64,000 bases of DNA. It comes from a virus (taxonomy: Duplodnaviria; Caudoviricetes). A program made the translations under genes and the position numbers. The stretch is from positions 3,496 through 67,495 of IMG/VR virus record IMGVR_UViG_2902699553_000002. One strand, written 5' to 3'. Shown here one piece after another: positions 1 through 64,000 of this stretch; position 1 is the first letter of the stretch; each line of letters opens with the position of its first letter. The notes under the pieces were generated by a model that saw nothing but the letters and a program-made list of their open reading frames with translations, was not told where the DNA came from and ran no database searches.

Positions 1-62
1 ACGCACAAGGCCCTGAATTGGCTGAATTATTGGTATATCCCGGGAGGGGTTGGGAGAACCTC

Positions 63-83
63 TGGTGCCGGGGACCGGACTCG
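63..83 (-). other. Probable att core: duplicated 3' end of a tRNA (likely tRNA-Leu)
   Basis: Minus strand reads CGAGTCCGGTCCCCGGCACCA, i.e. T-loop 3' half, acceptor strand and CCA; the rest of the tRNA is absent; lies just downstream of the xis-like gene. Confidence 0.75.
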
Positions 84-124
84 TGCTCCAAGCCCAGTAA
101 GGACCCGATCATCATGAGCGTAGT

Positions 125-346
125 TCATGCGTAGTCAGCGGTCAGCAACGCGTCTACTTGCTCGATGGGGATAAGCCCGCATCCATTCATGCGCAGCTTG
201 CCCGTATTCACCAGTTTTCGAACCGTGGCGCGACTCAGATCGAGCATCTGGGCCGCCTGTGTCATTGTGACATGCGGGGGTCGTGGGTGGCGCTCTGCGT
301 AGATTTGGACCGCCCGCACCGCTGTTTTTAATTCTGCGTCCATCAA
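125..346 (-). CDS. Excisionase-like HTH DNA-binding protein
   Basis: 73 aa, VTMTQAAQMLDLSRATVRKLV HTH motif, next to the att core. Confidence 0.7.
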   Translation of the reverse strand: MMDAELKTAVRAVQIYAERHPRPPHVTMTQAAQMLDLSRATVRKLVNTGKLRMNGCGLIPIEQVDALLTADYA

Positions 347-810
347 GCCGTCTCCTCGGCCGCCACAAGGCGTCTTCCCATCACGTTGTAGACCGGATTG
401 AACCGGGCTATCATTTCACCCTCCATGCCGAGAACGTCCTTCTCTGCGACCGGAATGAATGCGACGCTATCGAACTCCTTCTCGCCGGTTAAGTGCGCGG
501 CGATTCTGGCAAAGAATGTCTTTGTCATGCCGATGTAGACGATCTCCCTATTGCGGATGAGAAAATAAACTCCGCATGGGTTGCGAGGAAGCGACTTCAA
601 TTTCAGAACCGATACCGTCGTGGGAAGCGGATCGTACATGGTTCTTCTCTTCATCGCTGACTCCATTTCTTTCCTCAATACGACCACCGAGCCACCCTCT
701 CGAACTGCGTGAGGGACTTTGTTTGCCTTGAGCCATTTGGCCCTCCCCCAATGCGTATGGCATTTAGTCAGCTCGGCAAGTTCATTTTCGGTCAGAAACA
801 TCGAATCCAT
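343..810 (-). CDS. DUF4224-like (excisionase-like) domain fused to a GIY-YIG nuclease domain
   Basis: N-terminal MFLTENELAELT..W L..N..P; C-terminal GVYFL..IVYIGMT..RIAAH..E..N; SD-like GGGAGGGG before the ATG at 810. Confidence 0.65.
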   Translation of the reverse strand: MDSMFLTENELAELTKCHTHWGRAKWLKANKVPHAVREGGSVVVLRKEMESAMKRRTMYDPLPTTVSVLKLKSLPRNPCGVYFLIRNREIVYIGMTKTFFARIAAHLTGEKEFDSVAFIPVAEKDVLGMEGEMIARFNPVYNVMGRRLVAAEETA

Positions 811-882
811 TTCCCCTCCCCTTCCAATACCACACACCCAGAACCGCCTCTCTTGCACTAATGCGCTTGCCGGTGGCGATGG

Positions 883-1128
883 TCATGATTTTTCTCCATT
901 GCATTTCGGGCATGGAATGCCGCGTTTCGCAGTCGTCGCCATCACGAACATCCAGTCCGTTACCTCGCTGCATTGGCGGCAGGCGAATCGCACAGCAGCC
1001 GGTACGCCGACCGGATAGTAGCCACAGTCATCGCCCGTTTCGACTACATGCATGCGGACTAGCTTGGGCTGGCGTTGCTGATGCTTCGGCACTTCGCCGA
1101 ACAGGTCGATTACTTCGCGGCGTTCCAT
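883..1128 (-). CDS. Small Zn-ribbon phage protein
   Basis: CRQC...CPKC pairs; in operon context. Confidence 0.55.
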   Translation of the reverse strand: MERREVIDLFGEVPKHQQRQPKLVRMHVVETGDDCGYYPVGVPAAVRFACRQCSEVTDWMFVMATTAKRGIPCPKCNGEKS

Positions 1129-1137
1129 GACTGCTTC

Positions 1138-2322
1138 CTATGCGCCTTTGACACAGAGCACCTGTTTCAGGATGTGCACGACTTCAACCAGGTCACGCTG
1201 GTTCTCCATCACGACGTCGATGTCCTTATACGAGCCTGGGATCTCATCAAGTACTGCGTCATCCTTCCGGCACTCGACGCCAGCCGTCTGAGCCTCAAGA
1301 TCGGCGACAGTGAAAGTCCGGCGCGCGGTTGCGCGGCTCATCTTCCGGCCGGCGCCATGCGAGCATGAGCAATACGACTCCAGATTCCCTTTGCCGCGGA
1401 CGATGTAGCTGCGCTGACCCATTGAGCCGGGGATGATTCCGAGGTCGCCAGCACGCGCCCGGATTGCACCCTTACGCGTCACCCAGAGGTTGCGACCGAA
1501 ATGGTTCTCGCGCTCGACGTAGTTGTGATGACAGTTCACCGCTTCATGCGTGATCGTGAATTCGACCGCGATGTGTCGGCGCAGCGCAGCAATGACAGCC
1601 GTCATCATCACTCGGCGGTTCTCTAGCGCGTAGTCTTGCGCCCAGTTGACCGCCTCGACGTAATCGTTAAAGTTGTCCGTGTCTTCCGGGAAATAGGCCA
1701 GATCACCATCGGGCAGCTTCACGTAGTACTGCTCCATGAGTTTCTTGGCCTTCTCGATGAAGTAACGGCCAATCAGGTTGCCAACGCCACGCGAACCGCT
1801 GTGGAGCATGATCCACACGTCCTGCGATTCGTCCAGGCACAGCTCAATGAAATGGTTGCCCGAGCCAAGGGAACCCAACTGACGTTCCATGTTCTTGTTG
1901 TGGACGCCCGGATGCTTCTCGCAGACTGCGGCGTATCGCGTCACCAGACCCATCTGGATTCCCGGCAGACGGTCGGGATTGTGTGCGCCACCCGTACCTA
2001 GCGGCACGTCACGCTCAATCTGGTGGCGAATCGCCAGCAACGAATCCGGTAGATCGGATGCCTTCAGCGAGAGGCGCACGGCATTCATGCCGCAACCGAT
2101 GTCAACTCCAACGGCCGCCGGCACAATGGCCTTGTCCGTCGCGATCACCGTTCCGACCGTCGCGCCAATACCGGCATGCACGTCCGGCATGCATGCAACG
2201 CCATTGCCCGCGATAAACGGCAGGCGAGCGATGTTCTTCAGTTGCTGAAGCGCCGAATCCTCAACCTCATCGGTCCAGATTTTGATCGGGCGTGCACCTT
2301 CTTCTTGTATGACCTTTTTCAC
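1138..2322 (-). CDS. rtcB: RtcB family RNA ligase (2',3'-cyclic/3'-phosphate to 5'-OH)
   Basis: MPDVHAG, VGVDIGCG, LGSGNHFIE, HSGSRG, HHNY, PGSMG, SHGAGR, DEIPGSYK motifs all intact. Confidence 0.95.
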   Translation of the reverse strand: MKKVIQEEGARPIKIWTDEVEDSALQQLKNIARLPFIAGNGVACMPDVHAGIGATVGTVIATDKAIVPAAVGVDIGCGMNAVRLSLKASDLPDSLLAIRHQIERDVPLGTGGAHNPDRLPGIQMGLVTRYAAVCEKHPGVHNKNMERQLGSLGSGNHFIELCLDESQDVWIMLHSGSRGVGNLIGRYFIEKAKKLMEQYYVKLPDGDLAYFPEDTDNFNDYVEAVNWAQDYALENRRVMMTAVIAALRRHIAVEFTITHEAVNCHHNYVERENHFGRNLWVTRKGAIRARAGDLGIIPGSMGQRSYIVRGKGNLESYCSCSHGAGRKMSRATARRTFTVADLEAQTAGVECRKDDAVLDEIPGSYKDIDVVMENQRDLVEVVHILKQVLCVKGA

Positions 2323-2486
2323 GTCTGCTCCTCAGTTGTCCGTTCCATCTCTTCGATCAGCCGGCGACTTTCGTCGACCAGCGGTCCCCAGTGCCGAACG
2401 GCCTCGCGCGCAGATATGAGGGCGCACTGCGGACAGTCTTCGGACCACGGTATTCCGTGGCTGCAGGTTTGGCCGGGTTCGGTCAC
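2319..2486 (-). CDS. Small hypothetical Cys/His protein
   Basis: CSHG...CPQC; GTGA overlaps with neighbouring genes. Confidence 0.45.
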   Translation of the reverse strand: MTEPGQTCSHGIPWSEDCPQCALISAREAVRHWGPLVDESRRLIEEMERTTEEQT

Positions 2487-2620
2487 AATTGCCCCTTTGC
2501 GCACCATTGCGCCGGCAGATCACTGCCGTAATAAACACGGAAATTCCCTATACCGATGGCGCCCAGCAAATAGAGCGCGACGACGCATATGCCGATGACG
2601 GCAAAACCATTTCGGATCAT
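2483..2620 (-). CDS. Small membrane protein (45 aa, not in ORF track)
   Basis: MIRNGFAVIGICVVALYLLGAIGIG...; GGAGG SD; stop overlaps next start. Confidence 0.5.
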   Translation of the reverse strand: MIRNGFAVIGICVVALYLLGAIGIGNFRVYYGSDLPAQWCAKGQL

Positions 2621-2720
2621 CGCACCTCCCTGTTGCACAAAATCCTCACCATCAACGCACATCGAACCGGCTGATTCGGGAATCGCGCGAATAGCCAGTC
2701 GATCATTTTTTGGGTGTCGG

Positions 2721-3038
2721 TCACAACTTCTCCTTATCTATCTGCGACCGGGCGGCGTCGATAGCGGCGTCCAAGTTGGCTTCCGAATCACTTGCAGCGA
2801 CGATGCGATCATCCCAACCTTCGTCGTCGGCAACGAAATAAGCACGCATCCAACGCCAGCGTTCCGCATCCATCCGTGACCGCTGGTTTTCTAGCTTGAG
2901 GGTTTCGACTTGCGACAGGAGGACGGTAAGTGCATTCGCAGATTTCGTAACGACATCCGCATCCTTCAGGCTCACTCGATACCAAATCGGTTGCAGCCGC
3001 TCGACCAGAGCCTTGACTTCATCTGCTGTCACGGTCAT
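2721..3038 (-). CDS. Hypothetical phage protein (Ead/Ea22-like C-terminal motif)
   Basis: DAERWRWMR...LDAAIDAAR motif common in lambdoid early genes. Confidence 0.6.
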   Translation of the reverse strand: MTVTADEVKALVERLQPIWYRVSLKDADVVTKSANALTVLLSQVETLKLENQRSRMDAERWRWMRAYFVADDEGWDDRIVAASDSEANLDAAIDAARSQIDKEKL

Positions 3039-3234
3039 CTCCCAAAATCAACTTGCGCGCGTTGGGTTGTGGCAGAGCCTCGAGCAAGCGCACCAACGTG
3101 TCGAAACTCGGTCGGCGATGGTTGTGAATCAAGTGAGACAGGAATGGAAGATCGAAACCGGTCTTCTCTGAGAACTCCGTGAGAGTCATCTGTCGTTCAA
3201 TCGCCACGCGCAGGCGGTTGCCAAAAGTGCTCAT
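3019..3234 (-). CDS. XRE-family HTH regulator
   Basis: FGNRLR..MTLTEFSEKTG..FLSHL..RRPSFDTL. Confidence 0.75.
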   Translation of the reverse strand: MSTFGNRLRVAIERQMTLTEFSEKTGFDLPFLSHLIHNHRRPSFDTLVRLLEALPQPNARKLILGDDRDSR

Positions 3235-3235
3235 A

Positions 3236-4696
3236 TCAGGCCCCGGCAAGCCGCAAAATCTCGCGCACGAATTTGGCATCCGATTCCTTACGAGTCGGCT
3301 CGATCAATTGCCGCTCAGACCAATCATCGGTAATGGTCGCAGCCTCTTCCCGGATTAGCGCCAGTTCGTCATCGCTGAGATCCGCCCGCTCCAGCACTTC
3401 CGCCCTTGATGGTTGCGCTGCTGCGGGATGGGTGTAGAGCGGTATATCCCCTGATTCCTGTTGCTTAAAGATCACGCCTGTTTCTCCACGCGCGACATTC
3501 GCCAGATCAAACTGAGTCGTCCAACCCACAGGCACATTCTCCTCGGCTGACGCTATTGGAGCGGGAGGTTTGATTCCGGCGCTGGTGGCGATTTGCTCTA
3601 TCTCGGCGAACTGGTCTTCGTCCAGAATACCTGCTAGGCGCGCCATAATCCGCTGTATGGCTTGCGGCGCTCCAATCGCAGCATCTGTTTGCGCAGCATC
3701 CAAAAGCTCTACAGCTTTGACGAAAGCCATATTCATTTTGAAGTCGTGGCCATGGTCGTCAACAGGACTTGATTTCCTGATCTGATTGACCAGATCGATC
3801 AAGACGTCCTCTGTGCGACAGGCTCGCTCCTCCAAAGCGATAGCGCGCGCAATAAAATCTGTTGGCTCTGCCGCTACTGGTACAGCCTTCTGTGCGAGAG
3901 CGGCTTGCCAGATCGTGAATCGGTCTTTGCACGCATCTACATCGTCACCGTACCAACCGAACTTGTTTTTGTGCCATGCGACAAACCGCGTCCGCTCATC
4001 GCCATCTTGCGGAACGGTGGTGGCTTGAGTGCCTGCGTACAACGGCGTATCCCGAAACAGCGTTTCCTTTCGCTGAATGCCGGGGGTGCGGTCAGGCCCA
4101 GCAGTTTCATCGTCTGGAAGCATGTTACGCAGTTCATGACCATTCACATAGGCCACCGCTGCGGCCTTGTTGGATGCGAGAGCGGCTTGCCATACATGGA
4201 AGCCGAATTCCTCTGCCCACTGATCAAAGTGTTGAAAATAGATTGGACCTTTGAAGGCACTTTTCCACTTTCTGTAAGCAGTCCATTGCACTTGTAGCTC
4301 GTCACCATCTTTCGGAATGGGGGCGGCTTGGGTGCCTGCGCGCCAGTTGGCACATCCCTCGCGAACGCGCGGAAGATCGCCGCCGCATACGCATCGGTCG
4401 CCTTCCGAGCAGTGGCCCGCGCCCCCATCACCAGAATGGTCAGATTGGGCGACTCGAGGCGCTGGCACGCCAGAACTCTCGTCTATGTGAACCAGAATGC
4501 GCTCTGCGGTATCTCGGCTGATTCCATAGCCGTTGCACTCACACTCAACTGCGTGAATAACTGCATCCACTCGGTGCTTAGCCCCGGCATGAGACGTGCG
4601 GCGCAATTCGAACAAATCGCCAGCCATCGCTGGATAGCCGTTTTTCTTAAGCAATCCGATTGCAACGGAAAGCGCGATCTCTTGATCTTCAGTCAT
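3236..4696 (-). CDS. Large mosaic hypothetical early protein
   Basis: 486 aa with repeated blocks AGTQA..P.DGDE..WQAALA and ..PLY. Confidence 0.65.
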   Translation of the reverse strand: MTEDQEIALSVAIGLLKKNGYPAMAGDLFELRRTSHAGAKHRVDAVIHAVECECNGYGISRDTAERILVHIDESSGVPAPRVAQSDHSGDGGAGHCSEGDRCVCGGDLPRVREGCANWRAGTQAAPIPKDGDELQVQWTAYRKWKSAFKGPIYFQHFDQWAEEFGFHVWQAALASNKAAAVAYVNGHELRNMLPDDETAGPDRTPGIQRKETLFRDTPLYAGTQATTVPQDGDERTRFVAWHKNKFGWYGDDVDACKDRFTIWQAALAQKAVPVAAEPTDFIARAIALEERACRTEDVLIDLVNQIRKSSPVDDHGHDFKMNMAFVKAVELLDAAQTDAAIGAPQAIQRIMARLAGILDEDQFAEIEQIATSAGIKPPAPIASAEENVPVGWTTQFDLANVARGETGVIFKQQESGDIPLYTHPAAAQPSRAEVLERADLSDDELALIREEAATITDDWSERQLIEPTRKESDAKFVREILRLAGA

Positions 4697-4725
4697 GGTT
4701 ACTCCAATGAGGCGGGGCTAGGCGG

Positions 4726-4890
4726 TCAGACGCGCGCAGCAGTGCGGATGTTTTCGTACACGTCCGCCGCACGCTCACGCTCTTTGCCGACCGGGCAGGC
4801 GCAGAAGTACGCATATGCGGCTTTCTCGGCACCGCGAAGCTTGTCGATTGCGGCGTTGCGCAACTCAATCAGCTTTTGATCCTCGTCCAT
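4726..4890 (-). CDS. Small hypothetical protein (54 aa, not in ORF track)
   Basis: MDEDQKLIELRNAAIDKLRG...; purine-rich SD upstream. Confidence 0.5.
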   Translation of the reverse strand: MDEDQKLIELRNAAIDKLRGAEKAAYAYFCACPVGKERERAADVYENIRTAARV

Positions 4891-5006
4891 CTCTCATCTC
4901 CAATAATCCAGCATCGCCGATACCACGAGCAGCATGGCGATACGGTTGTTTGATGCTCTCAAAAGCGGGGCCGCAGCCCCTTGCCGCGCCGAGGCGCTGT
5001 TGGTCG

Positions 5007-5711
5007 TTACTCCGGTTCACTAACCGGCTGCGTGAGTTCGTACGGAACCGGTCTCGGAAACCATGTCGGCAACTGTTCGAACGAATCGCGCATCTTCATG
5101 ATTCCGCCGAACACTTCCAGATCGCCCAGGCCACCAACCACGAACATGAGCGGACTGTCGGCGTCTTTCGTAAAGAACCGGATGCTGCCGAAGTGCTGGC
5201 CGATGGTCAGGGCGTCTTTCAGATAAGCCGGATTGATCGCGCCGGAGATGCCCTCGTTATAGCCGCGCGCCGCTGCGACATTCTCGATACGAGGAAAATT
5301 GCCCTCGACCAGCGCATTGCCTGGCTGGATGAACTGGGCCTGCCCATTTTCATCGTTGACCATCGCGGAACCGTTCGACATCACATCAAGCGTGCTCTTC
5401 GCGTTGCACGTCTTGAGCCCGTCCTTCTTGATGGACACGATCACCTCTTTCTCTGCGTAACCGTGTTGATCGCGGATCACGACATACCGATGGCCGTCCG
5501 TAGCGACGATCATTACGGTGTTGTCTTCGAGTGGGCGGACATTGACGCCATTGAGGTAATAGCGGATATCGTTCTGCGCCATGAACGGAAAGGCCACCTT
5601 GACCGCCATTGCATTGATGCGCGCGATCATGTGTGGCGCTTCCTTCGATTCAGGCTCGGCAGGCGCCACGCCGTCGATTGAAAGCTGCTCTTGTTCTGTC
5701 GTTGCGTTCAT
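5007..5711 (-). CDS. DNA polymerase III beta-clamp-like protein (short form)
   Basis: DIRYYLNGV...VATDGHR...GNFP and INPAYLKDAL match DnaN middle/C-terminal domains. Confidence 0.75.
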   Translation of the reverse strand: MNATTEQEQLSIDGVAPAEPESKEAPHMIARINAMAVKVAFPFMAQNDIRYYLNGVNVRPLEDNTVMIVATDGHRYVVIRDQHGYAEKEVIVSIKKDGLKTCNAKSTLDVMSNGSAMVNDENGQAQFIQPGNALVEGNFPRIENVAAARGYNEGISGAINPAYLKDALTIGQHFGSIRFFTKDADSPLMFVVGGLGDLEVFGGIMKMRDSFEQLPTWFPRPVPYELTQPVSEPE

Positions 5712-5869
5712 AGTCATCCTCAATTAGGTGCCGCCACCCTTTAAACTCTGGACCCGCTTTCGCCTAGCAGAGGGATGGCGGCGGTAAAACTTCACGCCGC
5801 CTGTTGCCGAAGCACGGTTTCGCCCGACGCGGTTTCGATGTGGCGGATCAGGGCGGCGCAGATTTGGGG

Positions 5870-6634
5870 TTATGCAGCTTCAGCGAACGTAAGCCGTTTG
5901 TACGCAGCGCGAGCCATGCGCACATCATTGGCGCAGTACTCGGCCACTTCGGCGATACGGCCGGCAGCGACCATATCCCATACCTTGGAGCCGTCCACAC
6001 CGTCAGTCTTGCCGGGAATGCCCAGCGCGCCGCAGAGCCGGTCAAGCCCCACTGATCCCTTGAACCCGGCCCATCGCGTCATGGTGTCGAAAACGTAATC
6101 GTCCCAGGGGCGTGCGTGAAACGGGATGATTGACGGCGGTTTGATGCCCAACACGACCGCACGCTGGAAGATGAAGCGCAGATCAAATTCGGTCACATAA
6201 TGGCCGATAAACACCGGGCGACGGTCGGAACTTGGCGTGTACACATCCTTGATCGCGTCGAATGCGGATCGCAGCACCTTGGCTTCGTCATGCGCCCAGT
6301 CTTCGGAATAGAATGTGACCGGCTCGGCGTCGTCCAGTGCAATGCCGATCACGGCGATTTGACCGGATCCGCCATCGAATGAGGTCTTGCGCCACTGTTC
6401 TTGCGCGGCTTCCTCGAGCTTTTCATCGCGGAAGCGTTCTACCCACAATTCGAGCGCCTTATCCTTCGATGTGTACTTGATCTCGCTCGCGTCGGTCATG
6501 CCCAGATCGGCGCAGGCCTTTTCCTTCGTCAGCGTGGAGGGGGCCTTGAAGTTCTCGCGCAGATCGGCGCGAATCGCTTCGAGCACGGCGGGGTTTGTCG
6601 AGGGTATGGTCTCGATGTCCAGAGTCACATTCAT
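5870..6634 (-). CDS. 3'-5' exonuclease (DEDD/PolB-like RNase H fold)
   Basis: LDIETIP, GHY..FDLRFI, FDTM, EYCANDV exonuclease motifs. Confidence 0.8.
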   Translation of the reverse strand: MNVTLDIETIPSTNPAVLEAIRADLRENFKAPSTLTKEKACADLGMTDASEIKYTSKDKALELWVERFRDEKLEEAAQEQWRKTSFDGGSGQIAVIGIALDDAEPVTFYSEDWAHDEAKVLRSAFDAIKDVYTPSSDRRPVFIGHYVTEFDLRFIFQRAVVLGIKPPSIIPFHARPWDDYVFDTMTRWAGFKGSVGLDRLCGALGIPGKTDGVDGSKVWDMVAAGRIAEVAEYCANDVRMARAAYKRLTFAEAA

Positions 6635-6644
6635 TATTGCCTCC

Positions 6645-7313
6645 TTAAATGATTGACCAGGCTGCGCGGGCGTATGCCGGAGCAAAAGGCACATCGTCGT
6701 CGTAAGCCCCGCCGTCGTGCGGACCGGTGTCGTAATCCTGGTGCGATGCCGTGGCGGGGCGCTTCTTCATCGGGCGGTCAGCGAGTTGCGCAACCCGTAA
6801 CGCCAGCGCTTCGGGCTTTGTCTTGCCATTCAGAATTTCAGCCGCCACCAGCTCCGTGCCAGCTTCGAACACGCCGACGAGCTTTGCGGTCCATGCCGTC
6901 TGACCTTGATTCTTGCGGCTTTCCTCTTCGGTCTTCTGAAGCAGGAAGCCGATTGGCTTGTTGGCCAGCTCAGGAAACACCTGGCCCTGCTCGGTGTATT
7001 CCTGCTTCGTATCCTTGTTCCAGCGCTTCACCGGCCCCGGAACAGGCTTGATGCCGCGCAGCTTCAGGCACGTCATGAGAGCCATCAGCAGGTCATAGCC
7101 AGACAGCTTTTCGCCGTCCTTCTTCATCGTATAGACGTACTGGCGAGTCTCCCGGCCATCGTTGGCTTGCAGGTTAAGGACAACGCCGCGCGTCCCCGTC
7201 TGTGCCTCGATATCCTCTGCATAGAGAATCTTGCCGATGTACTTGCCAGTTTCGTTGAGCCACTTGCCGGTGAAGTCGGCATTCATCGCGGCTTGCTTGT
7301 CGAGTTGATACAT
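6645..7313 (-). CDS. Phage single-stranded DNA-binding protein (DUF669-like)
   Basis: Acidic tail YDDDVPF; between Sak4-like ATPase and exonuclease. Confidence 0.65.
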   Translation of the reverse strand: MYQLDKQAAMNADFTGKWLNETGKYIGKILYAEDIEAQTGTRGVVLNLQANDGRETRQYVYTMKKDGEKLSGYDLLMALMTCLKLRGIKPVPGPVKRWNKDTKQEYTEQGQVFPELANKPIGFLLQKTEEESRKNQGQTAWTAKLVGVFEAGTELVAAEILNGKTKPEALALRVAQLADRPMKKRPATASHQDYDTGPHDGGAYDDDVPFAPAYARAAWSII

Positions 7314-7325
7314 GTCTGATTTCCT

Positions 7326-7988
7326 TTAGGCTGCTTGCTTGAGGTCGTAATAAGCCGTGATGGCTGCATCCACCATCGCGAGGTCATTCTCGATATGGTC
7401 GGATTCGAAAAGGCCCAGCGGACTCTTTACTGTGTCCTGGCCGTTGTTCCTAGTGCTGAACGTGTACTCGCCGTTCGTCACGCCAGTGCGTAGAACGATA
7501 GTGACAAGTCCCTCCATGACGATCTTCTCGTCCAGAAGCTTGCCAATCGTCTTGATCTTGGTCTTTCCGAAGTCGTCGGTGCTGGTATGACTGAGGATGT
7601 ATACGCGCTTGTGATCCGGCAACGAGCTCGCCGCCATGAGGATGTCCCAGGCATGGCGGGCGATTTCGTTGTACTTGGCGAACGCACCATTACCCGTCTC
7701 AACGTCCGTCACACGCCGCATAAATTCGTTGGCGAGGCAGTATTGAAAATCATCAAGCACAATGATTTCCTTTTCGGTGCGCTGCATGGCGGCCACGATG
7801 TTTGCGCTGTTATCCGTCACGTAGACAGAACCACCCTTACCCTTGACGATTGGCTTCCATGCGCCAGATCGGAATGGCAGCGGCTTTTTCACCGCCTGAA
7901 TCAAAAGGGTCTGGCTCGGGTCCAGATTGCGCAAGCTGGTCGTCTTGCCGGTTCCGCTCTCGCCGATGATTAAGGTTGCTATGCTCAT
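7326..7988 (-). CDS. Sak4-like AAA ATPase / recombinase
   Basis: Walker A GESGTGKT, Walker B IIVLDD, VKSPLGLF..IENDL. Confidence 0.8.
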   Translation of the reverse strand: MSIATLIIGESGTGKTTSLRNLDPSQTLLIQAVKKPLPFRSGAWKPIVKGKGGSVYVTDNSANIVAAMQRTEKEIIVLDDFQYCLANEFMRRVTDVETGNGAFAKYNEIARHAWDILMAASSLPDHKRVYILSHTSTDDFGKTKIKTIGKLLDEKIVMEGLVTIVLRTGVTNGEYTFSTRNNGQDTVKSPLGLFESDHIENDLAMVDAAITAYYDLKQAA

Positions 7989-8075
7989 TTTCAGATTCCT
8001 TGTTTGATTGGGATTCCTGCTGCTCGCGCTCTTCGCATTCCTGCTGTTGACGCCAACCTGGGCCATCGTCGGAGG

Positions 8076-9527
8076 TCACGCTGCCTTCTCCTCGGGCGCC
8101 TTAAACGCCGCCGCATTGAATTTTTCGAGCCAGCCGACAACGACAAGCGGCCTCACATCGAAGATATCCGCCAGCCTCGCAACGATTGCTTCGTCGCCCG
8201 GCCCGTTCTTTTCAAACTGAACACGAACCCGGCGAGCCTGTTCGCGCTCGGCGGCTTCTTTCTCGGCCTGCAAACGAGCAGCCTCGGCGGCTTCTGCCTC
8301 GGCGACACGTCGGGCCTCGGCTTCCGCAGCGGCTTCCGCTTCCTCGCGCTGGCGACGAGCCTCAGCGTCTTCCCGCTCCTTCGCCTCAGCCTCACCCAGC
8401 AACCGCCGGATCTCCGCAACCGCCGTCGTCTTGGCGCTTTCCGCTGCACCGGCCAGGATGCCGAAGCGTTCCGGGTCGAGTTCCCATGCCTCGGTCTCGG
8501 CGAGCGTCTCCCGGATGCAATCGATAGTGCCGCCCTTGCGCACGCCCAAGCGCCCTTGAGTGGCGATGATTACCTGCTGCTGGATGCCCTGAATCTCGGA
8601 CATGGCGGCGTTCATCTTGTCGGCGGCAGCTTGCTGTTCGCGCATTCGGGCTTCGTGTTGAGCCTGTTCTGCCCGCATTGCCGCCGCTGCCCGCTCATTG
8701 GCTGCACGCTGCTCCGCTTCCGCCGCCTCGCGCTTCTCACGCGCCTGCTTGTCGGCCAGCGCCTGCCGGTCTCGCGCCAGTTGCGCCTCAACTTCCATCG
8801 CAGCGGCAAGGTCTGCGAGTCGCTTGGCTTCCAGCCTGTTTTCTTCGGCCACTCGCTCGCGTTCGATGCGATCCAGTTCGGCCTGGCGGGCAGCTTCGGC
8901 TGCAGCCAGCTCGACCGCCGCTTGCGCCACCCACATTTCCCTGAGCTTGTCGATCGTGGCAATCTTCGCCATCTCACCTTCGCCCGCGAACTCCTGGTGT
9001 GTGTCAAGCGTGATTTCAGTCGCTTCCAGACTCTCGATTGCTATCGCGATGGTCTCCGACGACTTACCGACCATCATGGTAGGAATCGCAGCCATATCCG
9101 CGATACGCGATCGGATGTCGCCAACGCGCTTTTGCTCCGCTTCGAGCTTGGCTTGACGTTCTGCCTCTTCGGCTTCGTCCCACTTGTCACGCAGGCCAAG
9201 CAATCGCTTTTCTGGTGGCTCGATAATTCCAATCAGGAACTTCTGCCGCTCGATTACCGCCTTCTGAAGCGCATTCGCATCCTCGCGCGCCGTCTCGCCG
9301 GTCTTCTTGGTGGCGATACGCTCGTTCGCCAACTCCATTGCGGCGGCATGTACTTGCTGGCGAGCGGCCTTGTTTTTCACTTCAGTGATATCGGCGTATT
9401 TTTTTGCCAGCGCCTTCAATGCCTCTTCGCGCTCGACACCGCCTAGGGCAATTACCGCGCGATCCTGAACGGTCAGTGCTACTTGTTGCGGCTGCTCGGT
9501 GGCAACCAGTTGGGTTGAGTCAGTCAC
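8076..9527 (-). CDS. Long coiled-coil phage protein (DUF1351-like context)
   Basis: Ala/Glu/Arg-rich 483 aa directly upstream of the recombination module. Confidence 0.65.
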   Translation of the reverse strand: MTDSTQLVATEQPQQVALTVQDRAVIALGGVEREEALKALAKKYADITEVKNKAARQQVHAAAMELANERIATKKTGETAREDANALQKAVIERQKFLIGIIEPPEKRLLGLRDKWDEAEEAERQAKLEAEQKRVGDIRSRIADMAAIPTMMVGKSSETIAIAIESLEATEITLDTHQEFAGEGEMAKIATIDKLREMWVAQAAVELAAAEAARQAELDRIERERVAEENRLEAKRLADLAAAMEVEAQLARDRQALADKQAREKREAAEAEQRAANERAAAAMRAEQAQHEARMREQQAAADKMNAAMSEIQGIQQQVIIATQGRLGVRKGGTIDCIRETLAETEAWELDPERFGILAGAAESAKTTAVAEIRRLLGEAEAKEREDAEARRQREEAEAAAEAEARRVAEAEAAEAARLQAEKEAAEREQARRVRVQFEKNGPGDEAIVARLADIFDVRPLVVVGWLEKFNAAAFKAPEEKAA

Positions 9528-9737
9528 TTAGGGCCTCTCTCCAAGATTGGGTTGTGCTGCAAAATGGGCCGATCGTCATGCCCGGTTCGGGCTCCAGGCG
9601 GATCGTGCTACCAGCCGGAAGGTCATCGACAGCATCGAGGCAGAAGCCTCGGGCCTCGTCGCCGGCCATGTCAGGGCAGCAGTACTGCGCATTCGATTGG
9701 CGGGTGATGTGGATCGCGTCGAAGAACTCGAAGTCGG

Positions 9738-9962
9738 TCACGGTTTCGACTCCTCGCGCGCCTTTATCCATTCCTGAACCAGTCGTGCAGTCACGATGTA
9801 TTCAGGTGATGGCGTTTTGGTTATTTCCTGACCGGGAACATAAACGCGCCAGATTGCATCGCGCAGTTCTTTTGGCAATGCAAACCAGTGATTTCTACAT
9901 CCCCACATGGCAGGCGGGACTTCCTTGGTGCAACCGGGCCAGTGGCATGTATGCTTGCTCAT
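9738..9962 (-). CDS. Small Cys/His-rich phage protein
   Basis: HTCHWPGC..MWGCRNHW. Confidence 0.6.
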   Translation of the reverse strand: MSKHTCHWPGCTKEVPPAMWGCRNHWFALPKELRDAIWRVYVPGQEITKTPSPEYIVTARLVQEWIKAREESKP

Positions 9963-10140
9963 AGCTCGTCTCCGCACGTCGCGCAGCAATCCCGCATATC
10001 GACGTGAATCTCTTTGCTGCCGTGGTATTCAAAACGGCCGATGCCTTGATCGCGCCGAACGAAGACGCACTCGCACTCGCAACGCCGGCAATAGCCGTAG
10101 GCGGCCTCTTCAACCGGGTCGGGTTCGGTATCGAGCAGGA

Positions 10141-10422
10141 TCATGGCTGGCCCTCCCGCTGCGCTTCCCACTGCTTCGACCGATGGCCGTGACCGCCGAA
10201 GCCAAAGAAACCGTAGCCCGCACCCGGCGTCTCGAATCCATCGCATCCATCGCAGAGCGGAGCACCGCAGACCAACTGGCCAGTGCGGTCGCAATCGTGC
10301 GTCGCCTGCGCTTTGCATGAGCAGCACTTCATGCCGTAGTGAACCGCGCAATACTCGGACTCACCGAGTGTTGGCTTCTTGCATCGGCCTACCCATGAGA
10401 CATCGAATTTGCAGGCGCTCAC
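10141..10422 (-). CDS. Cys-rich hypothetical protein
   Basis: Multiple CxxC/CxxH motifs; overlapping start/stop with neighbours. Confidence 0.5.
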   Translation of the reverse strand: MSACKFDVSWVGRCKKPTLGESEYCAVHYGMKCCSCKAQATHDCDRTGQLVCGAPLCDGCDGFETPGAGYGFFGFGGHGHRSKQWEAQREGQP

Positions 10423-10643
10423 GTCGCACCCCCAACAGGCAAGCAATGCGACACAGCCACACAGCCCGATTTCCCCTCTAGCCAAACGACCGCGGTATGC
10501 CCGCTCAAGACTTCAGCGGGCGTGCGCGTGGCGTACTCGGTGACTGGCCCGTCAGGCTTATAGGACTGGTAACGCACGCGGTCGCCTACCTTGACTGCCT
10601 TGTTGAACATGGCGACTTCATGGTTTGGATCGGGTCGTTTCAT
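10419..10643 (-). CDS. Hypothetical phage protein
   Basis: FN..VKVGDRVRY..TRTPAEVLSGHTAVVWLEG..GCV. Confidence 0.6.
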   Translation of the reverse strand: MKRPDPNHEVAMFNKAVKVGDRVRYQSYKPDGPVTEYATRTPAEVLSGHTAVVWLEGKSGCVAVSHCLPVGGAT

Positions 10644-10821
10644 GCGATGCCCCTGACATTCATATGCGTGTACGTCCGCGCAATGCTGGGCACAACGTAG
10701 CCGGTTGAAATCGGCACGCGTGGCGAGCGCTCCAGCCGCATTTGCATCCACCGCTTACGCTGGGCGCGGTTAAGATGTGATGCATACAACCGAAGCGGCT
10801 TGCGCAATGAAAATATGCTCA

Positions 10822-11046
10822 TCACAGGCTCCTGAAAATGGCCCACACAATCGCCACCACGATCAGACCGCAAATCGTGCCGGCCAGGACTTCGTGTTTG
10901 CGCGCGGTCGTCGTGAGCAGTTGGTTATCGTTGGCGGCTCGGCGGAGACCTTCGTCTGAGAGGCGTTTTCTTGCCTCGGCGGAAATCGATACGGTGTAGT
11001 CTCGGTCGGACTCATCAACCACATGCCACTCAGCAGTCTTCAGCAT
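10822..11046 (-). CDS. Hypothetical protein with C-terminal TM helix
   Basis: LAGTICGLIVVAIVWAIF. Confidence 0.5.
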   Translation of the reverse strand: MLKTAEWHVVDESDRDYTVSISAEARKRLSDEGLRRAANDNQLLTTTARKHEVLAGTICGLIVVAIVWAIFRSL

Positions 11047-11055
11047 GACGGTCCC

Positions 11056-11370
11056 CTAGTTGTATTGCGTGAACATCATCACGGGCAGCCCGTAACGCTC
11101 GCTTCCCTGCCATGCGTAGTGGTCATGCATTGAGCCGGTGAGCGTTCCGAGGCGCCGCTCGTCCTCGTCGCAATCGCGAACGGTCAGACGGTCGCTACCA
11201 TCGATCTCGCCCCAGTCAATCGGATCACCCCAGTCGTCAACCGGTACGCCATCAACGAATTTCTCGAGGCCGGTTCCCGACTCGCCCGCATCGGCAAGAA
11301 TCTGTTCCCATGACTCGGCGGCGAATATTTCGGATGGCTCACCAATCCAGAAGAATCGAACGTTGCTCAT
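11056..11370 (-). CDS. Hypothetical acidic protein
   Basis: GGGGAG SD before ATG at 11370. Confidence 0.5.
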   Translation of the reverse strand: MSNVRFFWIGEPSEIFAAESWEQILADAGESGTGLEKFVDGVPVDDWGDPIDWGEIDGSDRLTVRDCDEDERRLGTLTGSMHDHYAWQGSERYGLPVMMFTQYN

Positions 11371-11572
11371 CTCACTCCCCAGCAAACCAGATTTAGCAGC
11401 GGCGCACCAAGCACCAGGATCAATGCGACTGAACCTGCGCCAACGCAGCAGAGAAGAATCAGTGCACCAGCAAATACGTCGCTGCGAGCACCGCTTGCCG
11501 GCTCCCGTTCTTCGCCGCTTATCTGGCGGGCGATGCGGGAGGAGAGGCGACGGAGAAAGAAGGGTCGTGGGC

Positions 11573-11902
11573 TCATCGCTGGCCTCCGGTGGCCGCACGC
11601 ATCAACGCCGCAGGTGCTTGCCAGTTGTCCGCTTTGCCTTGCGTGGCGATCTCAGCGACGCCGACAGTCGCAACATCGGCAGGACGCCAGATCGTTCCGC
11701 ATTCGTGGCACAGGTGCGAACGGTGCGGCGGGTTCTCCCACGAATGTGCTTCAGCCATGCACATAGGGCCGTCTTCGTCCGCGCCACATCCGCCACCGCA
11801 ATCTGGCCAGCGACAGTCGAGAATCTCAGGCGCATCAATATGCTGCGTGTTGCACTTCGGGCAAAACAGCAGCATCGGAATTGGCTCCAGTTCATCACTC
11901 AT
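11573..11902 (-). CDS. Zn-binding phage protein
   Basis: LFCPKCNTQHID..WENPPHRSHLCHECG..WRPADV. Confidence 0.6.
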   Translation of the reverse strand: MSDELEPIPMLLFCPKCNTQHIDAPEILDCRWPDCGGGCGADEDGPMCMAEAHSWENPPHRSHLCHECGTIWRPADVATVGVAEIATQGKADNWQAPAALMRAATGGQR

Positions 11903-12761
11903 CGCCACTCCCCTATCCCCACTCCAGCAGCCTCGGATAGCAGGCGTTTCTGATGGGTATCAGCCTCGTTCCGGTTTCCCCATGCGTCGTCGTCCCACAG
12001 TGCGACGCCGGGGTTCTCCTCGTCCTGCTCGGGCTGTGCCTGGCGGGCGAGCTTGTCGTACAGGGTAAAATTTGCGTGCTTTCCCATCGCTATCTCCAAT
12101 AGGACAACTTAATTCAGTGTTTTGCAGGGTTACTTCGCTACGTCAGTCCGACACCCGAGTTGTACCGTCTACGGCTAGCTACGCAATAACGGCTCGGGAT
12201 TGGACTGCATCCGCTTTTGGCCCTGGCGGACGATGACTGCCGGGGCGGCGTTCCCGGTACGTCCTATGGATTGCTGGATCAGTCATCGTTCGTCAGGGCG
12301 CCGGTCTTTCCCGGCTGTCAGCGTATTAAGAGGCTCGCAACTCTCGGTCTATCCCGGCTGTCTCTCAGCGCCAGGAACGCTTATCCGCTCCTAGCGTATT
12401 CGCCTATACCACTTAGGCCGACGACCAGCGATCACATGTATTTGCTCATGAAGGATCGGCGACTTCGCATATCGATCTCCTTAGGTTAGTTGCCCAGATA
12501 TTCGGCCCGACTGGGATTCGCCGTTCTATGCCGGATCACGCCGGTACGTACTGCAAAACCCGCATTAGGGAGCGACCTATCTGCGCCCGTCGCCGTCGCC
12601 TGGATTCGACCCCCGCTCTCCGACCGTCTGCGTCACGCGCATCGTAACCAGCACTTAACGGGATAAGTCGCTCCGCAATGCGTACTTGAACGCCGTCTCT
12701 CCGGCTGTCGCACCACTCATTGCGCCCACTACAGGCCCGGTAGGTGTCACGTCGAGTTCGG

Positions 12762-12995
12762 CTAAGCCGCCACCTCAACCGCCTCAATCAGCGCGGCAAT
12801 CGTGTCGAAGCGAAACATCACGTCGTCATCCAGTTCGACCTTCAGGACATGCTCCACTGTCAGGCCGATCTCGACGCGATCCAGGCTGTCCATCTTGTGT
12901 TTCTGCGACAGGGAATCGTGGTCGGCTATTTCGGCGGGAGACATGCAGAGTTGTTCGGCGACGATGGAGCGGGGCTGCTCGGCGGTAGTGGTCAT
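12762..12995 (-). CDS. Acyl carrier protein-like
   Basis: 77 aa acidic; IVAEQL..MDSLDRVEI..VE....ELDDD..F.TI; phosphopantetheine Ser (DSL) intact. Confidence 0.8.
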   Translation of the reverse strand: MTTTAEQPRSIVAEQLCMSPAEIADHDSLSQKHKMDSLDRVEIGLTVEHVLKVELDDDVMFRFDTIAALIEAVEVAA

Positions 12996-13113
12996 TTCAG
13001 CCCCATGCGCCGATCGGCATCACCAGCAGCCCTGCAAATTGCCACCGCGAATATCACAACGATGACATACGCGGCCAGACCGGCCGTCAGATACGTTGCA
13101 AACATGGATCCTC

Positions 13114-13338
13114 CTAAGGCAAACAGAATTGCGATCCACCGCAGCGGCCTTCATAGTCGCCATCGGCTTCCACCTCTTCCCATACGTACCAACCGGTATC
13201 GCCGTTCTCGTAGGCTTTAATCTCTACGGTCTGCGTCTTGCCGCAGCCGGTGCATCTGAGCCGTGCCGTAGCGTCGGTATCAACCTCAGCGGCCTTCTCG
13301 CCGCCCCGCTCGCTGAACCATGATCCGAAGTCGCGCAT
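13114..13338 (-). CDS. Small Zn-ribbon protein
   Basis: CTGC...RCGGSQFCLP. Confidence 0.5.
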   Translation of the reverse strand: MRDFGSWFSERGGEKAAEVDTDATARLRCTGCGKTQTVEIKAYENGDTGWYVWEEVEADGDYEGRCGGSQFCLP

Positions 13339-13541
13339 GGCTAACACCACACCACATCGCCGTACGATGCCGACTGAACAAGCTTGCTGTTCGCATACCA
13401 ATCAAAGTGATCAGCAAAGAACAACAGGCAGTAGACGAGTGCGCGAGGTGCATAAGCCCTGACGCCGTAGTCGCTGTAGAACATGATCTACTCCGCTTCA
13501 ACAATTTCGCCGCTAGCATTCAGCGCGTAAAAAACCATCGG

Positions 13542-14017
13542 TCAGGCCGCGTCCTGCTTTTCTTCGGATTCTGCCTCGACCCAATATCCCGTCATCAGGT
13601 TCGCGGGTTTGATCTTCGCGGTAACACGGCCGCTCAAAGCCCAATTGGAAGTTCGCAAGCGCAGCGCCGCGAAGATTCCGAAATCTTGGCCTGCCTCGAT
13701 GCCCCAGCCTGCCTCGATGCCCCAGCCTTGATGCCCGAGCCTGCCCGCAACGAAAATTCGATCTTGATCGAGCCTTTAACGACTATCGAGCCAGCGAACA
13801 CGAACGATTTACGCTCCAGTGCGTCGACTTCGAGCACATCGCTCGTCTTGCCAAAGGCATTGAGCAGCCAGCAAGCATCATCAAACCGGTCGTCATCGCA
13901 CAGCGTATCCAGGATTTCCTGATACTCGCCGCCGTCAGGGAATTTCCGCAGATACCATTCGTAGCCATCGGAACAGGGATGCTTTTCCTTAAGCAGTTCT
14001 TTGGTGATTTTCATCAT
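13542..14017 (-). pseudogene. Frameshifted hexapeptide-repeat (AGWGIE) phage protein
   Basis: 18-bp repeat GCAGGCTGGGGCATCGAG; a 4-nt loss near 13717 shifts frame; the alternative frame continues GWGIEAGWGIEAGQDFGIFAAL... to TGA at 13542. Confidence 0.65.
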
Positions 14018-14415
14018 TTCTCCGTTTGTAGTCCTAAGCGCCTACATCAAAGTGACGCCCAAGTTATTCAATAAGCCGCCTGGCGGGCGGCATCCCCTAT
14101 CGCTATGGCCAGATGGCCGGTCGTATGCCCCTTATCTTGGGACGGGAGTTCAGCATTCAGCGAAGGCGACTTACTGGACCAGTCTGTTCACCACCGTTTA
14201 TCGACAATGGAAGTCGCCTTCGCTCAAAGCAGTCCGTGACGTGGACCACTCGGCCTGCTTTGGTAGGCTTCACCCAGGTTGTCAGGCCCGGCAGTGTGCT
14301 GCGACCCATGTCGTCTTTGGCGCCGTCCACTGGTTAGCGAGGGTGGGTACTCCTCAACCATCGGGCAAGTGATTAACCCATGCGGGCTTTCGTGCCGCTC
14401 TCAACGGGCTAGGCT

Positions 14416-14715
14416 TCAGCCTCGGGTGACGGTGTTGGTCACTTCATGGCAATCTCCATTGGAGAGAACGTAATCGCGAATCAGGCGCATCGAGTGAGCA
14501 TCCGCATCCGCGGTAGTTCCAGAGAGGACGGACGCATCCAAAGGCGTACACATGCGGTCAAGTGCGGCCATCACGTTCGCCGGAATTTCAGTGCGCCGTT
14601 GTGACAACGCAGCTTGCCAAGCAGCCCAGCAATGGTAGAAGTGAAAGTTGTTGATCCCTTCTTCTGAGGCCCATTCCTCGAATTCCGGGCTAGGCTTCGC
14701 GTCTTCGTCAATCAT
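14416..14715 (-). CDS. Hypothetical phage protein
   Basis: FEEW...WAAWQAAL motif; GGGAGGGG SD. Confidence 0.55.
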   Translation of the reverse strand: MIDEDAKPSPEFEEWASEEGINNFHFYHCWAAWQAALSQRRTEIPANVMAALDRMCTPLDASVLSGTTADADAHSMRLIRDYVLSNGDCHEVTNTVTRG

Positions 14716-15573
14716 CTTCCCCTCCCGTATCGCTGCAGATGAATTCAGTGCCGGTCTATTCCCGGCTGCCACTATCGGTGTTTCGCACTATTGCTTGCCG
14801 GCTTTCCGTCTAGGCCTGCGCAGGTAACAGATCGCCAACTCATGCTGGGTTTCGATAGATTCCCTCTGCTCGGTGGTACTGCAATTCTCACGAAGGCGCG
14901 CGTTAGTTTGCGGGGAGCCGTCAGCTAACCATACTGGCCTGCCATCGCGGGAGCTTTGGACTAACGGCGATCGGTTCCGCGAATACTTGGCTATGCAGGG
15001 ACCTCGCGCGCCTTCGTGAAAACTGCATCGCATACGCACCCGGCTACACCTGGCCGAGCCAGTTCCGGGTTGCGTATGTCTGTTATCAATCTCACCGTGG
15101 ATCACTAGCCGAACCACCACGGTTTGATAGCCTCGGGTCTTTCATCTGGAGTCGAGGGTTGCGTCCAGTGCCTACTGTCTCGCTTTAACTTGCGAGCTAT
15201 CAGCATGTACGGCCTTGCGGCCGGTTTATCGCTTCATTGCAGTGTTCGAATGTCGTCAGGGCTGGCGACTTGGCCGGTCGCAACTCCAGCGCACAGGTCG
15301 GCTGCGTTCAACTCCGGCGCTTAGATGGGAGGGGATTGCCCGACTCGGCAACATCACCATCAATCCGCGCCATCTGTTGGCGTGTCCAGGCTTCCACGCC
15401 GCAAGTCGCCAGCACTGACTAACACTCGAATCTGCGTTGTTAATGAACGTTTGCCAAACCAGGACGACGCCATGCGCCTGTGTTCCTCTACTGCGGCGAT
15501 TTGTTCTGCGCGGCCATGCGCATTTAAAGCGGTATCCGTACTGCTTTGGCTGGAACCAAAGCGCTGCGGACAG

Positions 15574-15786
15574 CTAGAGTGAAAATACTTCGTCTGCGTG
15601 GCGCCGCGCGCTTGCAAGTTTTGCGCCGTCAAGCGGTTCGTCTGTGTTGGCCGACGCCTCGCCATCTTTGCCCAGCAATATTTCTCCAACTGCGACGTCC
15701 ACGGCATCCTCTGCGGTCTCGTCATCTTCGACTTCGACAAGCACGCGCTTCCAGATTGAGACGTTCACTTCGAACCACTTGCTCAT
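15574..15786 (-). CDS. Small acidic early protein
   Basis: GGAGA SD; second gene of the pL operon. Confidence 0.55.
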   Translation of the reverse strand: MSKWFEVNVSIWKRVLVEVEDDETAEDAVDVAVGEILLGKDGEASANTDEPLDGAKLASARRHADEVFSL

Positions 15787-15798
15787 CTCTATCTCCAG

Positions 15799-16104
15799 TC
15801 AAACCACTTCGAACTGAGCTACCTTTGAGCGGACCCACGCGATGCGGGCAATATTCAAATGCAGGACGCCGCCATCTTGCTCGTTGTCGTACATATGGCA
15901 TCCGCCAAATGGGTATGCCTTGTCGAGGCCGTCATCAGCAAATGCTTTCTTGAGTTCTTTAAGGGCTTCCACGCCGGGATAGCCATCCCAGAAAACGAAG
16001 TTCGTGCAGAGACCGACGTAGCGATCAAACGGCTCTTCGTTAAGAGCGCCACAGTCGACCCACTCGAGATATTCTGAGAGAAACGCCTTGAGGTGATCTG
16101 ACAT
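15799..16104 (-). CDS. First gene of the pL operon, hypothetical
   Basis: AGGAGA SD; immediately downstream of pL. Confidence 0.6.
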   Translation of the reverse strand: MSDHLKAFLSEYLEWVDCGALNEEPFDRYVGLCTNFVFWDGYPGVEALKELKKAFADDGLDKAYPFGGCHMYDNEQDGGVLHLNIARIAWVRSKVAQFEVV

Positions 16105-16154
16105 GCTCGCTCTCCTGTCCTGGTTGGGTGGTGTGTTGTGCTGCCTTGAGATGA

Positions 16155-16207
16155 ATCTTATACAAGCGTTTTTGTAGCGTCAAGCACTGGTTACAATTAT
16201 TTTTGTA
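16155..16207 (-). promoter_or_regulatory. pL promoter with two repressor operators (oL)
   Basis: TTGACG(16183-16178)-N17-TAAGAT(16160-16155); palindromes TACAA-N6-TTGTA at 16161-16176 and 16192-16207. Confidence 0.8.
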
Positions 16208-16263
16208 GATATGCCCGAAACAAACTCCATCGCCTAAACTGGACTTGTTACCAGGAGGCCACC

Positions 16264-16461
16264 ATGACGCGAGAAGAGGTATTGCTACGGATGACCGAGG
16301 TCGAACCCGAGGGAAAGTGGGCGCCGATCGAGAGGTATGCAGATGTGCTGGCCGAGCTGGAGCGGATGCTCAGTGACCGGGAAATGCGGGTATTGGTAGA
16401 GGCCGGCGCGCGGCTGGTGAGGCTGAGTTATCCGGAGGTATTTGGGATGCGGCGGATATGA
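16264..16461 (+). CDS. Small hypothetical protein in the immunity region
   Basis: AGGAGG SD, 65 aa, convergent with the protease gene. Confidence 0.6.
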   Translation: MTREEVLLRMTEVEPEGKWAPIERYADVLAELERMLSDREMRVLVEAGARLVRLSYPEVFGMRRI

Positions 16462-16485
16462 AAAAGCCCCGGCAGGCGGGGCTTA
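16461..16485. terminator. Intrinsic terminator between convergent genes
   Basis: AAAAAGCCCCG-GCAGG-CGGGGCTT. Confidence 0.7.
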
Positions 16486-16504
16486 TGGAAGTTCTTTGAC
16501 CTGC

Positions 16505-16951
16505 TTAATAGGATAGCGAATAGTCGCCAGTCACTCCGTTGTACACGAGCAGGCATTTTTGTAAAATATCGCGCCCTATCAATCCCATGATGCCCTGTGG
16601 CGCGAGACTTGATTCGATCACAGGAATAGCTGGCAGCACAAACGCCGGGGCTTGCAAAACACCACACGGAATGATCATCTGGACGTCATACATATTGCAT
16701 TGGTGAAGGACGCCATTTGTCGATGGTGTTTGCACGCCAGTGGTGCCGGTCGGCTGAAGCCCCAAGGGGGCAACCAAACCTTGGTCAACAACGGTATGGC
16801 TAGCCCCGGTATCAACCAGGAAAAGGCCGCTTACTGGCGCGGGGAGTGGCACCTTGGCTGCCAACATTGCCTGCATGCGAGGTGCGCTCGGCAAAATAAA
16901 CACGGTCAGCACAGGGCCTTGCGTAGTTATTTTTAAATTTATGCCGGGCAT
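16505..16951 (-). CDS. Retropepsin-like (clan AA) aspartyl protease
   Basis: FLVDTGAS catalytic motif and GLIGRDIL closing motif. Confidence 0.85.
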   Translation of the reverse strand: MPGINLKITTQGPVLTVFILPSAPRMQAMLAAKVPLPAPVSGLFLVDTGASHTVVDQGLVAPLGLQPTGTTGVQTPSTNGVLHQCNMYDVQMIIPCGVLQAPAFVLPAIPVIESSLAPQGIMGLIGRDILQKCLLVYNGVTGDYSLSY

Positions 16952-17181
16952 GTAGCAAGATATGTTCGGGTGAAGTTAGCAACGCTTTCCGTCCTGGTGA
17001 TAAGCTTAACCAAGAAGGGGTCGAGTCCAAAGCGCTCATATCCCAATTTCAATGCATCTTCGTATGTCTCGAAGATTTCGATTGGTTGATCACCCTTGAT
17101 CAGGGCATATTTACCTTCATCCTTCCAGAGAGCAGGCAGTTCTGCTTTGAATCTTGCGAGCTCTGTTTCGAGAGCGGCCAT
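16939..17181 (-). CDS. Small partner protein (DUF5678-like)
   Basis: GKYALIKGDQPI..F.TYEDAL..GY..FG..PFLVK; GAGG SD; overlaps the protease start. Confidence 0.65.
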   Translation of the reverse strand: MAALETELARFKAELPALWKDEGKYALIKGDQPIEIFETYEDALKLGYERFGLDPFLVKLITRTESVANFTRTYLATCPA

Positions 17182-17450
17182 GATTTTACCTCAAAATGAA
17201 CAGGTTCTTGACAACACTAGAAGTTTAGCATCCGTATCCGACCAGTCGATCCGCGAACAGAAATATTTTTGCCGCCCTAAAGACCCACGTGTTTGGTGCC
17301 GTAATTCTCAGGGGTGCTCGGTGCGCTAGGTCGCACACGTCGGAACCAACTGCCATTGCAATTGATTGCAAAGTACACAACTGGACAGATCCGCTCAAAC
17401 TGTCCAGATTGCACCCTCACCGCCTCCGGTACTTCCGGTGCTCTCCCGCG

Positions 17451-18269
17451 CTATTCTTGCCTGTTTCGAGATTCAACGGCCGATCCCCGCGGCATGATCG
17501 CAGCGACGCGATGAATGTGTACGATCTCGGTCATCGGTCTGGTGATCGGCGGAACACCGTTATTGATCGATCCCAGGCAGACGTCACCGTCGCGGATCCA
17601 CAGCAACTCCTTCACAACGCAGCTGCCATCCATAAATTTCACGACCACGTCATCGCCTGGCTGGGCCTCTACGTTTGGCTCGACCGCAATATATTCACCG
17701 CTTTTTATACGGGGTCGCATGCTGTCGCCCCGCACCTTCAGCCCATAGGCACCCGCATCACGCGATCTTACTTCGGGCAAATGGCTATGCCCGTGTCCTG
17801 CTGGGTAGTCATCAATGCTGATGTATCCGTCAGGCCCTCCCTGCACTTCCCCAACAATGGCCACGGAGCGTCCCTCTCTCAGTTCTAGTCTGTCGCCGAC
17901 ATTCGATTCTATCGGCTCACTGGAAATGCTAGACCGTCCCGCCAGAGGCAAATTGACAATCATGCCCCTTTCTTGTGCGCTGATTGAGGTATCGGGGATA
18001 TTGGAATTGTGCTGGGCAAATGTCGCCTCTCGTGGAACTGGCGCAACGCCCTTTCCATAGGCCAGCCACCCTGCGTCGCACTCGAGAACTTCGGCGAAAT
18101 GCTGTGTGTATTTGCTGGACTTGGCATTGTTGTTGTGGTTCAGCAAGTACTGAATGTTCTGCGGCTTGCAGCCATCCCCGACCCGTCTAGCCAACTCGCT
18201 CTGGTCAGACTGGGGATTGAGTCCAGCGCATTTCATGGCCCATTCAAGGCGATCGGCGTAAGTAATCAT
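17451..18269 (-). CDS. cI: CI-like repressor (HTH + S24 autopeptidase)
   Basis: N-terminal HTH QSELARRVG; VRGDSM Ser and VVKEL Lys; divergent from cro. Confidence 0.9.
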   Translation of the reverse strand: MITYADRLEWAMKCAGLNPQSDQSELARRVGDGCKPQNIQYLLNHNNNAKSSKYTQHFAEVLECDAGWLAYGKGVAPVPREATFAQHNSNIPDTSISAQERGMIVNLPLAGRSSISSEPIESNVGDRLELREGRSVAIVGEVQGGPDGYISIDDYPAGHGHSHLPEVRSRDAGAYGLKVRGDSMRPRIKSGEYIAVEPNVEAQPGDDVVVKFMDGSCVVKELLWIRDGDVCLGSINNGVPPITRPMTEIVHIHRVAAIMPRGSAVESRNRQE

Positions 18270-18343
18270 ACAAAGGATTTTGTATAAAACCGCAGCAAAA
18301 GTGCTTGTAGGTTTTTGTCCCCTGTGCTACAAATATGCTTGTA
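18269..18343. promoter_or_regulatory. oR operators
   Basis: TACAAAGGATTTTGTA 18269-18284, AGCAAAAGTGCTTGTA 18294-18309, TACAAATATGCTTGTA 18328-18343; same consensus as oL. Confidence 0.8.
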
Positions 18344-18361
18344 GACATTCACAGGCGCACC

Positions 18362-18688
18362 ATGAAGAAATCTCCTCCTGACACCGGCATCGCCAAAGCG
18401 ATCGCAATCGCTGGCAGCCAAGTCAAGCTCGCAGCCCTGATCGGCGCAAACCAGCAAATGGTTTCGTACTGGAACAAGGCTGGCATCGTTAGCGATACCG
18501 GAATGTGCGCCGCCATCGAACGCGAAACAGGGGTTCGGTGCGAGGAGCTTAATCGCAATGAAGACTGGGCAACCTTGCGGCTTGTTCTGTGCGCGCCGGA
18601 TCGTGACAACTTCGCGGCATCGGACGACACGCAACCACCAGTTGGCGGCTCGGTTGATGACTCGCCCTTGGCAAAGATGGTGGCCTAA
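18362..18688 (+). CDS. cro: Cro-like repressor (YdaS-type)
   Basis: AIAIAGSQVKLAALIG.NQQMVSYW..IERETGV.CEEL. Confidence 0.8.
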   Translation: MKKSPPDTGIAKAIAIAGSQVKLAALIGANQQMVSYWNKAGIVSDTGMCAAIERETGVRCEELNRNEDWATLRLVLCAPDRDNFAASDDTQPPVGGSVDDSPLAKMVA

Positions 18689-18937
18689 ATGACCCCGATT
18701 GAATCGTTGCTGAGCAGTCTCGACTGGCGGGAAGTCGAAAACGTCATTGCTGGCGATTTGCCCTATGCGACGCACGAAGGTTTCATGGAGTTGTTGGGCG
18801 TGCGTCTGCGCTGCTACAGGCTCAGTACGGGTCAGGCAATCATTCATCAGGACGACATGGTCGCCCTGCTCGGGTTGCTTGATGTGAATCTTCCTACTTC
18901 TGGCGACGAAAAGATGGCCCCAATGGTTTCGGTTTGA
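18689..18937 (+). CDS. Hypothetical protein
   Basis: Abuts the cro stop codon. Confidence 0.5.
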   Translation: MTPIESLLSSLDWREVENVIAGDLPYATHEGFMELLGVRLRCYRLSTGQAIIHQDDMVALLGLLDVNLPTSGDEKMAPMVSV

Positions 18938-19060
18938 CACGTTAGTAGTCCTTTTTTTCTTGGCGTCTTTGTTGACGCCTTTATTTGGCCCTCTTTGCAT
19001 CTGGGTAATCAAGTTGGGAAGCATCTGGGGTCTGATTGCATTTACCTAAGGGAGGTCGTG

Positions 19061-19426
19061 ATGGAGCAGTTTGAAATGCGGATGTTTGCGATGTACCAGG
19101 AGCCTGTGCGGCTTCCGGACGCGCAAATTGAAGCGATGACGTTTGAGAGCGCGCTTTCGAAGGCGCTAGAGCACGGTCTCAAGCGGTTCGATCGCAAGAC
19201 GTTGGCGAAGTTGTGCGGCATTCACTATCCGCACTTCGGCGATCTGATCGCCGGGCGTCGGCCCTTTCCTGCCGTCAAGTTGTCGCGTTTCTGCATGCTG
19301 ACGGCTTGCGACTATCCGCGGCAATGGATCGAAACGCAGGATCGGCGCGAGCTGGAGCAATACAAGGCTCAGAGCGCACAAGTTGTTGGCGAGTACATTC
19401 AGAAGGCCATGGGGAGAGCGGCATGA
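19061..19426 (+). CDS. CII-like HTH regulator
   Basis: DRKTLAKLCGIHYPHFGDLIAGRR; cII position; GGAGG SD. Confidence 0.6.
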   Translation: MEQFEMRMFAMYQEPVRLPDAQIEAMTFESALSKALEHGLKRFDRKTLAKLCGIHYPHFGDLIAGRRPFPAVKLSRFCMLTACDYPRQWIETQDRRELEQYKAQSAQVVGEYIQKAMGRAA

Positions 19427-20043
19427 GCGAATTGATCATCCAGGCGCGCCGGGCAACGACGCTTATCTCCGGAGCATGGGCAGCCCACGTTGAAGTCAGC
19501 AAGGCCGTCGCACGCGGCGATCTTGCACCCGTTGCCAGCCTACGCTGCGTCGATTGCGGCAACCCGGCGCACGCGTACGATCACCGCGATTACGGCCGAC
19601 CTCTTGATGTCGAGCCTGTCTGCACTCCCTGTAATGCCATTCGGGGCGCCGCTAAACCCAGCGAAGAATCACTGTTGGCTCATGCGGGCGCCACGCTCGA
19701 AAGCGAAGATGGATGGAAGGCACGCGCGGTAGTCCCAGTCCTTCTCGGCGCGGCGTTGATTGCAAGCGCTAAGACCTACCGCCAAGCAGTTCGGCTGGCT
19801 TGGGCATACCGCACGAGCCAATATATGACTCGAGCCTCCTTGGCCGAGCGTATCGGCGCCTACGCATCGCATGTCACCGATTACTTCCACACAGACGATG
19901 CTTCGGGCCGGCGCAGTCTGCCGCCTGAACTCATTGACGACTTCGAGTGTGCAGTCGGGAATCGTGCCGTCACCCAATATCTGATGCGCAAGACCGGCCT
20001 TTCCATCATGGAAGAAGTAATTGCTATGCGGGCGGCAGCATGA
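19423..20043 (+). CDS. HNH-like Zn domain fused to a second CII-like HTH domain
   Basis: CVDC..HAYDHRDYGRPLDVEPVCTPCN, then MTRASLAERIG..SHVTDYF..VGNRAVTQY. Confidence 0.6.
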   Translation: MSELIIQARRATTLISGAWAAHVEVSKAVARGDLAPVASLRCVDCGNPAHAYDHRDYGRPLDVEPVCTPCNAIRGAAKPSEESLLAHAGATLESEDGWKARAVVPVLLGAALIASAKTYRQAVRLAWAYRTSQYMTRASLAERIGAYASHVTDYFHTDDASGRRSLPPELIDDFECAVGNRAVTQYLMRKTGLSIMEEVIAMRAAA

Positions 20044-20418
20044 CCGTCTCCGATCTCATCGAAGAATTGCAGAAGTTTCCAGGCCATCACCGCGTGTTCA
20101 TTGAACACGAAGTACCGACCATGGATCATTGCGGTATCGCAACCGACTGGGCGGCTATCCAGACGCTGCGCGCGGATCGCGACTGCACTGTCGTAATTGA
20201 TGGCGTTAGGAGCATCGCGTGACCAACACCCCCACCAACGGCGCGGTCACTACCGCCATGCAGCGCGACCACTGGTACCGCAGCCTGCGCTACGTGCCCC
20301 GCGACCGCTCCATCGTCGACCGGATTCTTGAGTCGCCCGCGACCTTTTTCGTCTCGCTTGGGCTGCTCTGTGCGCTGTCTATTGCTGGTGTTGTGGAGTG
20401 TTTGATGGGAGGTGTGCT

Positions 20419-20691
20419 GTGAACGTGAAAGTTGGTGATCTGGCTTACCAGACTTACGAGGGAACTTCCTGCGGGCGAGTCTACGAAGTGCTCAGCATCA
20501 ATTGCGACCATCTTCGGTGGGGGCGAGTTTGGAATGTCCGTTGCGCCAATCCTTTGCAGACATTCGATCCCCACACTGACGCACCCGTTGCGTTTTCAAC
20601 CGATTTTCAGTGCCCGGACGACTGGCTGCGTCCGATCTCCGGCGTTCCTGTCGACGACGAGGTAATTGAAGACCTCCGGGAGCCAGCATGA
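20419..20691 (+). CDS. Hypothetical phage protein
   Basis: NVKVGDLA...PDDWLRPISG motif. Confidence 0.55.
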   Translation: MNVKVGDLAYQTYEGTSCGRVYEVLSINCDHLRWGRVWNVRCANPLQTFDPHTDAPVAFSTDFQCPDDWLRPISGVPVDDEVIEDLREPA

Positions 20692-21452
20692 AGCCTCTGC
20701 TGATTCTCACCTCCCTCGTCCTCGGCGGATTCCTCGCGCTCTGGGCAGTTTGTGCGCTGGTTATGCGGGTTCAGGGGGCGCTATGACGAAAAAGGCACTT
20801 GCCAATACGTCTTCCTTGGCATCGATTGGATTGCAGGCGATCGAGACACAGAAAGCTCGCCGCGCTTGGCTTGACGCGGTGCGTGCGAACGGTCTCGCCT
20901 TAAAGGAATTCGTCACCGAAGTGGGTGAATCGTATGTCTTCGGCACTGACGATCCTGATCCAGTCATCGAAGAAACATATGCGGCTCGACGCGCGGCAGC
21001 CAAGGAAAGTCTCAAGCAGGCCCGCAAGCTTCGCGCGGCAATCACTCGGTATCTGGAGGAGCGGGCATGAAACGCGACCTCTTCAACGCCCCGTCGCCTA
21101 CGTGGCTCGAACAATCCGAACTCGCCCGCAAGATCGCACAGGCAAAGAAGGTTGAAAAGAGCCAGCTGGTGACCCTTCTGTGCGCCTCACTCGCGCGGAT
21201 GACCGAAAAGCCGAAGCACCGGAGGCCGCTGTGAGCGCTCGATTATCCAAGGCAGAAATGCGCATTTCTAGGGCGATGGATTCGCTTGTCAAGAAGCTGC
21301 CGGCCGATGCTTTCCCGATCGCCGATCCCGACCTTGCAGCACTGTCGGAACTGCTGCATCGCATGTCGGTGTGCAACGAGGATACGCCGGCAACGCGGAT
21401 GGCTGGTGAGGCTATCAGAAGGCTGCGGGCTTATTTGATGAAGGGGAAGTGA

Positions 21453-21887
21453 ATGGCTTGGGGATTTGTTTACGTGCTGTCGAATGATTGCATGCCAGGG
21501 ATCTACAAGATTGGTTTTACGGAGCGAGCCCCTGCTGAGCGTCTTGAACAGTTGTCTTCTGCAACATCTGTTCCCGTGGAATTCGACCTGGTTTTGTTTG
21601 CGCAGGTGAAAAACCCGCGCGCCCTAGAAAAGAAACTTCACGATCATTTCGATATGGATCGCGTGAACCCCGGACGAGAGTTCTTCAATTGCTCAATCAG
21701 AGAGATCATGCGCGTCCTGGAGGATTCCGTTGACCGCGAGCAGATATTCACCGGACTAAATTTCCCGACAATCGAATGGGACGAAGAGTGCGCAGATATA
21801 GATCGACGGCGCCAGAGCGTTCTAGATCATTTCTTTGAGCAATCCCACGACCCCATTCACTGGTCGCAGTTTCGTGGTTTTGATTAA
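21453..21887 (+). CDS. T5orf172/MUG113-type GIY-YIG domain protein
   Basis: GFVYVLSN..PGIYKIGFT..R..LS.ATSVP..E...H...R....REFF. Confidence 0.8.
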   Translation: MAWGFVYVLSNDCMPGIYKIGFTERAPAERLEQLSSATSVPVEFDLVLFAQVKNPRALEKKLHDHFDMDRVNPGREFFNCSIREIMRVLEDSVDREQIFTGLNFPTIEWDEECADIDRRRQSVLDHFFEQSHDPIHWSQFRGFD

Positions 21888-21896
21888 GGCGGCCGA

Positions 21897-22946
21897 GTGT
21901 CAGATGCATCACCGCAACTCGAGAACGGTTATACGAGGCTCGCTAATGAGCTTCTGGACGCGCTCATTAGCGCGGGTCTAACAGCTAGGCAATGGGCGGT
22001 CGTGATGGCGATCATTCGTAAAACGTACGGCTTCAACAAGGCTTCCGATGAAATCGGTCTGTCGCAGTTGTCTGCCATGACGGGTCTCGACAAGTCGAAC
22101 CTGAGCAGAACCGTGCGTGAACTCGAAGGCACCAAGGTGATTCATCGTGGCGACGGAACCCATGGTCATACGCTTGGCATCAACAAAAATCACAAGCAAT
22201 GGGAGTTGTCGAATCAACAACCCCAGTTGTCAAAACAACAACCGTTGTCAGAACAACAACCGTTGTCAGAACAACAACCGTTGTCAGAACAACAACCGGG
22301 GGGTTGTCAGAACAACAACGAAGGGGTTGTTGAAACGACAACTAAGGGGTTGTCAGAACAACAACCACAATATACGTCTTTAAAAACACCTCAAAAGACA
22401 ACTCCAAAAGACATGAGCGCTGGCGCGCTCGCCGCTCGCTTCGATACGTTCTATTCGGCCTATCCGAAAAAGCGCAACCGAGGCAGAGCAAAGAAGGCTT
22501 TCCTGAAACTAAAGCCTGACGATTCGTTCCTGCAAATCATGCTTGAAGCCGTAGAGGTCGCGAAGCGTTGTCGCGATGACTGGCGCAAGGATGGCGGCCA
22601 ATTCATTCCTTACGCCGAAGCTTGGCTCAACGCCGAGGGATGGGCCGACGGGGTAGATCAAACCGAATATTCGGATGCCGAACTTGCTGTGATCGATTCT
22701 TACAACGCTGTCATGACAGGCGATTGGCCGCGGGCTGTAATCGACCCGTTCAGTCCGGCGCGCGCCAGCGATATCCGGATGTTTCTTGAGTTCGCTCCTG
22801 AAAAGCCGGATATGCCGACGAAGTATTTCGAGCATTGCGAGGCGAATTTGAAGCCTGTCGAGAACCTAGGGTTCGAATGGCTAATCGACCGCGAAACGTA
22901 CATCCGCGTGAAAGAGGACGCAGTAAAGCACAAGGAATCGAAATGA
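21897..22946 (+). CDS. Replication initiator, lambda O-like
   Basis: LENGYTRLANELL..IIRKTYGFNK; internal iterons; FYSAYPKK..WLN. Confidence 0.88.
   Translation: MSDASPQLENGYTRLANELLDALISAGLTARQWAVVMAIIRKTYGFNKASDEIGLSQLSAMTGLDKSNLSRTVRELEGTKVIHRGDGTHGHTLGINKNHKQWELSNQQPQLSKQQPLSEQQPLSEQQPLSEQQPGGCQNNNEGVVETTTKGLSEQQPQYTSLKTPQKTTPKDMSAGALAARFDTFYSAYPKKRNRGRAKKAFLKLKPDDSFLQIMLEAVEVAKRCRDDWRKDGGQFIPYAEAWLNAEGWADGVDQTEYSDAELAVIDSYNAVMTGDWPRAVIDPFSPARASDIRMFLEFAPEKPDMPTKYFEHCEANLKPVENLGFEWLIDRETYIRVKEDAVKHKESK
22205..22365. repeat. Origin iterons: eight copies of about GTTGTCAGAACAACAAC, partly as 18-bp tandem repeats
   Basis: Semi-palindromic GTTGT-N7-ACAAC inside the O gene, followed by an A-rich tract. 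Confidence 0.85.
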
Positions 22947-24340
22947 ACGCACCGGACCGCATCCCCCAAGACCACGGCCTGACCGTCCCGCCACAGGCTA
23001 TTGAGGCCGAACAGTCCGTGCTTGGAGCCCTGTTTCTCGACAACGACGCCATCGATCGTATCCCCGACCTGCGCGCCGAGCATTTCTATCGCTACGACCA
23101 CCGGATCATTTTCGAGCACATCACGCGAATGATTATGGCCGGCCGGCGCGCTGATGTAATCACGGTCTACGAGTCGCTTGGCGCTGCCGGCAAGGATCAA
23201 CAGGTAGGCGGCCTGCCCTACCTCAACGACCTCGCGCAGAACGTCCCCGGCAGCGCCGGCATCCGCCGTTATGCCGAGATCGTGATCGAGCGCGCCCAGT
23301 TGCGCGGCATTTTGTCTGCGGTCGATGAGATCGGCGCAATGGTGCATAACCGTTCCGGCAAGACGGCATCCGAAATCATTGCCGTGGCGCAGGAACGTCT
23401 TGAACCGCTGGCCGAGGCGCGTAGTTTCGAGCCGAAGGAAGTCGGCCCGGTCCTGACGCACATCGTCGAGGAAATTGACGCCCGGTATCACGGCGCCGAA
23501 CTCGCCGTGACTTCGACGGGCTTTGTCGACCTGGATGCAAAGCTGGGCGGTGGCATGCGCGGCTCGGAACTGATCATCGTGGCCGGCAGGCCCTCCCAGG
23601 GCAAGACGGCGTTCTCAATGAACATCGGCGTCAAAGTGGCCCGCTCCGGCGGCGTGGTTCTCGTCTTCTCGCTCGAGATGTCGGCGGAAGCCCTGCATCA
23701 GCGCAATCTCGCCAACGTTGGCGGCATTCATCTCGGGCACATCCTGGACGGGAAGAAGATCACCCTGGAAGACTGGCCGCGCCTCACCTACGCCGTTCAG
23801 GTTATGTCCGAGATGCAGATGCTGGTTGACGACGCTTCCGGACTTTCGCTGGCCGAGATCGTCAGCCGCAGTCGTGCCGCGAAGCGCCGCGCCGGCCGTC
23901 TGGATCTGGTCATCGTCGATTACCTGGGCCTGATGACCGGAGGATCCGAGGAAAGCCAGAACCTGCGCATTGCCAGCTATTCGGCGGGCCTCAAGGGCCT
24001 CGCCAAGCAACTCAATATTCCCGTTCTTGTGCTGGCCCAGCTTAACCGCGGTGTCGAGCAACGCCCGAACAAGCGTCCGAACATGTCCGATCTGCGCGAC
24101 TCAGGCGCAATTGAGCAGGATGCGGATGTGATCCTGATGCTCTACCGCGATGAGGTCTACAACCTCGATAGCCCGGACAAAGGCACCGCCGAACTCATCA
24201 TCGGCAAGCAACGCAACGGCGAGACCGGCATCGTGCGACTTGCGTTCATGGGCGAGCACCAGAAGTTTGCGGACATGGCGCCGGGTTATGTGCCGGTTCC
24301 TCGCAAAGCGCCTGAAAAAGCACGGCGCGGATTCGAATAA
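22943..24340 (+). CDS. dnaB: Replicative DNA helicase
   Basis: PPQAIEAEQSVLG, AGRPSQGKT, IVDYLGL, AQLNR, SDLRDSGAIEQDAD, KQRNG. Confidence 0.95.
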   Translation: MNAPDRIPQDHGLTVPPQAIEAEQSVLGALFLDNDAIDRIPDLRAEHFYRYDHRIIFEHITRMIMAGRRADVITVYESLGAAGKDQQVGGLPYLNDLAQNVPGSAGIRRYAEIVIERAQLRGILSAVDEIGAMVHNRSGKTASEIIAVAQERLEPLAEARSFEPKEVGPVLTHIVEEIDARYHGAELAVTSTGFVDLDAKLGGGMRGSELIIVAGRPSQGKTAFSMNIGVKVARSGGVVLVFSLEMSAEALHQRNLANVGGIHLGHILDGKKITLEDWPRLTYAVQVMSEMQMLVDDASGLSLAEIVSRSRAAKRRAGRLDLVIVDYLGLMTGGSEESQNLRIASYSAGLKGLAKQLNIPVLVLAQLNRGVEQRPNKRPNMSDLRDSGAIEQDADVILMLYRDEVYNLDSPDKGTAELIIGKQRNGETGIVRLAFMGEHQKFADMAPGYVPVPRKAPEKARRGFE

Positions 24341-24405
24341 AGCATTTGGCGCTGAGGCAGAGCAGCAGTTGAAGGATGGGCTTAAACACATGTGGGAGAA
24401 GAGAA

Positions 24406-24861
24406 ATGCTAAACCGTGAAAAACCATCACTGAAAATCGTGATCGATACGATCGCACAACATGGCCCCTCCGATATTGAGCAGCTAATCGGCATGCTTCC
24501 GATGTCGCACACACCAATCTACAAGCTGTGCAAGCTTGCGACGGAGCAAGGCTACCTGTCGTCAGAGCGGATCAAGAAAGAGGGCGTCTGCGGTCGCCGT
24601 CATCTGACCTATACGCGGACTGAGAAGCCGTATGCGCCCCCCAAGGTGTCCGAGAAGACCCTGAGAAATCGCAGGGGCAAAGAACGCGCGCGCATGAAGG
24701 CAGAAAGGATGAATGGCATTGCGCAACCCTTCCGCCACTGGCAAGACGCATTGTTGTTTGGTTCCTACCCAAAGTCGTTCGAGCCGACTCTTGTCGCTGG
24801 TCGCATATTCAAACAGTCGATGGAAGTCACTGAAGACGAGTTAGAGGAGCAAGCCGCATGA
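24406..24861 (+). CDS. Hypothetical wHTH-like protein
   Basis: Operon context downstream of dnaB. Confidence 0.5.
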   Translation: MLNREKPSLKIVIDTIAQHGPSDIEQLIGMLPMSHTPIYKLCKLATEQGYLSSERIKKEGVCGRRHLTYTRTEKPYAPPKVSEKTLRNRRGKERARMKAERMNGIAQPFRHWQDALLFGSYPKSFEPTLVAGRIFKQSMEVTEDELEEQAA

Positions 24862-24892
24862 CCACAAAAGTACTCGACTGGCTGGCGGGGGA

Positions 24893-25647
24893 ATGATGGA
24901 CTGGACCGACAAATGTCATTTCGGCGATTGCCGGGACCTAATGGCCGAAATGCCAGAGGGGATCGCTGACGCCTGCATCACCGATCCTCCTTATGGTGAC
25001 ACCAGCCTCGTTTGGGATCGTCAGTGCCTGTTCTGGATTGACCGAGTCGCACGGGTTCTCAAGCCGACCGCCAGCATCTGGGTATTCGGCAGCATGCGGT
25101 TTCTCGCTCCGATGTTCGATGACATGTCGGCTGCGGGGTTCAAGTACGCCCAGGATATCGTATGGGAGAAGCAGAACGGTTCCGGGCTCCACAACGATCG
25201 TTTCCGTCGAGTGCACGAATATGCCGTGCAGTTCTACCGCGGTGTCTGGGCAGACGTCTACAAGGAGCCTCAGTTCACGCAGGATGCAACGGCGCGGACG
25301 CTACGCCGCAAGACGCGCCCTACCCATTTCGGAGAGGTCGCCGGTTCGGATGCCACCTACTCAAGCGAGGACGGCGGCCCGCGCCTTCAACGATCCGTCA
25401 TTTACCAGGCCAACGAACACGGCAAAGCATTCCACCCCACCCAGAAGCCGCTAGGCATTCTCGCACCGCTGATTGCCTACTCCGTTCCTCCCGGCGGCGT
25501 CGTGCTCGATCCGTTCCTGGGTAGTGGGTCGACGGCAATCGCTGCGCGGCAACTCGGCCGCCACTGGATTGGGTGTGAGAACGACCCGGCCAGTATGGCG
25601 GCGCAAGACGAACGGTTTCGTCAATCCGACATGTTTGCGGAACCCGC

Positions 25648-25651
<4 letters not shown>
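24893..25651 (+). CDS. N6A/N4C DNA methyltransferase (beta class)
   Basis: DPPY, HPTQKP, LDPFLGSGST. Confidence 0.9.
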
Positions 25652-25831
<180 letters not shown>

Positions 25832-25839
<8 letters not shown>

Positions 25840-26770
25840 GCTTCATCTATTCGCGGGCGCTGGTGGAGGCATTCTTGCCGGCCAGCTTCGAGGAAACCGA
25901 TGTGTCTGCGCCGTCGAGCGTGAGCCATACGCTCAAGCCGTGCTTGTGGCACGACAAAACGACGGGACGTTTCCCCCTTTCCCGGTTTGGGATGACGTGC
26001 GCACCTTTGACGGACGACCGTGGCGCGGCATTGTTGACATCGTTGCTGGCGGATTTCCGTGTCAAGACGTCAGCGTTGCAGGAACTGGCGACGGCCTCGA
26101 CGGCGAGCGAAGCGGGCTATGGACTGAAATGGCGCGGATCATTCGCGAAGTACGACCCAAGCGAGTCGAAGTGGAAAACAGCCCAGTGCTCACTTCTCGG
26201 GGACTCGGACGAGTTCTTGGAGACTTGGCCGAGATGGGGTTCGATGTTGAATGGGGAGTGCTATCTGCGGCCGATTGTGGCGCCCACCATCTCCGCGAGC
26301 GCATCTGGATTCTGGCCCACGCCGACAGCGAGTCTAGCGGACAAGGGTGGTCGGGTGACGCCGATGAAGGGGCGCGAGGGTGGAACTTTGATCGAAGCGC
26401 TGTCCGCGCGCATGTTCCCGACACCATGCGCGATCGACTCGGGCGGCGGCCGGATGAACAAGAGCGCGAGCTCGGGAGCCAAGGAGCGGCCGACGCTGGG
26501 GCTGATGGCGAGAAAGGGTTTATGGCCAACGCCATGTGCAAGCGCATCCAAGGGATCGTCGCCGGCAGCGCTGACCCGCAAGGACGGAAAGGATCGATCG
26601 AACGATCGGATCGACCACGCGGTTATGGCTTTGGACGGTGGCCAGTTGAACCCGGAATGGGTCGAGTGGTTGATGGGATGGCCCATCGGGCACACCGCAT
26701 TAGAGCCCTTGGCAACGGCCAGGTACCGCGAGTGGCTTGTGCAGCATTCACCATTCTCTCAAGCAAGTGA
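25832..26770 (+). CDS. C5 cytosine methyltransferase, catalytic (alpha) polypeptide
   Basis: LFAGAGG (I), GGFPCQD (IV), VENSP (VI), HLRERIW (VIII), ALGNGQVP (X); motif IX not found in this frame. Confidence 0.88.
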
Positions 26771-26783
26771 GGAAGCAGCATGA
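25836..26783 (+). CDS. Overlapping +1-frame polypeptide supplying TRD and motif IX (beta subunit)
   Basis: Three (W/F)PTP repeats and LNPEWVEWLMGWP; ATGA-coupled to the upstream and downstream genes. Confidence 0.7.
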
Positions 26784-26970
26784 ACATCCGCGATGTCCAC
26801 GGCATAGATTCGGCCAAAGACCTTTACGAGCTCGCAGCCAGCTACCAGGTGCACGTATCCAGCATGGATGCACTGGTGAGATTTGCGATTGATCTCCAAA
26901 AGCGGGCGCTTGCGCAGTTTGTGGCGGCGGATGGGCCGGCGGTGGAGATTCGGGTTTTGGGAGAGACGGA

Positions 26971-27813
26971 GTGAGGTCTCCATACCTGATCGACGGTCCG
27001 ACCTGCATCAGTCTGAGCGGTGGCCGCACGTCTGCGCATCTGCTGTTCATGATCATCCGGGCGAATGGTGGCATCCCAGCCGGAACTGTGATTCTGTTCT
27101 GCAACACCGGCAAGGAAGAAGAGGCGACTCTCCGATTCATCAGGGATATCGCCAATCATTGGAATGTCACGGTCGTCTGGCTTGAGTACCGCAGCGACAG
27201 CGAGTTTGAGGTCGTTACGTTCGAGACTGCCAGCCGGAATGGCGAGCCATTTGAGGCAATCATCCGTCAGCGCGGCGGAATCCTGCCCAATCCGCGCTCC
27301 CGCTACTGCTCAAGCGAAATGAAGACTCGCACGATGCACCGCTATCTGCGCTCCATTGGCTTTACGGAGTGGGACACGATGCTCGGCATTCGGGCCGACG
27401 AACCAAAGCGCGTTGCCACGTTTCGCCGCAACCCTCATCCGGAGACTAAAGACGAAATGGTTCTGATCCCACTCGCAGATGCCGGAGTCAGCGCGCGCGA
27501 TGTTGGCGACTTCTGGCGCGCGCAGGAGTTTGACCTTGGTTTGCCGAACATGAATGGCAAGACCATGCACGGCAACTGTGATCTTTGCTTCCTGAAACCC
27601 GCTCATCAGGTCTACAGCCTGGTTGCGGAGAAACCTGAGCGAGCCATCTGGTGGGCCGAACAGGAACGTCAAGCGGAAGAATTCGCGCATGGCAATGGAT
27701 GCCGGTTCCGCGATGAGCGTCCTAGCTATCAACGCATGGCGCAATACGCGAGGCAGCAGCAAGACATGTTCGACCAGTTGGAAGAATCCATTTCCTGCCT
27801 TTGCGGAGATTGA
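26971..27813 (+). CDS. PAPS-reductase-like (PP-loop) phage protein
   Basis: SLSGGRTS, FCNTGKE, RYCS..K, GIRADE, GNCDLCFLK. Confidence 0.8.
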   Translation: MRSPYLIDGPTCISLSGGRTSAHLLFMIIRANGGIPAGTVILFCNTGKEEEATLRFIRDIANHWNVTVVWLEYRSDSEFEVVTFETASRNGEPFEAIIRQRGGILPNPRSRYCSSEMKTRTMHRYLRSIGFTEWDTMLGIRADEPKRVATFRRNPHPETKDEMVLIPLADAGVSARDVGDFWRAQEFDLGLPNMNGKTMHGNCDLCFLKPAHQVYSLVAEKPERAIWWAEQERQAEEFAHGNGCRFRDERPSYQRMAQYARQQQDMFDQLEESISCLCGD

Positions 27814-27814
27814 C

Positions 27815-28249
27815 ATGAGCGACAAGCAACTGTTCCGCCTGACGCACCCAACCGCCCGCCAGATGGCGTCACGTGCCTGCATCAACGCACCTGACGGCTT
27901 CGTGGTTGAAATCAAGCCCGCAACACGATCGATCGACCAAAACGCGAAGCTTCACGCAATGTTTGCCGATGTGGCACGTCAGTCTGCACTGCACGGTCGC
28001 AAGCTCACAGCCGACCAATGGAAGGTCATTTTCATTTCCGGGCATGCCGTGGCGACCGGGCTTGGTGCCGACCTGTTACCCGGCATCGAAGGCGAGTTCG
28101 TAAACATCCGCGAGAGCAGCGCGCGCATGGGCGTGAAAAGAATGGCAAGCCTCATCGAATATATGTTGGCGTGGGGAGCGGATAACGAGATTGTCTGGTC
28201 GGAGCCGGTCGCCCAAGGCTACGAACAACTCGCAGAGCAATTCGCATGA
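27815..28249 (+). CDS. ninB: NinB/Orf-like recombination protein
   Basis: RSIDQNAKLHAM..W K..F..S.ARM....M..LIEY..AWG. Confidence 0.8.
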   Translation: MSDKQLFRLTHPTARQMASRACINAPDGFVVEIKPATRSIDQNAKLHAMFADVARQSALHGRKLTADQWKVIFISGHAVATGLGADLLPGIEGEFVNIRESSARMGVKRMASLIEYMLAWGADNEIVWSEPVAQGYEQLAEQFA

Positions 28250-28642
28250 CCCACGACGAAACCCGCGACTACACCGACCCCACCTCAGAGGGCAACCATC
28301 CCCGATACCGTACAGGTCGCGAATGCATCATGCCTGCGTGCAAGAAAGAAGCAGGGACGGCATGGTCAAAATATTTCTGCGTGAAGCATTCGGCGAATTT
28401 CATGCGGCAGGTTGAGGCGGTTCGGCGGCGTGTGCAGGAACAGATTGAGGGGGTAGCGAAATGACAGTCCGCAAATATTGGCAGCGGCACCCGATCCAGT
28501 TGCGCCTTATGGCGTTAGTACTTCTCGTGTTCCTGCCGATCCTATTTCCGTTGCTGGCTGTGATTGTGGCCGATTGGCGCGGTATCGCTCGTGACTACGC
28601 GGGCCAATATCGAGACGCATGGCACGCATTGGTGAGGGGCAA

Positions 28643-29263
28643 GTGATTCGCTCATCATTCCAGCCAAAGATGCTCAAGCCCAAGAAGTGCCGCATGTGCC
28701 CCACGGTTTTCGTGCCGCAGCGATCGATGCAATTTGCTTGTTCGCCTGCTTGCGCGCAAGCATGGTCCGCCAAACAGCGCGCGCAGAAAGAAGCCCGAGC
28801 CAAGCGCGAGGAGCGGAAGTCATTCAAGGAGCGCGCGGAGAAGATCAAGACGCGGGCGGAGCACCTTGGCGAGTTACAGGATGCTGTGAACGCCTACGTG
28901 CGCCTCAGGGATATCAACGATCCGTGCATTTCCTGCGACAAGCCAGCGACATGGCAAGGGCAATGGCATGCATCACATTTTAAATCGGTCGGCCATGCGC
29001 CAGCCCTACGGTTCAACCTGCTCAATATCCATAAGGCCTGCAGTGTCTGCAACAAGTGGAAGTCAGGAAATTACGTGGGATACAAACCCCGACTGGAAAA
29101 GAAGATTGGTAAAGAGGCGGTCGATTGGCTTGAGGGTCCGGCTGGTAACGAGCCGCTAAAGATCACCGTAGCGGAGATTAAAGAGCTTAAGAAATTCTAC
29201 CGTGCCGAAGTGCGCAGGATGAAGAAGGCATTCGTCAATCAACCTGAAGAGGAAACAGCATGA
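28643..29263 (+). CDS. ninG: NinG/Rap-like endonuclease
   Basis: KKCRMC..CSPACA; RLRD..PCISC..WHASHF..LRF...NIH..C..CN..SGN. Confidence 0.85.
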   Translation: MIRSSFQPKMLKPKKCRMCPTVFVPQRSMQFACSPACAQAWSAKQRAQKEARAKREERKSFKERAEKIKTRAEHLGELQDAVNAYVRLRDINDPCISCDKPATWQGQWHASHFKSVGHAPALRFNLLNIHKACSVCNKWKSGNYVGYKPRLEKKIGKEAVDWLEGPAGNEPLKITVAEIKELKKFYRAEVRRMKKAFVNQPEEETA

Positions 29264-29715
29264 ACAAAGATCGTCTATTGGCAGGCGCAGCAATCGTAGT
29301 CATCCTTGGCGCAGTGATGTTCGTTTGCGCGTCCTGCGATCAGCAACCGCAACCAGTTGCATATGCGCCACAACAACAGGGGCAATCGCCCGTCATGGTG
29401 GCACAGCAACCAGCCAACGATAACTTCTTGGAAGACGTCTTTCTGTACCACATGATATTTGGTGGCAATCAGACAACGGTGGTGCATCAATATTCGCGCC
29501 CCGCTTACGTCGCGCCGCCTCGATCTACCACGGTCGTCAACAACACGACCATCATTAACCGGGCCGTGCCTGCACCGCCATATACCGCGCCGACACTGCG
29601 CCCAACAACGACCTATACGCCGCCGCGTGCCACGTCTTATTCGGGCTCGTACTCGCCGCGACCCAGCTATTCGAGCTATTCGTCGCGCAGCAGCTATTCA
29701 AGCGGGAGGCGCTAA
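29260..29715 (+). CDS. Lipoprotein-like protein with Ser/Tyr/Pro-rich tail
   Basis: Hydrophobic N-terminus, CASC, low-complexity tail. Confidence 0.6.
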   Translation: MNKDRLLAGAAIVVILGAVMFVCASCDQQPQPVAYAPQQQGQSPVMVAQQPANDNFLEDVFLYHMIFGGNQTTVVHQYSRPAYVAPPRSTTVVNNTTIINRAVPAPPYTAPTLRPTTTYTPPRATSYSGSYSPRPSYSSYSSRSSYSSGRR

Positions 29716-30026
29716 TGATCGATCTATCTGATGCCGAAGACGTAGCTGACGCCTGTTCCGTCCTTACTACCCACAAGGCCGACATAAAGGCAAACGCCGC
29801 AGAGGTAATCCTTGAGCTTGTAGCGGAGGTGCGGGCGTTGCGGGCTGATGCAGCGCGACTTGATTGGATTGAGGCGCGCATCGCGGATAGCGCTGCGGTC
29901 TGGATGCTGCCATGCGGTGAGTCGCTGCGGTTTGTGCAGGTCAGGCACTTTGGCGAGTGCGAGAACTACCCCACGGTCGAAGGTCTACGCAACGCTATCG
30001 ACGCCGCGCGCAAGGGCCAACCATGA
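29715..30026 (+). CDS. Ead/Ea22-like hypothetical protein
   Basis: ILELVAEVRALRADAARLDW..LRNAIDAAR. Confidence 0.55.
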   Translation: MIDLSDAEDVADACSVLTTHKADIKANAAEVILELVAEVRALRADAARLDWIEARIADSAAVWMLPCGESLRFVQVRHFGECENYPTVEGLRNAIDAARKGQP

Positions 30027-30484
30027 ACCACGACACCAACCGCGAAGACCTGATAGGACTTGGCAGAGTAATCGTCGACCAAAACGGAGTTGGCTGGTTT
30101 GGGTGCGTCTATAGGCCAATTCAACCGCATCGGATTTGCATATCGTGCGGCGCCAAACCCGATCCTTACGGCAATCTGCCATGCCCTTGTGGGCAGAGGG
30201 AGGAATCATGCTGACCATCACCGGACTCATCTTACTGGCTGCGGGAATCTTTGCTTGGTTCGCTGGGGTTGAGCATGGACGTGACTTGGAGCGAGTCGAG
30301 CGGGAAACGCGACCGATCAAAAAGGGTCGCCGCAAGTACCGTGACGCCGATCCTGCAACATTCGGAGTAGAGGCGGCGTTTCCGCGCGATGTGCATGATG
30401 GCTCTACGCAGGATTAGCTGTGGCACATAAGCAGTACTAAGTGTATAATTTTACAGGCTTTGTTTAACGGACTCGGGGTGTGAA

Positions 30485-30904
30485 ATGACAGAGCAATTGG
30501 ACGAAAATCAGGCGTTGCATCTGTTCTGCCTTGACTGGGCGGATTGGCACCGGTCACGCAGGCTGTTCGCGCCGCCGGTACCCAAAAACATCCTCGTTCG
30601 CATCGCGGGCCATATTGGCGGCGGCGAAGTGCCTGATGCGATCCTGTCCTCGGATGCCAGCTTCTTCAATCTATCGGTGCTCGCGCAGGAAGAGTCGCGC
30701 CCCAAGATGATTTTCTATCTGTACTACATCCACAAGGTGCGCCATATCAAGATGGTAGCTGAGCAGATGGGTATCAGTACCTCGATGTGGTATCGGGAAA
30801 TGCGCTCGTTCCGTGGCAAGGCTTGGCGTTCATATCGCCGCATGATGGACGACCCGGCAATGAATCCGTTCGAAGAGGCAGAGGAAGTGGCCGAGCAAGT
30901 GTGA
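30485..30904 (+). CDS. Q-like late antiterminator/activator
   Basis: End of nin region; C-terminal HTH (IKMVAEQMGISTSMWY); followed by promoter and terminator. Confidence 0.7.
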   Translation: MTEQLDENQALHLFCLDWADWHRSRRLFAPPVPKNILVRIAGHIGGGEVPDAILSSDASFFNLSVLAQEESRPKMIFYLYYIHKVRHIKMVAEQMGISTSMWYREMRSFRGKAWRSYRRMMDDPAMNPFEEAEEVAEQV

Positions 30905-31018
30905 ACCTGTGGAGTTCACATCTTTCTTGACTCATTTTTCCATGGAAACAGTATCATTTCTGGAAATGTGAATTGCTGCCCCCGAAGCCCTGCCGCCGCG
31001 CGGGGCTTTCGTTTTTCT
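30900..31018 (+). promoter_or_regulatory. Late promoter (pR'-like) region with palindrome and tR'-like terminator
   Basis: TGTGAAC-N7-GTTCACA, TTGACT..TATCAT (long spacer), GC hairpin with T-tract at 30983-31018. Confidence 0.55.
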
Positions 31019-32056
31019 GGTGATCCCATGGCCCGTTCCGCAACTTTCCAGTCTGGCTCATTTGGCCGAGACCCGATGGAGGCGTATGCCGCGAAACAGG
31101 CCAATGAGCACCGTCAGGCGCAGGAGCCGTGGAGGCGGGATGTAAAAAACAGCCCTCTCCCCGAATATCCACGTCGATGGGAAAACGAACCCACCCCACC
31201 CCACAAGCCACTAGAACAATGGCTGGCAGAAGAAGGGCAACCGCGAAAGAGAAGTGCGGCATGGCTGGCGTTAGAGGAATTGTTTAAATGAGCGGAATGA
31301 TTCTCGACCATGCTGATTACTCCGATCTGGAAGAGTTCGGCCGCATCACGATCGACCACACCTCGCGCGGCGTTGAAATCACCGTGGACGGCTTCCAGTT
31401 CGCCAGTGGTGGCACGTGCCGCGAGCACAACACCAAGGCGCTCGCATGGGCGCGTGACGTGCTGGCAGCGAAGATCTCAGCCAATGCGCTCGTCCCTGGC
31501 GGCTTCATCATCTCGATTGCCGATATGGATCAGGATGAGCTCGATGCGGAACGGGCCAAGAAATGAACCTCGAAGCCCAGCAACTGATCGACAGCCTCGA
31601 GGCGGACATCCAGCGCATGAGGATTGACGAGGCCCTGAAGGCGTCGCTTGTGGCGCGGCTGGATGCTCTCCGAAGGATGGTGCTGTGATGACCGACGCTG
31701 AGAAGATTGCCGAGCTTGAGCGCCGGGTCGATCGCCTTAAAAAGGGCATCCATCGCAATGGCGAGGTGCCTACCCCACCGATTACCTGGCCAATCATGCC
31801 AACGATGGGCGCTAAGCCGCGCTGTTCTAAATGCAATATTGAGTTGGGCTCCCCTATTGGGTACGTCTGCCCGAATTTCGGCAGTTGCCCTACTAGGCTG
31901 GCTGGCTTCAGTTGCTCCACTGCGGGCGCACCGGCCTAAATCATGATCCCCATCGCCGAATACCTCGCCGCCTGCGCTGCTGCAATAGCGCAATTCCACC
32001 TTGCCGCGGCCAATGCCTGGGTGGCTTGGGGTGATTGGCTGCTGCCGGATTGATTT

Positions 32057-32153
32057 GCCGTCACGCGTAGGACGGCTACGCAGAGCACACCCGGGCGGCT
32101 CTATTCTCCTCCTCGGCCCTCACCGAGTTCGCTGCTTCGGCGGCGCTTTTATT
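32057..32153 (+). ncRNA. Candidate anti-SD small RNA
   Basis: Hairpins flanking TTCTCCTCCT, then a UUCG terminator hairpin with T-tract. Confidence 0.35.
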
Positions 32154-32219
32154 CGCGCCACGCGCTAATTGAGCAGAAAGTGGCGACCCGCCGCTCTGGC
32201 CGAAGTTGGAACTGCTCAA

Positions 32220-32870
32220 ATGGCAAAGAAAACTCCGGAATTCGCTAGAACGCGCCCTGCTCCGCCAGAAATCCTCTTCGACGAGAGCAACTGGACCAAG
32301 CACTTCGTGCCGGCCGATGGCCTCGCCGAGTGGGTAGCCAAGACCTTGATGGACGAATCCTCACCGCTCTATAACGAGGATCACAAACACCTCCACTACG
32401 CCGACATCGAATACCTCTGGGCTGCAGTCGAGAACAAACGCCAGATGCGCCGGATAGTCGGGCAGTGCGAGGAAGTCACCTTCCGTTGTGGAGCGTGGCA
32501 GAAAGGTCGTCAGGAACAGCAGATGAAGGAATGGTTCGGGCGAGTCCCGGCTTACCTGATTACGCTTGACGCCAATTACGCGCGGGAGTGCTCGGACATT
32601 GAGTTCTGTTCCCTTGTCGAGCATGAGCTTTACCACATCGCACAGGAGCGGGATGCGTTCGACGCCCCTGCTTTCACCCGCGACGGACTCCCGAAGATCG
32701 GCATCCAATCTCACGACGTCGAGGAATTTGTCGGCATCGTCCGCAGGTATGGCGTGGGTGCTGCAGCGGGCAAAACGGCCGCGCTCGTTGATGCTTCAAA
32801 GCGTGCGCCCGAGGTCGGAAATGTGGATATTGCGCGGATGTGCGGGACTTGCTTATTGCGCGCCGCGTAG
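32220..32870 (+). CDS. Phage putative metallopeptidase
   Basis: EHELYH and HDVEEF..IVRRYG. Confidence 0.8.
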   Translation: MAKKTPEFARTRPAPPEILFDESNWTKHFVPADGLAEWVAKTLMDESSPLYNEDHKHLHYADIEYLWAAVENKRQMRRIVGQCEEVTFRCGAWQKGRQEQQMKEWFGRVPAYLITLDANYARECSDIEFCSLVEHELYHIAQERDAFDAPAFTRDGLPKIGIQSHDVEEFVGIVRRYGVGAAAGKTAALVDASKRAPEVGNVDIARMCGTCLLRAA

Positions 32871-32900
32871 TTACACCCTAGTTATACGAGATTTCACATT

Positions 32901-33413
32901 ATGGCAACACTCACGGATGACGTGAAAACGTTCATCGTGCAGGCGTTGGCCTGCTTTGACACACCCAACCAGGTGTCCATCGCCGTGAAAGAGGAATTCG
33001 GGCTGGATGTGCCCCGCTCTCACGTGCAGGCGTATGACCCGTCCAAAGCGTTAGCTAAGAGTCTTGGCAAGAAATGGCGCGAGTTATTCGCAGCCACACG
33101 CAAGGCGTTTATCGAAGATCAGGCAACTATCCCGATTGCTCATCAGAACTTCCGGTTGCGCGCCCTGAACAGGATGTACGACAAGGCAGCATCGGGCGGC
33201 AATATCGCACTGGCTGCCCAGCTAATTGAGCAGGCCGCCAAGGAGGCTGGGGATGCCTTCACCAACAAACACAAACTGGAACACACCGGAAAGGACGGCG
33301 GCCCGATCAAGAGTGCAGTCACGCCGGTCGATCTAGACGATGCGACCGATGAAGAACTCGATGTCCTTGAGCGCGTCCTTGCTAGGCGTCAGTCTGGCGC
33401 AGATCAAGGCTGA
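32901..33413 (+). CDS. terS: Terminase small subunit (DUF2280)
   Basis: [21 protein letters not shown]; EQAAKE.G; upstream of terL. Confidence 0.85.
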
Positions 33414-34899
33414 GAAGCTTAGGCGTCTGCGCGTCAGGCTCGAAGCCGATCACCTGGAGTTCACGAAACACTTCTTCAGGATCCGCCAGGGCATCGACTT
33501 CCGCGTCAACTGGCACCACGTCTACATCGCGGATACGCTTGAGAAGGTGATCCGCGGCGAGATCAAGAACGTCGTGTTCAACGTTTCGCCGGGTTCGTCA
33601 AAGACCGAAGAGGTGGTGATTAACTTCATCGCCCGCGGCCTGGCATTGAATGCCCGTGCCCGCTTTCTGCATATCTCGTATTCGGATGACCTCGCGGTTC
33701 TGAACTCCGAAACGGCGCGTGAAGTTGTCCGCTCCGAGGAATATCAGGAACTGTGGCCGCGCAAGATCGCGACCGATGCAGACTCAAAGAAGCGCTGGAA
33801 CGTCGAGGACAACGGGAAAAAGGCTGGCGGCGTCTATGCCACCTCCCTGGGTGGGCAGATTACGGGGTTCCGTGCCGGCCACATGGCTGAAGGCTGGCAA
33901 GGCGCCATCCTGATCGATGACCCGCTCAAGGTCGAGGACGCTTACAGCAAGACTAATCGCGACAAGGCAAACCGCAAGCTCATCTCAACGGTCAAGAGCC
34001 GGCGGGCCAATCCCGACACGCCGATCGTTGTGATCATGCAGCGCCTGGCTGAGGAAGACCCGACGGGCTTCATCAAGTCGGGTGGCGTGCCGGGGGAATG
34101 GACGTTCATCGAGATTCCGGCGCTTATCACGGATGAGTATGTCGCAAAGCTCCCAGAGCATATCCGACCCCTGGTTGATAGCTCGGAGCGCGATGAGGAT
34201 GGGCGGTTTAGTTATTGGCCGTATAAGGAGCCGCTGCACGAGTTGCTGGCCATGGAGAAGGCCGACAAGTATGTGTTTAGCGGGCAGTACATGCAGAAGC
34301 CCTCACCTCTCGGTGGCGGCATCCTGCGCGGCGAAGCGTTCAAGCGGTATGTCCAGCTTCCCAAGATCCAGCACATCAAGATTTACGCCGATACGGCCCA
34401 GAAAACGGCCGAACGGAACGACTACAGCGTATTCCAGTGCTGGGGCATCGGTTACGACAACCATGCCTATCTGATCGACCAGATCCGCGGGAAATGGACG
34501 GCCCCGCAGTTGCGGCAAAAGGCGATCGACTTCTGGCACAAGCACAACGTAAGCGGGAAAGATGCTCCGTCGCTGCGCAAGATGATGGTCGAGGATAAAT
34601 CGAGCGGCACTGGGCTTATTCAGGACATCCAGGCCGCCGGCGGAATTCCGGTTGAGGGCATCGAGCGCAACAAGGACAAGCTGACGCGCGTCATGGACGT
34701 GGTGAGTTTCATCGACTCGGGACAGGTATGGGTTCCGGCTGAGGCGCCCTGGGTATCGGACTTTATCAACGAGTGCGAATCTTTCACCCCCGACGATACG
34801 CACGCGCACGACGACCAGATCGATCCAATGGTGGACGCAATCAATGACCTGCTGGGCGGCCGACGTGGCATAGCCATGTGGGAGAGGCTCGGCAAATGA
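33361..34899 (+). CDS. terL: Terminase large subunit
   Basis: [39 protein letters not shown]. Confidence 0.92.
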
Positions 34900-34964
34900 C
34901 TCAAAAACGAAGCGTCAAAGGCGTAGCCCAGCGCGCGAGCCGGGAAGAAAAGAGCGTAAAATGA
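34896..34964 (+). pseudogene. Orphaned original 5' end of the portal gene
   Basis: [22 protein letters not shown]; shares 16 identical residues with the present portal N-terminus. Confidence 0.85.
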
Positions 34965-35033
34965 GCGAAGCCCCGGACGGCTGGAACCGTTCGAGGCTTC
35001 TAACCACAACCTGATCATGCGAGGATCACGGCT

Positions 35034-35729
35034 ATGGCTGACGCCATTGTAGTCCAATTTGCGCTTGTCTCCCGCGAGGAGGCCAAAGCGCGAGGCCTGA
35101 GCAAATACTTCACGGGCGAACCGTGCCAGAACGGGCATGTTGACCAACGCTATGTGAGCAATAAACGCTGCTGCGGATGCAAAGTCGGTTCCGATGCAAG
35201 GCATAGAGACCGCTATCCCGGCAAGAACGAGGCGCAGTGCAAGGCCTACTACGAAAAGAACAAAACCCGCCATCTTGAAGTGCAGAAGGCCTATCGAGAG
35301 GCCAACAAGGCGGCGCTCGCTGCATACGATAAGGCTCGCAATGATGCTAATCGTGAGGCGTTGCGGGAGTATCACAAAAGCTATTACGCCTCAAACAAAG
35401 AGGGATTCATAGCGCGTGCCAAACAGTGGAAGCAAGTCAACCCATTGAAGGTAAAGGTAAATGGTGCTAACCGCAGAGCAAAGAAGCGTGCTGCTGGCGG
35501 GAGATACACAGCGCGGCAAATCGAAGTCCTGCATAAGGCGCAGAAAGGCAAGTGTGTGAATTGCCGAAACAGCATCAAATACGAGTTCCATATTGACCAC
35601 GTAACGCCGATTGCGCTGGGCGGCTCCAACGGCATCGAGAATATTCAACTTCTCTGCCCTGATTGCAACCTGCGCAAAGGCGCTCAAGATCCGCTCGAAT
35701 GGGCACAGAAGAACGGAAGATTATTGTGA
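35034..35729 (+). CDS. HNH homing endonuclease
   Basis: YFTGEPC.NGH N-domain; CVNC..HIDHVTP..GGSN..ENIQLLCPDCN..K. Confidence 0.9.
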   Translation: MADAIVVQFALVSREEAKARGLSKYFTGEPCQNGHVDQRYVSNKRCCGCKVGSDARHRDRYPGKNEAQCKAYYEKNKTRHLEVQKAYREANKAALAAYDKARNDANREALREYHKSYYASNKEGFIARAKQWKQVNPLKVKVNGANRRAKKRAAGGRYTARQIEVLHKAQKGKCVNCRNSIKYEFHIDHVTPIALGGSNGIENIQLLCPDCNLRKGAQDPLEWAQKNGRLL

Positions 35730-37171
35730 CCAAACGTAGTGTGAAAGGAGTGGCGCAAAGAGCGTCAAGAGAGGAGAAAAAGCAGATCGCTGGCGCCACT
35801 CAGGATTCATTCAATAACTTTGCCGCCCGCTTAGGAATGGGTGCAGATAACTTGATGGCTCAGTCAAGTTATGGATTTAACCCAATATCCAGAACTCGCA
35901 CCCTGCTCGAATGGGTGCACCGCGGCTCATGGCTTGGTGGCGTTGCGGTAGACGTCGTTGCCGACGACATGACGCGTGCCGGCGTGGACCTGAAGGGCCA
36001 GTTGCATCCCGATCAGGTTGAGCAGATCCAGGAAAGCGCTAATGGCTTCGGCATCTGGAACGCCATCAACGATACAGTCAAGTGGTCACGGCTGTACGGT
36101 GGCTGCCTGGCGTTCATGCTGATCGATGGGCAGGACCCGTCCACGCCGTTGCGGCTGAACACGATCCGCAAGGGTCAGTTTCGCGGCCTGCTCGTACTTG
36201 ACCGCTGGATGGTCGAGCCTAGCCTGCAGGATCTGGTGACGGAGATGGGCCCGGAACTGGGCTTGCCGAAGTTCTACACGATCACCGCCGATTCCCCTGC
36301 TCTGCCGCTCAAGAAGATTCACCATTCCCGCTGCCTGCGTCTTGAAGGTATTCGCCTGCCCTACTGGCAGCGCGTGATGGAGAACATGTGGGGCATCTCG
36401 GTGCTCGAGCGTCTGTACGACCGCATGATCGCGTTCGACAGTGCAAGTACCGGTGCCGCCCAGCTCGCTTACAAATCGTACCTGCGCACGTTCAAGGTTG
36501 AAAACCTGCGTGAAATCGCGGCTGCCGGCGGCCCAGCATTACAGGGGCTGACGCAGTACGTGAACATGATGGCCCGGTTCCAGTCGATCGAAGGCATCAC
36601 GATGATCGACATGAACGATGAGTTCGTGGCCGATACGCACAGTGCCTTCAGTGGGCTTGATTCGCTCATCCGGCAACTGGGAGAACAGCTTTCCGGAGCA
36701 TTGCAGATTCCCTTGGTGCGCCTGTTCGGCCAGTCCCCCGGCGGGATTGGCAACGATGGCGAGTCAGCTCTCCGAACCTATTACGATAACGTCAAGAGCC
36801 AGCAGAGCGCCCGTTTGGGTGTTCCCGTCACGCGCATCTATCGCGCGATCGCCGCATCCGAAGGCATCAAACTGCCCGATGGATTCAAGGTCGAGTTCCG
36901 CTCGCTGTGGCAGTTGACTGACGTCGAGAAAGCAGATATTGCCGGCAAGGTCGCCGAGGCTGTCACGAAGACCGACGGCGCCGGCATCACCACGCCGAAG
37001 ATGGCACTCGAAGAATTGCGCATCAGCAGCCATACGACCGGTATCTTCGGTTCGATCACGGACGAGGATGTAGCCAAGGCCGCAGACGTGCCGAGCGCGC
37101 CGATGCCGGAAATGCCGGGTGACGACAAGGACGATGATGCAATCCCTGGCGAATCCTCGAAAGACGAGTGA
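35726..37171 (+). CDS. Portal protein (DUF1073-type)
   Basis: VDVVADDMTR, WSRLYGG, IHHSR, WGISVL, IPLVRLFGQSPGG, YYD. Confidence 0.88.
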   Translation: MTKRSVKGVAQRASREEKKQIAGATQDSFNNFAARLGMGADNLMAQSSYGFNPISRTRTLLEWVHRGSWLGGVAVDVVADDMTRAGVDLKGQLHPDQVEQIQESANGFGIWNAINDTVKWSRLYGGCLAFMLIDGQDPSTPLRLNTIRKGQFRGLLVLDRWMVEPSLQDLVTEMGPELGLPKFYTITADSPALPLKKIHHSRCLRLEGIRLPYWQRVMENMWGISVLERLYDRMIAFDSASTGAAQLAYKSYLRTFKVENLREIAAAGGPALQGLTQYVNMMARFQSIEGITMIDMNDEFVADTHSAFSGLDSLIRQLGEQLSGALQIPLVRLFGQSPGGIGNDGESALRTYYDNVKSQQSARLGVPVTRIYRAIAASEGIKLPDGFKVEFRSLWQLTDVEKADIAGKVAEAVTKTDGAGITTPKMALEELRISSHTTGIFGSITDEDVAKAADVPSAPMPEMPGDDKDDDAIPGESSKDE

Positions 37172-37937
37172 CCGCAGCGTCGCCTCATTCATCAAGAAGA
37201 AATCCGATGAGCGATTCCTTAATGGACGTAAGGCTGAGCGGTCCTATGCCCGTCAACTGAAAGGCGTCGCGCGGCAGATCAATGCCATCGTCAAGGCATT
37301 CGCTCCCGACGGCAATGTCAATGACCTGAACTCGATGCAGTCGACGCTCACCCGGTACGCAGAAATCCTGAGGCCGTGGGCGCGCGCCGTCGGCTGGGGC
37401 ATGATCAGCGAAGTGTCTCGGCGGGATGAGGCAGCATGGTTCGCTCATGGCAATGAGATGGGCCGGCTGCTGCGTGAGGAAATCCGCACTGCACCGACGG
37501 GCGACATGCTGCGCGAGATTCTTGAGCGGCAGGTAACGCTTATCACGAGTCTTCCAACCGAAGCCGGCCAGCGCGTCCACAGGCTCGCGACTGAAAGCCT
37601 GATCAACAGTTCTCGTGCCAGTGAGATCGCCGCCGAAATTATGAGATCGGGAGATGTCGCTGAGTCACGTGCCGTCTTAATAGCCAGGACCGAAACGGCC
37701 CGGTGCGCTGCTGGCCTCACACAATCCCGCGCGCAGTTCGTTGGCTCGACGCATTACATCTGGCACACAGCCACGGACAGCGATGTTCGCCCTGGCCACA
37801 AAGCCATGAACGGCAAGATATTCCGCTGGGATACGCCGCCCAAAGTCGAAGAGAACGGCCGCTCCATGCTCCACGGTCCCGGAGAAATCTGGAATTGCCG
37901 GTGCTGGGCGGAACCGATTATTCCGGACGAACTATGA
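37137..37937 (+). CDS. Head morphogenesis protein (SPP1 gp7/Mu gpF)
   Basis: IARTET, Y.W.T..DSDVRPGH, PGEIWNCRC. Confidence 0.88.
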   Translation: MQSLANPRKTSDRSVASFIKKKSDERFLNGRKAERSYARQLKGVARQINAIVKAFAPDGNVNDLNSMQSTLTRYAEILRPWARAVGWGMISEVSRRDEAAWFAHGNEMGRLLREEIRTAPTGDMLREILERQVTLITSLPTEAGQRVHRLATESLINSSRASEIAAEIMRSGDVAESRAVLIARTETARCAAGLTQSRAQFVGSTHYIWHTATDSDVRPGHKAMNGKIFRWDTPPKVEENGRSMLHGPGEIWNCRCWAEPIIPDEL

Positions 37938-38157
37938 ACACAATTTTGACATGTGTCGTGATTGTTATGGCGCTCGCCACCGGCTATCGGCTCGGTCGCC
38001 GTGGCATTTTCATTTCATTCGACGACATCGAAGTTGAGGCGCCGACGCGCGAACAGGCAGAACGCCTTCTTGACATCGCGATTGGCATAAAGAATCGCGG
38101 CAACTGATTCAGTTTCAACCCGGCATCCGCCGGCCACCCTCCCCAGGAGATTCGCAA

Positions 38158-38763
38158 ATGAAGTTCACCCATCTGGCCGTAATCGGCGCAGCGCTGCTGG
38201 CGATGGCCGGGAGTGCCTTTGCTCAAGCGTTCAACACTGCAACCGCGGTTTTTCCGGTCACCCAGCGCACGTACGAGGCGACCATCGTCGGGCTCGTGCC
38301 AGCGGCCTCGGCCACTGATCTGCTGACCCTCACTGGCGTTGCTGGTCACATCGTTCGCGTCACTCGCGCGGAATGCACGGGTACAGCAACTGCTGTAGGT
38401 GCGGCCAACCTCATCGCGCTGGTTCGCAGCACGGCGAATACGGGTGGTACGTCGACTACCCCTGCGGCTATTCCTGCTGATCCGAGCGATTCGGCGGCTG
38501 GCGCAACAGTCAAGGCCTACACCGCCAATCCTACAGTCGGCACATCCGTCGGCCCGGTGCGCGCCGCAGTGCTGGTGCTGACTCCGACTGCCACGACCAC
38601 GATCGCAGAAGACCCGGTCAACTGGACCTTCGGCAACAACGCCGGTACTCGCGCGGGGATTGTGCTGCGCAGCGCAAGCCAGGTGTTTTCGCTCAACGGC
38701 AACGGCGCCTCATTCCCTGCTGGCACCGCGCTCAACTGCTCGATCGAGTGGACCGAGCTGTAA
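38158..38763 (+). CDS. Signal-peptide-bearing beta-rich protein
   Basis: MKFTHLAVIGAALLAMAGSAFA signal; AGGAG SD; terminator hairpin after the stop. Confidence 0.7.
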   Translation: MKFTHLAVIGAALLAMAGSAFAQAFNTATAVFPVTQRTYEATIVGLVPAASATDLLTLTGVAGHIVRVTRAECTGTATAVGAANLIALVRSTANTGGTSTTPAAIPADPSDSAAGATVKAYTANPTVGTSVGPVRAAVLVLTPTATTTIAEDPVNWTFGNNAGTRAGIVLRSASQVFSLNGNGASFPAGTALNCSIEWTEL

Positions 38764-38818
38764 CCGCAACCGCTTCGCACTAAGCCCCGCTTCGGCGGGG
38801 TTTTTCATTTGAGGCTCT

Positions 38819-39118
38819 ATGGCACTCGCCGCAATCAATCCGACAGGCCAGGCAGCGCTGACGGCTGGCACGGTTTCGTCCAACGTCGCCATTCCCGCGA
38901 CGGGCACGCCTACGCAAGTGCTGGTGCAGAACCTCGGCAGCCGGGCTGCGTTCGTGTTGCTGGGCTCATCGAATGCTGTCGCGGCAACAGTTGCCGATGG
39001 CACGCCCATTCTGCCCTGCCCCAATCCCGGTGTCGTGCTGACGCTCAGCACCAACACATTCATCGCGGCCATCACTGCCGATGGTTCGACGCCTCTGCGC
39101 GTCACCGCAGGAACCTGA
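38819..39118 (+). CDS. Small beta-rich virion-like protein
   Basis: 99 aa Thr/Ala/Gly-rich in the head module. Confidence 0.6.
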   Translation: MALAAINPTGQAALTAGTVSSNVAIPATGTPTQVLVQNLGSRAAFVLLGSSNAVAATVADGTPILPCPNPGVVLTLSTNTFIAAITADGSTPLRVTAGT

Positions 39119-39124
39119 TTCGCT

Positions 39125-40507
39125 ATGGCAATCCGCTTTTATTCCGTCGAGCAGCTTGGGCCCAAGCAATCTCTGACGCCTGAAGGATATCTGCTCTGTC
39201 TTGACGTGCCAGCTTCTCGCACAGGCCAGATGATCTACGGGCCGGATGAAACCCCGGTCAAGGCGGATGGCGAAGAGTTCGTACGCATCAATCGCACTGA
39301 CGAGGAAGTGTTTCGGCCTGATGCGATGGCGAGCCTGAATGGCAAGTCTGTCACCAACGACCATCCGGACGAAGACGTTAGCCCAGCCAACTGGAAGGAG
39401 CTCGAAAAGGGTGTTGTGATGAATCCGCGCCGCGGCAAGGGCTCGGAGGACGACCTTCTTTTCGTGGATCTTCTGATCAAAGACCCGGACACGATCCAGG
39501 CCGTGCGCGATGGCAAGCGGGAAGTCTCCGCAGGCTACGACGCTGAGTATTTTCAAACCGGCCCCGGTCAGGGCGAACAACGGAACATCCTGTTTAACCA
39601 TGTCGCGTTGGTCGAGAAAGGTCGCTGTGGCCCGCGATGCGCTATTGGCGACCACGCATCAATCCCCCAACCTGTGGAGAAACACCAAATGGCTACGCCC
39701 AGCAAATGGCTGAAAAAGATCCTCGACCGAGCGCACGATGCGAAGGATGAGGAAGAAATGAAGAAGATCGCCGACGAGGCGGCCGAGGAAGAATCCAAGG
39801 CCAAAAAAGAGGCTGAAGACAAGGCGCGCGACGAGGCTGAGAAGGAAGCCGAAGAAAAGGCCAAGGACAAGGCGCGCGATGCCGAAGAGCATGGCAAACG
39901 CCTGACGTCGCTCGAGGAAGGCCACAAGGAAATTCTCGGCAAGCTCGATGAGCTCAGCGCCAAGGTTGGTGACAAGGCTCGCGACGAGGAAGAGGAAGAG
40001 CGCAAGAAGAAGGAAGAGGAAGAAAAGGAGGCCAAGGATGCCGAAGCCGTCGAAGGCGAACTCGCCGAAGAAGCACCCGCCGGCACTGCCGATCGTGCAC
40101 GCAAGGCTCGCGACAGTTCGTTCCTCGAAGAATCGTTCCAGGACACGGTTGCCCTCGCAGAAATTATCGCGCCAGGCATCGCCATTCCGACCTTCGACCG
40201 CGCTGCCGCTCCGATCAAGTCGCTCGACCAGATGTGCGGCTTCCGTCGCAAGGCGCTTGACCTTGCCTACGTGCAGGCCGAGACGCGCAACATGATCGAC
40301 GAAGTGCTGGCCGGCAAGGAATTCGACCTGAAGGCCATGAAGTGTGACCGCGTGCGCGACCTCTTCCGCGCCGTCGGCGCCATGAAGCGCAAAGCCAACA
40401 ATACTCCGGTGCCGCGAGGGTGGGCACGTGATACCGGCGAAAAGGTAGTACCGAAAACGCTTGCGGACATCAACAAGATGAACCGCGAGCGTTTCGCCGC
40501 CAAGTAA
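39125..40507 (+). CDS. DUF2213 prohead protease/scaffold
   Basis: TPEGYL, VTNDHP, EVSAGY, NHVALVEKGRCG; charged scaffold-like C-terminal half. Confidence 0.88.
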   Translation: MAIRFYSVEQLGPKQSLTPEGYLLCLDVPASRTGQMIYGPDETPVKADGEEFVRINRTDEEVFRPDAMASLNGKSVTNDHPDEDVSPANWKELEKGVVMNPRRGKGSEDDLLFVDLLIKDPDTIQAVRDGKREVSAGYDAEYFQTGPGQGEQRNILFNHVALVEKGRCGPRCAIGDHASIPQPVEKHQMATPSKWLKKILDRAHDAKDEEEMKKIADEAAEEESKAKKEAEDKARDEAEKEAEEKAKDKARDAEEHGKRLTSLEEGHKEILGKLDELSAKVGDKARDEEEEERKKKEEEEKEAKDAEAVEGELAEEAPAGTADRARKARDSSFLEESFQDTVALAEIIAPGIAIPTFDRAAAPIKSLDQMCGFRRKALDLAYVQAETRNMIDEVLAGKEFDLKAMKCDRVRDLFRAVGAMKRKANNTPVPRGWARDTGEKVVPKTLADINKMNRERFAAK

Positions 40508-40572
40508 TTCCACCCTCCCTTCGCGTATTAATTGCCCGCTTCGGTGGGCATTTTCATTTGGAGATGTACATC

Positions 40573-41178
40573 ATGTTTCTGAAAAAAATGCTTCGAGCCA
40601 TTCTGGCAACCTTCGAGCCGAAGCGCCCCGGCATTTACATGGGCCACGCTCGTACCTGCGATATCTCGTTCGGATACCGCATGGGCGCGGGCTTCCCCGG
40701 CGATGTGAACCGCACTCACCCGGTCAATATCGAGCCGTGTCTGGTTGATCCCAGCGCACCGCCGACGCTTTACGGCCAGGCTGTGGTGATCGATGCAACG
40801 AGTCAGGGCGTTCGCCCGCTTGTTGCTGGCGACTCGTCACTGACCGCAATCTACGGTATCACCGTTCGTCCCTTCCCGATTCAGGGCCAGTCGAGCACGA
40901 ACTACGGCGCCAGCAACATCGGCGCGGCGACGCCGCCGACCAGCCAGCCAATGGATGTGGTCCGCAGCGGCTACATCATGTCGACCCTTTCGGGTTCGAC
41001 AGCCGCAGTCAAGGGCGGCACGGTCTACGTCTGGGTGGCTGCATCGAGCGGTTCGCACATTCAGGGCAACTTCGAGGCCGCGGCGACGGGCGGCAGCACG
41101 ATCGCACTCGATGCAAAGACGAGTTTCAACGGCCCCGCAGACGCAAGCGGTGTAGTTGAGGTCGCATTCAACATCTAA
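40573..41178 (+). CDS. Capsid cement/decoration protein
   Basis: YRM..G.PGDV, GITVRPFP, VKGGTVYV; between protease and major capsid genes. Confidence 0.75.
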   Translation: MFLKKMLRAILATFEPKRPGIYMGHARTCDISFGYRMGAGFPGDVNRTHPVNIEPCLVDPSAPPTLYGQAVVIDATSQGVRPLVAGDSSLTAIYGITVRPFPIQGQSSTNYGASNIGAATPPTSQPMDVVRSGYIMSTLSGSTAAVKGGTVYVWVAASSGSHIQGNFEAAATGGSTIALDAKTSFNGPADASGVVEVAFNI

Positions 41179-41210
41179 ACCATCGCCACACCTTCTGCGG
41201 AGCAACAACA

Positions 41211-42419
41211 ATGAGCAATCTGATTATCCCGCGTCGCACGGCGATGCGTTCGGCCGTCGATGAGCAATTCGGCGCACGGTTTGCGGGGCGCATGAAAACC
41301 CGCGACAGCATGACCTTCGACCAGGCCCGTTCGATGGGTGGCCGTGACAGCGGTGGCGGTCAATCGCTCGGTGGCGCGTATCGCACCCACGATGGCCTGC
41401 AGGACATCGCCGGCGGCCGTTACCGCACGGTTGACTCGACGGGCGCCTTCCTCGTTGGCGAACTCGAACGCCTGGACATGACGCTACATGAGCCTCTCGT
41501 GTCGGTTACGTGGGGTCGCGACATCGACCTACGCGAAGACGTCACGCTGGCCGACGAAGTGTCGAGCTACACCGTATCGACCTATGCGTCGGCTGGCGGC
41601 CTGGGTGCCGGCAACAGCATCGGTAACGGCAAAGCCTGGATGGGCAAGAAGACCAATCAGGTCTCCGGTGTGGGTGTGGATATCGGCAAGATCGTCCAGC
41701 CGTTGACGCCGTGGGCGCTGGAGCTGGCCTACACCATTCTGGAACTGGAATCGGCAGCCAAGACCGGCCGCCCGATCGACGTCCAGAAGTACAACGCGCT
41801 GAAGTTGAAGCACCAGATGGACATCGACGAAATGGTGTACATCGGCGATACGAGCCTGGGCATGTATGGCCTGTGGAATTCGAATAACCGTACTGGCGTG
41901 GATCAGGTCACGAACGTGTCGAACGTGGTCGCAGGCGCATCCGGCCAGACTCAATGGACCGGCAAGACGGCTGACGAAATCCTGAGCGACTTCAACTCGC
42001 TGATCGTTTCCGTATGGGCGGCTTCGGGTTACGCATTGATGCCCGGAAAGATCGCTTTGCCGCCGGCCCAGTTCGGCTACATCTCGACCGAGAAAGTGTC
42101 GCAGGCCGGCAACGTCTCGATCCTGAAGTACGTCAAGGAAAACAACGTCATGACCGCAGAAACGGGCGGCCAACTCGAAATCGTGCCGAGCAAGTGGCTG
42201 GTCGGCGCAGGCGTTGGCGGCACCGTCGGCACGTTGGGAACCGTAGATCGGATGGTTGCGTACACACAGGAGAAGGATCGCGTGCGCTACCCGATGACGA
42301 TGTTGAACAGCACGCCGATTCAATACGATTCTGTCTATCACAAATCGACATATTACGGCCGTCTTGGCGTGCTGGAAATCGTGTACCCGGAAACTATCGG
42401 TTACCGGGATCAGATCTGA
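41211..42419 (+). CDS. Major capsid protein (DUF2184-type)
   Basis: [25 protein letters not shown]; YIGD; DRMVAY; YPET..Y.D. Confidence 0.88.
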
Positions 42420-42469
42420 GCGTTGCCGACTCCGGGATGGAATCTCATTCCGGAGCACAAGGAACTGCA

Positions 42470-42754
42470 ATGAACCAACCTATGAAAGGCCCGATGGACG
42501 TTGCTGTGCCGGGCGAGCTGCTCGTCACAGCAATTGTTCCGCGCACCTTCATCCTGACGCTCGCCAACAGTGTGCCGATCAGGGTTCCAGGTGGCATTCA
42601 CGAAATGCCCGAAGCGATCGCCAACCATTCCTATTCGAAAGCCAATGGCGTGAGCATTTACGTGCCTGCCAAGGCTGCAGAGCCGGTTGCCGCCGAATCG
42701 GAGCCGACCGAAGTCAGGCGCGGTCCCGGTCGACCACCAAAAGCCCAGTCGTAG
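42470..42754 (+). CDS. Hypothetical head-associated protein
   Basis: GIHEMPE.IA.H.Y; RRGPGRPPK tail. Confidence 0.6.
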
Positions 42755-42762
42755 GAGTCGCC

Positions 42763-42978
42763 ATGCCGCTTGAACAAGGTAAGTCAGAAGCCGCGCATAG
42801 CGCCAACGTGAAGACGGAAATCGAAGCTGGAAAATCGCCCGCGCAGGCGAATGCGATCGCCTATTCTGTCGCCGGCGAAGGTCGTGATTGTCTGCCGGGA
42901 AATCTGCCCGTGCAATCGACCGTCACGCAGGCCGACATGATCGCCGACAACCGTAATTACTGGCAGCAGAAGAAGTGA
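42763..42978 (+). CDS. Small conserved phage protein
   Basis: MPL..GKS....S.NV..EI.AGK...QA.AIAY motif; AGGAG SD. Confidence 0.65.
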
Positions 42979-43709
42979 GCAATCCTACCGTCGCCATCAC
43001 CGCGCCGTCGGCGGGAAGTTTTCAGCTGGCTGGCTCGCCGGTTACGCTCGCTGCGTCTGCGGCGGCAACATCTCCGGCAACCATCGCCAGTGTGGCTTTC
43101 TATGCGAATGGCGCCCTGCTCTCGACGGTCAACGCCGCACCATTCCAGTATGCGTGGTCGCAACCGATCGGCGGTGAGTACAGCATCACCGCAGTAGCGA
43201 CGGACAGTAACGGGCTGCAGACGACGTCCAACGCCATCACTTTCACGCTGATCCAGTTGCGCACAGATTTTCCGGAGTTTTCGAGCAGCACGAGTTATCC
43301 GGATGCGGTCGTGAATTTCTGGCTGGGCGTGGCCGGCAACATGCTGATCGCCAACCGGTGGGGAAACATGCTCAGCGTCGGTATTGAGCTGTATGCCGCG
43401 CATAACCTGGTGCTCGAAGCGCAGGCGGCTATGACGACGGCTGTCGGTGGCATCCCTGGCGTATCGAAAGGCCCCGTCAATGGCGAGAGCATCGATAAAG
43501 GCAGTGTCTCGTATGACTCGGTTACTGCCTCTGAAGGTGGCGCGGGCAACTGGAATTTGACCACCTATGGATCGCGCTTCATTCGCATGGCAAAGATGTT
43601 CGGTGCCGGTGGATTGCAGATCGGCATCGGCTTTAATCCCAATCCGTTGAGCGGTGGCGCATGGCCAGGTCCTGACTGTGATCCTGGGTTTGCGAACTTC
43701 GGTAACTGA
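42975..43709 (+). CDS. Ig-like domain fused to DUF4054 head-tail connector
   Basis: [30 protein letters not shown], then RTDFPEF..Y AAH..WNLTTYG..F. Confidence 0.8.
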
Positions 43710-43711
43710 CC

Positions 43712-44209
43712 ATGAAATCCGGTGCGAAGATGACGAAGGATTCCATGGCGTCGCTGCGTAAATCTATCGAAGACCTGTCGAAACAGCGCGTGCTGGTGGG
43801 GATTCCGAGTGAGGAAGCGGCGCGCGTGAACGACGATGGCTCAGTCTCGCCGATCAACAATGCGAGACTTGGATACATCGTCGAGCGAGGTTCTCCAGCG
43901 AGCAATATCCCGGAGCGTCCTTTTCTGGTTCCAGGTGTTCAGGAATCACTCCCGCAAGCTAATCCGCGCATCGGGAAGGCTGGGGCAAAGATGCTCGCAG
44001 GCGACCCTGCTGGCGCTGAGAAGGAGCTCCACGCTGCCGGCCTGATCGCCCAAGCCTCTGTGAAACGCAAGATGAATGTCGGCCCGTTCGCAAAATTGGC
44101 CGATAGCACCCTCGCAGCGCGCCGGCGCCGCGGCGTTACGCGTATCACGCCGACGGTCGATACGGCGAATCTGCAGGCGCATATCACCTACGTTGTCAGG
44201 AAGAAATAG
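43712..44209 (+). CDS. Neck/tail completion protein
   Basis: VLVGIP, NIPERPFL, LADSTL.AR..P.VDT..L...ITY. Confidence 0.75.
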   Translation: MKSGAKMTKDSMASLRKSIEDLSKQRVLVGIPSEEAARVNDDGSVSPINNARLGYIVERGSPASNIPERPFLVPGVQESLPQANPRIGKAGAKMLAGDPAGAEKELHAAGLIAQASVKRKMNVGPFAKLADSTLAARRRRGVTRITPTVDTANLQAHITYVVRKK

Positions 44210-44211
44210 CC

Positions 44212-44622
44212 ATGCCGATGATAGACATCAGCACTGCGCTGACCAGCCTGATGTTCGTGGATGTGTTTCAGGTGACGCGCCGCACCGAGACGGTTGATGA
44301 ATACGGCGAGTCAGTCGTTACCACTCAGGTTTTCTTTCCCGTCTATGGATCGGTTCAGGCGGCCAGCAATAACGACCTGAAGCGCCTGCCAGACGAGCAG
44401 CACCAGGGCAAGAATATCAGCATCGTCACGAAGTTTCCGCTGCAGGGTGTGGCACGCGGCATGCAGCCTGACCTCATCCAGTGGCCGATGAATAACGGTG
44501 GATCGAACGCCGACAATTTCGTCGTCGCCTATCTCGACGATTATTCGCAGTTCGCCGCCGGGTTTATCCAGGCGATTGCGCATTCTATCGATATGGTCGA
44601 CTACACACCTACACCGAACTGA
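44212..44622 (+). CDS. Head-tail adaptor
   Basis: Position and size; DLKRLPDEQ. Confidence 0.6.
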   Translation: MPMIDISTALTSLMFVDVFQVTRRTETVDEYGESVVTTQVFFPVYGSVQAASNNDLKRLPDEQHQGKNISIVTKFPLQGVARGMQPDLIQWPMNNGGSNADNFVVAYLDDYSQFAAGFIQAIAHSIDMVDYTPTPN

Positions 44623-44624
44623 TC

Positions 44625-45209
44625 ATGGCAAACGACTCGAGCACGGGCGGATATCTAACGCCCGCGACCAGTCCTGCGCCGCTCGAAGGGCAAGCATTAA
44701 ACCGGTTTCTGCAACAGGTATGGGTCGGCATCGCAGGACTGGACGGAACGCTGATCCGGCCGCGCTGGCAGGCTGAGCCCCCCGCTATCCCGCCGTTCGG
44801 CACCGACTGGATGGCTTTTGGGATTACGAGACGCAAGGGCGACACGTTCACGTCAACGATTCACGATCCGACTGGCAACGGCAATGATTCGGTCTACCGG
44901 CAGGAAATGCTGGACATCCTGTGTACGTTCTACGGGCCTGATGCGGACAACTATGCCTCGTTGCTTCGCGAAGGTCTGTTCGTCGCCCAGAACCGCGAAG
45001 TCCTGCAACTGAACAATTTTGGCCTCGTCGAGGTTGGCGAGGCCATCGCAGTCCCTGAGATCATCAAGGATCGCTGGACGTACCGGGTCGACATGAGAGT
45101 CACCTTGCGCCGCTCGATTCTGCGCACATATCCGGTCCTGAACATTCTTTCCGCAGAAGGCACGGTCGATACCGATCCATACACCATTCCCTTCACCGTT
45201 TCCGAATAA
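44625..45209 (+). CDS. Tail terminator/neck protein
   Basis: NDSSTGGYL, IRPRWQ, FYGP, QNR; before the sheath gene. Confidence 0.65.
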   Translation: MANDSSTGGYLTPATSPAPLEGQALNRFLQQVWVGIAGLDGTLIRPRWQAEPPAIPPFGTDWMAFGITRRKGDTFTSTIHDPTGNGNDSVYRQEMLDILCTFYGPDADNYASLLREGLFVAQNREVLQLNNFGLVEVGEAIAVPEIIKDRWTYRVDMRVTLRRSILRTYPVLNILSAEGTVDTDPYTIPFTVSE

Positions 45210-45268
45210 CCCCTAGCATCACCTTCTGAGCCCGCCGCGCGCGGGCTTTTTCATTTCTGGGACCATCC

Positions 45269-47083
45269 ATGACGACGGCTCAACTTCCTATTTCGCGCCT
45301 GATCCAGGGGACCGTGAACCTGTCGCCAAACGCGGCCCAGGCACAGAACCTGAATACCGAACTGATCCTCGGCTCCTCGCCGGTGATCGATGTGAATTCG
45401 CGGATGCGCATTTACACCGGGATCACTGGTGTCGCCGCTGATTTCGGCACGACCGCCCCTGAATATCTGGCCGCGGTCGACTGGTTTGGGCAACTGCCCT
45501 CGCCTGCCAATGTCCTGATCGGCCGGTGGGCGCAGACCGCGACTGCTGCGGAGCTGTTCGGCGCATCCTTGTCGGTCGCGCAACAATTGATATCCGCATG
45601 GACGGCCATTACGGCTCCGGCCTTCTCGATCACGATCAACGGCACGCCGTACACCATCTCGCCGGCAAGTTTCGCAACGCAGACGAATCTGAACGGGATT
45701 GCGGCGCTGATCCAGACCGCTCTGGCTGCCGCCGTGGCCGGCTCGACCTGCGTGTGGAATTCGAGTTTTGCCCAGTTCCAGATCACTGACGGCACGACCG
45801 GTGCAACGTCGACGCTCAGTTTTGCCAGCGCGCCGACGGCATTCGGCTCGGTAACGTATTCGGTCAACCCGTCTGCGGCTGCCACGGTCACGATCGGCGG
45901 CACTGCGGTCACGTACGTCTCGGCGCTGACCACTGGTAACCAGATCCTGCTCGGAGCCACGCTGGCTGCAACGCTCGCCAACGCGGTGACGTTCCTGAAC
46001 CAGTCGACCGACACGAATCTGTCGAAGGCTGTCTATTCGGTTAATCAGGCCGGCACTGCGCTCCAGATCGTCTACAAGACCGCCGGAACGGGCGGCAATG
46101 CATTCACGCTGGCGGGTTCGGTTGGAACCGTCTCTGGCGCCACACTGAGCGGCGGAAGCGGTATGGATATCTCCTCGATGCTAGGCATGACCGCTGCCTC
46201 CTCGGGTGCATTCGTCGCGCAAGGTGTTGCAGCAGAATCGGCTGTCGCAGCGGCCACCCTGTTTGACAACCAGTTCGGCCAACAATGGTACGGCCTGACG
46301 GTCCCGCAAGCCGCTGATTCGGATCACCTTGCACTCGCAGCATTCATTGAGGCAACGACCAACAAGCACTTCTACGGCGTGACCACGCAAGAGGCTGGTG
46401 TCCTGACGACGCAGAGCACGACCGATATCGCTTCGCAGTTGCAAGCGCTTGGCTACAACAAGACCTGTACGCAATTCTCGAGCAATAGCGCCTATGCAGT
46501 GAACTCGCTGCTCGGCCGCCAGTTGACGGTGGACTACACGGGCAACAATACGGTCATCACCCTGTTCTACAAGCAGGAGCCGGGTGTGCAGGCGGAAACG
46601 CTCAATGCCACGCAGATCGGCGCGCTCGAAGCCAAGAACTGCAATGTCTATGTCGCCTACAACAACGGCACGACGATCATCGAGCCGGCCAAGGTCGCGT
46701 CGGGCCAGTTCATTGACACTATCGTTGGTTGCGATGCGTTCGTGATCGACGTTCAGACGGCCGTGTTCAATTTGCTCTATACGAGCACAACGAAGATTCC
46801 GCAAACCGATCCGGGCATGCACATCATCGCGACGGCCATCGAGACAGTCTGCCAGCAGTACGTCAACAACGGCCTGTTGGCTCCGGGTACCTGGAATAGT
46901 GGCGGTTTCGGCACGCTGAACCAGGGTGATTTCCTTCCCAAGGGCTTCTACGTCTATCAGCCGCCGGTTGCATCGCAGAGTCAGGCGGACCGCGCGGCGC
47001 GCAAGTCGGTTCCCTTCCAGATCGCAGCAAAGTTGGCCGGCGCAGTTCACACAGCCGACTTCGCAATAAATGTAAATCCCTGA
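45269..47083 (+). CDS. Tail sheath protein (DUF3383)
   Basis: VAADFG..APEY.AA..WF.Q, KQEPGV, KIPQTD, KGFYVY, LAGAVH. Confidence 0.9.
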   Translation: MTTAQLPISRLIQGTVNLSPNAAQAQNLNTELILGSSPVIDVNSRMRIYTGITGVAADFGTTAPEYLAAVDWFGQLPSPANVLIGRWAQTATAAELFGASLSVAQQLISAWTAITAPAFSITINGTPYTISPASFATQTNLNGIAALIQTALAAAVAGSTCVWNSSFAQFQITDGTTGATSTLSFASAPTAFGSVTYSVNPSAAATVTIGGTAVTYVSALTTGNQILLGATLAATLANAVTFLNQSTDTNLSKAVYSVNQAGTALQIVYKTAGTGGNAFTLAGSVGTVSGATLSGGSGMDISSMLGMTAASSGAFVAQGVAAESAVAAATLFDNQFGQQWYGLTVPQAADSDHLALAAFIEATTNKHFYGVTTQEAGVLTTQSTTDIASQLQALGYNKTCTQFSSNSAYAVNSLLGRQLTVDYTGNNTVITLFYKQEPGVQAETLNATQIGALEAKNCNVYVAYNNGTTIIEPAKVASGQFIDTIVGCDAFVIDVQTAVFNLLYTSTTKIPQTDPGMHIIATAIETVCQQYVNNGLLAPGTWNSGGFGTLNQGDFLPKGFYVYQPPVASQSQADRAARKSVPFQIAAKLAGAVHTADFAINVNP

Positions 47084-47102
47084 GCCCTAATCGAGAGCAA
47101 AC

Positions 47103-47546
47103 ATGACGACTTATAGTTTTCAGGACTATGCCATGACCATTACTGGTCCTGGCGGGTCAATCACGCTCGGCGATGGCTCGGGCGCAGCTAAGGAAGGCGC
47201 GACATTCGAATTCGTCGAGAACAAGAACACGATGGTGATTGGCGCCGACGGTTCGGGCATGAATAGCCTGAACGCAAGCAAGGCCGGCAAGATCACCGTG
47301 CGCCTGCTGAAGACGTCGCCGACGAACGGTCTACTGAGCGCCATGTACGCATTCCAGAGCACCAGCTCAGCGAACTGGGGGCAAAACGTAATAGCGGCTT
47401 CGGATATCGTCCGCGGTGAGCAGTACTCCTGCCAGCAGGTTTCGTTCTCGAAGTTCCCGAACAACACCTACGCGATGGATGGCAATATCCTTGAGTGGAA
47501 TTTCGATACGGTCGCGATGGATGCCGCACTGGCAACGGGGATTTAA
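47103..47546 (+). CDS. Tail tube protein (DUF3277-like)
   Basis: TYSF, KNTMVIGADG, LLKTSPTN. Confidence 0.85.
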   Translation: MTTYSFQDYAMTITGPGGSITLGDGSGAAKEGATFEFVENKNTMVIGADGSGMNSLNASKAGKITVRLLKTSPTNGLLSAMYAFQSTSSANWGQNVIAASDIVRGEQYSCQQVSFSKFPNNTYAMDGNILEWNFDTVAMDAALATGI

Positions 47547-47936
47547 GTGATGCTTGATACCGTTGAAGTGAATGGCCAGTCGTACCGGATTGGCAAGATG
47601 CCGGCACGCGAACAGTTCCACGTAGTGCGCCGGCTCGGCCCCGCGATCATGGGTTTCCTCGCGTCTGGCGTGAAGGGTGGAAGCGTCGCTGGTGCGATTG
47701 GTCCGATCATCGACCATCTCTCAAAGATGAGCGATGAAGATTCGGACTATGTGCTGGATCACTGCCTGAGCGTCGTGCATCGTGCCCAAGGGAATGACTG
47801 GGTAAAGGTGCGCGCTCCGAATGGCGCGTTGATGTTCAACGACATCGAACTGCCCCAGTTGATCAACCTTACGCGCGCCGTCCTCACCGAGAATCTCCGC
47901 GGGTTTTTTCCCGCAGCCGCGCCCGAGTCGAAATAG
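47547..47936 (+). CDS. Tail assembly chaperone
   Basis: YRIGK..A.EQFHV.RR; ENL..FF end. Confidence 0.8.
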   Translation: MMLDTVEVNGQSYRIGKMPAREQFHVVRRLGPAIMGFLASGVKGGSVAGAIGPIIDHLSKMSDEDSDYVLDHCLSVVHRAQGNDWVKVRAPNGALMFNDIELPQLINLTRAVLTENLRGFFPAAAPESK

Positions 47937-48145
47937 ACGAGTCGGGACCGGGGATAGAACTGGTTTCGATGCCCGACGAGGAAGATTGGCTGTGGCGGCC
48001 AGCATCCGAAGGATTGTGCAAGTACGAGTCTGTGATTGATGGAACGCTGGACCTCGGAGACCTGGCGACCATGAACGACATTCTCAGTGTGCGCTTTGAA
48101 AACCAACGAAGACTGCAAGAGGCCGCTGAGCGGAGTCGACAATGA
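47906..48145 (+). CDS. Chaperone extension (gpGT-like) in the -1 frame
   Basis: GGG TTT TTT at 47901-47909; -1 frame open to TGA at 48145 (DWLWRP..GLCKYES..DGTLDL..MND). Confidence 0.65.
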   Translation, partial: FSRSRARVEIDESGPGIELVSMPDEEDWLWRPASEGLCKYESVIDGTLDLGDLATMNDILSVRFENQRRLQEAAERSRQ

Positions 48146-49995
48146 ATGAAGACGTACTCAGGGAGTTCCTCGTATCGCTTGGATTTGTGGTCGAAGAATC
48201 AAGCTTCAAGAAATTCAATCTGGCTGTCGAAAGTGTCACCAAAGGCGTGATGCAGGCTGGCCTGGCCGTGGCCGCGACTGCCGCGGGTATTGTTGCTGGT
48301 GTGAAGGTCATCTCCAGCCAGATGGAGAATCTTTACTACGCATCGCAGCGAACGGGCGCGACCGTCGGTAACCTGATGGCGCTGCGCTACGCCGCCGGCC
48401 AGATCGGCTTGACGGCTGACCAGGCGCAATCGTCGCTCGAAGGCTTCACGCGCACGCTGCGGCTGAATCCAGGCACGGACAATCTCCTGTCTTCGCTGGG
48501 CGTTACCGGCAAAGATCCGACCGAGAAATTCGATAGCTTCATCGATAAGATGAAGGGCATGCAGCCGTATGTGGCTGCCGCCTATGCGGGTCTGTTCGGC
48601 ATTGATCCGGACACGCTGCTGATGCTGGAAAATGGCCTTCCCAAACTGGAAGCCGAGCAGAAGAAATATACCGAGAGTCTGAAAGCCTGGGGTATAGATC
48701 CAGCCCAGGCCGCTGCATCCGGCGTCGATTTCAATAACGCCATCCGTCGCGTAACGAGCGATTTTGACAAGTTGTGGATTGTCATTGAGTCCAAGCTTGT
48801 GCCCGTCCTGACGCCGCTGATTGATCGGTTCGAAAAGTGGGGCGAAACCCATGCGGGAGACGTTGCCAGCGCAATCGCCGACGCCGTTCAGAGGCTGGCG
48901 AACTGGCTCAATAATATCGACTGGGACAAGACGACTTCGGAGATAGATAAGGTCGTTGATGCGCTGGGTGGCGTAAAGGGAATCCTGCTTGGACTGGTGG
49001 GCATCAAGCTTGCTGGCGTCGCCCTGGAAATAGCCGGACTTGCTGGAGCGCTGGGTAAGCTGGGTGAAGCCGGATCAGCCGTAGGCGGTGCGGGTCTCGT
49101 AGGATTGCTTGGTCGATTGAGCGGATATGGCCTACTCGGATACGGCGCATACGAAGCCATCAAGACGATGGCCGACAATACGCCTGGCGGCCACTTCGTT
49201 CCGCGCAATGGCGGCGCTCGCCCGACTGGCGGTGTCGGCGGAAGCGACTGGAGCGCCACGTGGGAAAACATCAAAAAGGCGTTCAACTACGGTGGAACTG
49301 GGCATTTCGTTAGTCGTGCCGATACGAATGCACATGGGTCTACGTCTGGCACTACCTACGATGCATTGCCGTCTCCTTCTGTGCCCGCATCGCCTTCACG
49401 GGCGGCCACTTCATCTGGATCGAATTCAGTCGACTCTGCTGCGCTTTTCTCCTCGCTGGAAGACAAGTTCGGGTTGCCTAAGGGACTTCTGGATAGCGAC
49501 TGGTATGCGGAGTCGTCGCGCGGTAGGAACATGCGGTCACCCAAGGGTGCCAAAGGCCACTTCGGCTTCATGGACGACACGGCCAAAGAATATGGCCTAG
49601 CCGATCCAAATGACCTTCAGCAATCGGCGCAGGCCGCAGCCCACAAGTTTTCTGACCTTATGAATCACTATGCTGGCGATCTTACGAAAGCCATTGCAGG
49701 GTATAACTGGGGCGAAGGAAACCTGGACAAGGATATCTCCAGATTCGGTGCCGATTGGGCGCAGCATCTGCCGCAGGAGACGTTCGATTACGTCAACCGC
49801 GTAACGAATGGCATGGGCGGCGCACGCCTCGGTGTGAATGGCACGAACAGTAACCGCTCTGTCGCCGTGACGCAGACGAACACCTTCCATATTGCCGGCA
49901 CCTCAGACCCGCAAGGAACTGCGCGCGCCGTGGCTGGTGAGCAATACCGGATCTATGGCGATCTTGTGCGTAACTTCGCTGGAGCGGTGCGATGA
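48142..49995 (+). CDS. Tape measure protein with lytic transglycosylase domain
   Basis: EFLVSLGF; AESS..SPKGAKG.F.FM..TA..YG; A.YNWGEG. Confidence 0.85.
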   Translation: MNEDVLREFLVSLGFVVEESSFKKFNLAVESVTKGVMQAGLAVAATAAGIVAGVKVISSQMENLYYASQRTGATVGNLMALRYAAGQIGLTADQAQSSLEGFTRTLRLNPGTDNLLSSLGVTGKDPTEKFDSFIDKMKGMQPYVAAAYAGLFGIDPDTLLMLENGLPKLEAEQKKYTESLKAWGIDPAQAAASGVDFNNAIRRVTSDFDKLWIVIESKLVPVLTPLIDRFEKWGETHAGDVASAIADAVQRLANWLNNIDWDKTTSEIDKVVDALGGVKGILLGLVGIKLAGVALEIAGLAGALGKLGEAGSAVGGAGLVGLLGRLSGYGLLGYGAYEAIKTMADNTPGGHFVPRNGGARPTGGVGGSDWSATWENIKKAFNYGGTGHFVSRADTNAHGSTSGTTYDALPSPSVPASPSRAATSSGSNSVDSAALFSSLEDKFGLPKGLLDSDWYAESSRGRNMRSPKGAKGHFGFMDDTAKEYGLADPNDLQQSAQAAAHKFSDLMNHYAGDLTKAIAGYNWGEGNLDKDISRFGADWAQHLPQETFDYVNRVTNGMGGARLGVNGTNSNRSVAVTQTNTFHIAGTSDPQGTARAVAGEQYRIYGDLVRNFAGAVR

Positions 49996-50672
49996 GCATT
50001 CTGGGAAACGTGGCGGCGGCCGGGCAACTCTCGCTCCAGTTGCTGACCATCAAGCCCAAGCGCGGCTTTTACGCTTCTACCGATGGCGCGATCATCGCCC
50101 AGGCAACCGTCGAGGAGATGCATAGCGACGAAACCGAGATCACCGAGCATCCAGTCGAGCAGGGTTCGACGATTTCGGATCACGCTTTCTCGCGTCCGTC
50201 AGAGGTAATCGTCACGTGCGGGTGGTCGAATAGCCCTAGCGGGAATAGCCCAATCAACGCGCTGATCGGGGCTGCTGCGAACGCAAGTCCGGTGGCTCAG
50301 GCAATCATCGGCGCCGTGCAATTCGCGGGCGGCATCATCAACCTGCTCAACGGTGGCCAGGACACGATCACGACCGCCTACAACAGCCTGCTTTCGGCGC
50401 AGCAGAACCGCATCCTGTTCGACGTCTACACGGGCAAACGTGTTTATCAGAACATGCTCATCAAGAGCGTGGTCCAGACGACCGACCAGCACACGGAAAA
50501 CTCGTCGCTGATCCGCGTGTCGTTCCGACAAATCCTGATGGCCGTGACGCAAACGGTGACCGTGCCAGATTCGTCGGTAATGGCCAATCCGGAGCAAAAT
50601 GGCTCGACGGTGAACATGGGAACGCAATCCCTGCTTCCATCGCCCACCTATAACGTGAACGCAGCGCCATGA
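49992..50672 (+). CDS. Baseplate/tube initiator protein
   Basis: EE.H.D..EITEHPVEQG..ISDHA; TGKRVY.NMLI. Confidence 0.75.
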   Translation: MSILGNVAAAGQLSLQLLTIKPKRGFYASTDGAIIAQATVEEMHSDETEITEHPVEQGSTISDHAFSRPSEVIVTCGWSNSPSGNSPINALIGAAANASPVAQAIIGAVQFAGGIINLLNGGQDTITTAYNSLLSAQQNRILFDVYTGKRVYQNMLIKSVVQTTDQHTENSSLIRVSFRQILMAVTQTVTVPDSSVMANPEQNGSTVNMGTQSLLPSPTYNVNAAP

Positions 50673-50980
50673 GTACGCCCTACGAGATTCCGCTATCGCC
50701 GCAGCCGCAGATGTTCGGCATCGCGATAGCGGGCACGACTTACACGTTGACGGTCACATGGAATTGGGTGAACGCGTCGTGGATCATCAACATTGCGGAC
50801 TCAAGCGGGAATCCGATCCTGTCGGGCATTCCGATGGTGACCGGTGCCAACCTGCTTGAACAGTTCGGCTATCTCAACTTTGGCTTTCAGTTGATCGCAC
50901 AAACTGATAATGCGCCAGATGTAGTGCCGACGTTTGCCGATCTCGGCTCAACCGGGCATCTATACGCTATCGTCGACTGA
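50669..50980 (+). CDS. Baseplate plug-like protein
   Basis: EIPL..PQ, W....W, GIP.VTG.NLL.QF. Confidence 0.7.
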   Translation: MSTPYEIPLSPQPQMFGIAIAGTTYTLTVTWNWVNASWIINIADSSGNPILSGIPMVTGANLLEQFGYLNFGFQLIAQTDNAPDVVPTFADLGSTGHLYAIVD

Positions 50981-51595
50981 CGGCCATTCGATCACGTTTT
51001 GCTGATGGTGCTCGATGCGATCCGTGCCATCGGCGCGCTTAAGCCCGGTCGCGTCAAAGTTCGGGCACCAGTCGCAGCCAGCCTCGACGGCCATGGCCTG
51101 TAACTGGTCCTGCGCACTGGCTGGATGCAGTCGGCTGATTTTCCATGTCGGCCAGCGTGACGCGATCAGGTTGCACGGCACGAAGTAATCAAATCCGTCC
51201 TCGCTATTCCGCACAACGCGAATACAGTGCGCGCGCGGATCGTGGCAGGACAACGACTGGACATAGCACTTTAGCGATTCGTAGAGCCGCCCAAGGTCGA
51301 CAAGCGGCAGTCCTCGCGCGTAGAAGCGCGCCGCGGTCATAGTGTTGGCGTAATTCGCGACGGCAAGTGCACGGGATATCTGCTCTGGCGTCCGGCCGAA
51401 TGCCGCGAAGTGGTGAAGGAGCCCATTTGTTTCGGCCTCCCAATACCGGTCTGCGCCTTTGCTGATCGCTACGACGGACGGGTAAGCGGTTGCCTTGCTC
51501 TTCGGAAACATAACGCCCAGCACGTGTTCGCGCGATACCTGCGCAATCTCGAAGCTGACAGTGGCGACATCGGTTTTCACGGAAAGATATGGCAA
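50960..51595 (-). CDS. Antisense moron, Cys-rich hypothetical protein (start uncertain)
   Basis: Fills the gap between baseplate genes; C..C.DPRAHC..PC..GCDWCPNF. Confidence 0.6.
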   Translation of the reverse strand: MPYLSVKTDVATVSFEIAQVSREHVLGVMFPKSKATAYPSVVAISKGADRYWEAETNGLLHHFAAFGRTPEQISRALAVANYANTMTAARFYARGLPLVDLGRLYESLKCYVQSLSCHDPRAHCIRVVRNSEDGFDYFVPCNLIASRWPTWKISRLHPASAQDQLQAMAVEAGCDWCPNFDATGLKRADGTDRIEHHQQNVIEWPSVDDSV

Positions 51596-52545
51596 ACCAA
51601 TTCGGCAGACAGGCCAGTCTGATCGTGAGCACTGGAACGCAGGGCCTTGATCTCTCGCAACTCAGATTCAAATTCCAGACCCGGAACGCAGACACGCAAG
51701 CTCCGAATACGCTGTATGTCCGCATCTACAACCTGGCGCCGACCACGGTCCAGACGATCCAGAAGGAATTCACGACCGTAACATTACAGGCAGGTTACGA
51801 ATCGGGTAATTACGGCATTATATTCCAAGGCACGATCAAGCAGATCGCGACGGGGCGTGAACGTAATGTGGATTCGTACCTGGATATCTGGGCTGCCGAC
51901 GGGGACGAGTTTTATAACTTCGCGGTTATCAGTCTATCGCTCGCCGCGGGCCAGACGCCCGAACAGGTCATCAACGCGATCCAGTCGGCTCCCTCGGTCA
52001 ATGGTGTGGCGCCGGTTCAGTATGCCAGCGATGCACAAGGCCTGGTTGCCGGTGCGGGTGCGGGACAGGCACAAGCCTTGTCGAGGGGGAAAGTCCTCTT
52101 CGGGATGACGAGGGACTACGCACGGGATTGGGCTGACAAGTACGGGTATCGCTGGTCACTGCAAAACGGTCAGTTCGTTGTGGTGCCGATTACGGGATAT
52201 CGCCCCGGCGAAGCGGTTGTGCTTTCATCGACCACCGGCTTGATCGGAATTCCTGAAATCACGAATGAAGGCGTCACGGCGCGGGCGCTGCTCAACCCAC
52301 TGATTCGCATCGGGTGTCTGGTGCAGATTGCCCAGTCGGATATCAACCAGATAACGCAACAGCAGCAGGGTTTGCAGTATTCGCCTGCGGTCGCAAACGC
52401 GACAACTGCGGCCGGATTTTATCGGGTGATGCTAGCCACCTTCAGCGGCGATACCCGGGCGAATGACTGGTACGTAGACATCGTTTGCCTCGCCGTCGAT
52501 ACGACTGCGCCAAACCAGAATGACTCGGTTTCGGTGGCCGGCTAG
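51589..52545 (+). CDS. Baseplate hub protein
   Basis: PN...RIYNL, LQAGY, AADGD, RGKVLFG, TGLIG.PE, GDTR. Confidence 0.8.
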   Translation: MANQFGRQASLIVSTGTQGLDLSQLRFKFQTRNADTQAPNTLYVRIYNLAPTTVQTIQKEFTTVTLQAGYESGNYGIIFQGTIKQIATGRERNVDSYLDIWAADGDEFYNFAVISLSLAAGQTPEQVINAIQSAPSVNGVAPVQYASDAQGLVAGAGAGQAQALSRGKVLFGMTRDYARDWADKYGYRWSLQNGQFVVVPITGYRPGEAVVLSSTTGLIGIPEITNEGVTARALLNPLIRIGCLVQIAQSDINQITQQQQGLQYSPAVANATTAAGFYRVMLATFSGDTRANDWYVDIVCLAVDTTAPNQNDSVSVAG

Positions 52546-53102
52546 CGTTCGATCATCTGGGGATTTGTGACCCCTGCAAATGGACGTCCATCTTTCATGG
52601 TTCCCCAGACGACGGGAAGATAGCCGCCCTCCATCTTGACATTCATGGGCGTCCCCGCCGGAACGAACTGACATCGGTAGTCGGAAGGATTGGGCTCTTC
52701 GCCAACGTCATATCCATTGACGAGTGCTGCGCGTCTGCGGAGATCGGCCGGCAATGAAAGTCGCGCGTGTCGCGCCATATTGATCTGGCCGAAAAGCCAG
52801 TTTGCCTCATCCATCGAAGGGCAGACGATCGCGCCGTCAACCAGATCGATGCCTTTGGCTATCGATTGAATTGGCACTTTCGGCGCGAGAGATACATGCC
52901 CTACTGGTGTCGGAGCGGCGGCAATAGTCATCTCGGGCTGATCAATCTGGCTTATCGCTGGTTGAGGCTTTACGTCTGCATCGCTCGCGCCCTGATTCGA
53001 CAGCCCTGACAACTGGCTTGCCAATGGCAATTGGGCTTCCCACGGCTGCTGCGTTGCGCATGCCGACAGGGCGAGCATTGAAACAAGAATCATTTTTTTC
53101 AT
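52542..53102 (-). CDS. Antisense moron lipoprotein
   Basis: MKKMILVSMLALSAC lipobox; GGAG SD. Confidence 0.75.
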   Translation of the reverse strand: MKKMILVSMLALSACATQQPWEAQLPLASQLSGLSNQGASDADVKPQPAISQIDQPEMTIAAAPTPVGHVSLAPKVPIQSIAKGIDLVDGAIVCPSMDEANWLFGQINMARHARLSLPADLRRRAALVNGYDVGEEPNPSDYRCQFVPAGTPMNVKMEGGYLPVVWGTMKDGRPFAGVTNPQMIER

Positions 53103-53113
53103 AATGGTCTCCA

Positions 53114-53854
53114 ATGCTCCAGATAGAGCGTGTAAATGATAGTCAGGAGGCGCTTCAAACTGCTCTTGACGGCCGGCAGGCGCAAATCTGGACCACGATG
53201 CCAGGCTTCATCGAGGCCGTCAATGGTAACGGAACGGTGAATGTCCAGCCGGCGATCATGTGCCAGGTGCGCGCGCCGAATGGTTCGATGGTATGGACTG
53301 CCTTACCCCTGCTGCTTGACTGCCCGATTGTCTACCAGCGCGGCGGCGGCTGCACTTTCACGTTTCCAGTAGCGAAGAATGATGAATGCGTGGTGTCGTT
53401 CGCCTCGCGCTGCATAGACGCGTGGTGGTCTGCCGGCGGAATTCAGGTGCAATCCGAATTCCGCATGCACGACCTGTCCGACGGTTTCGCATTCGTCGGC
53501 CCGTTCTCTCAGGCGACGCTGATCGGCGGAATTAGCACATCAAGCGCGCAGCTTCGCAGCAACGACGGTTCGACCTTTATTGACCTGAACCCATCCACCC
53601 AGAAAGTGACGATTACCGCGCCAGGTGGATTCACGGTCAATGCACCGCAATCGAACTTCAGCGGAGCGGTGATTATTCAAGGCCTTCTGTCCTGGCTTGC
53701 CGGGATGACTGGCAGCGTTGCAAGTGGTGTGGCGTCGCTGATTACCGGCACCGTCCAGTTCGTCGGCTCGATCACATCGAACGGTCATGCGATCGACAGC
53801 ACGCACCAGCATACAAACTCTGGCGGCACCGGATTGGGCGGGCCGCCCCAATGA
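53114..53854 (+). CDS. Baseplate central spike (Gp138/gpV-like)
   Basis: TFPV..DEC...F..RCID.W, RMHDLSDG, C-terminal THQH. Confidence 0.85.
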   Translation: MLQIERVNDSQEALQTALDGRQAQIWTTMPGFIEAVNGNGTVNVQPAIMCQVRAPNGSMVWTALPLLLDCPIVYQRGGGCTFTFPVAKNDECVVSFASRCIDAWWSAGGIQVQSEFRMHDLSDGFAFVGPFSQATLIGGISTSSAQLRSNDGSTFIDLNPSTQKVTITAPGGFTVNAPQSNFSGAVIIQGLLSWLAGMTGSVASGVASLITGTVQFVGSITSNGHAIDSTHQHTNSGGTGLGGPPQ

Positions 53855-53862
53855 GATAAGAC

Positions 53863-54213
53863 ATGCGCTATCGAATGCTCGACGCCAACGGCGACTACAC
53901 GTGGGGGCAAGCAGGCCAAAATTTCCTCATAAATTCGCCCGCTGCCGTAGGTCAGGCAATCCTCACCAGACTCAAATTAATGCAGGGTGAGTGGTTCCTA
54001 GACCAGACGGCCGGCACGCCATACGACCAGATCCTCGGCGCCGGTACCGAATCAACGCGCGACCTAGCCGTGCAAACCGTGATTCTTCAAACGCAAGGCG
54101 TGAGTGAAATCGTTGAATACGCCAGTTATTTGAATCCGACGACCCGCGAGTTTATCTGGGCCGTAACGGTCGACACGATCTACGGCACCACAACTGTTAC
54201 GAACGGCACCTGA
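53863..54213 (+). CDS. Baseplate wedge / sheath initiator
   Basis: MRYR.LD..GDY, GEWFLD..GTP, TIYG. Confidence 0.75.
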   Translation: MRYRMLDANGDYTWGQAGQNFLINSPAAVGQAILTRLKLMQGEWFLDQTAGTPYDQILGAGTESTRDLAVQTVILQTQGVSEIVEYASYLNPTTREFIWAVTVDTIYGTTTVTNGT

Positions 54214-55649
54214 TGGCAACGACCTTTCCACTTCCGACGCTCGCATGCACGATCTCGTCGACCGGGATATCTGCGCCTACCTACTCGGACATACTTTCCA
54301 GCCTGACCGCGAGCTTTTTGAGCATCTACGGAAGTGATTCCTATGTTCAGCCTGATAGCCAGGATGGACAGATGCTTGCGCTGTGGGCTCAGACCATCAA
54401 TGACGGCAACCAGGCCGACATCGCCACGTACAACGGCTACTCGCCGACCTATGCCCAAGGCGCCGCACTCTCGAGTCAGGTCAAGATCAACGGTATTCGC
54501 CGTGCCTCCTCGAGCAACAGTTCCGCCGTGGTCGACGTGGGCGGCCAGGTGGGCTCGATCATCACGAATGGCGTCGCGCGAGATACGAATCAGAACCTGT
54601 GGAACCTGCCGGCCACCGTTGAAATCCCCATTTCAGGGACGATTGCCGTCACTGCGGTAGCGCAGCAACCTGGCGCGATCACCGCAATCGCCGGGGCCAT
54701 CTCAACGATCTACAACCCGCAACCCGGCTGGCAGTCGGTCTCCAATCCGTCGGCTGCGGCACCCGGCAATCCGGTTCAGACGGATGCCGCGCTTCGTCAG
54801 CAACAGGCTGTATCAACGTCACTGCCGGCGCAGACTCCATTGCAGGCGATTATCGCAAACGTCGCCAACACGCCCGGTATTGGGCGCTATGCAATCTACG
54901 AGAACGACACTGGCACGACCGATAGCAACGGCATTCCGGGGCACTCCATCGCAGTAGTGGCCGAGGGCGGCAACGTTGTCACGATTGCCCAGACCATCGA
55001 GGCAAAGAAGTCTCCTGGGACGGGGACATTCGGAACGACCTCGGAAACCGTCCGGGACCCCGCCGGCGTCCCCATCACGATCAATCTGTTCGAACTGTCC
55101 GAAGTCAGTATTTTCGTTCAGGCGACCATCGTTCCTCTAACCGGCTTTGTCTCGACGACCGGCACGCTGATTGTCAATGCGATTGCAGCCTACCTGTCTG
55201 GCTTCGCGATTGGTCAGGATTCCATGCTTGGCAAACTGTTCGGTCCTGCAAACCTCTCGGGGGATGCAGCGACGAACAGTTCCAGCCTCACGCAGGCTCA
55301 ACTCGACGTGCTCAGCAACACGTACAACCTGCCCATTTCGAATCTGTATCAGGGTCGCTTTGACATGGTTGTGACCGGCGGCCCGTACACCTCTGGCACT
55401 AGCACGATCAATATCCAGAACGTCGCGAGCCTGGCGAATGGGCGCTCGATCATCGTGAATCAGGTAGACGGTTCGCAATTGACTGCGGTCATCACTGGTA
55501 TCGCGGGGAATGCGGTCACGTTCACGCCGGCCATCGCGAGCGGTAAGACGATTGACGCCGGCGCACAGGTATATGCGAACGGCGACCTGACGATTGCATT
55601 CAACGAGGGTGCGGAGTGCGCGGCGGCTGATATCAATCTGGTGACGTGA
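54213..55649 (+). CDS. Baseplate J-like protein
   Basis: GISAP.Y, DSQDGQ, KINGI.R, YEN.T..D..G.P.HSI. Confidence 0.85.
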   Translation: MATTFPLPTLACTISSTGISAPTYSDILSSLTASFLSIYGSDSYVQPDSQDGQMLALWAQTINDGNQADIATYNGYSPTYAQGAALSSQVKINGIRRASSSNSSAVVDVGGQVGSIITNGVARDTNQNLWNLPATVEIPISGTIAVTAVAQQPGAITAIAGAISTIYNPQPGWQSVSNPSAAAPGNPVQTDAALRQQQAVSTSLPAQTPLQAIIANVANTPGIGRYAIYENDTGTTDSNGIPGHSIAVVAEGGNVVTIAQTIEAKKSPGTGTFGTTSETVRDPAGVPITINLFELSEVSIFVQATIVPLTGFVSTTGTLIVNAIAAYLSGFAIGQDSMLGKLFGPANLSGDAATNSSSLTQAQLDVLSNTYNLPISNLYQGRFDMVVTGGPYTSGTSTINIQNVASLANGRSIIVNQVDGSQLTAVITGIAGNAVTFTPAIASGKTIDAGAQVYANGDLTIAFNEGAECAAADINLVT

Positions 55650-56320
55650 TGACGGTACAACTTTCCCAGTACACGTCGCTCATCACCAGTGAGCACAATG
55701 AAAAGCCACGTTTCATGGCGATGGTCTCGCTGCTCGGTCAATGGGCAGTCGATCGCCAGAACATGCTGGCATCAATTCCGGGTCTGTTCGATATCGATGA
55801 TGCGGTCGGCCAGCAACTGGATTGGGTCGGCCAATGGGTCGGCGTCTCGCGCAACCTGTCCATCCCCCTGACGGGCGTCTATTTCAGTTTCGACACGTCC
55901 GGTCTTGGCTTCGATCAAGGAACATGGCTAGGGCCGTTCGACCCGACTACGGGCCTGGTATCGCTTCCGGATAACGCCTATCGGACCCTGCTGTACGCGG
56001 TCATCGCCGCAAACAACTGGGATGGAACTGTCCCCGGTGCGTACACCGCCTGGAACACGATCTTTGAGCCGTTGGGTTACAGCATCCTGATCGAAGACGG
56101 TCAGGACATGACCATGACGGTTGCGCTGATTGGACCAACTCCAGATGCGGTGACACTGGCGTTATTCACGGGCGGCTATCTCAACCTGAGACCGGCCGGC
56201 GTGGGCATCACCTTCTATTACACGCAGAGCGTTCCAGACGTCCCGATCTTCGGCTTCGATGCCGAAAATTCCTCGATATCAGGTTTCGACGTAGGCGCTT
56301 GGGCAGTTTCCGTCGCCTGA
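55646..56320 (+). CDS. Baseplate protein (DUF2612)
   Basis: LITSEH..KP.F, FDID.AVG.QLD..G.WVG.SR, N.WDGT, RPAGV. Confidence 0.85.
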   Translation: MMTVQLSQYTSLITSEHNEKPRFMAMVSLLGQWAVDRQNMLASIPGLFDIDDAVGQQLDWVGQWVGVSRNLSIPLTGVYFSFDTSGLGFDQGTWLGPFDPTTGLVSLPDNAYRTLLYAVIAANNWDGTVPGAYTAWNTIFEPLGYSILIEDGQDMTMTVALIGPTPDAVTLALFTGGYLNLRPAGVGITFYYTQSVPDVPIFGFDAENSSISGFDVGAWAVSVA

Positions 56321-56383
56321 CACCCTCTTCAGCTTTACACGATAGGCCGCCTCCGGGTGGCCTTTTGCATTTCTGGGCCACCG

Positions 56384-57709
56384 ATGACCACTGAAAATGA
56401 TTTCATCCCGTTCGCCGTAGGCGGCAGCGCGAACGTTATCTCGCAAGCGACCTACGCCGCAGATACCACGCTCACGCAAGGCGGCTTTACTGCCGGCATT
56501 GCGACCTCGGCGCAACTGAACAAGGTCTGGCGCCAGTCAAGCATTATGGCGGCCGTCATCGCTTCATTCATCGTGGCCGAGACCGGCCAGACGGCGATCG
56601 ACGATGGCACGACTGCGACACTTCTGACGAACTTCACGAACGCCGTCAATGCGGCTTCCAAGAACAAGATCATCCTGACCGATACCGGCACGGCAAACGC
56701 CTACACCGCGGCGAATCCCGTTCCGCTTACCGCATTGCCGACGGCAACCGGCTTCACGCAGACGGTCAAGATTGCGCACCTGAACACGGGAACCTCGACC
56801 TACGCCCCCGACGGACTGGCGACGGCTCCGATTTATGGTCTCGGCGGCGCAGTGCTTCAGGGCGGCGAACTGCCTGCCAACGGCGTTGCGACGCTCGTCT
56901 CGTTCGTCGACCCGCTCCTCAACTCGGGCAATCTCTGCTGGGTGCTCTACGAATGCGTCGGCGGTGCTCAGCAGGTTCCCCCCGCCACTGCATCCCAGCA
57001 TGCGGTGCAGTTGGGGCAGCTTGCTAGCGGACTGAATCTTGCGACGCCAGCGCAGTTCGATAACAGCACGAAGATGGCTAGCACCGCCTTTGTCTGGCAG
57101 AACCGGGCCGGCTTCAATGGGGTCTTGGGACCATCTTCCAACACGACGCTTACGACGGCCAATCTCGGTTCGTTCGTCGCCTGCCTCAATGCTGCATCAC
57201 CATTCACGATAACGCTGCCCGTAACGACTAGTGCGTTCGCGTCCGTCTCAACTCGAATCGTAAATATTTCGTCGCAGACCATCACGATTCAAACGCAGAG
57301 TGGCGGCACGATCCAGGGGCCTTTCAATACGGTCGGCGGCACGTCGTTCACAATTCCGTCTAATAGCTGCGTCGACGTCCTGTGTAACAACGCGAACAAT
57401 TTTATCGTGAGCGGCGACGGCCAGATTGGATCGTCGTTCCTGTTTGCGAATGGTACTGGCTTTCAGAAGTTCCCCGGTGGCTTGATCATACAGTTCAGCT
57501 CATTTACAGCATCCGCAACTCCCGGTGCTCCGGTGACGGTGACCTACCCGATCCCGTTCCCCGTCGCTACCACTGGCATCGCCACAACCGTTTCCAGTGC
57601 ATCGACATCAATCGTCGCGTCCTGGTATGACACCCCTACGGTGAATGGATTTAACGGGCATGGCAGTCTCGCCACACTGACTTGCAACTACATCGCTGTG
57701 GGGCATTAA
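56384..57709 (+). CDS. Tail fibre protein
   Basis: NDF.PFA..ANV, SAQLNKVWRQ, QFDNSTK.ASTAFV, GFQKFPGGLIIQ..PIPFP. Confidence 0.85.
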   Translation: MTTENDFIPFAVGGSANVISQATYAADTTLTQGGFTAGIATSAQLNKVWRQSSIMAAVIASFIVAETGQTAIDDGTTATLLTNFTNAVNAASKNKIILTDTGTANAYTAANPVPLTALPTATGFTQTVKIAHLNTGTSTYAPDGLATAPIYGLGGAVLQGGELPANGVATLVSFVDPLLNSGNLCWVLYECVGGAQQVPPATASQHAVQLGQLASGLNLATPAQFDNSTKMASTAFVWQNRAGFNGVLGPSSNTTLTTANLGSFVACLNAASPFTITLPVTTSAFASVSTRIVNISSQTITIQTQSGGTIQGPFNTVGGTSFTIPSNSCVDVLCNNANNFIVSGDGQIGSSFLFANGTGFQKFPGGLIIQFSSFTASATPGAPVTVTYPIPFPVATTGIATTVSSASTSIVASWYDTPTVNGFNGHGSLATLTCNYIAVGH

Positions 57710-58072
57710 ATGATCCGCTATTCGAAAACTACGCACAGTTTCTACCCGCATGACATCGAGTATCCGAATCTGCCAAATGATCTCATCGACGTTGAGGATG
57801 CGGAATACTTGAAGGCCCGGAATCGGCTGCAAGGCGACCCTGGCGAAACGTTTGAAGTATCAGATGACGGCATTGTCACGGTCATCCCGGCGCGCGCATT
57901 GACCGCCCAAGAAAAAGCATATGCCGCGGATGAATCGATTCTTATGCAGATCGCATCGATAGAGCGCGACAAGCAGCCCCGCGCCGTTCGGGATTTCATT
58001 CTGACTGGCGACAAAACGCGCCTTCAGTCGATCGACTCCGCTGTTGCCGCGCTTCGCGCAAAACTCGCATAA
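57710..58072 (+). CDS. Tail fibre assembly chaperone
   Basis: YSKTT..FY..LP.D; follows the fibre gene. Confidence 0.7.
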   Translation: MIRYSKTTHSFYPHDIEYPNLPNDLIDVEDAEYLKARNRLQGDPGETFEVSDDGIVTVIPARALTAQEKAYAADESILMQIASIERDKQPRAVRDFILTGDKTRLQSIDSAVAALRAKLA

Positions 58073-58080
58073 GGAAGGCG

Positions 58081-59325
58081 ATGGCTTCGATCGATCTGAG
58101 TAGCTATGGCGTCATTTATGGCGCCAACCAGGCCAACGTCTCGAATAATGACGGCGCCCTTGCCGCGTGCGCGATGTGGTTCGCGGCGCAAGTCGCAGCA
58201 GGCAACCCGTTGCCGAAACTGACTTCACACGAGGGCATTGTCTGCTACAGTCAGAGCCCGAATTGGGCCATCCCGGGCCTGTTTTTCGAGGCGGTCGGCG
58301 ATGTGCATCTGCGCTATTTCGGCACCGGGGATGCCGTCACAATCGACGGGGGCGCTACATCACCGCAAAAGACCTCCAACGTGAATTTCGGGGGTGCCGG
58401 AAACTTCATTCTGGAAGCACCGGGCACAGCGCAGAACGCCTGCTATGCCCGTGCGCTACTGCGTAGCTCGATCAACATTCGCGTCTACGGAGCGGGCGCG
58501 CAGAGCGCCGGACTGCTGACTTCATGGTTGGTGGATTGCGATATCAATGCCGTCGTCACGCCGGATGAGACCGGCGGCTGGTATATGAACGCGCAGCCCT
58601 TGGCTGGCGTATCCCTGGGTGCCCGCAAGTCGAATGAGCAAACGTCGTATTGCCGGATCAAGGCATCGGTCGATGGCTGCACGATTGGCGCATATCTGTC
58701 CGGCACTCTCGGAAACCACTTCGAAGGCGGCTATATAGAAGGGTGTAGCGGCTACGGTATGCAACTTTTAAGCGGTGCGCTCAACGACAAGGTTCGAGAC
58801 ATGGACTTTGAGACGAACGGCACCGATATCACGTGCGATGGTCAGTACACCACGCTCGAAGATATCGACACCTCATCCCACGTTGTTTTCACGAGCAACT
58901 CTGTTGCCAGCCGTCTTGTCGGCGGCAACCATGATGCAGTTACAGTTAATCTGGGTGCGAAAGGAATCGCGGTTGATCGCATCCGATATGGCCGGGCCCT
59001 GTCTGGAAACGGCATCACCAATCTCGATCCCTCAAGCGATATTGGGGTGAATTACAACTGCCTGACGAAAAAGTGGAGCGACCAGTGTTTGCCGACTAAC
59101 GCCATCTCGGTCGGCGCGAGCCCGTTCATCTATACCTCGGCGCTGCCCCGCGGCGAAACGCTCCTAGTGACGACGCCCGCATCTCTGACGGGCATCGTGC
59201 TCTATCGGAACGGCGCCGCAGTTGAAAACTTCCCGCCAACACAGCCCATGTTTCTGTCCTATGGCGATACTGCGGTATTTTCGTTCACGGGTGGTGCGCC
59301 TACAGTAGTGAGTTTGCCGCGTTGA
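58081..59325 (+). CDS. Beta-helix tailspike/depolymerase-like protein
   Basis: Parallel beta-helix-like repeats (NHFEGGYIEGC, DMDFETN); position after the fibre. Confidence 0.55.
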   Translation: MASIDLSSYGVIYGANQANVSNNDGALAACAMWFAAQVAAGNPLPKLTSHEGIVCYSQSPNWAIPGLFFEAVGDVHLRYFGTGDAVTIDGGATSPQKTSNVNFGGAGNFILEAPGTAQNACYARALLRSSINIRVYGAGAQSAGLLTSWLVDCDINAVVTPDETGGWYMNAQPLAGVSLGARKSNEQTSYCRIKASVDGCTIGAYLSGTLGNHFEGGYIEGCSGYGMQLLSGALNDKVRDMDFETNGTDITCDGQYTTLEDIDTSSHVVFTSNSVASRLVGGNHDAVTVNLGAKGIAVDRIRYGRALSGNGITNLDPSSDIGVNYNCLTKKWSDQCLPTNAISVGASPFIYTSALPRGETLLVTTPASLTGIVLYRNGAAVENFPPTQPMFLSYGDTAVFSFTGGAPTVVSLPR

Positions 59326-60506
59326 TTTTCCGCAATTTGACTGGTACTGGTCGATACGCGCACGCGATGTTTAATCGCAAATATCATCAGCGACTGACAC
59401 GGTTTCTCAATGGCAAACCAAAGCACGGCAGACACCGCGATTGTCGCCAACCAGTAGTACGCGAATTGCGCCTCCATCGTCCAGCCGGTCGGCCACATAA
59501 GCATCGACGGCTTGAGCTGTAAGACGCGCACGATAATCTGGTGAGCGAGATACATCGCGAAGCTGATCTCGCCGAGCTTGACCAGTGGCGAAATCGAGAG
59601 TGCGCGTCCGATGTACCCTTTGCCGCTCGCGATCAGGAAAACGCCAACGGCATAGAACGGCGCTGATCCGCTGACGGAAAGCCACGACCGACTGGCTTCG
59701 CCGATATACCCGGCAGCCCACATTCGCCATGCGAGACCAGGCATCTTTGCCGAACCAATGAGGACCAGAGTGATGCCAAAGATTTCGGCGCCGGTAGACA
59801 TCCACTTGTCATCGAAATGTTTCTTGTATTTCTTCCAGAGATGCCCAGCAACCATGCCAAGCACGAATTCGACCAGATGGGCGGGCGGCCATATATAGAC
59901 CCATGATCCGATCGATGCAACATCCTGTCCGTCGAACGACTTTGCGCCCATGTTGTTTGCGAGACTGATGGCGTATAGCACGAGTACCGCCGCGCCAGCC
60001 AACTTCACGTGCCACGTACGATCGAAGTTCGTGATGAGCACTGGAAATGACACGTAGAAAAAAAGCTCAACCGAGAGTGTCCACGCCACGCTGTTGAAGG
60101 CGAAATATCCGGAAGGAGTCGGGTCCCATGCCTGAAGCAGGGACGCATTTGCGGCCCACATTTCCGTCGATGGGTCATAGGCAATGCCGACACCGACAAC
60201 CAGCAACGCGTAGAAGGCCAGCATCGTGGCAATATGCGCTGGCCAGATCTTGGCAATGCGCTTATAGACGAAGCGGAGCCCTTCGCCAACGCCACTCAGG
60301 TTGCCGTACTGATACGTCAGAATGAAGCCCGATAATACGAAAAAGAACGTTACACCCTGAATCAGGATGTACTTTGCGGCGAATGCTTCCCCGGTATGAA
60401 AATAAGGGATCGAATGCTCAAGGACGATCGCCGCTGCAGCAAAGAAGCGCAGCGACGTCAAAGCGGGTAGTTTTGAGTTGTTCACATCGCCCTCGGACGG
60501 CGTCAA
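59259..60506 (-). CDS. Acyltransferase-3 family O-acetyltransferase (OafA/Oac-like)
   Basis: LTSLRFFAA..V..H, FFVLSGF, RIAKIWP, WTLSVE.FFY, GEISFAMYL.H, IEKP. Confidence 0.9.
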   Translation of the reverse strand: MTPSEGDVNNSKLPALTSLRFFAAAAIVLEHSIPYFHTGEAFAAKYILIQGVTFFFVLSGFILTYQYGNLSGVGEGLRFVYKRIAKIWPAHIATMLAFYALLVVGVGIAYDPSTEMWAANASLLQAWDPTPSGYFAFNSVAWTLSVELFFYVSFPVLITNFDRTWHVKLAGAAVLVLYAISLANNMGAKSFDGQDVASIGSWVYIWPPAHLVEFVLGMVAGHLWKKYKKHFDDKWMSTGAEIFGITLVLIGSAKMPGLAWRMWAAGYIGEASRSWLSVSGSAPFYAVGVFLIASGKGYIGRALSISPLVKLGEISFAMYLAHQIIVRVLQLKPSMLMWPTGWTMEAQFAYYWLATIAVSAVLWFAIEKPCQSLMIFAIKHRVRVSTSTSQIAENQRGKLTTVGAPPVNENTAVSP

Positions 60507-60559
60507 ATTGTTGTGAAGCGGATATTACATCAGACGGGAAGATCCAGTAAGGAACGGGA

Positions 60560-61360
60560 TCATTCCCCGATAACGGCCTCGACGAGAGGTGCAATGACCG
60601 TCAGTTCCTGTTTTGCTTTCAGCGCGTCAAGATATGCGTCCGGAATCAGGCAGTTGAGCATGTGTGTTTGCCAGTCCGGAATTGATTGCACGTACGCGTA
60701 TTGCGCGATAACCGGTACGTTGTACTGTTTGGCGACCGCATCCATCGCGGACACGTAGATCGGCAATCGCGGATGGTCAGTGTCGCACGTAGGCGCCGCC
60801 TCTTCAAGGACTGGCCGAATCCCGCTGGCGCGCGCATCCTGAATCCACTGGCCAAGATAGGCCGCGTACTGGTCGACCGTTTCGCCGCCCAGGTTGTCGT
60901 TTAGTGTATGCGCCTGAATTGCGATCCTGGCGCCCGATTGAATCATGCGAGCGGGCTCAGCCTGCCCGCCACCGTCCATCCCGTCCAATTCGTTTTGCAG
61001 GCTGCTGGCGGTGCCGCCAGTTGCCCCGCTCCGCACAGTCACGCCCAGGTCGTTGAACTGCGCTTGCAATAGCGTCTGAAGTACGGCTGGCTCATTGGGC
61101 GCGACCATAGAGACCATGCCGTAAGCGTTGGGAGCATCGCCCATCATCTGGTCGTCGCCATAAACCACGACTGCGACGATGGGCGTCGATGCTGGCACCG
61201 AAGCCGCAACTGGCGCACTGGCCTCAACTGCCTGCGAAGCCGCTGGAGCAATAGCGGGAATGGCTTTGACTGCCGGCGCGGGATTTTGTGATCCGCCACC
61301 GCAAGCAGAGAGTGCGCAAGCGGTGAGGGCAGCTATTGCTCCTGCTCGCCACCTTGCACC
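60560..61360 (-). CDS. SGNH/GDSL-like lipoprotein (start codon unresolved)
   Basis: Lipobox LSAC-GGG, Pro/Ala linker, YGDD / LND blocks; catalytic Ser and His look degenerate. Confidence 0.6.
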   Translation of the reverse strand, partial: GARWRAGAIAALTACALSACGGGSQNPAPAVKAIPAIAPAASQAVEASAPVAASVPASTPIVAVVVYGDDQMMGDAPNAYGMVSMVAPNEPAVLQTLLQAQFNDLGVTVRSGATGGTASSLQNELDGMDGGGQAEPARMIQSGARIAIQAHTLNDNLGGETVDQYAAYLGQWIQDARASGIRPVLEEAAPTCDTDHPRLPIYVSAMDAVAKQYNVPVIAQYAYVQSIPDWQTHMLNCLIPDAYLDALKAKQELTVIAPLVEAVIGE

Positions 61361-61632
61361 GGGGAATCGGATTCCGCGTCCAGGTCGATAGTCGCGCCGA
61401 TCTCGCGCATTTTCTCGAGAACGAGTTCGATCTCCGATGCGGGAAGAATGACTAGGGCCGCGCCCATGAAAAGGTTCGCCGGCGGGATGCCTTGCGGCTT
61501 GTTCTCGTCCGCGTAGTCGCGCCAACGCCGACTGGTTTTCATACCGAGTATCTGGGCCATTCTTGCGCCGGAATACCCGAGCGAGGCCTTCCATTGCTTG
61601 AGCTGGGCCACCGTAGGCGGGCGAAAGAGCAT
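61333..61632 (-). CDS. Small HTH regulator
   Basis: PPTVAQL..K..LGYSG..MA..LG....WR.Y. Confidence 0.65.
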   Translation of the reverse strand: MLFRPPTVAQLKQWKASLGYSGARMAQILGMKTSRRWRDYADENKPQGIPPANLFMGAALVILPASEIELVLEKMREIGATIDLDAESDSPVQGGEQEQ

Positions 61633-61822
61633 GTTGGGTTGATCCAGTGCGCGTGAACGCGCGAAAGCGGTATCGCATGATGGGTTCCTTTCGGATGGCG
61701 GCCGCGCGAGTGCGCTTCCTATGAACAACATGCTAGGCGGAATCCGCCTAGGCGTCAAGCACCAAATAAAGATTCGACCAACAGCCGCCTGCAGGGCGGC
61801 TTTTTCATTTCTCCGGGGCCCC

Positions 61823-62161
61823 ATGGACGCCAAAGACATGATCGACATGCCTGAAGTCGAATTTCGCCGCAGCGTTGTCGAGCGCTTCAATGCGCAGGAC
61901 GCAGCAATCAAGGAGAACACGACGCTGACAAAGACGGTCGCAGAAGACACCGCGTTTATCCGCGCGATCCTGAGTGATGTAGCTGCGGGTGCGCGAATGC
62001 TGTGCCGGCTCGCTGCGGCGTGGAAATTCATGTTGCGTCAAGTGTTCATCCCGGTGGTGCTACCGCTGGCCGGACTGTGGACGCTGATCCGCATCGTGCA
62101 TCACGAATCGATCCCCGATTGGGCCAGTGCGGCCGTAAAGCTGATCGTGACGTGGCTATGA
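61823..62161 (+). CDS. Holin-like membrane protein
   Basis: Coiled-coil plus TM segment; ATGA-coupled to the endolysin. Confidence 0.5.
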   Translation: MDAKDMIDMPEVEFRRSVVERFNAQDAAIKENTTLTKTVAEDTAFIRAILSDVAAGARMLCRLAAAWKFMLRQVFIPVVLPLAGLWTLIRIVHHESIPDWASAAVKLIVTWL

Positions 62162-62631
62162 CTCCCGCCAATCTAGCCCTGCTCATCGCCGAGTTGCGGC
62201 GCGATGAGGGCGTGCGTTATGTGCCGTATCTCGACACAGCCACGCCACCCAATGAAACGGTGGGCGTCGGATTCAACCTGAATGCGCATCCATTGCCCGT
62301 CGGCTGGACATACCCGCTCTCCGATGCGCAGGTCGATCAACTTCTCACGCAGACCTTGCAAGAGACGTTCGCCGGCCTGAACGCGTCACTGCCGTGGTGG
62401 GTCTCGCTCGACGTCGTTCGCCAACGGTGCGTTGCGAATGTTGCGTTCAACATCGGCGTTGCTGGGCTGCTCGGATTTCACAACGCCCTCTTTGCCCTAC
62501 AGCGCGGGTCGTATGCCGTTGCGGCAGCCGGATTTAAAGCCTCTGCATGGTATGGGCAGGTCGGCGCCCGTGCACAGCGCATCTGCTATGCGATCGAGTA
62601 TGGACAGATGCCCGACGAACCAGTCGCCTGA
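62158..62631 (+). CDS. Endolysin, T4-lysozyme-like (GH24)
   Basis: DEGVRYVPYLDT..TVGVG, FNIG, S.WY.QVG.RA.R. Confidence 0.88.
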   Translation: MTPANLALLIAELRRDEGVRYVPYLDTATPPNETVGVGFNLNAHPLPVGWTYPLSDAQVDQLLTQTLQETFAGLNASLPWWVSLDVVRQRCVANVAFNIGVAGLLGFHNALFALQRGSYAVAAAGFKASAWYGQVGARAQRICYAIEYGQMPDEPVA

Positions 62632-62718
62632 TCCCGAATCCCCTCACCTATACCTCGCCATTCAATCGCGAGGTATAAACCGCCGCCTCCGGGCGGCTTT
62701 TGCGTTTACGGCCACCAC

Positions 62719-63198
62719 ATGACTGTCGAACAAATCCACGAAGAGAAAGAAACGCTGTCGGTCGAAGTGAACATTCCCGGCCATGACCCGCGCACCACGA
62801 CCGCACTATTCACGCGCACTCGCAAAGAGCTGATCGCGCGCGACGGCCGCTGCTTCATCTGCAATGCCACAGCCGAGGAATCTGGCCATCCGCTCGAAGC
62901 CCACCACCACCCCATCGAGCGCTCGCTCGCAGAACTCATCGACTGGGACCGATTCAAGGCAGATGCGCGGGCCGGCGTCTGGGGAGAAAAGGTACGCGCA
63001 TTCGACTGGGACAACTTCACCGACTGGACGCAGTTCGTTGACGACATGACTGTGAACGGCATGTTGCTCTGCAAGGCCCATCACATCGGGAAAGACGAAG
63101 GACTGCACACGATGCCCTTCCCCCTATGGGTAGCGCAGAAGTACGCCAAGGAGGGCTATCAATTCTCCGCAATCGAAGTCATCCACCACCAGCAATAG
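62719..63198 (+). CDS. HNH-like protein
   Basis: CFIC..LEAHH..LLCKAHH..G.H. Confidence 0.65.
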   Translation: MTVEQIHEEKETLSVEVNIPGHDPRTTTALFTRTRKELIARDGRCFICNATAEESGHPLEAHHHPIERSLAELIDWDRFKADARAGVWGEKVRAFDWDNFTDWTQFVDDMTVNGMLLCKAHHIGKDEGLHTMPFPLWVAQKYAKEGYQFSAIEVIHHQQ

Positions 63199-63206
63199 GA
63201 GCATCC

Positions 63207-63404
63207 ATGAGTGATCTCATCAAGCCCGTCTCGGTCGGCCTGCTGTTCGTGTTTCTGGCCGTCTGCGACTTCCTGCACATCAACGATCCAATGCTGCGCG
63301 ATGCCGCGTTTGGAATGATCGGCATCATTACCGGATGGCACGGTGTGCTCTCGCTGCCGATCAGCCTCGGCAAGCCTGCAGCACCCGCAACACCGGCATC
63401 GTGA
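63207..63404 (+). CDS. Small two-TM membrane protein (possible holin)
   Basis: AGGAG SD; two hydrophobic segments. Confidence 0.5.
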   Translation: MSDLIKPVSVGLLFVFLAVCDFLHINDPMLRDAAFGMIGIITGWHGVLSLPISLGKPAAPATPAS

Positions 63405-63640
63405 TCCGCTGCCGCTTCGTTGTTGCATTGCTGTGCTGGATGGCGCTGATGATTGTCCTGAGTTTTATGTTTGTTGGCTGCGTTCAGGTCGTCGTGCTTC
63501 CGGTAGTCAATCCGACGACCTACGACGCTTCGTGCTGCGTGGCCTACGTCGAACTCAACCGCTCCACCACCGGCAGTCTCGAGATGCAGAAGACCGCCAA
63601 AACCTGGTCGATCAGCACCAAGCTTCACTTCCAGTTTTAA
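63401..63640 (+). CDS. Small membrane/lipoprotein
   Basis: Hydrophobic N-terminus, FVGC; GTGA overlap. Confidence 0.4.
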   Translation: MIRCRFVVALLCWMALMIVLSFMFVGCVQVVVLPVVNPTTYDASCCVAYVELNRSTTGSLEMQKTAKTWSISTKLHFQF

Positions 63641-63679
63641 TCCCCCGCCGCGCCCGCGGCACCCTCTGAAGGAATCACC

Positions 63680-64000
63680 ATGTTCAAGAAACTATGCCTC
63701 GCGGCAGCTCTTGTCGCGTCTATTGCCGGCTGTACCGCTGCACAAATCCAGACTGCCGGCGCAAACGTCGCGGCAGTCAATGGCGCTGCTGCTGGCGCAC
63801 TGCAGACCGTCGCGACCTCGATCGTCGCCGCGTGTCCGGCTGGCGAAGCGTTTGCAAGCGCTGCCGCTGCGGCTACCGCACTGCCTGACGTCGCACTCGC
63901 AGAAGATGCGAATGGCCTGTTCTGCGCATTGAACAAGGCGATCGTCGCGACTGCGCCGGCTAGCGCTCCGGTTGCTGCTTCGGCACCTGCGAGCAAGTAA
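63680..64000 (+). CDS. Lipoprotein in the lysis region
   Basis: MFKKLCLAAALVASIAGC lipobox; AAGGA SD. Confidence 0.7.
   Translation: MFKKLCLAAALVASIAGCTAAQIQTAGANVAAVNGAAAGALQTVATSIVAACPAGEAFASAAAAATALPDVALAEDANGLFCALNKAIVATAPASAPVAASAPASK

What the first reader, a model, noticed from the sequence alone, without database searches (positions are those of the whole stretch)
16264..17181. Retropepsin protease plus small partner in the lambda rexAB slot: candidate new prophage defence/exclusion system
Seen: two overlapping, visibly AT-richer genes (80-aa DUF5678-like, then a 148-aa DTGAS/IGRD aspartyl protease with no signal peptide) co-oriented downstream of cI, between cI and oL, ending at a terminator shared with a convergent 65-aa gene. 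Known: this slot is expressed in lysogens and holds exclusion genes (rexAB) in lambda; retropepsins are activated by dimerisation. Inference: a protease-based toxin/antitoxin-like or sensor/effector module, triggered by phage proteins, that aborts superinfection or modulates CI. I know of no characterised function for this pair.
Basis: partly seen in the sequence, partly recalled or inferred. Interest (0 to 1): 0.78.

Follow-up and report, generated by a model that had tools for sequence, protein, structure and literature searches.

The report
Prophage retropepsin protease with small partner
Right after its repressor gene, a prophage carries two tightly linked genes, a small protein and a retrovirus-style protease; the pair is a widespread, mobile two-gene module with no function in print, possibly a protease-based toxin-antitoxin or phage-exclusion system.

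Summary
On the minus strand an S24 cI-type repressor (17451-18269) is followed by an 80-aa gene (16939-17181) and a 148-aa retropepsin-like protease (16505-16951). The two overlap by 13 nt and end at an intrinsic terminator (16464-16484). The block lies between two operator clusters (TACAA-N6-TTGTA at 16161-16207 and 18269-18343), which is the position of rexAB in lambda.

The pair is a real module. A partner homologue sits directly upstream of the protease, or fused to it, in 113 of 116 related loci from many phyla and from viral contigs. The flanking genes vary. The catalytic DTGA motif is invariant in 101 of 101 sequences. The two proteins' divergences track each other (r = 0.76). The partner family has about 4,500 clusters at 50% identity. 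Full-text searches found no paper on it.

Function is inferred only. My best reading (0.4) is a regulated protease effector plus an inhibitor or sensor partner, acting like a toxin-antitoxin or abortive-infection module and carried here as a moron. Against a defence reading, immediate neighbours in other genomes are almost never defence genes, and a few loci keep the protease without an intact partner. An adaptor-activated protease is a serious rival (0.3). A role in cleaving CI is unlikely. No complex prediction or lysogen RNA data could be obtained.

The parts
18269..18343 (.). OR-like operator cluster between cI and the cro-like gene (TACAA-N6-TTGTA at 18269-18284 and 18328-18343, plus a weaker copy near 18294-18309)
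17451..18269 (-). cI-type repressor, 272 aa, with a C-terminal S24 autopeptidase domain
   Evidence: Pfam PF00717 2e-14; phrog_4 transcriptional repressor 2.8e-28
17182..17450 (-). 269-nt spacer between cI and the partner gene. It is AT-richer (51.7% GC) and holds an 8-bp hairpin at 17381-17407 and a unique palindrome at 17356-17371. No sigma-70 consensus promoter was found on this strand.
16939..17181 (-). Partner gene, 80 aa, acidic. It is a remote DUF5678-family member with a helix-strand-strand-helix-strand core (residues 5-60) and a conserved, unstructured C-terminal tail (E65, R72).
16505..16951 (-). Retropepsin-like aspartyl protease, 148 aa. D47-T48-G49-A50 and G126 are invariant; R127 and D128 are nearly so. 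It has an N-terminal extension of about 35 aa. Its start overlaps the partner's end by 13 nt.
16464..16484 (-). Intrinsic terminator for the cI-partner-protease strand: an 8-bp GC-rich stem followed by U5
16264..16461 (+). Convergent 65-aa ORF (context only, not part of the module). No family hit, and no homologue in any of the 116 related loci.
16155..16207 (.). OL-like operators (16161-16176, 16192-16207) overlapping a leftward PL-like promoter (TTGACG-17-TAAGAT, 16183..16155 on the minus strand)

Best explanation
Shown: the 80-aa gene and the 148-aa gene form one self-contained, horizontally mobile two-gene cassette. It encodes a small acidic DUF5678-related protein and a soluble retropepsin-fold aspartyl protease, made by coupled translation. 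Here the cassette is a moron in the immunity region of a myovirus-type prophage. It lies between cI and OL, runs in the same direction as cI, and has its own terminator.

Inferred: the partner binds the protease, most likely through its conserved C-terminal tail. While bound, it keeps the protease from forming an active homodimer or blocks its substrate cleft. When the partner is lost, titrated or displaced, for example by host shut-off or by a protein of an infecting phage, the protease dimerises. It then cleaves cellular or phage proteins and stops growth. In the lysogen this would exclude superinfecting phages or stabilise the prophage, in the manner of a toxin-antitoxin or abortive-infection module.
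For: A partner-HMM hit lies directly upstream on the same strand, or fused, in 113 of 116 protease-led loci. These were the best 80 of 232 relatives in species genomes plus 36 viral contigs. In 100 of the 103 loci where both genes are full length, the gap between them is -32 to +31 nt; it is -13 nt in 40 and -25 nt in 16.

L061 and L115 are in-frame partner-protease fusions. In partner-led scans, 6 of 6 viral loci have the protease downstream.

Pairwise identities of partner and protease correlate at r = 0.764; the maximum over 500 permutations was 0.156.

DTGA is invariant in 101 of 101 sequences, G126 in 101 of 101, and R127 and D128 in 100 of 101 each. The AF2 model has pLDDT 94.8 and matches Rickettsia APRc and the XMRV, HTLV-1, FIV and HIV proteases.

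The partner tail is unstructured in the model yet conserved (E65 in 91 of 101, R72 in 97 of 101). Of the 25 strongest inter-protein MI-APC pairs, 14 involve tail positions 61-80. This is weak evidence, with only about 94 effective sequences.

Neighbours vary widely. The 99 upstream neighbours fall into 74 Pfam families and the 100 downstream neighbours into 114; they include integrases, transposases and PemK toxins. There is one copy in the 8.0-Mb host genome. The 150 other genomes searched in the genus gave no comparable match and only one weak one (E 3.2e-6 in a 417-aa frame).

In another phage (L096) a 33%-identical cI is followed on the same strand by a PemK/MazF-like gene and then by this pair.

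13 of the 150 best partner-family representatives are tandem double-partner proteins, which would fit a dimeric target.
Against: No toxicity, binding or phage phenotype has been tested.

The immediate neighbours are not defence genes. Of 150 neighbours, sampled at random from 192 eligible ones, about 4 hit a PADLOC model at E <= 1e-5: 2 sigma-54 activator-type proteins, 1 PDC-S01 and 1 oxidoreductase.

The partner has no recognisable DNA-binding fold of the kind found in classical type II antitoxins. The fold searches gave nothing clear (Foldseek PDB best E 2.3; VIA best Z 3.7).

Some loci keep an apparently intact protease without an intact partner. L025 has none. In L007 the partner is split by a frameshift. 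In L036 an IS256-like transposase separates the two genes and truncates the partner's tail. This is unexpected for a strongly toxic protease, although assembly errors or loss of the promoter could explain it.

Covalent fusions are more typical of an adaptor-enzyme pair than of a labile antitoxin.

No promoter specific to the pair was found. Expression in the lysogen is not shown.
Confidence: 0.4

Rival explanations
1. Adaptor-activated protease. The partner is an obligate activating or substrate-recruiting subunit rather than an inhibitor. The complex carries out specific, non-lethal processing of one or a few target proteins, possibly including the partner's own tail, to the benefit of the cell or the mobile element.
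For: In-frame partner-protease fusions (L061, L115) and tandem partner proteins (13 of 150) fit a stable complex. Loci with a protease but a damaged or missing partner (L007, L025, L036) argue against a lethal free protease. Neighbours are often housekeeping genes and are rarely defence genes. The introduction of the RimB paper states that the few characterised bacterial A2 peptidases rely on other protein factors, and RimB works with RimK (PMC11957791, abstract and start of introduction).
Against: No candidate substrate gene is conserved next to the pair: there are 74 and 114 different neighbour families. The patchy spread across many phyla, and carriage on prophages next to integrases and in an immunity region, is typical of selfish or conflict cassettes rather than of a housekeeping function.
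Confidence: 0.3
2. Phage counter-defence or host-takeover factor. The protease degrades a host immunity or surface protein to help the phage, and the partner guides or times it.
For: 36 relatives lie on IMG/VR viral contigs, and the window's closest relatives (51-57% identity) are viral contigs. Partner-like Atlas clusters list Uroviricota as the commonest known taxon.
Against: Most of the 80 genome loci sit among ordinary chromosomal genes with no phage genes as immediate neighbours. The position downstream of cI, ahead of a terminator and outside the early lytic operons, points to expression in the lysogen rather than during lytic growth.
Confidence: 0.1
3. Lysis-lysogeny modulator. The protease cleaves CI or another regulator of this prophage.
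For: It is adjacent to and co-oriented with cI. One other phage (L096) has a similar layout.
Against: A homologue of the window's cI was found near the pair in 3 of 116 loci, and only in L096 upstream on the same strand. Otherwise the neighbours share almost no genes with this prophage. CI already carries its own S24 self-cleavage domain. A module kept intact in Acidobacteriota, Planctomycetota, candidate-phyla bacteria and others cannot depend on this particular repressor.
Confidence: 0.04

Closest known systems
Lambda rexA-rexB (immunity-region exclusion genes)
   Same: It is a two-gene block lying between cI and OL, co-oriented with cI and followed by a terminator. The positions were tested here. 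The lambda map itself is recalled textbook knowledge.
   Different: No sequence relation was found: neither protein gave a Rex family hit in Pfam or PHROGs. Rex is recalled as a sensor plus a membrane channel, whereas this pair is a soluble protease plus a small acidic protein. A 269-nt spacer with a hairpin separates the pair from cI.
Retropepsins and bacterial retropepsin-like proteases (HIV, HTLV and XMRV proteases; Rickettsia APRc; Ddi1; Pseudomonas RimB)
   Same: It has the single-lobe clan-AA fold, the DTG(A) catalytic loop and a C-terminal G-R-D motif. Like RimB, it is cytoplasmic and is encoded with a protein partner (PMC11957791, abstract).
   Different: It has an extra N-terminal strand-strand-helix extension of about 35 residues. 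It is not part of a polyprotein and has no membrane anchor. Its dedicated partner is an 80-aa DUF5678-like protein rather than an ATP-grasp enzyme. Sequence similarity to the solved proteases is marginal (profile E 1.4e-4 to HTLV protease).
PADLOC candidate PDC-M08 (an untested 'phage defence candidate' found by guilt-by-embedding)
   Same: The protease family matches PDC-M08B models weakly: the window's protein at 7.9e-4, and 48 of 101 homologues at E <= 0.01, best 7.8e-6. PDC systems are untested predictions (10.1101/2024.01.29.577857, passages).
   Different: None of the 101 partner homologues hit a PDC-M08A model. The E-values indicate the same superfamily, not the same family. The make-up of PDC-M08 is given in supplementary tables that I could not see.
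Type II toxin-antitoxin modules (for example MazEF/PemIK)
   Same: A small upstream gene overlaps a larger downstream gene. The small protein is acidic with an unstructured, conserved C-terminal tail. The distribution is patchy and horizontally spread. Neighbours include integrases, transposases and other toxins.
   Different: No DNA-binding fold was recognised in the partner. The effector would be an aspartyl protease. Toxicity has not been shown. Fusions and partner-less copies exist.
Pfam DUF5678 (PF18929)
   Same: 15 of 101 partner homologues hit it. Predicted structures of DUF5678 proteins from giant viruses align at TM 0.60-0.64. Distant DUF5678-like genes in 3 of 6 other genomes are also followed by a short retropepsin.
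   Different: The window's protein itself is below detection. This subfamily adds a conserved C-terminal tail that the distant members lack; their matches stop at profile position 61-68.

Membership tests
Clan AA retropepsin-like aspartyl protease (Pfam Asp_protease_2 / RVP) | Catalytic Asp-Thr/Ser-Gly(-Ala) loop | tested here: met
   D47-T48-G49-A50 is present in 101 of 101 aligned homologues.
Clan AA retropepsin-like aspartyl protease (Pfam Asp_protease_2 / RVP) | Single-lobe retropepsin fold | tested here: met
   AF2 pLDDT is 94.8. The Foldseek top hits are APRc 5c9b (1.4e-4, TMt 0.68) and the XMRV, HTLV-1, FIV, RSV and HIV proteases.
Clan AA retropepsin-like aspartyl protease (Pfam Asp_protease_2 / RVP) | Score above the curated Pfam threshold | tested here: met
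   Asp_protease_2 scores 26.6 bits against a cut-off of 24.3, and RVP 24.9 against 20.7. gag-asp_proteas scores 26.6 against 28.2, which is below its cut-off.
Clan AA retropepsin-like aspartyl protease (Pfam Asp_protease_2 / RVP) | Active as a homodimer; peptide-bond hydrolysis | not testable with these tools
DUF5678 (PF18929) | Match to the family profile | tested here: inconclusive
   The window's protein gives no hit at E <= 10. 15 of 101 homologues hit, best 7.5e-6. Structural matches to DUF5678 models have probability 0.96-0.97 but E 0.2-0.3.
Type II toxin-antitoxin system | Two adjacent, co-directional, translationally coupled small genes, spread horizontally | tested here: met
   113 of 116 loci have the adjacency. 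100 of 103 have a gap of -32 to +31 nt. Many phyla and viral contigs are represented. The 150 other genomes searched in the genus gave only one weak match.
Type II toxin-antitoxin system | The toxin arrests growth and the antitoxin neutralises it by binding | not testable with these tools
Type II toxin-antitoxin system | The antitoxin carries a DNA-binding domain and autoregulates the operon | tested here: inconclusive
   No clear fold match was found for the partner. A unique palindrome lies upstream at 17356-17371, but it is not above chance.
Lambda Rex-type immunity-region exclusion system | Located between cI and OL and co-oriented with cI | tested here: met
Lambda Rex-type immunity-region exclusion system | Homology to RexA/RexB | tested here: not met
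   Pfam and PHROGs give only aspartyl-protease families for the protease and nothing for the partner.
Lambda Rex-type immunity-region exclusion system | Expressed in the lysogen; excludes superinfecting phage | not testable with these tools
   Only one 157-nt contig, identical to 16793-16949, was found, in a soil metatranscriptome library; it could be DNA carry-over.
PADLOC PDC-M08 | Both the A and B proteins match the system's models | tested here: not met
   B matches weakly (7.9e-4; 48 of 101 homologues at E <= 0.01). A matches in 0 of 101.

The most novel reading that the evidence does not exclude
This is the founding example of a large, unrecognised family of protease-based toxin-antitoxin or abortive-infection modules, with about 4,500 partner clusters at 50% identity. 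Its effector is a retropepsin, the enzyme type of retroviruses, and a DUF5678-type partner holds it in check through a conserved tail. A temperate phage carries the module in the rexAB slot of its immunity region, where it would exclude rival phages.
Probability: 0.3. Interest if true: 0.8.

Novelty: new variant of a known kind. Interest (0 to 1): 0.62.

Why it matters
Cytoplasmic retropepsin-like proteases in bacteria are barely studied. The full-text searches found RimB, the secreted Pseudomonas enzymes and Rickettsia APRc, but nothing on this pair.

This work shows that one such protease comes as a fixed two-gene unit with a DUF5678-type protein, that the unit is very widespread and mobile, and that phages carry it in typical moron positions: the immunity region here, and next to an integrase in its closest relatives.

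If the pair is a toxin-antitoxin or exclusion system, it adds a new effector chemistry (aspartyl proteolysis) to bacterial conflict systems and assigns a function to DUF5678. If it is an adaptor-protease pair, it would be a new regulated-proteolysis module. Either way, it is small (about 0.7 kb) and easy to test.

Tried and rejected
- tblastn of both proteins against 50,697 deposited phage genomes found nothing.
- PHROGs and NCBIfam gave no useful family for either protein.
- Fold searches for the partner gave nothing clear. Against the PDB, Foldseek's best E was 2.3, with a run of ATP-grasp enzymes including RimK at probability 0.13 or less. The wide VIA search gave a best Z of 3.7, including the C-terminal domain of CapRel at Z 3.6. 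I do not build on either.
- The PDB sequence search with the partner profile found nothing.
- The search for longer, fused relatives of the protease (260 aa or more) found none, which is weak evidence. P0066 (210 aa) has no partner domain.
- I first took the conserved Cys78 of the partner for a functional residue. I rejected this. Its TGC codon is the protease's ATG-CC start read in the other frame, and the next partner codon is CNN (P, H, Q or R) as that predicts (and the sequence). Cys78 also does not co-vary with protease Cys54 or Cys133.
- The 65-aa convergent ORF is not part of the module: it has no homologue in any of the 116 loci.
- The palindrome TTGCAATTGATTGCAA (17356-17371) is unique in the window but not above chance when mismatches are allowed.
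- Sequencing runs: only two runs held a small share (0.07) of the stretch. Laying them gave one 157-nt identical contig in an RNA library and, in the second run (X1, flagged as probably DNA), a relative's cI fragment. Neither shows expression in a lysogen.
- PADLOC on the neighbours gave no sign of defence islands.
- I recalled that PDC candidates came from the P. aeruginosa hotspot paper. That was wrong: PMC10250203 contains no 'PDC'. The source is 10.1101/2024.01.29.577857.
Full report
ANATOMY.

The window holds a myovirus-type prophage. PHROG hits identify an O-like replication initiator (21897-22946), a DnaB-like helicase, a large terminase (33340-34899), a portal, a head protease, a major head protein, a tail sheath (45269-47083) and a tape measure.

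Its immunity region is laid out like lambda's. The repressor at 17451-18269(-) has 272 aa and an S24 domain (Pfam 2e-14, phrog_4 2.8e-28). It faces a cro-like HTH gene at 18335-18688(+) (YdaS/HTH 3.5e-11).

The palindrome TACAA-N6-TTGTA occurs perfectly twice between these two genes (18269-18284, 18328-18343). It occurs twice more 2.1 kb to the left (16161-16176, 16192-16207). That second pair overlaps a leftward promoter-like site (16183..16155) in front of early-left genes such as 15799-16104 (phrog_2510). With up to one mismatch there are 6 matches in the window against 0.33 expected, and no shuffle out of 100 reached 6. These sites are the OR and OL analogues.

Between cI and OL, reading leftward, lie the following features:
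- a 269-nt spacer with an 8-bp hairpin;
- the 80-aa gene (16939-17181);
- the 148-aa gene (16505-16951), whose start overlaps the previous gene's end by 13 nt;
- a hairpin-U5 terminator (16484..16464, -13.7 kcal/mol);
- a convergent 65-aa ORF (16264-16461).

GC content is 47.3% for the partner, 53.0% for the protease and 51.7% for the spacer. That compares with 55.4% for cI and 57.8% for the window. The block therefore looks like an acquired moron.

THE TWO PROTEINS.

The 148-aa protein passes the Pfam thresholds for Asp_protease_2 and RVP. In an alignment of 101 homologues, D47-T48-G49-A50 and G126 are invariant, and R127 and D128 are each present in 100 of 101. The AF2 model is confident (pLDDT 94.8). 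Its best structural matches are Rickettsia APRc and retroviral proteases. The family profile finds HTLV-1 protease and Ddi1 in the PDB. Compared with these, the protein has an extra N-terminal strand-strand-helix of about 35 residues. Met1 is invariant and Pro2 is present in 89 of 99 sequences. This supports the 148-aa start rather than the 135-aa start used for the database copy.

The 80-aa protein is acidic and has no family hit of its own. However, 15 of 101 homologues hit DUF5678, and predicted DUF5678 structures match weakly. The AF2 model (pLDDT 83) shows a helix-strand-strand-helix-strand core covering residues 5-60. A tail (61-80) is unstructured yet conserved (E65, V67, F69/70, S/T71, R72). 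No solved structure resembles it clearly.

The conserved Cys78 is a by-product of the overlap with the protease start codon.

THE PAIR IS A MODULE.

Searching with the protease alignment returned 80 loci from species genomes (the best of 232 relatives) and 36 loci from IMG/VR. A partner HMM hits directly upstream on the same strand, or in the same ORF, in 113 of the 116. The three exceptions are:
- L025, which has an intact upstream region with no partner;
- L093, where only 104 nt of upstream sequence exist;
- L116, the most distant protease.

Both genes are full length in 103 loci. In 100 of those the gap is -32 to +31 nt, with -13 nt in 40 and -25 nt in 16. L061 and L115 are in-frame fusions. 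In L036 an IS256-like transposase has been inserted between the two genes.

Searching from the partner side gave the following:
- 6 of 6 viral loci have the protease downstream.
- In a sample of 400 other genomes of the same phylum, 6 carry a distant DUF5678-like gene that matches the core only.
- Of those 6, 3 are followed by a short retropepsin and 3 (all from one genus) stand alone.

Pairwise identities of the two proteins correlate across the 101 pairs (r = 0.764; maximum of 500 permutations 0.156).

A profile search of 1.84 billion representative proteins found 4,503 partner-family clusters at E <= 1e-3 and 1,548 at E <= 1e-10. Of the 150 best, 13 are tandem double-partner proteins and none carries a protease domain.

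CONTEXT ELSEWHERE.

The record titles span Pseudomonadota, Acidobacteriota, Planctomycetota, Nitrospirota, Gemmatimonadota, Verrucomicrobiota, Myxococcota, Actinomycetes and candidate-phyla bacteria, among others.

The flanking genes are not conserved. The 99 upstream neighbours fall into 74 Pfam families, none found in more than 3 of them (integrase 3, IS1 transposase 3, PemK 2, HTH_3 2). The 100 downstream neighbours fall into 114 families (integrase 4). Many are housekeeping genes.

Apart from the pair, the 116 loci share almost no genes with this prophage. Only L096 has a homologous cI (33% identity) upstream on the same strand, and there a PemK/MazF-like gene lies between cI and the pair.

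The window's closest relatives (51-57% identity) are viral contigs. In L084 the pair lies next to a CP4-type integrase. By my count from the coordinates, the pair lies within 2.5 kb of a contig end in 17 of the 36 viral loci.

The host genome (8.0 Mb) has one copy. The 150 other genomes searched in the genus gave only one weak match, in a 417-aa frame.

A PADLOC scan of 150 immediate neighbours, sampled at random from 192, found about 4 with any hit, and most of those were generic. There is therefore no sign of defence islands.

The protease family resembles the untested PADLOC candidate PDC-M08B only remotely (48 of 101 at E <= 0.01, best 7.8e-6). The partner does not match PDC-M08A.

HOW IT PROBABLY WORKS.

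Shown: this is a fixed, co-inherited, translationally coupled pair. Its catalytic site is under strong constraint, it moves horizontally, and it sits in phage moron slots. In this prophage it occupies the slot used by rexAB in lambda, with a terminator of its own.

Inferred: the two proteins bind each other, as suggested by the fusions, the coupling, the co-variation and the conserved unstructured tail. The partner controls the protease.

I favour an inhibitor or sensor partner with a growth-arresting protease effector, acting like a toxin-antitoxin or abortive-infection module (0.4). That reading best explains the selfish, patchy distribution and the placement in the immunity region.

The main rival is an adaptor-activated, specific protease (0.3). 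It fits the fusions, the tandem partners, the partner-less protease copies and the lack of defence neighbours better. A counter-defence role (0.1) and a role in cleaving CI (0.04) are less likely.

EXPRESSION.

No sigma-70 consensus promoter lies in the spacer on the coding strand. The hairpin after cI is followed by only a weak T-run. Read-through from the cI promoter is therefore plausible but unproven.

A soil metatranscriptome library holds a 157-nt contig identical to 16793-16949, the protease 5' end. This could be DNA carry-over.

In another run, a contig 95% identical to the cI C-terminal part (17478-18004) diverges completely to the left of 17478. The DNA downstream of cI therefore differs in a related element, as expected for a moron slot.

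LITERATURE.

Ten full-text searches found no paper on this pair. They used these terms:
- DUF5678;
- PDC-M08;
- retropepsin-like with antitoxin;
- retropepsin with anti-phage;
- retropepsin with prophage;
- aspartyl protease with defence system, phage and PADLOC;
- retropepsin-like with bacterial;
- core defense hotspots;
- phage defence candidate;
- the Pfam and TIGRFAM accessions.

Subscription journals and supplementary files were not searchable.

What I read of each paper:
- PMC11957791: the abstract and the start of the introduction.
- 10.1101/2024.01.29.577857: passages.
- PMC10250203: passages.
- The APRc paper and the Pseudomonas secreted-retropepsin paper: search listings only.

LIMITS.

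No signal-peptide predictor was available. The gene calls in other loci are my own ORF heuristics. The genome loci are the 80 closest of 232 relatives, so looser relatives are under-sampled.

Noticed in passing
window 16264-16461 (+): The 65-aa ORF starts 56 nt to the right of the OL operators and runs toward the protease gene. On its strand the shared hairpin has no T-run. If the ORF is driven from a promoter under OL control, it would be switched on at induction, and its transcript could run antisense into the protease gene. It has no family hit and no homologue in the 116 loci.
   Followed up: partly
window 17356-17371 and 17381-17407: The spacer upstream of the partner gene holds a perfect 16-bp palindrome, TTGCAATTGATTGCAA, that is unique in the window, and an 8-bp-stem hairpin just after cI. 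They could be an operator for the pair and a leaky terminator. Neither is statistically compelling.
   Followed up: partly
L096 3833-6441: Another temperate phage has the layout cro-like gene, 33%-identical cI, PemK/MazF-like gene (with no obvious antitoxin gene before it), then the partner-protease pair. The slot downstream of cI collects toxin-like cargo in that phage too.
   Followed up: partly
proteins P0090, P0096, P0124, P0125, P0130, P0135, P0154, P0160, P0179, P0191, P0217, P0231 and others: 13 of the 150 best partner-family representatives are tandem duplications of the partner domain in one 174-229-aa protein. Such pseudo-dimers would match a homodimeric protease.
   Followed up: no
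L036 4381-6444: An IS256-like transposase (413 aa, opposite strand) is inserted between the partner and the protease. It truncates the partner's tail, while the protease reading frame stays open.
   Followed up: partly
L081-L116 (IMG/VR loci): By my count from the coordinates, the pair lies within 2.5 kb of a contig end in 17 of the 36 viral loci. In L084 its neighbour is a CP4-type integrase. This is the cargo position at a prophage end, unlike the immunity-region position in the window.
   Followed up: partly
window 17478 (run X1): A contig from another run is 95% identical to the cI C-terminal part (17478-18004) and then diverges completely toward the pair. A related repressor gene is therefore followed by different DNA.
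   Followed up: no
window 16939-16951: The partner's conserved C-terminal Cys (72 of 97 sequences) is explained by the overlap with the protease's ATG-CCn start read in the other frame. It is not evidence of a functional cysteine.
   Followed up: yes
partner model m0c245ed1e18e: Many of the non-significant Foldseek hits for the partner are ATP-grasp enzymes (RimK, GshB, PurK, Ddl, tubulin tyrosine ligase), and RimK is the partner of the retropepsin-like RimB. One VIA hit is the C-terminal domain of the fused toxin-antitoxin CapRel (Z 3.6). Both are below any trustworthy level.
   Followed up: no

Follow-up and report, generated by a model that had tools for sequence, protein, structure and literature searches.

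A probable mobile HNH cassette within the 5' end of a phage portal gene, carrying a substitute gene start

Homing endonucleases live in essential genes by means of introns or inteins, by gene splitting, or from a position just outside the gene. Among the described systems closest to the locus reported here are the mORFs of fungal mitochondria, in which, according to the portions of PMC3630166 available to us, an endonuclease ORF carries a foreign gene end, as in atp6, atp9, cox2 and nad3 of Glomus; the atp6 mORF of Allomyces macrogynus is cited there as a similar case. Specifically, the native remnant of Glomus atp6 is described as 91% identical in nucleotides to relatives, and the two copies as ~63% alike, with a nearly unchanged protein (PMC3630166, same portions). 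In T4-like phages, the excerpted texts of PMC2988022 and PMC2790892 report free-standing nucleases (SegF, SegG and MobE) that adjoin an essential gene, vary in presence and act with co-conversion of flanking markers. In addition, mobE in nrdA of phage Aeh1 and mobA with gene 60 of T4 represent nucleases within an essential gene, where acquired AT-rich sequence preserves the function of the product (PMC3045599 and PMC2988022, in excerpt). Finally, a GVE2-like HNH gene, thought to act in packaging, lies between terL and the portal gene in 89 of 89 Skunavirus genomes, as stated in the accessible part of PMC12724721.

We analysed a 64,000-nt stretch of DNA (hereafter, the window) of an apparently complete prophage, in which an HNH gene is located between terL and the intact portal ORF. 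The features of the locus are the following.

33,340–34,899, plus strand: terL, large terminase gene (Pfam PF17289, 6.9e-17; phrog_38; 95% amino acid identity to the terL of relative L003)
34,896–34,964, plus strand: stub, native portal 5' end; native-like over 34,896–34,953 (nt 1–58), followed by 11 foreign nt, the last three being TGA
34,954–35,033, plus strand: leader of the putative cassette; carries the stop codon of the stub and a GAGGA Shine-Dalgarno-like motif at 35,021–35,025
35,034–35,729, plus strand: predicted free-standing HNH endonuclease gene, 231 aa (PF01844, PF14279, PF02945; phrog_1035, phrog_1081)
35,726–35,896, plus strand: replacement portal 5' end, codons 1–57, in the putative cassette; delimited by drops in nucleotide identity and GC3
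35,740–35,823, plus strand: hypervariable patch, codons 6–33 of the replacement 5' end; diverged in the X2 contig and site of the P0075 residue differences
35,897–37,171, plus strand: resident portal gene body, in frame with the replacement 5' end (PF06381; identity to relatives)

The order terL, stub, HNH gene and portal gene had been described in a first-pass annotation together with two overlaps, and all its statements on the sequence hold: the terL stop and the stub ATG overlap as ATGA (34,896–34,899), and the HNH TGA stop overlaps the portal GTG start (35,726) as GTGA. The arrangement is not an assembly artefact, since its junctions are covered by contigs from four other studies. The portal ORF (35,726–37,171, 481 codons) begins (M)TKRSVKGVAQRASREEKKQI, its reading frame is continuous from the replacement 5' end into the body, and residues 65–415 match PF06381 at 5.7e-96. 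Placing the start at GTG 35,726 is inferred from homology; for the related protein P0075 the gene caller chose an upstream ATG instead. The function of the hybrid is putative, and its GTG is preceded by a weak Shine-Dalgarno-like GGAAG, which is what would be expected if the insertion had broken the portal gene of a decaying prophage and nothing had been rebuilt. We consider this very unlikely, because the 481-codon ORF is intact with a full PF06381 domain, the native N-terminal peptide and motifs are kept in the replacement, and other samples, as well as a second background, also contain this hybrid. Moreover, the neighbours recognised by Pfam (repressor-type peptidase, replication protein O, DnaB helicase, scaffold-like DUF2213, major capsid, DUF3383 and a transglycosylase-domain protein) are parts expected of a tailed prophage.

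The origin of the stub was assessed by comparison with three distinct relatives without the HNH gene, namely L003, L004, which is the same as L029 over 600 nt, and L036, which is the same as L043. In L003, whose terL and portal are 95% and 91% identical to ours in amino acids, the two genes are joined by ATGA, and in L004/L029 and L036/L043 terL is likewise joined directly to the portal gene. The portal start of L003 matches the stub at 49/58 nt and the replacement copy at 40/55 nt, the corresponding values being 56/58 and 38/55 for L004 and 50/58 and 41/55 for L036. The expectation that HNH-free portal DNA would lie closer to the stub (49–56/58) than to the recoded copy (38–41/55) was thus confirmed. 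The resident portal body is 93% identical in amino acids and 84–85% in nucleotides to all three. By these comparisons, the HNH gene is present or absent at one site among close relatives, and the stub, unlike the replacement, consists of native DNA. The proposal that the stub is a native portal remnant stands, with its extent corrected: the native-like part stops at 34,953 (nt 58) rather than at the last nucleotide of codon 19 or 20. In the contigs of runs X2 and X8, the match to the window begins at 34,904.

The stub, a dead reading frame of 22 codons still coupled to terL via ATGA, retains the start and Shine-Dalgarno context of the native gene as well as the coupling itself, as would be the case if it were a real first exon, with the portal start at 34,896 and the HNH gene lying in a self-splicing intron or intein or being bypassed in translation. 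This reading is extremely improbable. Downstream of the HNH gene, the same N-terminus is encoded a second time in full and has its own start; an Rfam scan of 34,300–36,500 gave no family match at E<=1, so that the HNH gene is not in a known intron family; and only 69 nt outside ORFs lie between the stop of the stub and the HNH ATG, fewer than a group I intron core needs. An intein is contradicted by the stops that separate the frames.

The HNH protein consists of an N-terminal Cys-rich module and a C-terminal HNH domain (PF01844, 3.6e-13, residues 174–217; PF14279, 3.4e-11; PF02945, 4.9e-5), and matches phrog_1035 at 1.8e-21 and, over residues 11–59, phrog_1081. Its Cys pairs are intact, the CxxC ... 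CxxC and HIDH motifs being visible in the translation, and the gene has its own start, stop and Shine-Dalgarno-like motif. It is present in a single copy in the genome. A near-identical protein, P0001 (97% identity), was found; a search of IMG/VR gave no match, the 101 related records of a phage collection are all below 60% identity, and the top match in 101 related genomes, the protein itself aside, is 36%. These phage relatives adjoin varied genes, like free-standing homing genes. In L053, two related HNH genes are located within a structural operon.

The position of the gene between terL and portal, as in the 89/89 Skunavirus genomes (PMC12724721, accessible part), and a weak match to the GVE2 HNH structure 5h0m (E = 0.014) would fit a packaging accessory of the terminase of the HK97 gp74, GVE2 or Skunavirus HrdP type, the stub then being an accident of gene acquisition. 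Several data make this a marginal explanation. L003, with a 95% identical terL, has no HNH gene at the junction, nor has any of the 22 related loci tested (0/22), and the HNH domain studied here is the only one in the prophage. Furthermore, the protein, with its 231 aa and N-terminal Cys-rich module, compares with 130 aa for 5h0m, and the cassette is much better conserved than the surrounding packaging genes. As part of the cassette reading set out below, the gene probably encodes a free-standing homing endonuclease of the intron-less type.

We then consider the replacement 5' end, which differs from the rest of the portal gene in both composition and identity to relatives. AT-rich codons had been reported to continue to about 35,895, and we observe them to 35,896: GC3 is 0.46 over 35,726–35,896, 0.75 in the rest of the portal gene and 0.70–0.81 in the same 171 nt of the three relatives. 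Portal nt 1–171 are 56–61% identical to the three HNH-free relatives, compared with 84–85% for the remainder. Along the gene, identity to relatives is 55–67% before ~35,896 and mostly 75–97% after it, dropping again at the variable 3' end; in 60-nt segments crossing 35,873–35,932 it rises from 55–67% to 73–88%. The right edge of the putative cassette, at ~35,896, is therefore sharp by this measure.

The stub and the portal start have 16 residues in common, KRSVKGVAQRASREEK. Direct comparison of their codons bears out the earlier count, 3 being the same and 13 different (including CGC/AGA, AGC/TCA and CGG/AGA). The accompanying claim of a synonymous recoding applies to codons 4–19, the only part of the replacement that is residue-identical to the native form, and fails over the 57 codons as a whole, where 12–13 of the 54–56 aligned residues of codons 2–57 differ from native relatives. 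An adaptive recoding, in which a duplicate 5' end taken from the resident gene, or one reshaped after capture, was selected against self-cleavage and against recombination with the stub, would account for the 13/16 differing codons of this residue-identical stretch, for a GC3 (0.46) below that of the HNH gene (0.61) and for a longest exact match between stub and replacement of 8 nt. It would also account for the patch 35,740–35,823, which is <80% identical between copies otherwise 97.6% identical and whose residue changes include the conservative swaps K7R, R12K and K19R. We nevertheless judge it unlikely. Besides the 12–13 residue differences, codon identity among identical residues is 27–34%, against 41% expected for independent draws; with a same-codon probability of 0.41, 13/16 differing codons give p ~0.06 by hand arithmetic, which is not significant, and the test for divergence from the native copies beyond chance showed no clear excess. 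In addition, the serine-box switches (AGC to TCA, AGT to TCA) suggest a long divergence, because non-synonymous intermediates are required.

Residue states of the replacement, MAQSSYGFNPIS and NFAARLG / NFAAR(L/M)G, recur in distant natural portals, for instance P0079 and P0094. Since these states are shared with natural portals, and since 12–13 residues differ with a codon divergence no greater than that of independent draws, the data point to a foreign portal allele carried with the nuclease, rather than a de novo recoding, as the best explanation of the divergence. A donor lineage, meaning an HNH-free phage whose complete portal gene has this 5' end, was not found when the first 70 residues of the window portal (26 matches) or the first 80 residues of P0075 (104 matches) were used as queries; after P0075 itself, the best matches are native-type, at 76–80% identity. 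At the DNA level, only fragments of 28–52 nt were matched, and no donor, by the cassette in 396 scored family genomes (5 left unscored) and by a wider stretch in 213 genus genomes. HNH-free relatives with the recoded codons, which would have spoken against the first-pass reading, likewise appeared neither in the protein searches nor in the 396 family genomes.

Copies of the element in other samples were compared by per-stretch mismatch counts for the 6509-nt metagenome contig of run X2. Over 34,904–35,739 this contig has 20 mismatches in 836 nt (97.6% identity), a stretch that takes in stub, leader and HNH gene, whereas over the portal body (35,824–37,098) it has 191 in 1275 nt (85%). Between the two, at 35,740–35,823, it has the same length but is diverged, at <80% identity, and its 1970 nt upstream of 34,904 show no match to the window terL at an identity of at least 80%. 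The P0075 portal, paired with the P0001 HNH protein by the same longest contig (13,183 nt), has a body matching that of the window at 355/383 residues, no closer than the 365/383 of HNH-free relatives, and a tail of the L004 type (45/46) rather than of the window type (27/41). Its replacement 5' end differs from that of the window at 9 residues, all in codons 7–33 and none in codons 34–57. The patch, codons 6–33, takes in the stub-homologous stretch and the adjoining candidate target.

Shorter contigs, drawn from three additional studies, show a similar pattern. A contig of X7 has 1 mismatch over 35,742–35,890 and 5/38 and 16/86 mismatches just downstream, with 81–87% identity for the X7 contigs from 35,897 onward; an X8 contig has 2 mismatches over 34,904–35,088 and 9–13 per 51–91 nt at the terL end; and in X6 a single 324-nt contig spans 35,774–36,097. 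The flank pieces of X7 and X8 may derive from other phages in the same sample, since these contigs are only 151–230 nt long, so that the second background is documented by one long contig, that of X2. By these counts, conservation of the element, replacement 5' end included, far exceeds that of the flanking DNA; the element is present in a second phage background and is younger than its flanks. For the same reasons, the ~943-nt unit of leader, HNH gene and replacement portal 5' end looks mobile, in line with the homing element originally proposed.

Within the leader, GAGGA is located 8 nt before the HNH ATG. A promoter and terminator scan gave nothing above chance and no promoter-like site in the leader, and direct repeats within 34,700–36,100 are short and at chance level. 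The leader aligns weakly with nt 32–83 of the replacement copy and with nt 139–205 of the native portal (p ~0.01 each, local alignment with lenient scoring). A decayed portal fragment is not established by these alignments, as both vanish under stricter scoring, overlap each other on the leader and are not the best whole-gene match for 2 of the 3 relatives.

All together, we put at roughly three in four the probability that a ~943-nt mobile cassette (34,954–35,896) sits within the portal 5' end, composed of a leader, an HNH homing gene and a 171-nt replacement from a diverged allele. On meeting an HNH-free relative, in co-infection or recombination, the nuclease would cut the native portal 5' region; the candidate target lies between about nt 50 and 170, because the stub lacks this part and the replacement has diverged there. 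The cassette-bearing genome would serve as template for repair of the break, the left homology arm being the stub (together with the end of terL where homologous) and the right arm the conserved portal body starting at nt 172; the repair would copy leader, HNH gene and replacement 5' end into the recipient and recreate the stub there. The divergence of the replacement would make the working copy of the carrier unlike the native target, conferring immunity, and the repeat could not easily recombine the element out, because its longest perfect match to the stub is no more than 8 nt. The GTGA overlap would tie portal translation to HNH translation. Alternatively, homing driven by the nuclease need not be invoked: one old insertion followed by recombination of flanking modules could have placed the element in two backgrounds. 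Simple hitchhiking would not predict the 84-nt diverged patch, which counts against the cassette reading. A more speculative extension, which we hold to be doubtful, is that the replacement 5' end is an evolving immunity and stability module, its patch diverging ~10x faster than the rest of the cassette because it is selected to differ from native target and stub, and that the GTGA coupling also acts as an addiction device penalising loss or inactivation of the nuclease.

This cassette would represent a further phage solution to residence in an essential gene, in which a nuclease within the coding region brings along a stand-in for the gene start, and the native start, though discarded, persists as a proposed homology arm for cassette movement. 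The element lies inside a coding region and brings a 171-nt substitute, whereas the genes for SegF, SegG and MobE lie between genes, with immunity resting on few polymorphisms, and to our knowledge leave no duplicated gene end. With the intron-less homing of T4-like phages, it shares a nuclease beside an essential gene, present or absent among relatives (PMC2988022, PMC2790892, as excerpted). Similarly, insertion within an essential gene and foreign AT-rich sequence as the remedy recall Aeh1 mobE and T4 mobA, which however split the gene into two reassembling polypeptides (PMC3045599, PMC2988022, in excerpt); here a single full-length portal protein is predicted to result, the displaced piece being left behind as a discarded stub. 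The packaging HNH proteins (HK97 gp74, GVE2, HrdP) have in common with ours the terL–portal position and the HNH fold (PMC12724721, accessible part), but they are small and conserved throughout their phage group, while the HNH protein described here is double their length and missing in close relatives. A phage nuclease with a duplicated and replaced gene start was not encountered in the titles and abstract openings of a literature search, and may still be in print.

More generally, the locus suggests a route by which selfish nucleases could give rise to hybrid genes, and to mosaic boundaries, within the structural modules of viruses, and it offers a compact system for three questions, namely the position of the HNH cut, the divergence needed for immunity and coupling as a protection from decay. 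By analogy, the closest precedent is found in fungal mitochondria, where endonuclease ORFs replace the 3' ends of genes; the element seems to work like an mORF, without being a member of that family. In both, an endonuclease ORF brings a diverged copy of a gene end, and the native end remains beside it as a duplicate; the inserted copy becomes the working end in the mORFs (PMC3630166, available portions) and is predicted to do so here. The same relation is found here, with a gene end duplicated around the endonuclease ORF and the native copy closer to relatives (stub 84–97%, inserted copy 69–75%). The mORFs replace the 3' end, encode LAGLIDADG or GIY-YIG enzymes and reside in organelle genomes, whereas the element in the window concerns the 5' end of a phage structural gene and an HNH enzyme, so that a new start codon and translational coupling are required. 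It would thus mirror the gene-end replacement of fungal mitochondria at the opposite end of the gene and with a different enzyme family.

The window is part of a large contig from a Burkholderia-family genome of 8.0 Mb, and the region is a prophage. Specifically, Pfam matches in the window include a repressor-type peptidase S24, replication protein O, a DnaB helicase, terL, the portal protein, a Mu F-like head protein, DUF2213, the major capsid protein, DUF3383 and a transglycosylase SLT domain protein, together with a DUF2280 protein that is probably the small terminase; a search for tRNA genes across the window returned none. The features around the portal gene are the following.

33340-34899, plus strand: terL (Pfam)
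34896-34964, plus strand: stub, a 22-codon ORF whose ATG overlaps the terL stop (ATGA)
stub stop to HNH ATG, plus strand: ORF-free spacer of 69 nt, with GAGGA at its end, 8 nt before the ATG
35034-35729, plus strand: HNH gene, 231 codons (Pfam)
GTG at 35726, plus strand: portal ORF, 481 codons, in GTGA overlap with the HNH stop

The stub ORF and the portal start have in common KRSVKGVAQRASREEK, written with different codons at 13 of 16 positions. Sequence, ORFs and Pfam matches thus bear out all elements of what the first-pass annotation had observed, namely a dead portal 5' end, an HNH gene and a diverged portal start in succession. An intron, an intein or a bypass connecting the stub to the downstream portal frame is unlikely, given that no Rfam match was obtained, that the frames are separated by stops and that just 69 nt between the stub stop and the HNH ATG are free of ORFs. 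Further downstream, the Mu F-like head protein gene, if its longest ORF is read from the first possible start (GTG), overlaps the portal end by 53 nt (37119-37171) in another frame.

A search of public contigs with the portal protein yielded five loci with ~91%-identical portals. These fall into three sequence types: L003, a second one shared by L004 and L029 (no difference over 600 nt), and a third shared by L036 and L043. In all of them the portal directly follows the terminase with no HNH gene in between, the junction being ATGA in L003 and TAG, three bases and ATG in the other two types; the same direct succession is found in two Burkholderia phages (portal identity 47% and 44%). Moreover, none of 22 related loci produced a tblastn match to the HNH protein. 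It had been predicted that the stub would be closer than the replacement to HNH-free portal DNA, and this proved to be the case: nucleotides 1-58 of the stub match the native starts of L003, L004 and L036 at 49, 56 and 50 of 58 positions, and the portal start 3' of the HNH gene matches them at 40, 38 and 41 of 55. The stub (34896-34953) is therefore nearest to the L004 type, yet it adjoins a terL of the L003 type (95% protein identity); the stub may have travelled with the inserted segment, or the phage may be mosaic at this junction. These comparisons also bear on a function of the HNH protein in packaging, as for the proteins of the HK97/GVE2/HrdP kind. The position between terL and portal is shared with the Skunavirus HNH gene, according to a passage of PMC12724721, but the gene is absent from relatives whose terL is 95% identical, it encodes the sole HNH domain of the prophage and its product is roughly double the GVE2 protein in size, so that a packaging role is unlikely.

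The foreign segment has defined edges. To the left, native DNA identity stops at 34953; to the right, in 60-nt windows, identity to the relatives is 43-67% up to ~35902 and mostly 75-97% beyond, dropping again at the variable portal 3' end, and 35896 is the last replacement-specific base. Codons 2-57 show 56-61% nucleotide identity to the three relatives, with 41-44 of 54-56 residues identical, compared with 84-85% and 373-377 of 403 residues for codons 58-460. GC3 is 0.46 in 35726-35896, 0.61 in the HNH gene and 0.75 in the remaining portal, and ranges from 0.70 to 0.81 in the corresponding 171 nt of the relatives. The replaced part stops just before the conserved portal domain, which begins at residue 65, and the N-terminus is the most variable portion of the portal family. 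At the other end of the protein, the portal of a native-type relative of 676 aa (P0076) ends in a fused PF03496 domain, and other relatives carry PF18823 or PF00293 extensions. The leader (34954-35033) is weakly similar to nucleotides 32-83 of the replacement copy and 139-205 of the native one (p ~0.01, with lenient scoring only); it may be a decayed portal remnant, although this is not established.

The replacement had been described as synonymously recoded, but the recoding is not purely synonymous: 12-13 of 54-56 aligned residues differ from the natives. Identical residues use the same codon in 27-34% of cases, where 41% would be expected from independent draws on phage and HNH gene codon usage, and 13 differing codons in the 16-residue stretch have p ~0.06 (binomial, hand arithmetic). 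Hence, the divergence is saturated and not demonstrably "more than random". In addition, the non-native residue states of the replacement (MAQSSYGFNPIS, NFAARLG) also occur in distant portals, e.g., P0079 and P0094; inheritance from a different portal lineage accounts for this more readily than drift following duplication. On the basis of these shared states we infer that the replacement was acquired along with the nuclease from a foreign allele, comparable to the fungal mitochondrial cases, and its divergence would be useful to the element. The donor lineage was not found by N-terminal portal protein searches, by comparing the cassette DNA (34954-35896: leader, HNH gene and replacement portal 5' end) with 396 family genomes, or by comparing a wider stretch with 213 genus genomes.

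Among HNH relatives in public assemblies, one protein is 97% identical (P0001) and the next best 44%. P0001 and the portal with the most window-like N-terminus (P0075, 86% over 70 residues) very likely lie on one contig, because the longest contig for both is 13,183 nt. As a separate observation, L053, a genome of the same genus, carries on the minus strand of a prophage structural operon two HNH genes (4347-5036 and 6571-7104; 229 and 177 aa), whose products are 33-36% identical to the window HNH protein; one of these genes overlaps both neighbours by its start and stop codons.

We compared contigs of four metagenome runs from four studies (X2, X6, X7 and X8) with window positions 32000-39000. 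Over 34904-35739, one 6509-nt contig of X2 differs from the window at 20 of 836 nt (97.6% identity); it is reported as "same length, diverged" over the 84 nt of 35740-35823, and over 35824-37098 it differs at 191 of 1275 nt (85% identity). Its 1970 nt upstream of 34904 have no match to the window terL at an 80% threshold. In X7, a 151-nt contig has 1 mismatch on 35742-35890, and contigs on 35897-35934 and 35906-35991 have 5 in 38 and 16 in 86. Comparably, a 188-nt contig of X8 has 2 mismatches on 34904-35088, and contigs on the terL end have 9-13 per 51-91 nt; a 324-nt contig of X6 spans 35774-36097 with 28 mismatches. The P0075 body (residues 58-440) is identical to the window at 355 of 383 positions and to L003 and L004 at 365 each, and its tail is of the L004 type (45/46, versus 27/41 for the window type). 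Taken together, these data indicate the same cassette, ~2% diverged, in the same place on two portal/terminase backgrounds that are ~15% diverged, and HNH-free relatives exist for each background. Such a distribution is what a homing element would be expected to show; the evidence for it comes mostly from one long contig, and the short contigs agree but could mix genomes. A dead portal is unlikely, since the ORF is intact and the hybrid recurs in other samples. In conclusion, sequence comparison indicates that the homing cassette is real, probably active, and equipped with its own substitute for the portal gene start; of the earlier interpretation, the homing-type pattern and the native origin of the stub stand.

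Within terL itself, an X2 contig is 96% identical over 33082-34250, then carries 433 unlike letters against the window's 424, and is 81% identical thereafter; window 34250-34675 is a replaced patch among the relatives.

The diverged 84 nt (35740-35823) are less than 80% identical between the two known cassette copies, which are 97.6% identical elsewhere, and cover the stub-homologous part plus the next 14 codons. The encoded portal proteins differ at 9 residues within codons 7-33 and at none within codons 34-57, and the HNH proteins at 7 of 231 residues. Recombination with a third allele could have produced this patch, as could selection acting on a segment that serves immunity or stability.

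In the proposed mechanism, the HNH enzyme would cut HNH-free genomes within the native portal 5' region. The best candidate targets would be the native-conserved stretch across the insertion point (~nt 49-70) and a conserved block at ~nt 112-166, both missing from the stub and altered at many positions in the replacement. Break repair would then copy the cassette into the recipient, with the portal body as right homology; on the left side, the stub has to contribute to the homology, since the X2 background upstream of 34904 is unlike the window. The stub would thus be more than debris, namely a left flank needed and regenerated by every homing event. The longest exact match between stub and replacement is 8 nt; the divergence should hinder deletion via repeat recombination and set the working portal copy apart from the target. 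GTGA between HNH and portal mirrors the native ATGA coupling between terL and portal, so that the HNH gene probably has to be translated for the portal to be translated.

Known phage solutions, in the relevant passages of PMC2988022 and PMC3045599, are intergenic free-standing genes with co-conversion and insertions that divide a gene into two functional parts bearing foreign tails; no phage example of the present arrangement was found among the titles and abstracts retrieved by our literature searches. The nearest known counterpart is found in fungal mitochondria, whose mobile endonuclease ORF, as described in passages of PMC3630166, enters near the gene 3' end and brings along foreign coding sequence for the C-terminus, while the native C-terminus is kept downstream as a duplicate. 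For Glomus atp6, the identities given are 91% between the native remnant and a relative and 63.5% between the two copies; Allomyces atp6 is named there as the earliest case. Partial C-terminal duplications adjoining endonuclease ORFs are also described in PMC6279837. The present case appears to work alike, with three differences: here the 5' end is replaced, so that a new start and coupling are needed, the enzyme belongs to the HNH family, and the host is a phage structural gene.
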